From Eledone cirrhosa (lineage: Eukaryota): DNA of 64,000 nucleotides. Location of the stretch: the NCBI GenBank assembly GCA_964016885.1, contig OZ024750.1, positions 20,646,001 through 20,710,000 of the forward strand. Direction: 5' to 3'. A program made the position numbers and the translations under genes. The notes under the pieces were generated by a model that was not told the DNA's origin, did not search any database, and worked only from the letters and a program-made list of their open reading frames with translations. Positions 1 through 64,000 of this stretch are shown here, piece by piece; within the stretch, counting starts at the first letter, position 1, and each line of letters begins with the position of its first letter.

Positions 1-33
1 TAATATATATAATATATTATATATTATATATAT

Positions 34-65
<32 letters not shown>

Positions 66-136
66 ATATTATTTATATATATATATTATATATTATATAA
101 TATATTTATATATAATATTATTATATATATATATAT

Positions 137-168
<32 letters not shown>

Positions 169-218
169 ATATATATATTATATATTATGATTATATATTA
201 TATTATATATATATATAA

Positions 219-250
<32 letters not shown>

Positions 251-615
251 TAATTATATATAATTATATATATATATATATATTATATATATATATATAT
301 TATATATATTAGATATTATATATATATTATTTATTATATATATATATATTTATATATATATATATTATATATTTATATATATATTTATATTATATTATAT
401 ATATATTATTGTATTTATATTATATATTTATTATATATATATATATTTATATATATTTATATATATATTATTATATTATAATATATATATATATTATATT
501 ATATATATATATATATAATATTTATATATTATATATATTTATAAATATTATATATATATTATATATATATATATATATTATATATTTATATATATATATA
601 TATATTTATATATAT
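1..615. repeat. Interrupted (TA)n microsatellite
   Basis: Almost pure TA repeats with TTA interruptions; similar tracts at 1012-1387 and 7576-9200. Confidence 0.95.
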
Positions 616-1011
616 GTAAAGTTATATTTAAAATTGTTGGGTTACAACTAGTAATTATTTATAACTGATATAAAAGCACTCCACAAATACTTGGAGTATA
701 TTTACAATATTAAATAAATGGAAAACTATATTTATAAAACCATATTTATTTCATTATATATATTTCGGGGATATCATATTAACAATATGCTATGCCTTCA
801 TCAGACAAAATACAATATAAACAGTTTTATAGATAAACAGTTTTATAGATAAATATATTCGACATACCGTAATAAAACATCAACTTCATTTGTTTATATT
901 GTATTTTGTCTGATGAAGGCATAGCATATTGTTAATATGATATCCCCGAAATATATATAATGAAATAAATATGGTTTTATAAATATAGTTTTCCATTTAT
1001 TTAATATTGTA
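616..1011. mobile_element. Short fold-back non-autonomous PLE-like element, family A, copy 1
   Basis: Inverted arms ~704-823 / ~891-1011, unique ~90-nt tail on the left, (TA)n on both sides; second copy at 7191-7575, fragments at ~7840-7900 and ~8362-8405. Confidence 0.8.
902..968 (+). ncRNA. Type I hammerhead ribozyme (family A); inverted copy at 747-812 (-)
   Basis: Stem I TATTTTGT/ATGAAATA (two G-U), CTGATGA 910-916, long stem II, GAAA 948-951, minimal palindromic stem III (ATATAT), AUA cleavage triplet. Confidence 0.7.
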
Positions 1012-1063
1012 TATTTATATATATATATATATTATATATATATATATATATTATATTATATAT

Positions 1064-1114
<51 letters not shown>

Positions 1115-1128
1115 TATATATATTATAA

Positions 1129-1159
<31 letters not shown>

Positions 1160-1165
1160 ATAATA

Positions 1166-1216
<51 letters not shown>

Positions 1217-1228
1217 TATAATATATAT

Positions 1229-1352
<124 letters not shown>

Positions 1353-1470
1353 ATAATATTTATATATATATATATAATATTTATATACGTTATTCCGGGT
1401 TGAATCGGAGGTAACCACAGTAAGTAAGGTACTCAATACATAGCAGAGTATAACAGTTTTAATATAGAAG

Positions 1471-1521
1471 AGATTCTACAGGACTAGAACTGTTTCATTT
1501 ATTAGAAATCATCAGGAATCT
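1471..1521 (-). ncRNA. Type I hammerhead ribozyme, family B left arm
   Basis: Reverse complement: AGATTC-CTGATGA-tttctaataaat-GAAA-CAGttctagtcCTG-TA-GAATCT; stem II weak in this copy. Confidence 0.75.
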
Positions 1522-2215
1522 GGGTATCAAAAAAATAAATATGGTATTTATAGGTCCCTACAAGTGGTAGGAGAGGGTGGGGAGTGGATAGGTGCAGGTC
1601 ATTGGTTGATAGAAAAGGGAATTCATTAAAAGCTAATTCTACAAGGCTATAGTTAATTTTTATTTTTATTTATATTTATTTATGTTTTTAGAGTAACAAA
1701 GGCAGACAGAATTCTATAAACAGGTTCCGGATGCCATACCATTCCTTGTCGATAAGTTTCTCTTAAGCTAACAGATGTCTATAAAGTCAGTGGGGGGTCA
1801 GTCATGGTCGATAGAATTAAAGAAAAGGGAGATTCTTTAAAAGCTAAAGTCATTAAGGTTCTACTAAGTGACAAAGGTCTAGAGAATTCTGCAGACAGAT
1901 TCAAAATACTGAGTGCATATCTTACTATTATCTTCGAACTTCTCTTAAACTAATCAACTATATGCCAAAAATCAACAGACACATTCACAAAAAAACCAAA
2001 AAAAAAACAAAAAAACAAAAAACAAAAAAACACATACTCACTCACACACTTACGCGCAACCATAAACACACACACAAACAGATATACACACATAAAAACA
2101 CACACACATATATAAAAAATATATAAATATATATAAATATAAATATATATTCATGTACACACATACATACACACATACATACATACATACATATACAATA
2201 CATATACACATATAC

Positions 2216-2264
<49 letters not shown>

Positions 2265-2297
2265 TACATATACATACATATATACATATACACAGAT

Positions 2298-2344
<47 letters not shown>

Positions 2345-2457
2345 GATACACACACACATACACATACATACACACACACATACATATATACACAAATAAA
2401 TACACTCACACGCATACATACAAACACGAGTATACATATGTATAAATATTTATACAC

Positions 2458-2550
<93 letters not shown>

Positions 2551-2858
2551 TATACATACATATACATATATATATCCATACATATACAAACATACACATA
2601 CATACACAGACCTATACATAAATATACAAATATATATACAGACATATAACGCGTATATACACACACATATACACACACATATATATATACACATACATAT
2701 ATATATATATACATATACATATATATATATATACATATATATATACATATATATACATATATACACATACACATACACATATATATATATACACACACGC
2801 GCATACACACATACACACACCCACACACAAAATATATATACACACTCTCTCTCTCACG

Positions 2859-2900
<42 letters not shown>

Positions 2901-3129
2901 TACATACACATACATACATATATATATATATATACACATATATATACATATATATATATACACACATATATACATCTATACACATATACACAAATATATA
3001 TATATACACACACATACACACACATATACACACATATATACATACATACACACATACACAAACACAGACACATACAAATACACATATATATACACACATA
3101 TATACACACATACACACACACATATATAC

Positions 3130-3174
<45 letters not shown>

Positions 3175-3247
3175 TATACATATATACACACATACATACA
3201 CACGTACACATACATACAGATACACATATATACATATACACACACAT

Positions 3248-3311
<64 letters not shown>

Positions 3312-3373
3312 ATATACATACATATACACACACACACATACACACATATATACATATATACATACAAATATAT

Positions 3374-3418
<45 letters not shown>

Positions 3419-3455
3419 TATATATATACATACACACACACATTCACACATACAT

Positions 3456-3508
<53 letters not shown>

Positions 3509-3669
3509 TACACATATACACATATATATACACATATACACGCACATACATACACACATACACATACATATACATAAACATACATACATACATACATACA
3601 TACATACATACAAACACATATATACACATATACACATATATACATATACATATATATATATATATATAT

Positions 3670-3700
<31 letters not shown>

Positions 3701-3780
3701 CATATACACAAACATATACATACATATACATACATAAATATACACACATAAAACACATATACACACAAACATATATATAT

Positions 3781-3855
<75 letters not shown>

Positions 3856-4159
3856 TACACGAATACACATATACAAACAAATATATACACATACAAGTAA
3901 ATAGGTACTCAATAAATATACGCATATACGCAGGCACATAAAGACACCTCTACAGGCAGAAAATGTAGATACGAAAGAGGTACTCACATAACCATAGTGG
4001 CCGTGTTTCAGGTTGAGGAGGGGTGGGGGTAGGGTGGGGAGGAGGTATAGTGGCCAATAGGGGGAGGTCGTTTTTAGCCATCGGGCTTTAACACTGGCTT
4101 AAAGTGTTTGAATGTTGCAAAGTTCTTGTGCATGCAGTTCGGGCAGTGTTCAGAGAGTT

Positions 4160-4513
4160 AGTTGCAAAAAAACTTACATCGGCATGACCTCCAACAACTT
4201 TAAGACCCGTTGGTATGCCCATACCCACTCCTTCAGAAGACCGGATAAATCAAATCAAACAACACTCGCCTCCTACGTTTGGGACCTCAAAAGGAACTCC
4301 ACCCCCTTCACGCTTAATTGGAAAATACTCCAGAAAGCGCGCTCTTACAACGGAGGACACAAGGGCTGCGACCTTTGTATTTCAGAGAGCTACGAAATTT
4401 TATTCGCCAAGGGCCCGCTACTGAACAAACTCTCTGAACACTGCCCGAAATGCATGCACAAGAACTTTGCAACATTCAAACACTTTAAGCCAGTGTTAAA
4501 GCCCGATGGCTAA
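4160..4513 (+). pseudogene. C-terminal GIY-YIG endonuclease fragment of a Penelope-like element
   Basis: TYIGMTSNNFKTRWYAHTHSF...TTLASYVWDLK...WKIL...CDLCISE...LLNK...CMH aligns by eye with the GIY-YIG domain at 31758-32165; 5'-truncated at the inversion point. Confidence 0.85.
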
Positions 4514-4731
4514 AAACGACCTCCCCCTATTGGCCCCTATACCTCCTCCCCACCCTACCCCCACCCCTCCTCAACCTGAAACACGGCCACTACGGTTATG
4601 TGAGTACCTCTTTCGTATCTACATTTTCTGCCTGTAGAGGTGTCTTTATGTGCCTGCGTATATGCGTATATTTATTGAGTACCTATTTACTTGTATGTGT
4701 ATATATTTGTTTGTATATGTGTATTCGTGTA

Positions 4732-4800
<69 letters not shown>

Positions 4801-5068
4801 ATATATATATGTTTGTGTGTATATGTGTTTTATGTGTGTATATTTATGTATGTATATGTATGTATATGTTTGTGTATATGTATGTATATATATATATATG
4901 TATGTATATATATATATATATATATATGTATATGTATATATGTATATATGTGTATATATGTGTTTGTATGTATGTATGTATGTATGTATGTATGTTTACG
5001 TATATGTATGTGTATGTGTGTATGTATGTGCGTGTATATGTGTATATATATGTGTATATGTGTATGTG

Positions 5069-5132
<64 letters not shown>

Positions 5133-5183
5133 ATGTATGTGTGTATGTGTGTGTGTATGTATATATATATATATGTGTATATT

Positions 5184-5214
<31 letters not shown>

Positions 5215-5285
5215 ATATTTGTATGTATATATGTATATATGTGTGTATGTGTGTGTGTGTGTATATGTATGTATATGTATGTGTG

Positions 5286-5325
<40 letters not shown>

Positions 5326-5406
5326 ATGTGTGTGTATATATATATATATGTGTATTTGTATGTATGTGTACGTGTGTATGTATGTGTGTGTATATATGTA
5401 TATATA

Positions 5407-5454
<48 letters not shown>

Positions 5455-5633
5455 ATGTATATATATGTATATATGTGTGTGTGTGTATGTGTGTATATAT
5501 GTGTGTATATATATGTGTATTTGTATGTGTCTGTGTTTGTGTATGTGTGTATGTATGTATATATGTGTGTATATGTGTGTGTATGTGTGTGTGTATATAT
5601 ATATGTGTGTATATGTGTATAGATGTATATATG

Positions 5634-5664
<31 letters not shown>

Positions 5665-5701
5665 ATGTGTATATATATATATATGTATGGATGTGTATGT
5701 A

Positions 5702-5736
<35 letters not shown>

Positions 5737-6096
5737 GTGCGTGAGAGAGAGAGTGTGTATATATATATTGTGTGTGGGTGTGTGTATGTGTGTATGCGCG
5801 TGTGTGTATATATATATATGTGTATGTGTATGTGTATATATGTATATATATGTATTATATTTATATATATGTATATTTATATATATATATATATATATAT
5901 GTATATGTATATATATATATATGTATGTGTATATATATATGTGTGTGTATATGTGTGTGTATATACGCGTTATATGTCTGTATATATATTTGTATATTTA
6001 TGTATAGGTCTGTGTATGTATGTGTATGTTTGTATATGTATGGATATATATATGTATATGTATGTATATATATATATGTGTGTATATATATATATA

Positions 6097-6166
<70 letters not shown>

Positions 6167-6272
6167 AATATTTATACATATGTATACTCGTGTTTGTATG
6201 TATGCGTGTGAGTGTATTTATTTGTGTATATATGTATGTGTGTGTGTATGTATGTGTATGTGTGTGTGTATC

Positions 6273-6318
<46 letters not shown>

Positions 6319-6351
6319 ATCTGTGTATATGTATATATGTATGTATATGTA

Positions 6352-6394
<43 letters not shown>

Positions 6395-7012
6395 GTGTAT
6401 ATGTATTGTATATGTATGTATGTATGTGTGTATGTATGTGTGTGTACATGAATATATATTTATATTTATATTATATTTATATATTTTTTATATATGTGTG
6501 TGTGTTTTTATGTGTGTATATGTGTTTGTGTGTGTGTTTATGGTTGCGCGTAAGTGTGTGAGTGAGTATGTGTTTTTTTGTTTTTTTGTTTTTTTGTTTT
6601 TTTGTTTTTTTGTTTTTTTGGTTTTTTTTGTGAATGTGTCTGTTGATTTTTGGCATATAGTTGATTAGTTTAAGAGAAGTTCGAAGATAATAGTAAGATA
6701 TGCACTCAGTATTTTGAATCTGTCTGCAGAATTCTCTAGACCTTTGTCACTTAGTAGAACCTTAATGACTTTAGCTTTTAAAGAATCTCCCTTTTCTTTA
6801 ATTCTATCGACCATGACTGACCCCCCACTGACTTTATAGACATCTGTTAGCTTAAGAGAAACTTATTGACAAGGATTGGTATGCCATCCGGAACCTGTTT
6901 ATAGAATTCTGTCTGTCTTTGTTACGCTAAAAACATAAATAAATATAAATAAAAATAAAAATTAACTTTAGCCTTGTAGAATTAGCTTTTAATGAATTCC
7001 CTTTTCTATCAA

Positions 7013-7074
7013 CCAATGACCTGCACCCATCCCACTCCCCACCCTCTCCTACCACTTGTAGAGACCTATAAATA
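7013..7074 (+). promoter_or_regulatory. Possible pLTR promoter (CCAAT + TATA box) upstream of the hammerhead
   Basis: CCAAT 7013-7017 and TATAAATA 7067-7074, ~25-30 nt before the ribozyme; conserved in the left arm. Confidence 0.3.
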
Positions 7075-7096
7075 CCATATTTATTTTTTGATACCC

Positions 7097-7147
7097 AGAT
7101 TCCTGATGATTTCTAATGAATGAAACAGTTCTAGTCCTGTAGAATCT
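7097..7147 (+). ncRNA. Type I hammerhead ribozyme, family B right arm
   Basis: Stem I AGATTC/GAATCT, CTGATGA 7103-7109, stem II TTC-taat-GAA, GAAA 7122-7125, stem III ACAG/CTGT, GUA triplet. Confidence 0.85.
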
Positions 7148-7190
7148 CTTCTATATTAAAACTAATATTTATATATATATATATATATAT

Positions 7191-7575
7191 GGAAAGTTAT
7201 ATTTAAATTGTTGGGTTACAACTAGTAAATATTTATAACTGATATAAAAGCACTCGACAAATATTTGGAGTATACTTACAATATTAAATAAATGGAAACT
7301 ATATTTATAAAACCATATTTATTTCATTATATATATTTCAGGGATATCATATTAACAATATGCTATGCCTTCCTCAGACAAAATACAATATAAACAGTTT
7401 TCTCAAATGCAAGTAGATGTTGTTACGGTATGTCGAATCTATTTATCTATAAAACTGTTTATATTGTATTTTGTCTGAGGAAGGCATAGCATATTGTTAA
7501 TATGATATCCCTGAAATATATATAATGAAATAAATATGGTTTTATAAATATAGTTTCCATTTATTTAATATTGTA
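7191..7575. mobile_element. Fold-back element family A, copy 2, with hammerheads at ~7320-7385 (-) and ~7467-7533 (+)
   Basis: Closely similar to 616-1011; core CTGAGGA 7475-7481, GAAA 7513-7516. Confidence 0.8.
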
Positions 7576-7594
7576 TATATATATATATATTATA

Positions 7595-7661
<67 letters not shown>

Positions 7662-7695
7662 ATATTATATATATATATATTATATATATATATAT

Positions 7696-7727
<32 letters not shown>

Positions 7728-7792
7728 ATATTATATATATATATATTATATATATACATATATATTATATATATATATATTATATATATATA

Positions 7793-7844
<52 letters not shown>

Positions 7845-7930
7845 CAGGGATATCATATTAACAATATGTTATGCCATCTTCAGACAAAATACAATAATAC
7901 AATATAATCAGTCTTATAAATAAATATGAT

Positions 7931-7962
<32 letters not shown>

Positions 7963-8000
7963 ATATAAATATGATTATATATATATATATATTATATATA

Positions 8001-8061
<61 letters not shown>

Positions 8062-8120
8062 ATATTATATATATATATATATTATATATATATATATATT
8101 ATATATATATATACATATAT

Positions 8121-8154
<34 letters not shown>

Positions 8155-8199
8155 ATTATATATATATATATATTATATATATTATATATATATATATAT

Positions 8200-8277
<78 letters not shown>

Positions 8278-8314
8278 ATATATTATACATATATATATAT
8301 ATATATATTTATAT

Positions 8315-8349
<35 letters not shown>

Positions 8350-8586
8350 ATATTGATATATATGCAAAGTTTTATTTAAATTGTTGGGTTACAACGAGTA
8401 AATATTTATATATTTATATATTTATATATATATATTTATATATATATATATATTATATATTATATATATTATATATTATATATATATATATATATTATAT
8501 ATATATATATTATATATTATATATATATATATTATATATAGATATATATATTATATATATATATTATATATATATTATATATATAT

Positions 8587-8618
<32 letters not shown>

Positions 8619-8654
8619 ACATATATATTATATATATATATATATATTATATAC

Positions 8655-8687
<33 letters not shown>

Positions 8688-8708
8688 ATATATTGCATAT
8701 ATATATAT

Positions 8709-8801
<93 letters not shown>

Positions 8802-8815
8802 ATATATATTATATA

Positions 8816-8847
<32 letters not shown>

Positions 8848-9154
8848 GTATTATATATATATTTTATATATTATATATTTTATATATTTTATATATTTTA
8901 TATATTTTATATATTTTATATATTATATATTTTATATATTTTATATATTATATATATTATATATTTTATATATTTCATATATTATATATTTTATATATTT
9001 CATATATTATATATATTATATATTTTATATATTATATATTTTATATATTATATATTTTATATATTATATATATTTTATATATCATATATATTTCACATAT
9101 TATATATATTATATATCATATATATTATAAATATTATATTATATATATATATAT

Positions 9155-9188
<34 letters not shown>

Positions 9189-9200
9189 ATATGTATAAAT
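7576..9200. repeat. Long interrupted (TA)n tract with a TATATTTT-type segment and embedded family A fragments
   Basis: Direct reading; the TATATTTT pattern runs ~8860-9080. Confidence 0.9.
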
Positions 9201-11067
9201 ACATATAGTGGTATAACCGCACTGTACATGTGTATGTACATATTTACACAGTTTTGGATGGCCGTTGACTCTTGAGTTATTCCACCCTTTGTCAGCGTTT
9301 GTTTTTTGTCCGCACGGTGTCCAAAATCACCCTCCTCACCAAGTAAACTTGGTGGGGTTACTTTTTTAGTCGCCTACGACCTGATATGCGACAGGTTGCA
9401 CTGCGTTACACGTTACCAGTAGCACTCAAGGGTGACCCGACATACATACATACATACATATATACATACATATATGCATGAAAGTATTTATGTTATATAT
9501 GAGTATATGTCTGTGATTGTAAATATTTTATTGCGAAAAAAGATGCTTTTCAAATACGAATGTTTATAGATGAGACAAAATAACACATTCACAAGACTAG
9601 TCATAAATATCAATTTCTCAAATAGTACATTATATAAGTTATATATGACCTATACACAGAGAACGGCGGAAATAATACCAGAAATTTAGCCTTATAAATT
9701 CTCTTTTAACATGGCAACAGTGGCATACCATTATTACGCGCAAACCTATTATCGATTTGCTTTCGTTTTAGAAAAGTTCTTTATATAAAGGAATTGACTC
9801 GTTGAGTTTTCTGGTGACATCTTATAAGAGAAACTGAGAAATATATTGCATGAATTACAAGACATTGACACGTTAAATCTCTTTTCTATTGATCTCCTCT
9901 CAACGATATAAAGTGTATTTGTATTACTTGCTTTAGAAGATAATGAACCAAATTTATCTCACTTTATTGAAATTGCAGTGTCGATGTGGAGCACATAGAA
10001 GACATTTGTCACAACTTCCGCCATAACAAGCATCTGAAGTAACATCACAAAAATATAACAACGGAAGTTACCCTGCTGAAATAACTACCAATTTAACTAT
10101 GGGGAATATGTTAGAAGCCGCGAAAATGCTATAGTAATTTCTCTATTCCTACAATAATTTCTCTATTCTCAGCGTTGCAAATGGTGAAAGCTCGTAGCGC
10201 GTATCCAGCTAAATATGGGATCCGCGTTCGTTTCCCCGTTATATCTGTTTGATTACTCTGATATTACGCTTGGGAAAAACATGAATATTGCAACACCCTT
10301 GTCTAAAAGCGCTTCATTTCAATATAACTTGTAAAATGTTTCTGGATAATTGTGATCAGGAATGCTCTCAAAGAAATGACTTAGTTTCAGACTATTGCAT
10401 TTTCCAGTTGAGTGTTAAATCATGATATACTGTTGCTTTACCAGATCTAACGTCAATATTTAATTTGTTACGTGCCAGATCTAATTTCCGCATGGTTACC
10501 TGGCTTCAATTTTCTCCCTTCAAACATCTAACACTCACCCCCTCTCGCTATCTATCTATCTCTCCCTCTATCTATTTATCTATCTCTATCTATCTATTTA
10601 TCTATGTATTTATCTCACTGTCTCTTTCTTTGTTCTCTTTTTTTTTCTGCTTTTTGCTCAAACCATTTGTAACGATTATTTCTTTGTAATCATACGATCG
10701 ATTGTTGAAGGGAGTTGTAGCTGATTTAAACGAAAGCCTCGTAAACACTGTTAGTTATTGACACAAATCTAATGAAAGACGTCCACCCGACCGTATTTCA
10801 TCTCCGTATCAAGAAGAACATTAAATACGACGTTCCACTGTTCATGGTGAAGATGGAAATAATAACAGGCTTCCAGTTTGGATTTCTCGCAACTATAGCC
10901 TTATAACTAAAAAAAAACTTCCTAACCTAGTTTTCAAAGTGGTATTAATTGCACTGTGAGGATGCATCAGTTTGTAATTCTCGTGTATTCAATGGTAATG
11001 AATGCCAATGATTGTATTAAGCAAATCGTAAGAAGATACCAGCCAATAATATATATGTATATATATG

Positions 11068-11175
<108 letters not shown>

Positions 11176-12043
11176 TAAATAAATATATATATATATAAAT
11201 AAATATATATATATATAAATAAATATATATATATATACAAATAAATATATACCACAAATTTCACAAGGAAGACATTATTAAAAGATTGTCAACATATTTT
11301 AGATTGATGTAAGGAATGTAGAGAATAATAATAATAATAATATTAATAATAATAATGTCCGTAGATAATTATAAGTTACCTCCCCTACATTGTCTTTCAA
11401 TTAAAAAATGTTTAAATTAGCACTTAACTATAAATACCCACAATTTCTAATCTCTCGAGGAATTACTTCCCCTGAAACCACCCTCTAATTAGTAACGTAA
11501 ATATGTCCTTTGGCAGCCACCTTGTTACCCATAGGCAATCTCACACAATGCAGCCTCGACAGGTGAATACTGCTTGATTATGGCTGACAACTGATGCAAC
11601 CAAGACACCATAGTAAAAAACCAATATATGGAACATCATATTATGTAACATTCTCTCATTATTTTAATTTATATTCCTTTGAAGTTCCGATAAGCCGCTC
11701 TGTCTTTTAAATATGTTAATTATTTTCAACTGAACCAGATCAATTATGACATATAGTCATCTGATCCAGAAATATCATATGGAGTAGCGAAACAATTGTA
11801 AACGGACATTGTTATTATTAATATTATTTTTATTATTATTCTATACATTCCTTACATCAAACTGAAATATGTTCACAATATTTTAATAATGTCTTCCTTG
11901 TGAAATTGGTGGTCTTGTTTTGCTTCACTAATGAATATATATATATATATATATGTGTGTATATATGTGTATATATGTATATATATATATGTATATATAT
12001 ATATGTATATATATATGTATATATATATATGTATATATATATA

Positions 12044-12520
12044 TTTCGTTTCTGAATTTGTTTAGCAAGATTCTTTATCTGAAATCGTGTGTTGAAACCG
12101 ATATTGTTATACTTTGGGAGGGTCATGTTGCCAATAAGAAACACACGCACCAGTTGCTTTCACTTCAATTTAATTTAATATATATTTATAAATTTACAAA
12201 TTTATAAATTTCTGGTTGGTTGGTTGGTTCCACAACCAGATAGTTGTTTATATATATATAGTCATAGTTCTTTCGTCACACACTCTGTGACCTCTTCAGT
12301 GACTGGGGATTTCTTTCTTCGTTTCTGTGCCTTTCCTTTCTTCTATCCTACGTCATTTTGTTTGTGTGTGGGTTGCGTGCTCAGTTTGCGCATGCGCCAC
12401 ATCCGGGTGTCTGTGTGTGTTTGTGTAAATTTATAAATATATATTAAATTAAATTGAAGTGAAAGCAACTGGTGCGTGTGTTTCTTATTGGCAACATGAC
12501 CCTCCCAAAGTATAACAATA
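12044..12520. mobile_element. Fold-back element, family C, copy 1
   Basis: Arms ~12101-12200 / ~12421-12520 ending TATTGTTATACTTTGGGAGGGTCAT; related terminus at 39806-40410; (TA)n flanks. Confidence 0.75.
12260..12304 (-). ncRNA. Minimal type I hammerhead ribozyme
   Basis: Reverse complement: AGTCA-CTGAAGA-gGTCACAgagtgTGTGAC-GAAA-gaac-TA-TGACT. Confidence 0.75.
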
Positions 12521-12844
12521 TATATATATATATATGTATATAAATATATATGTATATATATATATATGTATATATATGTATATGTATATATATATGTATG
12601 TATATATATATGTATATATGTATATATATATGTATATATGTATGTATATATGTATATATATGTATATGTATATATATATATGTATATATGTATATATTTA
12701 TGTATATATATATATGTATATATTTATGTATATATATATATGTATATATATATATATGTATATATATGTATATATATGTATATATATATATATATATATG
12801 TATACATATATATATCTGTATATATATATATGTATATGTATATG

Positions 12845-12891
<47 letters not shown>

Positions 12892-13522
12892 GTATATGTA
12901 TATATATATATATGTATATATATATGTATATGTATATATATATGTATGTATATATATATATATATGTATATATGTATATATATATATGTATATATGTATG
13001 TATATATGTATATATATGTATATGTATATATATATGTATATATGTATATATGTATGTATATATGTATATATATGTATATGTATATATATATATGTATATA
13101 TGTATATATTTATGTATATATATATATGTATATATTTGTGTATATATATATATGTATATATATATATATGTATATATATGTATATATATGTATATATATA
13201 TATATATATATGTATACATATATATATGTGTGTATATATATATATATGTATATGTATATGTATATATATATATGTATATATATATTTATATATATGTATA
13301 TATATGTATATATATATGTATATATATATATATGTATATATATGTATATACATATATGTATATATATATATGTATGTATATATATATGTATATATATGTA
13401 TATATATATATATATTTATGTATATATATATATATGTATATTTATGTATATATATATGTATATATATATATATATTTATGTATATATATATATATGTATA
13501 TTTATGTATATATATATATATG

Positions 13523-13571
<49 letters not shown>

Positions 13572-13766
13572 TTATATATATATATATATATTTATGTGTA
13601 TATATATATATGTATATTTATGTGTATATATATATATGTATATTTATGTATATATATATATATGTATATTTATGTATATATATATATATATGTATATTTA
13701 TGTATATATATATATATGTATATTTATGTATATATATGTATATATATGTATATATATATATTTATG

Positions 13767-13827
<61 letters not shown>

Positions 13828-13856
13828 ATGTATATATATATGTATATATATATATT

Positions 13857-13951
<95 letters not shown>

Positions 13952-13976
13952 GTGTATATATATATATATATATGTT

Positions 13977-14015
<39 letters not shown>

Positions 14016-14024
14016 ATATATATG

Positions 14025-14076
<52 letters not shown>

Positions 14077-14093
14077 CATATATATATATATTC

Positions 14094-14142
<49 letters not shown>

Positions 14143-14150
14143 TATACACA
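12521..14150. repeat. Compound (TA)n/TATATG microsatellite
   Basis: Direct reading; a similar array lies at 21476-22746. Confidence 0.95.
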
Positions 14151-14262
14151 TGTCCTTGAGCACAACCCTTTATTTCACGTTGCTCGTTCTACCTGGAGTT
14201 GCGACCGACACATAGTATTAGAAATTGGAAAGAACATCGGAAACATTGTTTCCTCGGTCCGA
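14150..14262 (+). mobile_element. SINE fragment (GTCCTTGAGCAAGACACTTT-type core)
   Basis: Matches the core seen at 23735-23985 and 43800-43912. Confidence 0.45.
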
Positions 14263-14298
14263 TTTGACGAAATTCGATCGACTACTTGCTTATATATA

Positions 14299-14372
14299 CA
14301 GCGTGTCCTAAAAGGTGTATACACACTTCAACATAAATATAATCGAAGTGTATATACATATTTTGGGCCACC

Positions 14373-14375
<3 letters not shown>
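14299..14375. mobile_element. Tiny Tc1/mariner-like MITE (~77 bp)
   Basis: Imperfect ~31-nt TIRs CAGCGTGTCCTAAAAGGTGTATACACACTTC / (rc) CATGGTGGCCCAAAATATGTATATACACTTC, TA on both sides; solo TIR at ~16913-16941. Confidence 0.6.
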
Positions 14376-14428
<53 letters not shown>

Positions 14429-14495
14429 AAGGTTTAGCAAATAATGAAAAAGTTTCAAAATAAATTCTAAAAAATTGACTTTACCTACTATAGTT

Positions 14496-14578
14496 ACCTT
14501 TACCGATCGGTTTCGAATCCCAAAAATAAACGGAGACCATACGGCCTTCGTTGCAAAGAAAGATTCTCGTCAGAAGGT
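14496..14578 (-). ncRNA. Hammerhead ribozyme of the 485-bp unit (second minus copy 14981-15063)
   Basis: Reverse complement of 15497-15579. Confidence 0.85.
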
Positions 14579-15496
14579 TCTTTTCATTCGAAGAACATAA
14601 AATTCTTGAATTTAAATTACGAACTAGCGCTATCCAAAACTGTTCCTGGGATGAGAGTGAATGATGTGGAATCAATTTTTTCAAGGGCCGAAGTAAAGAT
14701 AGAGGCAGAGGGAGGTAGGTCAAACCGGCCGCAACTATCACTAGCAGCAGTCGGAACGACCCAATTTGTCTCTCAACAATAGAGGAGAGTAGTAATAATA
14801 GGATATGTGTTCCTTCACGCACAAGGCGCTAAGGGACGCATGTATTGTCCAGCCAAATGCCAATGTGGTTCAATGGCAGGTTAATAAATTAACGAGCCAG
14901 AACATATATAAACAAGGTTTAGCAAATAATGAAAAAGTTTCAAAATAAATTCTAAAAAATTGACTTTACCTACTATAGTTACCTTTACCGATCGGTTTCG
15001 AATCCCAAAAATAAACGGAGACCATACGGCCTTCGTTGCAAAGAAAGATTCTCGTCAGAAGGTTCTTTTCATTCGAAGAACATAAAATTCTTGAATTTAA
15101 ATTACGAACTAGCGCTATCCAAAACTGTTCCTGGGAAACTGTTCATTATTTGCTAAACCTTGTTTATATATGTTCTGGCTCGTTAATTTATTAACCTGCC
15201 ATTGAACCACATTGGCATTTGGCTGGACAATACATGCGTCCCTTAGCGCCTTGTGCGTGAAGGAACACATATCCTATTATTACTACTCTCCTCTATTGTT
15301 GAGAGACAAATTGGGTCGTTCCGACTGCTGCTAGTGATAGTTGCGGCCGGTTTGACCTACCTCCCTCTGCCTCTATCTTTACTTCGGCCCTTGAAAAAAT
15401 TGATTCCACATCATTCACTCTCATCCCAGGAACAGTTTTGGATAGCGCTAGTTCGTAATTTAAATTCAAGAATTTTATGTTCTTCGAATGAAAAGA

Positions 15497-15579
15497 ACCT
15501 TCTGACGAGAATCTTTCTTTGCAACGAAGGCCGTATGGTCTCCGTTTATTTTTGGGATTCGAAACCGATCGGTAAAGGT
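15497..15579 (+). ncRNA. Type I hammerhead ribozyme of the 485-bp unit (also 15982-16064 and 16467-16549)
   Basis: Stem I ACCTT/AAGGT, CTGACGA 15502-15508, stem II GAATC...GATTC enclosing a ~42-nt insert, GAAA 15561-15564, palindromic stem III ACCGATCGGT, GUA triplet. Confidence 0.9.
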
Positions 15580-16732
15580 AACTATAGTAGGTAAAGTCAA
15601 TTTTTTAGAATTTATTTTGAAACTTTTTCATTATTTGCTAAACCTTGTTTATATATGTTCTGGCTCGTTAATTTATTAACCTGCCATTGAACCACATTGG
15701 CATTTGGCTGGACAATACATGCGTCCCTTAGCGCCTTGTGCGTGAAGGAACACATATCCTATTATTACTACTCTCCTCTATTGTTGAGAGACAAATTGGG
15801 TCGTTCCGACTGCTGCTAGTGATAGTTGCGGCCGGTTTGACCTACCTCCCTCTGCCTCTATCTTTACTTCGGCCCTTGAAAAAATTGATTCCACATCATT
15901 CACTCTCATCCCAGGAACAGTTTTGGATAGCGCTAGTTCGTAATTTAAATTCAAGAATTTTATGTTCTTCGAATGAAAAGAACCTTCTGACGAGAATCTT
16001 TCTTTGCAACGAAGGCCGTATGGTCTCCGTTTATTTTTGGGATTCGAAACCGATCGGTAAAGGTAACTATAGTAGGTAAAGTCAATTTTTTAGAATTTAT
16101 TTTGAAACTTTTTCATTATTTGCTAAACCTTGTTTATATATGTTCTGGCTCGTTAATTTATTAACCTGCCATTGAACCACATTGGCATTTGGCTGGACAA
16201 TACATGCGTCCCTTAGCGCCTTGTGCGTGAAGGAACACATATCCTATTATTACTACTCTCCTCTATTGTTGAGAGACAAATTGGGTCGTTCCGACTGCTG
16301 CTAGTGATAGTTGCGGCCGGTTTGACCTACCTCCCTCTGCCTCTATCTTTACTTCGGCCCTTGAAAAAATTGATTCCACATCATTCACTCTCATCCCAGG
16401 AACAGTTTTGGATAGCGCTAGTTCGTAATTTAAATTCAAGAATTTTATGTTCTTCGAATGAAAAGAACCTTCTGACGAGAATCTTTCTTTGCAACGAAGG
16501 CCGTATGGTCTCCGTTTATTTTTGGGATTCGAAACCGATCGGTAAAGGTAACTATAGTAGGTAAAGTCAATTTTTTAGAATTTATTTTGAAACTTTTTCA
16601 TTATTTGCTAAACCTTGTTTATATATGTTCTGGCTCGTTAATTTATTAACCTGCCATTGAACCACATTGGCATTTGGCTGGACAATACATGCGTCCCTTA
16701 GCGCCTTGTGCGTGAAGGAACACATATCCTAT

Positions 16733-16766
<34 letters not shown>

Positions 16767-16767
16767 G

Positions 16768-16867
16768 TAATAATAATAAATTTGAAGACTAAAATCCAAA
16801 GAGGGCTCGATAAGGATAAAAGGGTGAAAGCAGCGATTCTTTGCTCAAACTTTCATCTGTTATTTTA

Positions 16868-16872
<5 letters not shown>
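16768..16872. mobile_element. Internally deleted fragment of family H (see 39124-39352)
   Basis: CTAAAATCC...GGCTCG..AAGGATAA joined directly to AAGGGTGAA.GCAGCGATTC.TTGCT...ATCTGTTATTTTAA. Confidence 0.55.
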
Positions 16873-16910
<38 letters not shown>

Positions 16911-17582
16911 TAGAAGGTGTCCCAAAAGATGCATACACACTATATCCTGTGATTCTTTCCTGAGCCATTCTACCCACGTACCCATAACATCGGAATTGTG
17001 AACTCTTAATTTAGAGAGGTAAATATTCTACCTGGTGTGACTTTCTGAACTCCGATCTCCGCTTTCTATCGAATAACAATGCTCTAAATACCTTTCTGAG
17101 GAAACCCATTTTGATATTCACGTTCGTATTGTTTTGGTTTTTTACCCAAGATTCCTGACCATTTGTAAGGGTTGGCACGAAAACCTAATTGAAGACAGTG
17201 AGTTTGGCTTCTACTACTACTTCCCACATATTGATTTACGAATGCTGAGCCTGATGCATTACTGAATTAGGTGATACTTTCGATGTTGTCTTATCACATG
17301 ATGAGTCCCAGTTTATCAATTTATAGTTAAAAACGTGAAAGAACGTGAAAGAACGAAGACACTCCAAGTTGTACTTTACAAATATAGCGATGTGAGCCAC
17401 AATTTGTGCATAAAACTGAAAGAAATTCCCAACACCAATTAAATGGTAGATTCAAGTCGGCATAGCCGCACATTTCTCCAGCTCTTTACTTCTGAAAATC
17501 ATGATAATTGCGGAGCCAGTCAAGGCAATTTATCGTAAATAAACCTTCGTAAAGACTCAAATTGCATTTTCAACATCTTTTT

Positions 17583-17617
<35 letters not shown>

Positions 17618-20097
17618 GGGGGGGGGGGGTATGTGTGTGTGTGTGTGTATTTCTGTCTGCGTGTCTGTATGCTTGAAATAGTGGCTTGATAAAAGTTAAT
17701 CGTAGAAAATGTATGTACCACATTTCAAAAGGTAATTACAGGTAACGAGTTTATTGTGCTGCCCAAAATTCACCACGATCGCTGAATCCAGAAAATATAA
17801 GAGTAGAAGGATATAGATATAGTGAACTACTCAGTGATGCAGTCAGTAATAGTGTATTATTTTCTAAACTAAACTAGCCCACATCTGCTTATATGTTTCG
17901 AAAGGAAGTTTCTTGGCAATCGGTCCAAAATATTTAACCAACATTTGACGACATGCTATACCGAGTTACTCTGTTTTGATACTCTGAGATTCTTGGTTAC
18001 TAACTGTTCACGCCCAATTGATTTCATGTCATGTCGTAACGCATTTCCACAATTATTTTCGTTATGCCTAATTCCAAAATAAAACCTTACCCTAATAAAC
18101 TTATTCTATTTATGCCGTCTTTTGGGATAAATAAAATGAAAAACACCAAGTTACAACCTTTGATAATGTAATGGTTTTTAGATGTATGACTAAGCTAGTG
18201 CACAACATATTATAAGTTTAGACACTAAATATCTTGGGAATTGATACAAAACATTGTTGGCAATGAGATCCCCTTTATCGAACATTTGACGAGACAGTGT
18301 ACTATCGATCCAGCCATCTGCACATTCTTTAGTCGGTTGTAACCATCCCATACAAATTAGATTTTTAATATTGTTGCAAATAAATATGTTAACTAATTAT
18401 GCTTTCTGTTGAAGAGAATAAGCAATAATTGCGAAGATTCTACTGTAATGTCTATGAGGAATTTTGTCTTAATGATCATAGGGAAAACGGAAACGATGTT
18501 AAATAATGTATTTTGATTAATGGCAATCTAACATAATAAAACGAAGCTACTAAGAGGACGTGTATGTTTAATATTTTATTTATATATTTATGTATTTATA
18601 TATTTGTTATTTTTCTTTCGTTTTGAATGCGAATGTAATTAAATCTATCTGTGTGTTTCTTCTGCGAAATCCCATTACTAATGTCATTATCCTATAGTAC
18701 ATTCGCCATTTTTTTCTTCAAATTCAATTGTAGATTCTTGTAAGAGGATGAGGACAACAAAAGATGATAAGAGAGGCGAAAGAGATAGAAATAAAATACA
18801 ACAGAAATTATGTATATGTATAAAGAAACCAGGAGGAATATAAATTTAAGGTGGTGGGTGGCATTAAATGGGTGTTGGTTGTGATGGGGTAAACAAAATG
18901 TCCTATAAAATGACAGGAATTATTTTATTGACAAATATTTATCGTTGATATTATTATATCGAATCCTATTCCGAGAAGTTGGTGAGTAAAATATCGGCAG
19001 TTTAAAATATTCTGTCAAAAAATAAGTAGATATTCTACTCAAATATTGAGTTCTCTTTACGAGCGTGCAAACATCTTTAGGATAATTACTTCTGAAGACT
19101 GGATTCTAAGGAATTTTTTCATGTAAATATAGCGTTCCTTGTTTTATAATATAAACATCTTATTTCCAACAAAAGGATTCATAATTAGATTTTCGAAGCT
19201 CTCATTGTATGACTTCGAAATTTATTCACTGGATATTTCAGTAATTGCACCAGCAAACAATAGAAGCTCTGCATAAGGAATTCTTCAATAAAAGAATTAC
19301 AGCTGTAGATATTAATGTCTTTGGAGTGCATATGCCATTCCCCCGGTTCTATTAAAACATTAAAAGCTTATTCCAATTCATATGCATTACATTTTGGAAA
19401 ATGATTGCCATGTTGTGAATAATAAACACAGTGGTTTCTTTGCTTGGTGCTTTTCCTCTGCGTGATTGACTGATATCTGAGTAAGAACACTCACACTAAC
19501 TTTTAATAATCTAAACAATTAAAGATCATCTATTGTGTTCAACGATGATCTTATTTTTCTGTCAAACGAATGGACAATTCTACTCGTTAAATTAGCATGC
19601 TAGTGCATGAGTGTTTTACAGACATATGTAACCTTATTATAAGTCCCAGGCAATATATAAGTGTCGCTGTGGTCGCAAGGCTGGACATTGAATTAGAGGT
19701 GGGCTTCCATGAATTTTCTGTCTACTCAATTTTACTGAGGAGTTAATGTAAATGAAATATAACTTACGCAAAATGCCAAACTGATCGAACTGGAAACATC
19801 ATACTCGTTGGGTGAACTTCTTAACAATTCAGACAAGCCTTCTTCTGCTTTCTACAAAATTAGAATATTTTAGATTCGACCTATTTGCTACCTTTATTAT
19901 GAACCAATAAGTAAACTTCTAACGTCTATGTCATTCAATTTACTTTATTAGGTACTAAACATTCCTCATATTACCTCATACCATTTTATATATGCTTCCT
20001 TAATTTCTAAAACGGTAGGACGTGATATGAGGAAAGTGTAGTACGTTATAAAGTAAATTGAATGGCATAGTCAATACATGAATGAATTATAATATAA

Positions 20098-20283
20098 GAA
20101 TTGGCAGTATCGGTAGAAGGTCGGACTCCATGCTTTGCAGTATAGAGTTACGGCCCTTTACGGGCTGAGTTCAAATCCCGCTGAGGTTAACTTTGCCTTT
20201 CATCGTTATGGGGTCGATAAAATAAAGTACCACTAATGCACTGGGATAGTTGGTGGCCTTGTGCCAAAATTAGTAAGAATTAT
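20098..20283 (+). mobile_element. tRNA-derived SINE (MetaSINE-like core CTTTGCCTTTCATCC..GGGGTCGATAAAATAAAGTACCA)
   Basis: A-box-like TGGCAG, B-box GAGTTCAAATCC, conserved core and 3' GGCCTTGTGCC tail; many dispersed copies in this window. Confidence 0.8.
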
Positions 20284-21008
20284 AATATAAACTCGTACAA
20301 ACAGATTTCAGACAGAGATGATGAATAAAACGAAAAGACATGGTAATAGTGTAAATAATAGAATTACATATTTGTGTAAAAGTTGATTCCCTGTAAAAGT
20401 CGACTCATTATTTTTTGCCAGATATAATAGAACTTTCCACAATCATGCGCACAGTGTGAACCCACTAAATCGAAAAAAAGAGCAAAAAAAACAACAGCAC
20501 AACACAATTTAAGGAATATGTTAACTTGCACGAAATGATTACTACAAGTAGATTAAATTTGTATGCAACTATGTTGTAATTTGATGGGGTATTTCAATGC
20601 TACACCTTCCCGATAAAATATATGCCACGTGTTTGGCAAAGAGCTGTAGGAATATTATCGACTGAAAATTAGCTAAACAACAATAAGGAGTTTGCGCCTG
20701 ATGTAACTCAGCCGGCTAAATATTCATTCCGTGGCATGTTTTCGTAAAATCATGATAAGGTTATTCCATATCAAATCACCCAGTTTCAGAAAAATTTCCC
20801 ACGTCATCCCCTCAGATCTCGCTGAAAAAAATATTCATACTAGCTCCTGTACTTATTTATTTATTTTTGTGTGGGTTTGAGGATCGTATTCGTAACATTT
20901 GTTGACGTAACTACTTCGCTGTGACAATATTGAAGCTTCTATATATGTTAAGTTTTAGTATTTATCTAGTGATTGTGATATTGATGTTTAGGTCTGTATT
21001 GACAATGT

Positions 21009-21275
21009 CTAGGATAATTTGTGTTTGGTATTGATTCCTGATATGTTCTCATTAATTTGTCTCTCTGCGAGAACATTCCTTTGATCAATAGGAAGATCTT
21101 CAATTGATTTTAATTCTTTACCAATTCTTACATTTAAATTACCGTCGTTTTCAATATATTCCTCTTTAGATATGTCATAGATTTTTCGTACCTTCAATTG
21201 TCTTCGCAATGTATTCATCGATATTACATGTGTATACTGGGAATATATACATATAATATGCATATTGCTTTTCAC
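21009..21275 (-). pseudogene. Possible degraded LINE apurinic-endonuclease fragment
   Basis: DGNLNVRIG...INEN resembles the GDFNARVG...NENG segment of LINE APE domains; weak. Confidence 0.3.
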
Positions 21276-21475
21276 ACTGCTGGTGAACTACCTTGAAAAG
21301 TCGATCATATCGATCTCAATAATTCTTACTTCACGTCTAGTGCATAATCTAGCGATCCAGTTTCGTAAATTCACTAGGTTACTGGACATAAATCGTGTAT
21401 ACATTTATGGATGAACACACACACTTACACACACACACGCACATATATACACACACACATACACAGAGACACCCA

Positions 21476-22749
<1,274 letters not shown>

Positions 22750-23244
22750 AGAGAAAGAGAGAGATGGAAAAGAATGAAACGAAATTTCATTTCTCACTCT
22801 TAGTACGGCTGATACCTAAATATAAGTATGTATACGTACATACATATATGTGTATAGACGCACAGTAGTATGTATATATATACATACATGCACACATATA
22901 TATATATATATATGTACGTATGGGTTTAGCGAACATTTATTATAATGTTCGGTTTGTTTGTAAACAAATAGCCCGAATTACACCGTACAGTGCTCTGCAA
23001 CCATCGTCGCCCTTTTGTTCAACACTGACACAGGAACGATATACTAGTTTCAAGATTATTAGCTATCGTCAGCATCGTATACCTTTCTGTCAGATGAATG
23101 AACGTCTGAAAGTATATACTTTCCCTATGCATATTAACGGCTGAGCAGTTTTCTTTATTCTTAAAGTATTATACTCTGCTCAGCGTGAACATCGAGTGCT
23201 CAACCGGCATACCGCCTACGGACGCATGTTTCATGCAACCATAC

Positions 23245-23323
<79 letters not shown>

Positions 23324-23327
<4 letters not shown>

Positions 23328-23509
23328 GAAGGAAGTGTTGTAAGTAACCAGATGGACCATACCGCACCAGAGTACTCAATATTTAGGGTAGTAGAGTGGG
23401 TAATAGGAAAATGTTCAAGACCCCGATGGCCGAGCTCAGGCCGTTTCGACAGCTATTTCTGGACTCAAATAGCTGTCGAAACGGCTTGAGCTCTTTAACA
23501 TTTTCCTAT
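23324..23509. mobile_element. Short fold-back element, family D
   Basis: Shares the tail AACG.AGGAA.TG.TG.TAAG.AACCAG.TGGACCATA.CGCACCA.AGTACTCAATA with 26904-27097, 48633-48714 (rc) and 56372-56510. Confidence 0.75.
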
Positions 23510-23543
23510 ATATATATTTTTATATATATATATATATATTTCG

Positions 23544-23586
<43 letters not shown>

Positions 23587-23734
23587 GGGCTCCTGCATTT
23601 TCTATCTACTACTTCCCCTCACAATAAATTGGTGAGTCCAAAGTTTTTGTAAAAGACACTTGGCCAAGGTGGCATGCTCTCTTCCTAAATCCAGAAACAT
23701 ACGGATGCCGAGAAAATACCTTAACCATGTATCC

Positions 23735-23985
23735 GGAGGCTGCGTTGTGTCCTTGAGCAAGACACTTTATTTTTACGTTGTTCCATTTTCCTCAGCTGTA
23801 GAAATGGGATGCGACGTCAGAGGTTTCAAGCCATATCAGCCATTGCCTTTCTCTTGGACAACATCAGTGTCGTGGAGAGGGGAGACCGGTATGCATGGGC
23901 GACTGTTGGTCTTCCACAAACAGCCTTGTCCGGACTTGCAAATTCCCATGGTCACCTACAGAGTTATTTTCCCTTTGCAATTTTA
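23735..23985 (+). mobile_element. SINE (GTGTCCTTGAGCAAGACACTTTATTT core with a LINE-like 3' part)
   Basis: Core typical of CORE/V-type SINEs; partial copies at 14150 and 43800. Confidence 0.55.
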
Positions 23986-24361
23986 TATCCAAGATGTGGT
24001 TTCTATTTCTGTTTACAAAGAACAAAGACCAGGTAATTTTTAAATTGTAATGTCCAATATTTACACTATAGTGAACAGGTAAATTTATACTTTCGTAATT
24101 TGTTTATACAGCTTACTTGAGTATAAATAAAATCTTTGTCTGTTCTGTTAATATCTTTCTACCCGTTATGTCGTGTTGTTTTCAGTATTTCTCTAAATGT
24201 AAATTGACACGTCTAGTTTCATTACTTTATGTTTCCCGGTGGGATTATATAGATAACATGATGCATATTCATTATGTTTATTACATTAATAATGTACTTT
24301 TTCGATTAGTGCTGATAAAACTAGAATCGATACATGATCAAGTGTAAAATATTTGCATTAT

Positions 24362-24555
24362 GAAGGCGGTGGATTGGCACTATCGGTGGAGAGTCGGACG
24401 CCATGCTTTCCAGCATAATTACGTCCCTCTACGATCTGAGTTCAAATCCCGCCGAGGTTGACTTTGCCTTTCATCCTTACGGGGTCGATAAAAATAAAGT
24501 ACCAGTAATGAACTGGGTAATTGCTGGCCTTGTGCCTAAAGTAGAAACAATTATG
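24362..24555 (+). mobile_element. tRNA-derived SINE (MetaSINE-like)
   Basis: Full head, B-box, core and tail, similar to 20098-20283. Confidence 0.8.
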
Positions 24556-24877
24556 AAGGTGAAGGTCAGGAGAGAATTGTGAACTGCCCACATCTCAAAG
24601 TGCATTTGCTAAAAGGTGAGGACATGTTTCAAGAATGACCCGTGTGAATGTGCCTACTCTGATTATACGACTGCTGGCTGGTTGATTTGGGAGGAGAGTA
24701 ATGCCCTTCCCGGATGCTCTCGAAGAATTGTGCGGTTCAGGATTGGTGGGATAACTGTGTCACTCCTGCGTGGTTCTTTTTACCTATTGGCGAATTTCTA
24801 TTGTTGTGATTTTATTGTTAATTTGTTATTTTTATTATTGATTTATACTTGATTACTAGCCCCTATTTGCCCATGCC

Positions 24878-25240
24878 GATGGATTGGCAGTATCGATAGG
24901 TGGTTGCACGCGATGCTTTGCGGCATAAAGTCACGGCCCTGTCTCATCTGAGTTCAAATTTCATCGAGGTTGACTTTGTCTTTCATCCTTACAGGGTCTA
25001 GAAAATAAAGTGCCAGTCACGCACTGGAGTCGATTTAATCGATTTTCCCCTCACCTTAAATTGCTGGCCTTGTGCCTATATAAGAAACCATTTTGAGTTC
25101 AAATCCCGCCGAGGTTAACCTTGCTTTTCATCCTTACGGGGTCGATAAAATAAAGTTTTAGCACAAGGCCAGCAATTATCGCAGTAATGCACTGGGATAA
25201 TTGGTGGCCTTGTGTCCAAACTAGAAGCAATTATTATTAT
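24878..25240 (+). mobile_element. Two tandem SINE copies (MetaSINE-like)
   Basis: B-boxes at ~24950 and ~25095, cores and GGCCTTGTG tails; followed by (TAG)n. Confidence 0.75.
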
Positions 25241-25271
25241 TAGTAGTAGTAGTAGTAGTAGCAGCAGCAGC

Positions 25272-25318
<47 letters not shown>

Positions 25319-25328
25319 CGTAAGCGGC

Positions 25329-25370
<42 letters not shown>
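25241..25370. repeat. (TAG)n/(CAG)n microsatellite
   Basis: Direct reading; expanded SINE tail. Confidence 0.9.
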
Positions 25371-25371
<1 letters not shown>

Positions 25372-26039
25372 TCACTGCTAGTAAAGGGGAATTTGCTTGT
25401 ATAATTGACTATGCCAATGGTTAAGCGTAAAGTATGAATTTGCCAAATATCAATTTATTCTGCGTAATTTGACGAGGAATTTTTCTAAAAATACAGTCAG
25501 CATTTCTCTGGCATAATTAACTGATTCTTTGAACATAATAATCACTCATTAATAATGATTCATCTCGATATTGACACGAGGGTACGAGTTTCTAGGTGAA
25601 ATAATTATCGATTAAATCGACTGCACTTTATGAATGGTGCTCGGCTAATCGGCTACAGAGTAATGTAAAATTTAATTCTATTTGGACTTTACTTGAGAAT
25701 GTGGTGTCAATTGTAAATAGTTAAATAAATAACATTATATGGCACTTATTCTAGAATGACTATCCTCTTTCACACGTCTCTGACATAAACAATTGGAATA
25801 TCTTTGTGTAATAAATGTAATCAGTGTGGAATGTATATCATTATAACTGTGCATCCTTTTAGACAGTTTGTGTCTCGAGCCATACGTACATATAAGAAGG
25901 ATATACATTTATATATCTAGGATTCATAAAAGGGAAACACATAGAAAAAATGGAAGTGATAGCGTTAACATTTCTAAAATATTCTTAGCCAAATATGTTG
26001 TCTTACAATTTGACGAATAGTAATTACACAGTCCATCAT

Positions 26040-26653
<614 letters not shown>

Positions 26654-26800
26654 TATAGAGTAAAGCATGTCCATGTGGACGTGCTTTACTCTATAGTATT
26701 TCGCTCTGATTAATTTATTAATTCTCCATTGAGCCTCATCCTGAAAAGTTGCAAAAACACATATATATCTGTGACTTTGTTTAATTGTTGTATGTGTAAA

Positions 26801-27097
<297 letters not shown>

Positions 27098-27098
27098 A

Positions 27099-27148
<50 letters not shown>

Positions 27149-27341
27149 TATTGTTTAGCTCTGGGTTTTTTAACTATAGAGCGCTTGCCACCATTATTTC
27201 TGAATTTTGCGTTTCGTTTCGCTTTTTACTACCCGCCGAAATGCGATTCTCGCTGAATTTATATTTATATATATATATATAAATGGTTGTTTTGGAAGCC
27301 CCAACAATGCAGATGGGTAGCTCTCGGGGTAATAGAATCAG

Positions 27342-27415
<74 letters not shown>

Positions 27416-29889
27416 TAAGAGGAAATGAAGAATGAGGCGTAGATGGTATAGAGGAACGTAGGAAAAGTGTGAAAATAATAACACATGACAGAGTTACCTT
27501 GGAAGTGTTAATTGTACCTATATCTTGGGTTTGGCATCCATCAACTGGAGGTTTTCCGAGGGGAAAAAGCTTTTTCCCGGAGAGGGACACACGTGGCCTC
27601 TGTTGTTTGCCGTGTGCGTAAAACACCTTTTTCCTTATACATATTTCCATCATTAATGCTCAATTTCTATATTTTTGTCAAATGTATGCATTTCACAATC
27701 AATATCTTTCCTCCTTGGTTCTTTTGTCGTCTAGTCAATTCCAACTTGTTAGCTTTCATCACTTGAAACCTGGAAATATTCAGTCTAGTTCCATTTCAAC
27801 GAATTTACTAAGTTAACAATGTCATTTAATTTATATCGTGTTTGTATCCATCTTAATTCTTTGACTTTTCTTACGGTCTTACCACGTTTTTCTAAGTATT
27901 TGTGACCATATTTCTTTTACTTAACTTGATTGTTAGCTGTTTATCAGTTTTCATGTTTCTGAATCATAAATGTATTTTCTGAATGATTCATTGGTTGTAA
28001 CCAATTCTTAATAAGAAAAGCTTGCGTTTGAAAAAGAAAAAAACAAAAAAAAAACACACTTCAAAATGTTCACACCTTCGGCATGATAAAACAAAAATAT
28101 TCGATAAACATGTTTATCGCTAGCTTGCATTTCTAAGATTTTTTATATCCTTCTATTTATGGATTAAAACGAAAAAATCTTCCAGGTTATTACAAGCCCT
28201 TACCATAAATAAAAAACATTCATTTTCTTTAGCTTGTTTTCTTTTTTTCTGTGCGATGAAGGTAAGAATTATATCACACTCTTTGTTGATCAATTTTACG
28301 TCGGCAGACTTCACATCTCGTCGTAAATCGTATAATGTATTTATCCGAAACGGTTCTTTATAATAATACCTTTTTATGGTAAAATATGGTTTTGTGTTAA
28401 ATTTGGCAGGTGTGGGACATTAGGATACATGTAAATAAACAGAATCACTCACATGCGCACTAATGTACAGACTACATTCACGAAGATACACATAAATAGA
28501 CACTTAAATCCAAACACACACATGTAACGCTTAGTCTTACAACCATACAAGTATATTAAATCATAATAGATTTTATGTAGTTATCGTGTTTTCCATCACA
28601 GTGAAGTATGATGTACGTGTAAATCTATAATTGTTTCTACTATTGGCACATCATTATACTTCGCTGTGATATGTAGAAAAACACATTCGAAACCAAGTTG
28701 AGCAGGTTTAATTTAAGTAGTTCGTTAGATATTTTGTCAGGTTTCTTGTTTCTGAACCATAACATATTATTTTAATGACACATTAGTTGTAAATGTGATG
28801 TAAAAAATCGCCTTGACTGTCAAAAAAAAAAAAAAAACGTTTTACAAGACTAATTCACGCCTACGGTATCTTAAAAAGACAATATGCAATTTTCTTTGCT
28901 TGGTTGCTATCTGTCTTTTTGATGAAGTTAATTATTATATCGCTTTCTTTTTTGAGAATTTTTACCTCAACAGGTTTCATGCTATAATCTAAATCGTAAT
29001 GGCTCATGTCTTGTAATTTTTGTTTATCTGAAATGTATGTATAATATAATAACTTCACACGGTAAATATACAGTTTTATGTCGCATTTGGCAGACGAGAT
29101 ATTAGGTAAATATACACATACATAGACACAAACATGTACAGGCGCAAACATATATAAAATCAAATACATATATGGAGATACAAATATATAGATACTTACA
29201 CATACACACACATATACATACACACAAACACACATACACACACTCACACACACAAACATACACAAACGCACACACACACACACACACTCAGACGACTATC
29301 AACCAAACATAAAACATACAAATAAGTTAAAATATAATAACTATTATTTAGTCAGTACATATTCCATAACAGTTACCTAGGGCATATGTGTAAAATTATA
29401 TTTACTACTGATATAGGCAGAAAAGCTCATACGCCCAAAACACATAGATTACAAAAACATCTATACAAACATAGAGATTAGCTGAAGACACAGTTATTTT
29501 ATGTAGCGTTTGTTCCGTCAAGATGAATTATAGTGTATGAGTTAGGTTATTTATAATAAGGAGATAGGTACAAAGACAAATATACACACACAAACACAGC
29601 ATAAAAATAAACTTATAACAATATAAATAAATTTAAGTCACAGAAGCTATTACATAATCAGCGCCTCTTCCATCACATTGAAGTTTGATGTATGTGTTGC
29701 GTTGTAAAATATTATAATTTCATTAAATTACGCATTACATAGATATTAACAAAAGGGAAAACATATCCGGAAAGCAATTTGTAAAACAAACAAACACATC
29801 ATATTCTGTAGCAATATGTTAAAATTATACGCAAAATGCAAAGAAAAACATGGTCATTTGACGTGCATAATGACTGTCTTTCACTTCCC

Positions 29890-29920
<31 letters not shown>

Positions 29921-30077
29921 CCCGATTTGTGCATATATGAGTGTGTCTGTACACACTCCCAGCCCACTCATACACAACTTAACTACATACACACGCACAG
30001 ATACACACATACATATATACCCACGTACACACATACTCGGACTCATACGCAGACACATAATTGTATATACAGGCATA

Positions 30078-30128
<51 letters not shown>

Positions 30129-30144
30129 TATATAAATATATATA

Positions 30145-30202
<58 letters not shown>

Positions 30203-30233
30203 TATATAAATATATATATACTATATAAATATA

Positions 30234-30280
<47 letters not shown>

Positions 30281-30372
30281 CTATATAAATATATACTATA
30301 TATATATATATATATATACTATATAAATATATTATATATATATTTATTTATATATATATATATACTATATAA

Positions 30373-30473
<101 letters not shown>

Positions 30474-30517
30474 AAGTTAAATAAAAGTCAAATGATTAAA
30501 ATTTAGCTTCGTTTATT

Positions 30518-30572
30518 ACTGCTATATATATTTCAGTGACAGCCATCTTTGGCTGTGACCTCTTCAGGCAGT
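30518..30572 (-). ncRNA. Type I hammerhead ribozyme in the PLE 3' UTR/pLTR
   Basis: Reverse complement of 36772-36826. Confidence 0.85.
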
Positions 30573-31757
30573 TTGAATTAGTATGGTATAGACAAGTACA
30601 TATGGTGTTTAGGTGTATGATATTGTCAATACTCTGATATGCCCAGTTCCTTGCTGGGTTGTTAATTCACTGGGGAACTGGGGTCATATGAATTCAAACA
30701 AACGAATTTTCGTGTCACAGGTCCCCTTCTCCTCTCATTGGTCAGTTATTAGTGTTGTCATTGTTGGAGTTAGCTTAAAAATTGATAAAATGGTAGAAGG
30801 GACAAGGTGTTGAATGAACAAAATATCAAAAAATGTGTCAAACTTCCCATTGTTCAGTTCTGAGAGCATTCCTCAGTCAGAAGTCTATAGAATTCTTTCT
30901 GGGGTGAGGCTCCCTGTAGTGTTTATGCCTGCTATTGTTCAGTACATTTGACCTCCACCATTATTTTGGTACTGTTGTTGTTGTAGTGGTCAGCTTATAC
31001 CTTGCTGCTGCTAACAATTTAGAAGTATTCAGTTTGTGTTTTCTCTTCATCCCACCCGCCACCATCGTAGTGGTGGTGGCGGGGGGGGGGGGGTTCTTTC
31101 ATGTATATGAAGAAATATAAGGCAATAAATGAAGAAAACAGAAGATAAATAAATAATATAATAAAATAAAATAATTAATATAATTTGTGTAATTTGAAAA
31201 TAAATAAATAAATAGAGAATAAAGAATAAAGAGTAAATGAGAGATTGGTGAAAAAGTAATGATAATGTATATGGAGAAGTGAGAAATAATGTAGGATAAA
31301 GTGTGTGTGTGTGTGCTATAACCAATCTCAAGGTCAGAATATGTTGGATAGATTGGTATGATACAAGATGTTAAGATGAGATATTCAATGTATTTGTGTT
31401 ATAATCTATCTCAACTTAAAATAAATATAAGGTTATACAGTGAAGAGGGCAGAAAACAAATAACAAATTAATAAAGAGAAATCAAGATTTAAGATTGGAA
31501 CTTTAAAGTCAGAAATCTGGTAAATTAAAAGTGTTTGTGTTATAGATGTTGGCCAGATTATTATGGCTGTGTCCGATTCTATCTCTAGGCTATCACGGTG
31601 TCTGCTCCGCCTGGGTTGTTCCCTATGGCTTGAGGGGAGTTCACAACCTAGGGTGTTGTAATTGTCCATATAGCTTGAGGGAGGTCTGGCCGAGAGGTGT
31701 TTTCATGTTCTGTAGAAGTCCCTATAGCTTGAGGGGAGTTCACATCTTCTTGTGTTG

Positions 31758-34426
31758 CTACTGTCCATATATTTTGAGAAAGGTGTCTGCATGTCCCGAA
31801 GAAGTCGGTTCTGAGGTTTATCAGGCCGCTTCCACCTCTTAGTATCTCGAGGGTCTCGTTCAGGCATAGTTTGCATATGCAAGATCCCCCTTTATCGGGT
31901 GGTACTTTCCTGATTATGTACCAGGCCAGAGAGTATGGGGTCCTGTCCAGCTTAAGCTTCCAGATCAGGTCGGAGAGAGCTGTGCTTTTCCTTTTGGCCT
32001 CCTTCTTGAATGAATGGCGATGGTTGTACCAACGGTCCTTAAAGCTCGCTGATGTGGCTCCTATGTAGAGGTGTTCGGAGTTGGGTGTTTTAACCCTACA
32101 ACCGTACACTATGTTCTTCTTGAGACATTCATTACCAAGGGGGCATGATTCGGGGTTTCTACAGTTGCAGAGGGTGGGCGGCCTCTGCGTGCTTAGATTA
32201 GGGTTCTCATTATGTGTTACATGTTGGTCTTCCCCCATGCTCGGTGGGGGGTCCTTGGGTCTGTTTGTGTTTCTTGGGTGGGCTCTGGGTCCCCCCTTCC
32301 CTCCTTTCACATGGTTCTGCTGAGTGTTTGTATTGCCATCTTCTGGTTGTGTGTGGTTTTTAAGCCTACTTCTGTTGATGCTAGCTATGTGTTGGGCCAA
32401 ATTTCTCGTGGTGGAATACGAAAGCTTCACAGTGTGTCTGTTGAAGATCCTGTGGTATCTGTGGTCCCTCGGGAAGCATTTGTCAAGTGCTCCAAAGAAC
32501 AATCGGGCCAAGCTTTTCTTTAGGGCCGCTGAGTAGGGTGGGTTGTACCACGTGATTTGTCGGTGTCTCCTCCTATATGTGTGGGTTGGGGGCTTCGTGA
32601 TTTGTTGGAGATTTGTTGGTTTGCTGGTGGTTTCCGCACTGTTGCTTCCCTTTTGGGCTCTATACTTTTTGTTATCTTCACGGCCCGGATTTGTGGGGTG
32701 GTTGTTGTCTGTCCCGGGAGATCCATCGTGGGGTGGTCGCCCGTTTCCCCCCCCCCCCCACACGTGTCCTGCGGTTGGGGTTGTCCGTCCTGGGGTAGTT
32801 AGCATCACGCCTGAGACTGCTACTCATATTGTGCTCCATCTCGTGGTCAAGCGCACTAGTCCCCACCGCCCGTGTGGTGGTGTCTGGTACATGGTGCCTA
32901 TTTGATTTTGCTCTGCCTGTATTGTTAGGGTTCGCCCTCCCCCCTCTGGTAACGCGGTTGTGGGTGTCTGTTGGGCTATCCACCTCCCGGCTTTTCGGAC
33001 TATATGTTATATTTTGTCCATGTGCCGCCTTCTTTAGAGCTGCGTTGTAATATTCCGCGTGGTTGTTGAATATTTCCTTACTTGCGGACAGGCTGGAGAT
33101 CCTGTCCGAGACACTCTTCACCACTGCCTTGGTTATGGATCTAGGGTGGTTTGATTTGGCGTTAACATATACTAGTTTCTCGTTGGGCTTGTGGTAGGGG
33201 TAGTATTGCTCGGTGTTCAGGTTTAGGGTGGTGTCTAGGAAGTTAACTACCTTCCTATTTGGGTCTATTTCTATGCTGAGCCCCTGGTTCTTAAAGAAAT
33301 GGCGAATACGCCTCCTCATACCCTTCAACATATTGGTGCTGTGGTCATGTACTGTGAATAGAGCATCATCACGATATAATCCGCCGCCCAGGCAGGGGAT
33401 TTCATCTTTTATCTGCTTCAGCAGGTAGAGCCCAACCAGGTCCGTTACCTGCGCTGAGTCGCTGGAGCCCATCGTGATGTCAAAGTTATTTGGCCAATCA
33501 CTCCTGGTCCACAGGTCTCCATCGAAGCGGATTAAGGTCTTTCTTGCGGCGTGGATGATGCTCACCTCCTCTCGGGTTAGGTCCGTATTGGACATCGCTA
33601 AAAATAGGGCCTTATTAAGTACTATGGGTGAGATTGAGGAGTAGTAGCTTGCGATGTCCAGTTGTATAAAGCTGGTCCTACTTTTCTCATGCAGTATTTT
33701 GAACCATTCTATTACTTCTCTCGTGCATGACCATTGCTGTAATTTGGTTTTATTCCGAAGCTTGGGCAAAATCCTATCCAGTATTCTTTTACTGACGATC
33801 CCTAGGTCAGATCTGGAGGGGGCTATTAGTATGACAGGGAGGTCGGACTCAAAGTTTGACTTGTGGTCTTTAAGGGTAATCCGCGGCTCCCTTGGTTGGT
33901 ATGGGGCCGTCCTGTCCTCTATGCCGATTCTGGATATAATCCTGTAAGCTGTGGCATTGATCTCATCCAGGGTAAATCCAGGTGTTTTTTTGTAGCACTT
34001 CCTCAGTTCCCTGAGGATTAGCTTATTGTACAGTTCAGTGTTCATGTTGTAGAGGTTGTTTGTTTTGTCAGCATGGACAAGTATTCCAGTTGTCCCTTTA
34101 AGTACTGTAATCCGGTTTCTCAGGTGTCTGAGGTATTCCTGACTTCTGGTTGGGTTTCCGGAGAATTTGAGGTTGGATATGATGTTATTCATCTCGTTTT
34201 CAAACTCCTCCATTAGTCTGTTATGGGGGGGATTCCTCCTTGATCGAAAAAGGTACTCCATGTTTTCTGTGTTTGTAGTTTTCTGCGCTCCTCTTTCGAA
34301 GTGGAACGCCTTCCATCTCATCCTACGGATGAGGGAGTCCGTACTCTTGATGAGATCACTGGTGTATTCTCGTTTATCAGGTAGGGGGATGTCCTTCAGT
34401 GACGCTAAGGTTGCCAGTTTATCCAT
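31758..34426 (-). pseudogene. PLE reverse transcriptase / GIY-YIG endonuclease polyprotein (frameshifted at the G13 run 32747-32759)
   Basis: ADKTNNLY; motif A LDIASYYSSI; motif B ITMGSSDSAQVTDLVGLYLL; motif C LYRDDAL; VNFLD; SNHP thumb; linker WYNPPYS...FNRHTVKLSYS; CNCx5Cx5C; IVY...YIGAT..FKDRW.NH; CKLCLNE...CRH. Track ORFs 32678-34426 and 31648-32808 join if one G is removed. Confidence 0.92.
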
Positions 34427-34607
34427 AGTGACTTAGGTCCGCTACTGTTTGAAGCGCTCAACCCGTGTGGGAGCTAGATAGATTTTGAGTTTATGTTGGT
34501 TGTATACCAACACCTTAGTATGCAGGCTGGAGCACTCGACGAAGTGCGCAGGTTGGTTTGGTTACTCCGGAGTAGTGTAAAATAAAATAAGTAGTGTAAA
34601 ATAAAAT

Positions 34608-35583
34608 CTCCCGGGGCAGACAACAACCACCCCACAAATCCGGGCCGTGAAGATAACAAAAAGTATAGAGCCCAAAAGGGAAGCAACAGTGCGGAAACCA
34701 CCAGCAAACCAACAAATCTCCAACAAATCACGAAGCCCCCAACCCACACATATAGGAGGAGACACCGACAAATCACGTGGTACAACCCACCCTACTCAGC
34801 GGCCCTAAAGAAAGCTTGGCCGGATTGTTCTTTGGAGCACTTGACAAATGCTTCCCGAGGGACCACAGATACTACAGGATCTTCAACAGACACACTGTGA
34901 AGCTTTCGTATTCCACTACGAGAAATTTGGCCCAACACATAGCTAGCATCAACAGAAGTAGGCTTAAAAACCACACACAACCAGAAGATGGCAATACAAA
35001 CACTCAGTAGAACCATGTGAAATGAGGGAAGGGGGGACCCAGAGCCCACCCAAGAAACACAAACAGACCCAAGGACCCCCCACCGAGCATGGGGGAAGAC
35101 CAACATGTAACACATAATGAGAACCCTAATCTAAGCACGCAGAGGCCGCCCACCCTCTGCAACTGTAGAAACCCCGAATCATGCCCCCTTGGTAATGAAT
35201 GTCTCAAGAAGAACATAGTGTACGGTTGTAGGGTTAAAACACCCAACTCCGAACACCTCTACATAGGAGCCACATCAACGAGCTTTAAGGACCGCTGGTA
35301 CAACCATCGCCATTCATTCAAGAAGGAGGCCAAAAGGAAAAGCACAGCTCTCTCCGACCTGATCTGGAAGCTTAAGCTGGACAGGACCCCATACTCTCTG
35401 GCCTGGTACATAATCAGGAAAGTACCACCCGATAAAGGGGGATCTTGCATATGCAAACTATGCCTGAACGAGACCCTCGAGATACTAAGAGGTGGAAGCG
35501 GCCTGATAAACCTCAGAACCGACTTCTTCGGGACATGCAGACACCTTAGAGCCGGGACCTTTCTCAAAATATATGGACAGTAG
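34608..35583 (+). pseudogene. Inverted duplicate of the PLE linker + GIY-YIG region
   Basis: Near-identical to 31758-32721 but with 1-nt deletions and a stop at 35008-35010; retains the intact C-terminus CRHLRAGTFLKIYGQ*. Confidence 0.9.
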
Positions 35584-35597
35584 CAACACAAGAAGAT

Positions 35598-35725
35598 GTG
35601 AACTCCCCTCAAGCTATAGGGACTTCTACAGAACATGAAAACACCTCTCGGCCAGACCTCCCTCAAGCTATATGGACAATTACAACACCCTAGGTTGTGA
35701 ACTCCCCTCAAGCCATAGGGAACAA
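35598..35725 (+). repeat. Three imperfect repeats in the PLE 3' UTR
   Basis: CTCCC(C)TCAAGC(T/C)ATA(G/T)GGA at ~35603, ~35658 and ~35702. Confidence 0.7.
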
Positions 35726-36771
35726 CCCAGGCGGAGCAGACACCATGATAGCCTAGAGATAGAATCGGACACAGCCATAATAATCTGGCCAACATCTATA
35801 ACACAAACACTTTTAATTTACCAGATTTCTGACTTTAAAGTTCCAATCTTAAATCTTGATTTCTCTTTATTAATTTGTTATTTGTTTTCTGTCCTCTTCA
35901 CTGTATAACCTTATATTTATTTTAAGTTGAGATAGATTATAACACAAACACATTGAATATCTCATCTTAACATCTTGTATCATACCAATCTATCCAACAT
36001 ATTCTGACCTTGAGATTGGTTATAGCACACACACACACACACTTTATCCTACATTATTTCTCACTTCTCCATATACATTATCATTACTTTTTCACCAATC
36101 TCTCATTTACTCTTTATTCTTTATTCTCTATTTATTTATTTATTTTCAAATTACACAAATTATATTAATTATTTTATTTTATTATATTATTTATTTATCT
36201 TCTGTTTTCTTCATTTATTGCCTTATATTTCTTCATATACATGAAAGAACCCCCCCCCCCCCCGCCACCACCACTACGATGGTGGCGGGTGGGATGAAGA
36301 GAAAACACAAACTGAATACTTCTAAATTGTTAGCAGCAGCAAGGTATAAGCTGACCACTACAACAACAACAGTACCAAAATAATGGTGGAGGTCAAATGT
36401 ACTGAACAATAGCAGGCATAAACACTACAGGGAGCCTCACCCCAGAAAGAATTCTATAGACTTCTGACTGAGGAATGCTCTCAGAACTGAACAATGGGAA
36501 GTTTGACACATTTTTTGATATTTTGTTCATTCAACACCTTGTCCCTTCTACCATTTTATCAATTTTTAAGCTAACTCCAACAATGACAACACTAATAACT
36601 GACCAATGAGAGGAGAAGGGGACCTGTGACACGAAAATTCGTTTGTTTGAATTCATATGACCCCAGTTCCCCAATGAATTAACAACCCAGCAAGGAACTG
36701 GGCATATCAGAGTATTGACAATATCATACACCTAAACAACATATGTACTTGTCTATACCATACTAATTCAA

Positions 36772-36826
36772 ACTGCCTGAAGAGGTCACAGCCAAAGATG
36801 GCTGTCACTGAAATATATATAGCAGT
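36772..36826 (+). ncRNA. Type I hammerhead ribozyme in the PLE pLTR
   Basis: Stem I ACTGC/GCAGT, CTGAAGA 36777-36783, stem II GGTCACAGCCA/TGGCTGTCACT, GAAA 36810-36813, palindromic ATATATAT stem III, AUA triplet. Confidence 0.88.
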
Positions 36827-37079
36827 AATAAACGAAGCTAAATTTTAATCATTTGACTTTTATTTAACTTTATTTTACACTACTCCGGAGTAACCAAACC
36901 AACCTGCGCACATCGTCGAGTGCTCCAGCCTGCATACTAAGGTGTTGGTATACAACCAACATAAACTCCAAATCTATATATATATATATATATATATATA
37001 CTATAGTCACTTATATATTATGAAATACGGCTGGCTTCACGCTCACAATAATTTCTATACTTTAATTTATATTTATATA

Positions 37080-37147
<68 letters not shown>

Positions 37148-37150
<3 letters not shown>

Positions 37151-37682
37151 GATAAATCTACCAAGAGTTTACGGTAGTGTCCAATCCGTATGAAGAACTC
37201 AATGTATTCCGGATATCATGGAAAGAAGAGATGTAATGAAAATCCACTTTCAGTGAAAGATAAACGGTATACAGAGTCAAGATAAAATATTAAACAAATA
37301 ATGAACAAACAATTCCTTATATTAAACAAAAAAAGTTCACTATTTAACGATCGTTTCTGGGGTATATATGTGTTATAATTGGTATGCATATTTAACAGAT
37401 CTATGTACAAAATTATACAAAATTATACAAATTATCAAGATTAAATATACATACCTAACTCATATATACGCCGTCTTCAGAAATAATTATTTCTGAAGAC
37501 GGCGTATATATGAGTTAGGTATGTATATTTAATCTTGATAATTTGTATAATTTTGTATAATTTTGTACATAGATCTGTTAAATATGCATACCAATTATAA
37601 CACATATATACCCCAGAAACGATCGTTAAATAGTGAACTTTTTTTGTTTAATATAAGGAATTGTTTGTTCATTATTTGTTTA

Positions 37683-37690
<8 letters not shown>
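37148..37690. mobile_element. Spacer-less palindromic element, family F
   Basis: Apparently perfect arms ~37283-37486 / 37487-37690 plus a ~135-nt left tail; (TA)n flanks. Confidence 0.85.
37488..37632 (+). ncRNA. Hammerhead ribozyme with a large stem II insertion (mirror copy on -)
   Basis: TATTT-CTGAAGA-cggcGTATATATG...~90 nt...CATATATACccca-GAAA-CGATCG-TT-AAATA. Confidence 0.7.
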
Positions 37691-37727
<37 letters not shown>

Positions 37728-37914
37728 TATATATATATAGTGTATATTAAAATATATAGTATATATAAAATGTGTATGTATATATATATATATATATGCA
37801 ATATATGTGTATATATATATATGTGTATATATATATGTATATATATGTATATATACATATATATATACATATATATATACATATATATATACATATATAT
37901 ACATATATATATAC

Positions 37915-37945
<31 letters not shown>

Positions 37946-37974
37946 CATATATATACATATATACACACACACAC

Positions 37975-38020
<46 letters not shown>

Positions 38021-38024
<4 letters not shown>

Positions 38025-38438
38025 AGGAAGTTATAGTTCACTTGAAGCATTGTGTAATGAGGTATAAACGTTTGTATATGTATAATAAAGCCAAAACTAT
38101 GCAGGTATGGTCATAGAATAAAGAATGCAAATGCAAAAGATATTGTTGACAATTAGTCTTTTACCTTAGATTTATTTAAATGTCCTTAATTTTTGAGATA
38201 ATATCTCTTCTTCGGAGGGAAGTAAAGCGGTTAATTCAGTGTTCTAAAGCTATTTAGAACACTAGATTAACCGCTTGACCTCCCTCCGAAGAAGAGATAT
38301 TATCTCGAAAGTTAAGGACATTTAAATAAATCTAAGGTAAAAGACTAATTGTCAACAATATCTTTTGCATTTGCATTCTTTATTCTATGTCCATACCTGC
38401 ATTGTTTTGGGTTTATTATACATATACAAACGTTTATA
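38021..38438. mobile_element. Fold-back element, family G, with a variant hammerhead-like motif at 38283-38337
   Basis: Arms ~38063-38237 / ~38265-38438; CCT-CCGAAGA-aGAGATattATCTC-GAAA-G...C-TA-AGG. Confidence 0.7.
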
Positions 38439-39123
38439 TATATATATAGGTTTTCATGTTAGTGTGTGTATCTATGTGAGTCGGTTGTGTGTCGCTAACT
38501 ATGCATCTATTGTCTGTATTGGTTACCTCTTTGCAATAATATTTTCCGTTGCATATATTTTTATGCGTTTCTTTTTTACCACAGGTCATTTTCTCAAAAT
38601 TGCGCAATGTATAACTAATAAAATAATAGTAAAAGGAGCATATATATCTTATGTTCCTCTCTACCTGACAGTCGACATAGAATTACGTTTGATTATCTGT
38701 TCACAGATGTAGAGATAGCAATATAAGATACATCAAATACAGAACAAAGATGGCTGATAATATATGGTTGAAAATCGCTGCATCCAGAACGTCTCATGTT
38801 GTGTCATAAAGTACAAAAAATAGATAAATATCATATACAATGGTGTCAATAACAGTTACGTAATTATTATATCACATATATATATATATGTGTGTGTGTC
38901 TGTTTGTGTGTGTGTTTGTGTATGAGTTTGTGTATGTGTGTGTGTTTGTGTGTGTGTTTCCTTTCAGCGTAAATGATATACGCTCCTGCAAAGCCTGGAA
39001 TAAGGAGACACATACTCTCCAGTTGCTCACTCGGCCCGAAGAACATATATATATACATATATCCATCGTCGGAATTTAGTGTTTACATTTATTATTATTA
39101 CTATATATATATATATATATATA

Positions 39124-39352
39124 GTAATAATGATAAATGTGAACACTAAAATCCGACGATGGCTCGTAAAGGATAATATATATATATCAAAATAGAGAAA
39201 ACCATAGAACAAATATTTATTAAAATAACAGATTAAATTTTAAGCAAAGAATCGGTGCATTGACCCTAACGGGATCTTCTGAAACTTTCAGAAAATCCCT
39301 TTAAGGGTGAACGCAGCGATTCCTTGCTTAAATTTGATCTGTTATTTTTAAT
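39124..39352. mobile_element. Fold-back element, family H (diverged arms)
   Basis: Arms ~39219-39283 / ~39285-39352; tail mirrored at 39061-39100 and related to 16768-16872; possible decayed hammerhead. Confidence 0.6.
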
Positions 39353-39591
39353 ATATATATATATATATATATAATTGGATATTTAGTAAAATCGAATCTC
39401 TGACGGCTTATAAGCAAATTCGGCCTACTTATGAGGTGATGAGTTAGAAAGCACTCGATAAGTTAGGTCATTAGAGTAATAACATACGTTTAAATAGCTT
39501 GACAAATCTAACATTGTGGTAGGCAAAATCTAACCCACAATAACATACCAAAGTAACGATAGAACTAACAGGTTGAGAAAAAAAATAAAAC

Positions 39592-39622
<31 letters not shown>

Positions 39623-39694
39623 TAAACATACAGGTATGCACGTTCACAGAGACACAGATACACTCATGCAGACACGATCAGATACACACGCACA

Positions 39695-39805
<111 letters not shown>

Positions 39806-40403
39806 GCGGCGATGAATTAGTTTTGCGAAGTTTTTTATATGAAATCGTGTGTCGAAACAAATATTGTTATACTTGGGGAGGGTCATATTTGTGTAATATT
39901 GCCAGAATTAATAACAGAACACACTCACTGTTTGGTTGGTTTTCGCTTCTCGCTGTCTTTTATATCGGTAATCTAACTTACTCGGTCCTCAATGTTGCCA
40001 TTGACTGACCGACGGTCAAAAATAATACAGATACAATATAGACACAAACACATATATATAGTTTATCATTAATCTTTCGTTGCACATCTGCAACATCGTC
40101 AATGGTGTTATATTTTCCTCCTGTTGTGTTGTATGTCTACGCCATTTTTTCTCGGAATGGATGGATTTTTTGACCATATTGCAGATGTGCAACGAAAGAT
40201 TTATGATAGACTATATATATGTGTTTGTGTCTATATTGTATCTGTATTATTTTTGACCGTCGGTCAGTCAATGGCAACATTGAGGACCGAGTAAGTTAGA
40301 TTACCGATATAAAAGACAGCGAGAAGCGAAAACCAACCAAACAGTGAGTGTGTTCTGTTATTAATTCTGGCAATATTACACAAATATGACCCTCCCCAAG
40401 TAT

Positions 40404-40410
<7 letters not shown>
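39806..40410. mobile_element. Fold-back element, family C relative, with a degenerate hammerhead at 40065-40108 (-)
   Basis: Arms ~39861-40094 / ~40179-40410; the minus strand reads TTGACGA-tGTTGCAgatgTGCAAC-GAAA-gat-TA. Confidence 0.75.
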
Positions 40411-40469
<59 letters not shown>

Positions 40470-40519
40470 TGTAAGCTGAGTTTGGAATTATTTGTTATAA
40501 TTTTCAATGTATAAGATAT

Positions 40520-41160
40520 GTTAATTTCCATGGCACTTCAGATGGACAGAAGATACAATATTCCGCTTGTTACCAATAAGAGACCCGACCTAGTCTTGTG
40601 GTGTAAGTAAAGGTGTGTTTTGAAGTTTGTGGAGCTTGCTGTCCCTTGAGAGGTGAATTTAATGGTGCATTCAAATGGCGGAAATTCATTCATCTGGATT
40701 AATTGTAGGAAACCCACATATGATATGTATCGTGTTTCTCTGTCTATTTAGTTATCAGAGGATTATTCCGACACTGGTTTGACTCATTCTCCAGCGACCA
40801 TATACTCGCAGCAAAGGAACGGATACACCATTCGAGTGCATTATCGGAGGCAGCGAAGAAATCAAGTTACTACATCTTACTCAAAAGGAAAGATAGATGG
40901 TGCGTCTGCAACATTGAGGTGAATGGAAACATTTGCTCAGTCATAACACATAATCTATCGAATTTTATGCTGTTATGTCGCGTTGAACTGGACAGATTGA
41001 CAATATCAGACTCACTGAAGTTGTGTGGGGACTTCGTCCCGAACACCAGTGGATCACCCTGTGTAGCTGTGAAGTTATGGTGCCAGTGGCAGAAAACCTA
41101 CAGAGAAACCTCTCACCGCCTCATGGGACATTGACATCTCCGTTCGGAGAAGTATTACTG
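40520..41160 (-). pseudogene. Highly degraded non-LTR (RTE-like) reverse transcriptase relic
   Basis: Minus-strand remnants in RT order across broken frames: SPNGD, TQGDP, DYVL, LDF.A.D.AL. Confidence 0.35.
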
Positions 41161-41205
41161 CAGCAATCTTAGCACATATCTGTGTTTACTAAGCATATAG
41201 GCATA

Positions 41206-41277
<72 letters not shown>

Positions 41278-41302
41278 GTGTAATAAACTACGCAATATAA
41301 TT

Positions 41303-41375
41303 ATTCCATTTCCCAGGGTTTCACGAAGTTAGACGATTCTAACAGAAACGTCTGATGTCGTTCATTAGAAGGAAT
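41303..41375 (-). ncRNA. Degenerate hammerhead in a short (TA)n-flanked insert (41276-41392)
   Basis: ATTCCTT-CTAATGA-ACGA...TCGT-GAAA-CCCtGGG-AA-ATGGAAT; core has two substitutions. Confidence 0.45.
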
Positions 41376-41390
41376 CTTTATTTGGATATC

Positions 41391-41445
<55 letters not shown>

Positions 41446-41582
41446 TCAGTTATAATATGCTATACACTCCTGCAAAGAAAGTGTTAAAGTTAATAATATT
41501 AACCAGCCAGAATGTAGGCTCCTTTACGGTTAAATAAATATAATACATTGTTAGTATTATTTTCATTATTTGCAGCATATAG

Positions 41583-41795
41583 TGTGGCCTTGTGCCAAAA
41601 GTAGAAACAATTATTTGCAGCATATAGTTGCAGCCTTTTACGTTTTGGAGTTCAAATCCCGCCGGTGTTACCTTCGCCTTTCATATTTACGGTATGGAAA
41701 AAACAAAGCACCAGTAAAGCATCGGGGTCAGTTTAATTGACTTTCCCCTCCCCTTCAAATTGCTGGCCTTGTGCCTATAGTAGAAGGAATTATTA
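41583..41795 (+). mobile_element. tRNA-derived SINE (MetaSINE-like)
   Basis: B-box GAGTTCAAATCCCGCC, core and GGCCTTGTGCC tail. Confidence 0.7.
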
Positions 41796-42359
41796 TAGGC
41801 GACAACATATAACATCTTTAGAGGTGCTTTGTTTCTTTTACTAATCAGTGCTAATATGCTTCTTTGTAAGTTTCTGAGGTATTAGCCGGTAAGTCAATAA
41901 GTAAATACGTTAAATTCTACTTTTCTTTGCTCACGATACAGAGACATACTGATAAATTAAATTACTATTGGATACCATAATAACAGTTATTCAGAAATAG
42001 GCAAATATATTTGAAAGTTTTACAAATAAGAGAGAGAATGATCAGCAAATACTAAATATAAATAGAATCTATTAACTAATATTACATTCTTACACTATAT
42101 AATATTAAAACTACTTAAAACTATCCCTATGCTGTATCTGATACAGGATTCTTGGGACGGAAATTGTCTAAGAGCTGAATGGTTGACGAGATGCAAGTAT
42201 GTCGTAAACAATGGTAGACCCAACTCTTGAATAACTATGCAAAGCAATTCTATTCCAAATATTTAGCAAATATTATATAAATTTTGCAGCATATATGATT
42301 TATGTTGGGGCATGTTTTCCTACTTTGCAATCATTAAATAGACATTGATTCGCATAACA

Positions 42360-42512
42360 TTTGCTTTTCGGCATAGTGTTACGGCCCTTTACGGTATGAG
42401 TTCAAATCCCGCCGAGTTTAACTTTGCATTTCATCCTTACGAGGTAGATAAAACAAAGTTCCAGTAATGCCCTGTGATAAGTGCTGGCCTTATGCCAAAA
42501 TTAAAAAACAAT
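42360..42512 (+). mobile_element. tRNA-derived SINE (MetaSINE-like)
   Basis: Same B-box, core and tail. Confidence 0.75.
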
Positions 42513-43186
42513 TACATAGATATTTATTAGCATAACGTCCAATGATTCTTGATGATTGTGAGGGAGATGATATATATTATTTATTGAGGTACGTGGTCTT
42601 AGTTTCTATTGCAACCATTGTTACTTTAATCTTTCAATTGGTTGTTAACCAATATTTATGTATCACATCTCCTATTAATCTATTTAGCCAGGAAGACGAT
42701 GGTTGTCCAAACTTTATGTCATGCGTCACAGTTACATAAGTCTATTATGTTTTCTAATTGACATACACGACAACGTCTGAATTCTAGGAATGGTGTTCTG
42801 AAATTTACCATATATCTTGACACAGACACCACAAGAAGAGAGGGGAGAGAGTCTTAGTAGGAAGATGTTTATGCGACGAGACATTTTAATGTTATATCTC
42901 TCCTTCTATGTGTCATTATATTACCAGATATTTTCTGAGGTTAGGAAGAAAAGGATAAGAATTGGCTCTTTTATTCCATTATTTGTTCAGACATTGTACT
43001 GCAGCCGTGCTGGGACAAGGTGCTCAATCGATATAGGTGGGCTTATCGACATCCGTACTTATTTCATTCTGGCATTAAATTTATTGATCTCTATTTGAGG
43101 AACGGTTAAATTATGAGATTAAAGAGACGCAGGACGCCGGTGCAAGAATGCTCATAAAAAAGGATCACAGACTTTAGTGCAGTCTT

Positions 43187-43375
43187 TTATGCCCCAATGC
43201 AGTTAAGCAGTTTTGGTGAAAGTAATTTTGTTCCAGCAATCAATTTTATTCTTCTATAATACACTTTCTTTAAATTTTCTTTTGTAACCTTATATTCAAT
43301 GTTTATTTTCTCCGACACTCTGTCGTGCCAATCACCATTTTCTTTTAAATACCGAAGTGTTCTGTTATCACCCAA
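43187..43375 (-). pseudogene. Possible degraded non-LTR retrotransposon RT C-terminal relic
   Basis: KENLKKVYYRRIKLIAGTKL resembles the K.EY.RR...L.SKL segment after the YKYLG motif; weak. Confidence 0.3.
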
Positions 43376-43799
43376 TTGATTCAGTTTTCCGGTAATCTCT
43401 TTGTATTTGTGTATAACATATTCACAAATGTTTCAGAAATAGCCAGAAGTTTATTATCCATATCTATTCCAGGAATTCCATGATCCATTCGTTTTCGTAG
43501 CTCATACGCGTTTAGAATATTGCGGTTTTGAAGAAACAGTATTATAAGCTCTTGAAATAAATTTACTGTTTTCCTATAAGTTCTCAATCATTGGTTCTTC
43601 GACTGATGTTATTGTTTTGGATCCATTTGGCAATTACTCTTAAACCTGCAGGATATATCCGCTACTCTGTTGGTAAATTCTATTTAAACTTCAGTCTTGT
43701 ATCATATGAATTTATCAGACAGTGCTTTTTACTTGTTTTTATTTTTTGGGGCTTTTTGTGGAACGTATATCTATACTGTGAAGTCGGGTGAGTTAGCAG

Positions 43800-43912
43800 A
43801 TAGGGTGACGGATTTGCGATCGTAAGGTTGTGGGTTAGCTTTATGAATGGAGTGGTGCATGTTTCCTTGAGCAACGCATATCATTTCATATAGCTCCTGC
43901 CCACTCAACTTA
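43800..43912 (+). mobile_element. Degraded SINE (TCCTTGAGCAA core)
   Basis: Similar to 23735-23985. Confidence 0.45.
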
Positions 43913-44823
43913 AATAATATGTACATCAAGAAGGAGCTCTTTGCCAATGCTGAGAAGAGCTAGCATAATTACCACAAAATTATATTGTATTTTCCACGCG
44001 TGTTGGGGATTCTTCTGAAATTGTATTAAGGGCACATTAATGTCTGCATGATTACAGCTTCGTTTGTTTTGTTTGTTGAAAAAACTCAAAACTCTCATTG
44101 CATTGCTGGAGATGTTGATGTGGTTGTATGCATGAGATTAAGTATGATTATACCCTATGTTTTGTAGCAAACATTTGAAAAATTCATCAGTCCTTCAATA
44201 TAAAGACTCAAGAACTCAACAATTTGAATATGATTATATAGACTTGCATTCCTAATATTCTGAAACATAACTAAATTATTGGATGCGGGTATTGTGTTTG
44301 CATTCTCATTTATACTTCAAATATTGCGCCCTTTCGGATTAGGTTCGATATGTTATGTCAAAGAGAAGTTTGAACGTATTTCATTATAAACGTTGATTGA
44401 GCTGAGTGATGTGTTCATTCTTTATTGATTTCAAGGAAGAGGGTTTCAGTCGTTCAATCAAAGGTACATCCTGCTCTTGAAATCAACAGACAGGTATCAT
44501 CAATGTTATGCTTCTGAAAAATTCAACGTAAGAGTATATTAGAAGGGAGGACCCTTGAAATAGATATCAAGCTCAAGTTTTCAGCTGAGTGGACAGAGAG
44601 AGGAAATCAGTGTAATGGGTTACTAAATTTATTGCGAAAATAAGCTATGTGTGTTCGATTTAGAGGCATTATGATGCCCGTTTTTTTCTTTTCTATGGGG
44701 TTACGCGCTCTTTTAGTATTAGACGAATTTCTCTAGTTAAAACATACGGCGGAGTTTGTAATCCAATTCAATTTTTAGATCCTACCACTGCTTTCTAATC
44801 AGGTGATGTCTACACACACACAC

Positions 44824-44928
<105 letters not shown>

Positions 44929-47900
44929 TCACACACACAGAGAGAGGCAGAGAGGGAGAATGAGAGAGAGTGCATATACAAGCAGAATACACTGTATAGT
45001 GATGTCGATAACTTCGTCACTGTATACATCAGCCAAGATAATAAATCAGAAATTTATATTTTAAAAAATAATCAGAAGAAGCCAAAACATAAAGACAAAC
45101 TCATAAAAGAGACGGAAAGTAAAAAGTATAAGATATTATAAATGTTGTGGTGGATTAAAGAACGCGCATCCATAAAAACGAAATCATGAATGACAGCAGA
45201 AAGTATTTTCTTAAATTTATTTGCTTTTTTCTAATTTTATTAAATCAACACAATAAATATTTCACAACTCAAAATATTCTAATATATTTATAAACTATGT
45301 AAATCACATATACTATATAACAGCTTGTATAATTCCAGATGGAATAAAATATAATATATAGAAAAAAATAAAGGAAGAAAATATAGAGAATAAAAAAATA
45401 ACTGAATAAATAAATAGTTAAATAAATAAATATATGAATATGTGCAGAAAAGAGATTAATGAAGGCAGACAGAAATTATCACCATTAACAGAAACACTAT
45501 ATTAGCATAACCAAATAAACGAATGCGTCGATGATATACTACATTGACATAGGATAAATACAGAATAAAGACTATATCAGATATATAGAATATAAAGTAA
45601 ATATTAGAAGACGGATCTGACGAATGGAAGATAAATGATGGTTTCTAATTTTGGCGTGAGGCCAGCAATTTTGTGGGGAGCGGACAATTGCTCATATCGA
45701 CCTTATTCCTTTCCTAGCATTTGATATTATTGACCTCAACCGAATTTGAAATCATTACGTAAAGACACGGAACAAATTTTTCCAAAACCTTTTATTCGAC
45801 TCCTTAACGCATCAGCTAATGAACCGGTCTATTCGAATATAATGGATGGAGAATACAGTACGGAAAATATTTACTGGAAAATCGAAAATGTGTTGTGTAG
45901 GTTATTTAGTTAGAAAGAAAAACTTATATAGTAGACCATTGATAATGATTAATTGAAAGAATGATTTGGAAGGAAAACCTTAAATAATCAGATCTTTGAA
46001 AGATACGAAACTAAAAAAATGGATTATATAGAATTATTACACATCATGAACATGGCACAAGGGAACTGGAAGAAATACGACAAATTATGTTGACTGATTC
46101 TCTAACGTCTCTAGAAAATCTAATACAATTTTACTGAAAATTAGGAGTATATTTTGGAGGATATTAGAGTAGAAAAATATAGATATAGTTGCACGTCAAT
46201 ACTCATATTTTTTGCATTTATTAGAGGGTTCTAAACTATCAGGCTAAAATTTATTTAGTGAAAGCTTCTATTTCTAATTATAAATATAGATATAAATCTT
46301 ACACTCCAGAATGAGAAATTGCACAAGTAAGGTGGGATAAATACAAGATGTTTTCACGGTGCTCTAACGAGTCTGCATATTTTCAAAATGAAAAGTTTAT
46401 TGGAAAATAGAAATATATTGGGGATAAGCTACTCGATTGGAAAGGTACTAGAAATATAGCCTAAACTTGAAAATGCGAAATGGGTGTGGTCACAATGTTT
46501 GTGTATGGTGTAACAAATCTACCAATTCACATGAAAAAAAACTTCAACTGAAAATAGAATCACATTCGGAAAGATGCTACATTTAAAATTTAAAATTACA
46601 GCACAAACACATGGGATAATACAGATAAAGGAGGCTGTAACTCTGAGTATTGTCGCAAGAACCCCTTCCTTACATGTGCGTCTAGGGCATTTTAAATGGG
46701 AAAACCGCCGATTTTATCGAGAAAGAGAAAGTAAAGCAGATATAAAGTGAGAGAGATAGAAGAATCGACCCCAATACAGAAGTGGAAATATATTTACTGA
46801 CCTCGAAACCATAAATGTCAAAGATGACATAGATGGTACCTAAATTTAGAAAGAAGTGCCAGAATATATAGCTAAGCATTTTTAACCCGGTGTCGTAGGG
46901 ACCCAGTCAATTTGCAATATTAAAATATGAGATACTTCAGAATATTTTGATTGAAATAGTCAATGTTATATGAATATTTTCATAAATATTTTCATGAATA
47001 TTTTCATGGAGAATTTTTCGAAATATTACAAAGTAAGTAGAAGCAGCATGAACGAATGTTTAAGAGGCCATTCTCGAATCTTCGCAACCTGAGCAATGAT
47101 ATGTAACATAGCATTGGTTCCCCACTTATTTTGTGAGTGGAATTGAGTAGACTGAATCTCTAAGCCCGTCAAATAGACAAACTCTACTTTGAAGAGTCAG
47201 GCTTGTGATACACAGTGTTAAGCTGAATCTATTTGCGAATATCGTTAAGGGTGCACATCTCTGCGACTGTTAAATGTATAATATAATAAATCAATATAAT
47301 CATTATCACGAGAGATGTTTGTGGATTTATGGATTCATTAGAACATTTATTCATATATTTTGGCACTAAAACGTTGATTTCTTAGCTTGTGGGGAATTAC
47401 ATTTAATTTGACCAAATTATGAAAATAATTAGCAATATGTTTACAATTTGACATCTACCTCCCGAGCTACCTTAGAGTATAATATAGATTATTATCGTTG
47501 AAGAATCTAATCTCATCCAAACTAATTTGTTTATACATGGTTCAAGTTCATTTTTAAAGAATTCTTTACGAATAAGCTAAAACATTAAAACCATGGATGT
47601 GGTTTTGCGCCCCTAACGTTCGGAGTTCAAATTACGTAAATACAAAATGCAGCCATTAGCATCGCAAGGTGATAAAGAGTCAACCAAATGCTGAACATGA
47701 ATTTAATATACTACCACATACTTTAAATCATCTCAGGCCTTGTGCCAGAATCAAAAACCATTACTATTGCAAAAATAGTTTCCAAAGCCAGAATACAGTC
47801 TTTATTTAGTCATTATTCGATTTTGATGCTTTTATTGACCAATAAAATCAAAATTTATTTCAATCTGAAGATAAATTAGAAATAAATTTGTCAAAAAATA

Positions 47901-48526
47901 AATCGTTAAATGAATATAGTATGGATAAAATTAGATTCTTCAATGGTAATATTCTGTATTAAGTAAGGTCGTTGGTGGGGGGAAAATTTAAATTATACAA
48001 ACCATATTGCTAAATATTTTCATAATTTTGGTCACGTTAAATGCTTAACATTATAATAGGAATAGCATATGACGCTAACCAATATTTTTTGTACATTGTA
48101 TACCAAAATAAAAACTGCTAGAATGTTGTCAGTATTTATAGTTCAACGTTTAATAAACTTGTACTATCATTAGGACTACAAAGCAATCTCTTAAGCCGCA
48201 GACCTCAACGAAACGCAATACTGAATCTGATTTGTATAATAAAGTTAATGATAATTTCTTACGACTAAATAAATAAATCACTAAACATCTTTACCGCATA
48301 GCAGCATATTGAGTGCATCTAAAGAGATAGATAATGTACTATGGAGGTACAATGAATCACGGGATTTGGAGCGAGTTATTGTGTAGAGTGTAGTGGAAAA
48401 TGCTCGCTTACTGTGGACGTATTGAATCTTCCTGCGTTAAGAGTACAGTTATTTGCGGCATGCTTGAAAGCTGCAACGGATTTCACAAGCAAATGGAACA
48501 CCCGTCGTCGGAAACAAAGCTAGGGC

Positions 48527-48560
<34 letters not shown>

Positions 48561-48561
48561 T

Positions 48562-48632
<71 letters not shown>

Positions 48633-48635
<3 letters not shown>

Positions 48636-48714
48636 TGACCCCGACGGCAGAGCTCAGTGTTGAGTACTCTGGTGCGTTATGGTCCATCTGGTTCTTTACC
48701 ACAACTCCTTCGTT
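48633..48714. mobile_element. Family D fragment (tail on the right)
   Basis: Reverse complement of the family D tail joined to an inverted 20-nt piece. Confidence 0.7.
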
Positions 48715-48831
48715 ATATATATATATATATATATATAATACATGCACATAGAATTACCTTGAGAGAAATTACCAGTGATAATATTTGTCCTATATGTACA
48801 TACAATGATGTGGTGTGTGTGTGGGGGTGGG

Positions 48832-48933
<102 letters not shown>

Positions 48934-49125
48934 GTGTGTGTGTGTGTGTGACTGTTTACTTGCATGCATGTATATGCATATATGCACATGCATATATATA
49001 ATAAAGAAAACGAAGACAATTGCTAAACTAAAATGTAATATTATATCATGAATCCAATTATACACACACACACACGGTCACAGACACATACACACGTTTA
49101 CACACATACAAACATACATACATAA

Positions 49126-49158
<33 letters not shown>

Positions 49159-49160
<2 letters not shown>

Positions 49161-49780
49161 ACCTCGAGGAAGTCGATCACTTCACCTATCTGGGCAGCAT
49201 CCTGACAGGCAGTGGCGATGCGGAGCTCGACATCAACTGTCGGATCAACAAAGGCGCCGCAGTTTTCCAGCGGCTGTGCCCAGTCTGGTTGTCTTCATGC
49301 ATATGCACCAAAACCAAGCTCCGCCTGTACAAGACAATCGTACTGCCGACAGAGCTTTAAGCGAGACCTGGAAGAATGCGGCAAAAAAAGAGAGACGGCT
49401 GAACGGTTTCCACCAGCGGTGCCTGCGAAAGATATTTCGTGTGTCCTGGCGCCACCGACGGCAAAACGGGGAGATCCTGCTGAGGGCCGAATCGTGGAAG
49501 CTACAGAGCGTGGTCAATGAGCGTTGGTGCCGTCTGGCTAGCCATATTCTGCGTCTGTCAATGGAACGACATTCGAAATCACCGCTGAACTGGACTCCTC
49601 CTGGCGGTACTGGAGGCGGGGTTGCCCAAGGATCAACTGTTGACGAACCTGATGCGGAAGGACCTGATGGCAGCCAACATCACCTGGCACGGTCTCGAAA
49701 AAGTTGCCGCTGATCGTGACCGTTGGTGAGTACCTATTGCTTGTTGCGCCGAACGGCGCGGAAGAATCTAAGACTAAGAT
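49159..49780 (+). mobile_element. 5'-truncated RTE-clade LINE fragment (RT C-terminus and 3' end)
   Basis: LEEVDHFTYLGS...INCRINK...TKLRLYKTIVLPT / SETWK...FHQRCLRKIFRVSW...HILR...LNW..DRDRW; ends in (CTAAGA)2; (TA)n on both sides. Confidence 0.85.
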
Positions 49781-49800
49781 ATATATATATATATATATAT

Positions 49801-50152
49801 AGATAATTTAATATATCAACTAACATAGGCGCACAGATGCACGTCCATGCCAGCAAATACACAGGTTATGTCATAGTACCTGGAAGCAGTGAGAATTTCA
49901 GTACATAGAATCCAGTCCTCGCCTAGCTGTTCTTTCTACCGAATTATTATTTTTATATGAACCGCCAGTGTCCGCGCATTGCCTGGAGGCTCAGCTGAGA
50001 ATAGACTCCCTGATGACGCAATGAATTCTCGACAGTTGGATTATGTAACTGTCTTTATCCCATTGCAGAAACTAATTAGTTGGAGTGAAAATTTAAGTAA
50101 GTAAGTAAAAAAAATTTTAAAAATTTTTTAAAAAATATTTTCTTATTTTACG

Positions 50153-50158
<6 letters not shown>
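49801..50158. mobile_element. Family E relative (tail plus one inverted arm)
   Basis: Start resembles 26096-26175; end resembles 26467-26540. Confidence 0.7.
50005..50086 (+). ncRNA. Type I hammerhead ribozyme (family E relative)
   Basis: ACTCC-CTGATGA-cGCAATG...CATTGCa-GAAA-CTAATTAG-TT-GGAGT. Confidence 0.85.
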
Positions 50159-50217
<59 letters not shown>

Positions 50218-50586
50218 AATAAACTGGTCCTTCGTCAGTGATCTTCCAACCATCACAGGTATTACTACGCTTTAAAGACCATATACCTCCGGTTGGTGCG
50301 AGCAACGGCTAACAAAAGTCGTTGGGACACTTAAATAAAGGGGACACGAGAGTGTAAACAAACAAAGATGGCGAAGCAACGAAAAGTGAGCAAGAACGAG
50401 TCAAGTCCCAAATTTCCATGAATATAGGTTCGGTGAAATCGTGAACGAGAGAGAATAAAGACCATCAAACCTGGTTGGAATGTGAGCTAGGATGGAATTC
50501 CGTACAGGTCTAACGGGAGGAAGAAGGAATCTAGTCTGTGAATTCGGTGAACATAAGTTCTGTGAAATCGTAGACATGTGTGTGTA

Positions 50587-50625
<39 letters not shown>

Positions 50626-50648
50626 CTGTGTGTGTGTGTATATATATA

Positions 50649-50693
<45 letters not shown>

Positions 50694-50707
50694 TATATAT
50701 ATATATG

Positions 50708-50755
<48 letters not shown>

Positions 50756-50851
50756 CATATATATATATATATGTGCGTGTGTATATATATATACATATGT
50801 ATATATATAAATATACACATATATATATATATTTATATATATGTATATATT

Positions 50852-50886
<35 letters not shown>

Positions 50887-50902
50887 ATACATATGTATAT
50901 AC

Positions 50903-50956
<54 letters not shown>

Positions 50957-50969
50957 TTATATATATATA

Positions 50970-51032
<63 letters not shown>

Positions 51033-51661
51033 ATATATATGTTTGTGTGTGCTTGTTTTCGTCTAATTGGATTTATGTTTTTTAAACTATTATTTTCAAT
51101 TCACAAATTGTCTTCTTTTTTCCATTTATTTATTACGTCTTCATTCCTCCTACATGTTCAATAATTGCTACTCTACTACCACTGATACTTTACCTTCACC
51201 AGATTATTATCTGTATTCATATTAATATCCCTCCTATTGTGATTCTTGAATTTGAAGATATTTTCACGATTTTATTACTTCTATATTTTTATTTGTATAT
51301 TTTATTGCAGTCACCATGTTAAAATGTCACGTAATCACTGAAGAAGTGATATTCTCTATGAATGAAAGGCGTATAAAATTTAGGTTGAATATTATATTCT
51401 CTTGTTTATTCAATTCAATTCAAAAGTCGCTAACACCAGAAAGCTGGCTTCATCCTGTGATATCCTTGTTTGGTGTGTATTTTTTTATTATTATATTTTT
51501 ATATTTTGTAATATTTCAAAGAAAATGCTTGAATCTGTAAGTTCCAATCCGCTTCCATATCTGTCATGTTGTATTATTTACACAAGCATGAATTTGTCAT
51601 TTGCAAAAGAATATTTCTCAATAAAAATAAATGAACATAGGAAAGAAAGTATTCACATGTG

Positions 51662-51776
<115 letters not shown>

Positions 51777-51822
51777 TGTGTGTGTATATATATATATATA
51801 TATATGCATGTATATATATGTG

Positions 51823-51875
<53 letters not shown>

Positions 51876-51924
51876 GTATATATATATACACACATATATA
51901 TATATATATATATACATGCATATA

Positions 51925-51980
<56 letters not shown>

Positions 51981-52024
51981 TATATCTATATTTATATAGA
52001 TATATATATGTATGTATATATATG

Positions 52025-52062
<38 letters not shown>

Positions 52063-52540
52063 AGTATGTGTATTTTCACTGAGAGAGAGGTTGAGTTTTG
52101 GTTTTGTCTTAGTGTTTTTTACATTTTCTACAACCTATATTTGAAATATGTATTCTCTAGACAAAATGTCTGATGTGAAAATCTCGAAATCTAAATATGC
52201 TGCTTTGTAGTACATTCACGTGAAGGATATTCTTGCAGTTTTTTCAAGCGCTTCTCAGACATTTTTGAAAATTATTAACACTCCTGTAACACTGAATCAT
52301 TCGTATTTGATATTCCATGTACAATTCTTCCTCTTCGTAACACAGTACTGTACTTCTATTGCTCCCTACTTCAGCAAGGAGTCATTAGGGCGTCAGATTA
52401 CATAGACATCTATATATTTCTATAGTCTCACTGCGCTCTGAGTTCAAATCCCGCTGAGCTTGATAAATATATTACTAATCTTTGACAGGACCCCACTCAT
52501 CATATCTCACTCAATCGACCCTCTCTCTCTATCTCTCTCC

Positions 52541-52594
<54 letters not shown>

Positions 52595-55035
52595 CTCTTT
52601 CTCTCTATATCTGTATCCCTCTGTCTTGTTCTCTCTTTTTCCCTGGAAGAAATCGACTGTGTTCCGAGCTGGATTCATCTGTATTCCTCTTGATACGAAA
52701 TCCCTGAGACACCACATCTGTCAGAACGGCCCCGCTATAAATAAACACTATCAGCAGCTATGAACCATTTAAATTTAGTTTCATTTGCGTTAGCTGTCAT
52801 ACTTTATGCCTATTTCCAACATTTTGTTCTTAATGTAGATCTAGCGTTATTATGCATGTTATAATCCATACTGTTTTGTTACGTCAGATGATTCAAGCAG
52901 TCAATTCTTTTTCTTGGGTTAGTGGACAGTGTTTCTTTTGCAACTAATCATCTGTGCGTTTATATCTTTTTGTTTATCATCATATGTTTCTGTTCTGATT
53001 GTGTGATTTAGATGTTTGTAGAATATTTGTAAGTTGTGTTATTCCTCCCTCCACGTTTGAATGAGAGGAACATATCACATGCATAGAATTAGAATATGTA
53101 TGTATGTATCAATACATACATACATGCATTGATACATACATACATGCATTGATACATACATACATATATACATAGAGGCAGACAGACAGAGAGATAGACA
53201 TGCAGGCGACAAATTTGAGACCACGTATCACAACAGGCTGTACCTCGCCTGCTATATCTCACAGTCATGCTACCCACCTACATCAAAATACCGCAAATGA
53301 TAAAACGTCTACAATTAGCTGGGAAAGTGAAGATTATAAACAATTAAATGATATCCTTGGCAAAACGTTCTATAAAACTTTCTTTTGGATATGATGATCT
53401 AATTAGGTCTAGACCATTAGATTTGTACTTGTGCTCATTGGCTTTCTGTGACATGTTATTAACTGCCCAGTACAAATCTTGATAAGCTGGGTTTCACGGT
53501 AAAAGAAAGGGCATGGCAACTTAGGAACGTCCAAGTTTGCTAATACGTTTGGAAACTACAACATGATTTCTAATCTCCTCTTCGACGTCATTAAAGCAAA
53601 TTCATTATATTTTGTTCAGGTCTTTTATTGACATCTTATAGTGAAACATTCATCCTGGTAATGCCGTAGAAATAAAATCCCAGGATAACAGTCAGCAATG
53701 TTGGCCCCAAAAAAACTTTATAAACCGGATATAAATTTCCACTTTTTTAAATAAAGCAGCTTAAATTTATTAAGATTATCTGTGATAATTATGACAGAAG
53801 GAACAGGACATAAAACTGTTAATCATAATTAAATATTTTGTGTCCCTTTTCCTGTAATATTTTCCACTAGAATCAGCCGTTCAATGAACTCTAGAAATCT
53901 TCGGCAACTGCATCGACAATCTCTCACATCGAACATATAGCCTTGTTATGTAGTACGGATTCTGTCACGAGACACAGCAAGTTGTATGGAAAGGACCTTC
54001 ATCGGTTTCAGAGATGGGTGTTCTAGTTTTTGGAAGAAGAGAAAAGGAAACACATAATATTGCCGTGCATTGACTATACATGAGTATTGAAGAGGTAGAG
54101 TAAACACGTTTTGAAAATGTTATTGTTGTTGTTTAATAAAATCTACAGTACATTTCATATCCATCTAAACAGTTTTCTTCTAAATAATTTCACTCAAAGG
54201 CAACCTGAAGCTATGTTAACTGATGCTAACTCAACTCATTGGAGTCGAATCCAAGACGTAATGGTTACGAAACAACTTGCTAACCATTCAGTTATGTTAT
54301 GTCCAATAGTATGTACTTGTAACATTCCAAATACAACAACATGTATGTTAATATCAGACGTTAAAATATCATTTCATCTCGCAAGAGACGGATTAAGGAA
54401 AGAGGTAAAGTTTATCCTTCATCAAATGAATTCGGTACAATTTCCCATTGGTAAATAACAAAATTCAACGGCGACCTTCAACTTGATAAATACCAACTTC
54501 CGTTTCCGGCCGAGTCCGTCTTATCTCATACCTTCAAAGCGACAACGGAAATATTTACGTCATGTTCCGATAAGCTGAAAGTGTGGCGTTGTAAACTGTT
54601 ACGCATTATGAATCTCCTACCTCTCTCTCTCTCTACCCTCTCTCTCTCCCCCTCTCTCTCTCTCCCCCTCTCTCTCTCCCTCTCTCTCTTTCACACACCC
54701 ACACACACTCTTTTCTCTCTCGCTATATATATATATATATATATACCCCTCTCCCTCTCTTCCTGCTCTTCTTTTTATGTATCCCATAATATACTTTCTT
54801 TCTCATTCTACTAACTTAGAGCATACACACTCACACACACATACACATATACACACACACATACACACACACATATACGCACGCACACACCCCTCCTATC
54901 TCTCTCTCTCTTTCTCTCTTTCATTCTTTCTCTCATGTTTATCTGATTGAATCACAAAGTAATCGTTTTCTCTCTCCCAGTTTACCTTTTTCATTCTCTA
55001 TCTCTTCCCCTCTCTCTATATATATCACTCTCCCT

Positions 55036-55066
<31 letters not shown>

Positions 55067-55090
55067 ACTGTCCCCCTCTCTCTCTCTCTC

Positions 55091-55181
<91 letters not shown>

Positions 55182-55764
55182 CTCCCACCGCAACACAGTT
55201 CTGAACCTCTTTCATGAATAATCTCCATTACACACCATCTTCAAACAAACATAAGGAAGTTGTCTTTTCCCTATAGCAGAAAGTTTTACGATTTGTCTAC
55301 TGTCTACACTTCTCTTATATAATCTACCTTATTACTGTTTCTTACATTTAGCAGACGAGATATTTCCATTTTCGCACCATTCCTTATCCGCCTCCATATG
55401 CAATCCTAAGAGGATAATGCATCTAAGAATATATGTTGCATGGATTTCACGGAGACGTACACACACATGCACACGAAGACACGTACATACATACATACAT
55501 ATATGTATGTGTGTGTGTGTAACTATGTGTGTGTGTATGTATCCAAATATATCAGGATGTTCTGCTTTAGACCTTTCATCCTTTGATAAGTAGATCATAC
55601 ATCCAATTCGCTTCAGTCTCTCAAGAAAACAGCGAGGTTTACTGTACAATCATTTTATTAAATTAATACGAAATCAATATAACTAACAAGGCTGTATCGA
55701 TATACCGAATTCAAATTTCTCATTGCCACTAAAACATCGCACATAATATTATGTCACGTGTGTT

Positions 55765-55806
<42 letters not shown>

Positions 55807-55809
<3 letters not shown>

Positions 55810-56226
55810 GATTAAAGGTTAAACAAGGTTCAATGAATAAATCAATGAATAAAGTTTCACGATAGATTAGAAGCACTCCACAGTGAGGATTTCTGGAGTT
55901 ATTAATATTACTTCAAAATATTAATAAATATAGACATTCATGTGATCAAATATATTTTATTATACATATTTCAGAGGTACTGAGCTATTTCAAGAGTACG
56001 TCCTCATCAGATAAAATAAGTTGATGCTTGACATACCTTGACTGTGTTGATGGTTACAATTCAGTCATGGCAGTGAATTGTAACCATCAACATCGTCAAG
56101 GTATGTCAAGCATCAACTTATTTTATCTGATGAGGACGTACTGTTGAAATAGCTCAGTACCTCTGAAATATGTATAATAAAATATATTTGATCACATGAA
56201 TGTCTATATTTATTAATATTTTGAAG

Positions 56227-56232
<6 letters not shown>
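55807..56232. mobile_element. Fold-back element, family I
   Basis: Arms ~55901-56069 / ~56074-56232, ~95-nt left tail; relative at 62601-62839. Confidence 0.8.
56121..56182 (+). ncRNA. Type I hammerhead ribozyme (family I); mirror copy 55955-56016 (-)
   Basis: TTTTAT-CTGATGA-gGAcGTACT...AGTACcTCt-GAAA-TATGTA-TA-ATAAAA. Confidence 0.8.
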
Positions 56233-56266
<34 letters not shown>

Positions 56267-56315
56267 TATATATATATATATAAATATATACACACATATA
56301 TAAATATATACACAT

Positions 56316-56371
<56 letters not shown>

Positions 56372-56373
<2 letters not shown>

Positions 56374-56507
56374 CGGAAGAAATGTGGTAAGGAACCAGGT
56401 GGACCATAACGCACCAAAGTACTCAATACTTTGGGTAGTAGAGTGGGTAATAGGAACGAGTAGGACTCCGACGGCTGAGCTCAAGCCGTAAGGGTCCTAC
56501 TCGTTCC

Positions 56508-56510
<3 letters not shown>
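56372..56510. mobile_element. Short fold-back element, family D
   Basis: Nearly identical tail to 26904; folds back just after the stem III hairpin. Confidence 0.75.
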
Positions 56511-56560
<50 letters not shown>

Positions 56561-57029
56561 ATGTCTCTCTGATTGCGTGTCTATGTATGTATATGTCTGT
56601 AACTCATTAACGATCATACATTCACATGCACACAATGCATTGCACATCTCAGTCACGCTGCTATTGTAAGAATTTCGCCTTGCAGTCAAAGATCCTGGTT
56701 TCAAATCCTATGTTTCGCCCTCTAAATAATTATTCTCCTAAGTTATTCATAAATTTTAACTTGTATGTTATTTGTACCTATATGTTGACCAGTTTTGAAT
56801 TATACCCATGAAATAAGTTATTTAAACATAATTCACTTTGCCATCTTTATTTGCAGCAGGCGTCCACTTTTATTGAAATAAGCCTTTACTGAAATGCACA
56901 GTGATGCGTTTATAGTACATGTAAACGCAGTTCCTTTCGAAATATATCTATAACCACTTCTGTAATAACTACTTAATCTAGCAACACTTACTAACACATC
57001 TGTGATATGAACCAAAAGCAAAGAAAAAT

Positions 57030-57245
57030 AATGGTTTCTTATATAAGTACAATGCTAGCTATTTTTGGGAAGAGGAAAGTCGATTAAATCGACCCAATTC
57101 GTGACTGGTACTTTATTTTATCGGCCCCATAAGGAGGAAAGACAAAGTTAACCCCCACGGGATTTGAACTCTGATCATAAAAAGCCGTAATTCCTTGCTG
57201 CAAAGCATGGCTTCTGACCATCTACTGATACTGCCAATCCACCAC
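57030..57245 (-). mobile_element. tRNA-derived SINE (MetaSINE-like)
   Basis: Reverse-complement B-box GGATTTGAACTC and core CTGGTACTTTATTTTATCG.CCCC. Confidence 0.75.
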
Positions 57246-59323
57246 CCTAATAGCATAGGAAAATAATATGTGACCGAAGGAAATGTAACAATTATGATTA
57301 GGAATAATATTAATTTGACTTGTACTTTTGGAGATATTTTTCTTCTGCATGAATGCATGCAACGAATCGTAATACGTCACTCTAAGGCCACCATAGTTCC
57401 ATATTATGTATTGAAACGAGGAAAAGCCCATCCTTCTCTTGGTCTGAACACAGCCAATTATTTTCCATAAAATGAAAATGTGAGAGAGATAAAGGATGTG
57501 AGAAGCGGATTTAGAAGAAGAATCGGCCACAACATTAGGCTGATACTTAATTGCTATAGCTCGAGGGGATGAAAAGCAGGTCGAAGAGAGTGGGTGCCAA
57601 TGCAGCGATGCATTTTATCCAATGATATAACTACTAATTTTCCACCGGCGGTTTTAAATAGATGTTCGTCTTTTGGGATATAAAATAAAATGTTACTTTC
57701 TACTATGATTCCTACAAACACACACATACAAACTCACATCTAAACTCCAATATAGATATTTTGTTTCTATACATCTCTCTTGGTCCTGGTTGTGTTTCTG
57801 TACCTACTTACTTCTTTAGCAACACTAAACATTCAGAATCTGACTCTCGAACTTACAATGACCTTGTCTCTATTTCTCTTCTATATATATTTATCTCATG
57901 TAAGTTGTATTGATTTTAGTATTTTAATAGAATTCTTATATAAAGGAATAAGATACACATCTCTGGGCAGTTTAAAGTTTGGAAATATATCTTGGCTCAA
58001 TATATACCTCATTTATCTAAGATGTCTGCCGATTAAGAATAGATATTCACTGTTTATTTTGTCAGAATCATTGTTGCATACCCTTAAACAGAGTTAATCA
58101 ACTGGAGCATTAACTATGCAACATGGATTCGATAACCACTGTAGTAATATCGCTTAAGTCACAAAGTATATTTAACATGAATGCAACTAAACCACAAGTG
58201 TATGAGAATAGTTGCTTGAATACAAAACATATTTCAATTCTGTTTTGAAAATGTTAAACTAGAAAGCATGATATTCTGTAAAATGTTCATTATTCTGTTT
58301 GGTTGCTTGTTTTGCTTTTAGTTATTTATATCAGTGTGTCTTAGTTTTCATTGATATTGTATTTATTTATTATTATTATTTTGTTCGGTTTTTTTTTGGC
58401 TTTTTTCAAGTTGCTATACAAAACTCATCAGCCATATTTTGACATATTTGCCTTAGTCTGCCATTCGGTTGCTTTACTTGTCAATCGTTAATCATAATAG
58501 CACCACATGTTACACTTGGGAATCAACGATATAGAATCTTCAAACGGCAGAACGTCATTTTATCTAGTTTATATATTTGGTTTAGAGAATTATTAAAATT
58601 TGTTGGTGTCGTGTTTGTGATTTCTAAATGGCTCTTTGTCACGAGATTGCAACATCATTAGGCACCACCACGACGCTAACTGCTGTACATCATCAGAATA
58701 TTATTTCCACTAAAAACTTATTTCATATATTTACATTTTCTTTTGTGCTTTGTTCCTCTTCATGGTATTGACATTAAGATCGATTCCCTGGCCACCGAAT
58801 AAACAGCCGTTCTCATTCTCTATTCCGTCATCCGTTACCAGTGACGATTTATCTTGGTCTGTACTCTTAGGAGTAGGTGTTTACAAAATATGATATCATA
58901 GACGTTAGTATTTCAATCACACGATGTAACTAATGACAGCAGAGACTCGAAACTTCCATTAACACAGCAATCAGTTGCACTACAACATGAATACCTAACT
59001 AAAATGACAATTTCTCCATGGAATTACCAGTGCCAAAGTAAACCCGTTTGAAAGCTGTTCAATGTAAAGTAAATAGTAAATTCTGATAGCAGCAAACCTA
59101 TTCTATGTATTAGATGTTCAGCCCAAACTGTCAGTAATAAAGATTGGCATTGTTGAAAAGAGACCTTACGCGATTATGAAACATAATCGTAGGTGTGTGG
59201 ACATATTTTCCTATGATGTTATTCATACTTCAATCAATACTGCAATCATATATTTAATGATTTATCTATCTGACTATGGGTGTATTTTATTTGTATTTTT
59301 GTCAATACTTATATAATTCCATC

Positions 59324-59411
<88 letters not shown>

Positions 59412-59500
59412 CATAGATAGATATATGTGTGTGTCTGTGTGTGTGTGTGTGCGCGTGTATAAAATATCGTTATTTGGTAATATAATTGAAAAAAATACAT

Positions 59501-59539
<39 letters not shown>

Positions 59540-59910
59540 TGTGCGTGTGTGCAGTGTTGTGTATGTGTGTGAGATGGAGTAAACATTTCAATAAATGTCC
59601 AAGAATAATCGAATATATATTATTACATTTATATATTAACTATGAATATGTAACTACAAGTTGTATGATCGAACAATTAATAATTTTAGTATTTCTAAAG
59701 AACGTAATAGCGCCTTACACAAGGATAAGGACAGATATAGTAGTAGAAACATATAACCTATATATATTACAATAAGAGTGTTGTGTTCAAGAATCTAATG
59801 CCGTAATTTCGACTCATGAACAGGGTAGTACGTAAGGTAGATCAGCAAAGTATATCACTTCACATTACCCCAGTACATTCAATTGAAAATGCTTACCACC
59901 ACAAGCAATA

Positions 59911-59958
<48 letters not shown>

Positions 59959-60111
59959 AATCAAAGGATTCAGTTAGGAACTCAAAATAGTCTCTTACAA
60001 CAAAATAGCTCTAAGGGTGAAAAGAATACTGACTATAGACAATAGGGTTTGCTTGTCTCAATTTAAGAAAAAAAATCAAGTAAATAAATACAAAGCGGAA
60101 TTCTGGTAACT

Positions 60112-60180
60112 ACACAGACGATTTGTTGTTTCGCAATGTTAATTGTGAATAGGATTACCAATTCAAGCTCATCAGTGGGT
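60112..60180 (-). ncRNA. Hammerhead ribozyme, slightly decayed, in (TA)n-flanked element 59957-60326
   Basis: ACCCA-CTGATGA-GC...GC-GAAA-CaAcaaaTcG-TC-TGTGT; single mismatches in stems I and III. Confidence 0.6.
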
Positions 60181-60380
60181 GATGAATTTGTATCCTAGAC
60201 ACTTCTAAGTAAATTAAGAAACTGAATAGTGTGCTATATATAATAGCGCACATGACATCCTAGCGCGTCTCACAAACTTACACCACTAAAAATAGCAGCT
60301 AGGTTTACAAGACAAGCAATTTGAACATATATATATATCTGTGTTCGTTTTTCTTTTATATTCTATTATTATATATACAC

Positions 60381-60882
<502 letters not shown>

Positions 60883-61003
60883 ATATATATATTATATATA
60901 TATATATATATACACGCATATAATATCGTAATATTATGAAATTAAATCAAATTGTTTAAAACTACATGCAAATTCATTGTTTTCCTTTTTCCAAATATAT
61001 AAA

Positions 61004-61047
<44 letters not shown>

Positions 61048-61747
61048 CATACATACATACATACATACATACATACATACATACATACATACATACATAC
61101 ATACACACATATATATATATATATATACATGCATATATATATATAAGGTATAGTGTTTTTCTGTGCGTCTGTGTCTATGACGATTGCTTCATCTTAGATG
61201 ATAAATACCTGAACGTCTCAATCATACCTGCAGATTAACACCCTCGCACAGAGAGCTGACCTTTCCACCCGGGAACAAAGGCTCCACTCTGAGTCACTGA
61301 TATCAAATCACAATCGAAATGAATCGCTTCGCATCTACGTTAGATTTTTTTTCAATAAGGTTGAACACAAACTTTTATAATATCATGTCACTCAGGGATT
61401 TCATGTTTGGTATTCCCGCTAATGATTAATCAACGGTGGAACTCCTTCATCAGAACATTAAATGTAGCTGTTTTAATGAATGCAATATTCTAACATTCCG
61501 GATGATTGTCCTTCGCCAGAAAATCTGGACAAAGGAAATTGAAGAGCTTATTTTGTTTTTGGCTACAAAACTAAAATATCTTTCAGTTAATAAAATGTAC
61601 CATTAAAGTGTACTTTTAATATATATCTTGGTATGGTATTTTACTTTAATGGCGCTGAACATATTGGAAGAAAGAAAATACAATAATAACAAATATATCG
61701 TGTGGGAATAGGATAACAAATAGAGGAAAATTATTTTTGCTATTGTT

Positions 61748-62507
61748 AATGTACTTAACAATAGCAGATGCACTCCACAATAGCAAAAACAAACACTACA
61801 GGGAACGTCACCCCAGAAAGAATTCATATAGACTTTTGACTGAGGAATGCTCTCAAAACTGACCAATGGGTGGAGTGACCTTACAAATTCTTATAACATT
61901 GAGATTGGGTATAACACACACACATTTTATTTGATTATTTTATTTTGTTCCTTTACCACCTTATTCCTTCTACCACTTTATCATTTTTTTTAGCTGACTC
62001 TAACGCCAAAACCACTACCAACATAAGAGTAGAGGTCAGATGTACTTAAGAGTAACAAGAACAACCACTACAGATTGCCTTGCCTCACAACGAATTTCTA
62101 TAGACTTTTGACTGAGGAATGTTCTCACAACTGACCAATGAGAGGAGAAGATGTCCTTTGATGCTGAAATTCGTTTGTTTAAATTCATATGATTCCAGTT
62201 CCTCAGTGAAACAACAACCCAACCAGGAACTGGGCATATCAGAGTATTGACAAAGTTAAACACCTCAACAACATGTGTACTCGTCTCTACCACACTAATT
62301 CGAACTGCCTGAAGAGGTCACAGCCAAAGATGGGTGTCACCGAAATATATATAGCAGTAATAAACGAAGCCAAATTTTTAACATTTGACTTATTTATTTT
62401 ATTTTATTTTACATTTCTCCGGAGTAACTAAAGCAACATGCGCACTTCGTCGAGTGCTCCATCTGCACACTCCGGTGTTGATATACAACCAACATATACT
62501 CAAAATT

Positions 62508-62510
<3 letters not shown>
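61748..62510 (+). mobile_element. 3' UTR/pLTR fragment of a diverged family P relative
   Basis: Similar to 36395-36975 including the hammerhead and tail; ends in (TA)n. Confidence 0.85.
62304..62358 (+). ncRNA. Type I hammerhead ribozyme (family P relative)
   Basis: ACTGC-CTGAAGA-GGTCACAGCCAaagaTGGGTGTCACC-GAAA-TATATA-TA-GCAGT. Confidence 0.85.
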
Positions 62511-62600
<90 letters not shown>

Positions 62601-62835
62601 GTAAATATTAATTCAAAATATTAATAAATATAGACATTTGTGTGATGAAGTATATTTTATTATACATATTTAAAAGGTACTGAGCTATCTTCAATAGTAC
62701 GTCCTCATCAGATAAAATAAGTTGATGCTTGATCTACCTTGACTATGTTGATGGTTAAAAATCAGTCATGGCAGTGCTTCGAATCTATTGTAAAACTTTA
62801 TTCATTGATTTATTCATTGAACCTTGTTTAACCTT

Positions 62836-62839
<4 letters not shown>
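62601..62839. mobile_element. Family I relative: inverted body joined to the tail
   Basis: 62601-62775 resembles 55901-56075; 62773-62839 is the reverse complement of 55810-55877; hammerhead GAAA mutated. Confidence 0.7.
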
Positions 62840-62904
<65 letters not shown>

Positions 62905-62918
62905 CAGTTATAAATATA

Positions 62919-62962
<44 letters not shown>

Positions 62963-63054
62963 AATGGAATAGAATGAAACGAAATTTCATTTCTCACTCT
63001 TAGTACGTCTGTATACATATATGTATGTACGTATACATACATACTTACATTTAT

Positions 63055-63145
<91 letters not shown>

Positions 63146-63469
63146 CGGAGAAAGCTATTAGCGATACTTCGACCAATTTCCAACTCACTCAACAAACATT
63201 AGGAAATACCGGAGTATATTCCCAATTAAACGTTTGGGGTGCTAACTATATTGTATTGTGTGGATAATCGGCTGTATTATTTTATATGAGATATAATATA
63301 TTAACATTGATGAAATCTTCATATATGCAATCTAACTATCAGAATTATTTGGTATGTTATGCATGTCATGTGAAATATTATTCAATACAGATTCACTATT
63401 AAATGCGATAATTTGATAACATTTTGCCCAACTTCAGGAATCAATTTTGTTCACGTATACATATAAAAT

Positions 63470-63620
63470 GTTTCTACTTCTGGCACAAGGCCGGCAATTA
63501 CCCCAGTACATTACTGGTACTTCAATTATTGACCACGTAAGGACGAAAAGCAAAGTCAACATCGGCAGGATTTGAACTCCGAACGTAAAGGCCATGGTGT
63601 TTGACGCTTTACCGATTCTG
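63470..63620 (-). mobile_element. tRNA-derived SINE (MetaSINE-like), diverged
   Basis: GGCACAAGGCC...CTGGTACTT...AAAGCAAAGTCAAC.TCGGC.GGATTTGAACTC. Confidence 0.7.
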
Positions 63621-64000
63621 TTAAACCACAATAATAATGCAGACATGGGTGAATGCTTAAGATCTTTGTTTCACAATCAATGTAGTGTCCTGGGTCAGGG
63701 TTCCAATCCATTCTGCGATAAGTTGGGAAATGTCCATTACTATACACATCTTTTCGATTCAAACACTATGAGTGAGGCACTGTACAGTGAAACTGTCACG
63801 CACTTTCTCATATTATATCTCACTAAAAATTACATGAAAGGAACATACATCTGTCGAATGTCAGTCACTTGACAATTAATTTCTCGAACACAATGTCAAC
63901 CTTCCCTAACAACAGGAAAGCTTGCTGTCGATACTTATGGTTCTAAAACAACATCATTCACATGCGTATGCATATATGAGTGTATTCATGTGATGTGTGC

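Follow-up and report, generated by a model that had tools for sequence, protein, structure and literature searches.

We analysed a 64,000-nt stretch of Eledone cirrhosa DNA (contig OZ024750.1, positions 20,646,001 to 20,710,000; hereafter the window) and found a non-coding 485-nt unit with a hammerhead motif, present in 1.48 + 3.29 copies arranged head-to-head and embedded in a (TA)n microsatellite (14376-16766, Table 1). Unit positions are counted from the predicted ribozyme cut, with position 1 at window 15575. The two arms match the unit with 0 mismatches over 2,312 nt, TRF reports a period of 485 with 3.3 copies for the plus arm, and the inverted repeat spans 718 nt at 100% complementarity. 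These values agree with a preliminary description made from the letters of this DNA, which had counted about 4.8 identical 485-bp copies (1.5 on the minus strand, 3.3 on the plus strand). The arms diverge outward, 5' to 5', and reach (TA)n at both outer ends. The left end, at unit 75-82 (TATATAT), blends into the (TA)n, as the preliminary description had it when it placed this end about 75 nt downstream of the cut; it had missed that the right end (unit 191) is a second RNA-3' end, located at another recurrent site. The short duplication it had noted at the junction is also present: AAACTGTTC occurs at 15122-15130 and again at 15136-15144, spanning the junction. The 5-nt fill between the arms is likely a templated, end-joining product. 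Templated fills of this type are typical of microhomology end-joining.

Table 1. Features of the hammerhead array and its flanks (window coordinates)
Feature	Position	Strand
Left (TA)n target microsatellite, overlapping the element end	14376..14425	.
Inverted arm, 1.48 units, 718 nt, unit 335 to 82, RNA-3' end at site A (75-82)	14419..15136	-
Type I hammerhead, predicted cut after 14501	14496..14578	-
Type I hammerhead, predicted cut after 14986	14981..15063	-
5-nt fill at the head-to-head junction	15137..15141	+
Direct arm, 3.29 units, 1594 nt, unit 53 to 191, RNA-3' end at site B (188-191)	15142..16735	+
Type I hammerhead, predicted cut after 15574	15497..15579	+
Single cut-to-cut monomer, 485 nt	15575..16059	+
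Site A within a unit (75-82), the family's commonest 3' end	15649..15656	+
Hairpin immediately 3' of site A (GUUC-U-[stem]-AUU-GAAC), possible signal for protein loading	15657..15692	+
Site B within a unit (183-194), second 3' end	15757..15768	+
Hairpin immediately 3' of site B (CUCUC-C-[loop]-GUU-GAGAG), possible second signal for loading	15771..15790	+
Type I hammerhead, predicted cut after 16059	15982..16064	+
Type I hammerhead, predicted cut after 16544	16467..16549	+
Right (TA)n target microsatellite	16733..16766	.

The monomer has a GC content of 39%, and its longest stop-free frame is 115 codons. An ORF with RT and GIY-YIG endonuclease, the mark of an autonomous PLE, is absent from the unit, and comparison with the window's PLE protein gave no match at E<0.5. 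No LTR-element features are apparent in the array, whose arms pass directly into (TA)n. Two private variants (34G and 134C) are each present in 5/5 units of the window array, and four of the 485 sites separate it from the closest relative sampled. Contigs from four sequencing runs contain diverged family members, at high depth in organism A, and none of these contigs spans the array locus. The array flanks (14150-14283 and 16919-17210) are themselves high-copy repeats with very high contig depth. Elsewhere in the window, a GIY-YIG fragment (4112-4513) lies between long inverted copies (2042-4098 and 4489-6668) of a complex AT/AC microsatellite-like sequence, which yield mirror-image translations. 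Two further frames (49126-49713 and 60286-60756) presumably resemble the C-terminal part of non-LTR retrotransposon ORFs; Pfam gave no match for the first.

Each unit carries one hammerhead, as had been described, and the five in the array are of type I (cores at +15502, +15987, +16472, -15058 and -14573), with all predicted cuts falling after GUA. In the hammerhead at 15497..15579, stem I is ACCUU/AAGGU, the core is CUGACGA/GAAA, stem II is GAAUC/GAUUC with a long insert, and stem III is CC-GAUC-GG. This core-plus-stems pattern appeared in 0 of 20,000 shuffles of the unit. The Rfam hammerhead families gave no match to the array at the gathering score or at E<=10, probably owing to the stem II insert, which is unusually long compared with metazoan non-LTR retrozymes. 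We also compared two sister families, using a looser scan after a strict regular expression caught only 4 motifs. In the 486-nt family, stem I reads ACCCU/AGGGU, stem II AAGUC/GACUU and loop III GCGC; in the 522-nt family, stem I reads CUUCC/GGAAG and stem III CU-AAUU-AG. Compensatory changes across these families affect stems I-III, which suggests that the ribozyme is under selection. Counting against the model developed below, the cleavage-competent hammerhead lies 8.6 kcal/mol above the minimum in the circular fold of the monomer. The whole-monomer fold is mildly stable (z -1.89), and a search of viral contigs with the hammerhead pattern returned 0 matches. Also counting against the model, 8/9 predicted frog retrozymes were uncleaved in vitro in a recent study (bioRxiv 10.64898/2026.07.22.740005).

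The array is almost certainly a non-LTR retrozyme, as proposed in the preliminary description, and the testable features of that class are present here. Like the metazoan non-LTR retrozymes (PMC7229834; bioRxiv 10.64898/2026.07.22.740005; both compared here and below on the available parts of their text), the family consists of tandem repeats that encode nothing, are low in GC and have a single type I hammerhead in each unit, dispersed as monomers to multimers with PLEs alongside. The class, unit size and proposed life cycle are already known, and the array is a further member. The unit had been taken to exceed animal retrozyme monomers in size, but the published range is 51-972 bp (Li, Clavereau, Pollet 2026, bioRxiv 10.64898/2026.07.22.740005). 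The same authors argue for a PLE origin of retrozymes, and PLEs as candidate drivers and circle-templated copying were proposed for animal retrozymes by Cervera and de la Pena (2020, PMC7229834). The available text of these two papers includes no end mapping or template test, whereas we report ends, their pairing and variant inheritance.

The exact 23-nt word at the cut site occurs 1,226 times in the 3.0-Gb genome (control 0), and the family has at least 1,226 units genome-wide, in separate insertions on many contigs. Our survey of ends covers 88 insertions at 85 loci, none picked by its ends: 40 loci were chosen by unit similarity and 45 came from the first 100 cut-site-word matches. Loci picked by ends or variants (L116-L130 and L226) were left out of this tally, and neither L128 (a duplicate of L127) nor L118 (sister family) entered the 5'-end and inversion-geometry statistics. 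Array arms are as long as 10.1 units, and 9/41 inversions have more than one unit in each arm. A flank word is common to the two sides in 35/100 loci, a raw count that consists mostly of trivial TA runs; target duplications look real at L044, L054, L059, L063 and L093, and there is none at the window array. In non-LTR retrozymes, such duplications exceed 4 bp where they occur. At L127/L128 and at L199/L200, the same insertion has been duplicated along with its junctions, likely by segmental duplication. The 486-nt sister family (L118, L131-L160) is older, about 77% identical and mostly 1.1-1.9 units long, with the same site A and almost invariant positions 60-125. The 522-nt family is a distant relative with 868 first-look candidates and ends at +61 and +179; the window holds a stump of it at 26093-26542 and at about 50081.

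To define where insertions end, we located all outer ends on the unit and found two fixed positions, site A (75-84 from the cut) and site B (183-194). An outer end lies at A or B in 86/88 insertions, so that copies elsewhere do not end at random, in keeping with the preliminary description. Among the 54 single-arm insertions, 42 end at site A, 10 at site B and 2 elsewhere, where the class B counts include subfamily ends whose alignment stops at 169-174 and whose sequence continues to the equivalent position. The remaining 34 insertions are head-to-head: 26 combine an A end with a B end, A/A and B/B account for one insertion each, and 6 have one end elsewhere. The excess of A+B over same-site pairs (26:2) is significant against 50:50 (p=1.5e-6). 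Exact junctions of A with (TA)n number 325 genome-wide (control 0). By comparison, the 5' ends of 145 arms are spread evenly over the unit. The 486-nt family behaves similarly, with 27/30 loci ending at the same site A and three inversions that are A/B twice and A/A once. For the 522-nt family, 17/18 inversions are A/B, from a query that favoured copies with the B region.

The preliminary description had proposed insertion primed from a nicked (TA)n target, with annealing to the UAUAUA of the unit choosing the site. The first part is consistent with our junctions, and the second is not. Site B has a TA homology of only 3-4 nt and yet is used in 40 insertions (41 ends), whereas none of the 122 outer ends uses the TATAT at 387-391, which most young copies contain. 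Thus, TA homology alone does not choose the start site. The near-absence of A/A and B/B pairs would be expected if the two target ends prime one RNA at two different sites.

A similar anatomy is known from PLEs. In Poseidon PAc, a PLE of the anole, both target strands are nicked and extended by the enzyme, a predicted dimer, and two internal start sites lie downstream of the hammerhead cut, the stretch between them forming the PLE tail (Frangieh et al. 2024, PMC11167929, cited throughout from the available parts of the paper). In inverted PLE insertions, one of the two ends bears the tail (Craig et al. 2021, PMC8557442; Arkhipova et al. 2013, PMC3846280; likewise cited in part). The 485-nt family likewise starts internally, past the hammerhead cut (by about 85-92 nt in PAc and 75-82 nt here), and shares the two starts that give a one-end tail, the head-to-head 5'-truncated arms and the AT-rich targets. 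It differs in having no ORF, in a tail of about 105-110 nt rather than 30-40, and in arms that are multimers of a small unit. The PAc site is described as non-homologous to its target, whereas both start sites here have short TA homology. Two PAc observations speak against our model, namely that no start-site difference was seen between the strands and that in vitro ribozyme cleavage is dispensable, uncleaved RNA being the main substrate. Internal starts of the PLE RT on linear, uncleaved RNA in vitro also mean that an end downstream of the cut is not by itself a signature of rolling-circle copying, as it had been interpreted (PMC11167929). Sites A and B and the inversion would then represent PLE insertion anatomy rather than TA-homology priming alone, and we consider two-site priming of the PLE type very probable.

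The inverted arm could instead come from self-priming by fold-back, as suggested for Penelope (PMC3846280), or from L1-style twin priming shortly before the point where the first cDNA stops. An outer end does lie within 30 nt of the inner end of the other arm in 16/41 inversions (about 9.7 expected), and the 5' ends of B arms fall near A in 9/32 cases (p=0.015, uncorrected). However, this excess near A, as if a B enzyme stalled at A, is not repeated in the 522-nt family (2/17, 2.0 expected). In 5/41 inversions the two inner ends are separated by no more than 30 nt, against a chance value of 5.2, and the second outer end stays at B irrespective of where the first arm halts. Fold-back predicts palindromic centres, which the junctions do not have, and was rejected on this point. 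We therefore disfavour both forms of this explanation as very improbable.

To characterize the template, we followed variants between copies. Each insertion represents one haplotype, with private changes common to both arms. Some variants are fixed across units (345T in 11/11 units of L058; 24T and 446T in 5/5 units of L045). Variation within arrays consists nearly entirely of singletons, in 74 columns against 3 columns in 2 loci. The array L051 (4.6 + 4.2 units) carries 460C in one unit, and 61C and 98C in the adjacent unit. In its context, 460C occurs at 5 places genome-wide, which are that L051 unit and all 4 units of L063. The variant 61C occurs at 8 places: the L051 unit, 4/4 units of L059, 2/2 units of L060 and one unrelated older copy, where it stands without 98C, indicating a single independent recurrence of 61C. 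Apart from the marker variants, the backgrounds of the four loci are identical. This suggests that L051 was the source and L059, L060 and L063 its daughters, with the direction given by parsimony in a case of one source array and three daughters.

Since L063 lacks 61C and 98C, and L059 and L060 lack 460C, the border of the inherited block lies between 461 and 60. This interval is 86 nt long (18% of the unit); the ribozyme cut (485|1) falls inside it, whereas A and B fall outside. A read-through RNA would transmit one marked unit, whereas the daughters are wholly marked, which indicates that a single unit was amplified. With good confidence, variant inheritance points to multimers amplified from one monomer. 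This part of the earlier proposal, that a 485-nt monomer is copied more than once, is upheld, and a circle is the likeliest template. The identity of copies within the window array mostly reflects the single template. It bounds later divergence at <0.13% and leaves the event undated, so that it does not demonstrate the very recent activity previously read from it.

A linear monomer would explain the monomer bottleneck and its border equally well, if PLE-type two-site priming were followed by an enzyme that jumps repeatedly from the ribozyme-made 5' end to the 3' end in a telomerase- or DRT2-like manner. There is a bacterial precedent in an RT that makes tandem arrays from a non-coding RNA (PMC12039810, from its available part), and 4/145 5' ends lie within 3 nt of the cut where 1.8 are expected. 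This is no real pile-up, and the 272 crossings of the cut junction contain 0 indels, with substitutions in 10. The absence of indels at the cut and of a 5'-end pile-up favours a ligated circle over template jumping. Moreover, coral, mussel and axolotl contain abundant retrozyme circles (PMC7229834). We regard jumping on a linear monomer as unlikely.

An uncleaved read-through transcript of an existing array, with the ribozyme incidental to copying, appears slightly less likely still. Such a template would fit the anole PLE, whose ribozyme mutants insert normally in vitro (PMC11167929), and a heterogeneous multimer could be the origin of partly shared variants that a single circle leaves unexplained, at L040 (148T in 3/4 units, 155C in 2/4), L032 (163A in 2/3) and L098. 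Against this, L051 would mark only one unit per daughter, whereas L059, L060 and L063 are marked in all. Among 77 minor variants, only one (32 T>A, at a homopolymer edge) is shared as unfixed between near-identical loci. Read-through copying may account for a minority of insertions. We also considered RNA editing, whose signature was not supported: 8 of the 77 minor variants are A>G, and T>C is the commonest class with 18.

Finally, arrays might be inserted as 1-2 units by the PLE route and grow later by unequal crossing-over, like a satellite, a model discussed in bioRxiv 10.64898/2026.07.22.740005. The nested L040 variants fit stepwise duplication, and the loci selected by the cut-site word are mostly short (36/47 at <=2 units). 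Yet the longest arrays (10.1+1.9, 6.6+0.7 and 4.6+4.2 units) show zero differences from other loci, which suggests that they are among the youngest. Both arms can be long in the same insertion with private variants in common, and variation is star-like. Later growth of this kind is therefore improbable.

The window also contains a PLE (30467-36980) arranged head-to-head in (TA)n, with its RT and EN frames split on the minus strand (32678-34432 and 31648-32823). It is of the Hydra type with GIY-YIG, assigned by its RWK, DKT and CxCx5C motifs as in PMC8557442. Minimal hammerheads lie at 30567(-) and 36777(+), a related end lies at 62309, and one arm has a tail of about 100 nt. Pfam searches of five window ORFs gave sub-threshold GIY-YIG matches in 2/5 and nothing for RT. 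Small head-to-head pairs of PLE ends with minimal hammerheads, one arm tailed by 90-100 nt, were seen at 7377(-)/7475(+) and 56010(-)/56127(+). In the genome, we found 86,604 first-look candidates for a PLE protein related to the window PLE, and several PLE families with a hammerhead and two end sites 90-110 nt apart. At L222 (1822-4245), an 808-codon open PLE frame is preceded by a hammerhead end with both start sites and both hairpins, and this open-frame PLE is a candidate source of the enzyme.

These PLEs are Hydra-like in their RWK, DKT and CxCx5C motifs, with tails of 90-110 nt and hairpins like those of the 485-nt unit. Hydra-clade PLEs likewise combine (TA)n targeting with hammerheads (PMC8557442), and differ from the unit, which encodes nothing. 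The Chlamys MRC1-type elements are also non-autonomous PLE derivatives with multicopy head-to-tail insertions; in the available description they have no canonical hammerheads, and their 3' end resembles that of autonomous partners (PMC8557442), whereas we found no partner here. In the small part of PLE families sampled, none had clear terminal homology to the 485-nt unit, and homology with the sampled ends is restricted to a short hairpin motif. Two leads to an autonomous partner were rejected when they proved to be the 486-nt and 522-nt retrozyme families, and PLE fragments near retrozyme copies were rejected as separate insertions.

The hairpin has the form YUC-Y-[stem-loop]-RUN-GAR and usually lies within about 12 nt 3' of each site. 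We defined it after inspection and treat it as a lead, with about 0.3 matches expected per unit in shuffles. It is found 3' of both sites in the window PLE, in L222 and in the 522-nt retrozyme. Under the strict pattern, the 485-nt unit of the window shows the A hairpin alone, and the 486-nt unit the B hairpin alone. The B hairpin of the 485-nt unit does fold, but in the window haplotype it departs from the strict pattern.

Taken together, we favour, as somewhat better than an even case, a non-LTR retrozyme that is written into (TA)n by a Hydra-type PLE enzyme copying a ribozyme-cut circular 485-nt RNA from two start sites. A genomic array would be transcribed, and the hammerheads would release cut-to-cut monomers that are ligated to circles. 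The PLE RT-endonuclease, probably as a dimer, would bind the hairpins 3' of A and B and nick both (TA)n strands. The mapped ends are consistent with one DNA end starting at A and the other at B, where 3-8 nt of TA pairing may fine-tune the register. Each enzyme would then circle the template and halt at random; the amplification of a monomer is supported by variant inheritance, and a circle is its presumed form. The cDNA ends would join each other to give a head-to-head insertion, or a single arm would join the target, both products being seen as junctions. A more tentative extension, which we hold as possible though somewhat short of even, is that a two-part loading code is present in the RNAs of retrozymes and of Hydra-type PLEs. 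With a hairpin 3' of each start, the halves of a PLE dimer would be placed on one RNA, both (TA)n strands could prime at once, and two enzymes would chase each other round the ribozyme-made circle, producing head-to-head multimers.

A literature search of incomplete coverage turned up no publication in which retrozyme ends had been mapped to two PLE start sites, A/B pairing quantified or a monomer pedigree followed. The 485-nt family makes testable two questions raised by the papers cited above, namely how animal retrozymes are copied and why PLE insertions have inverted arms with a one-end tail. To this it contributes two mapped start sites, a hairpin that is a candidate for binding and a natural pedigree that marks the template border, and the same genome holds an open-frame PLE of the right type (L222, 808-codon frame). 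A small RNA would here program multimeric, site-preferring integration by a borrowed enzyme. If the reading of a loading code is true, the pedigree from L051 to L059, L060 and L063 would count as direct evidence from a genome that inheritance in an animal retrozyme proceeds by ribozyme-cut monomers.
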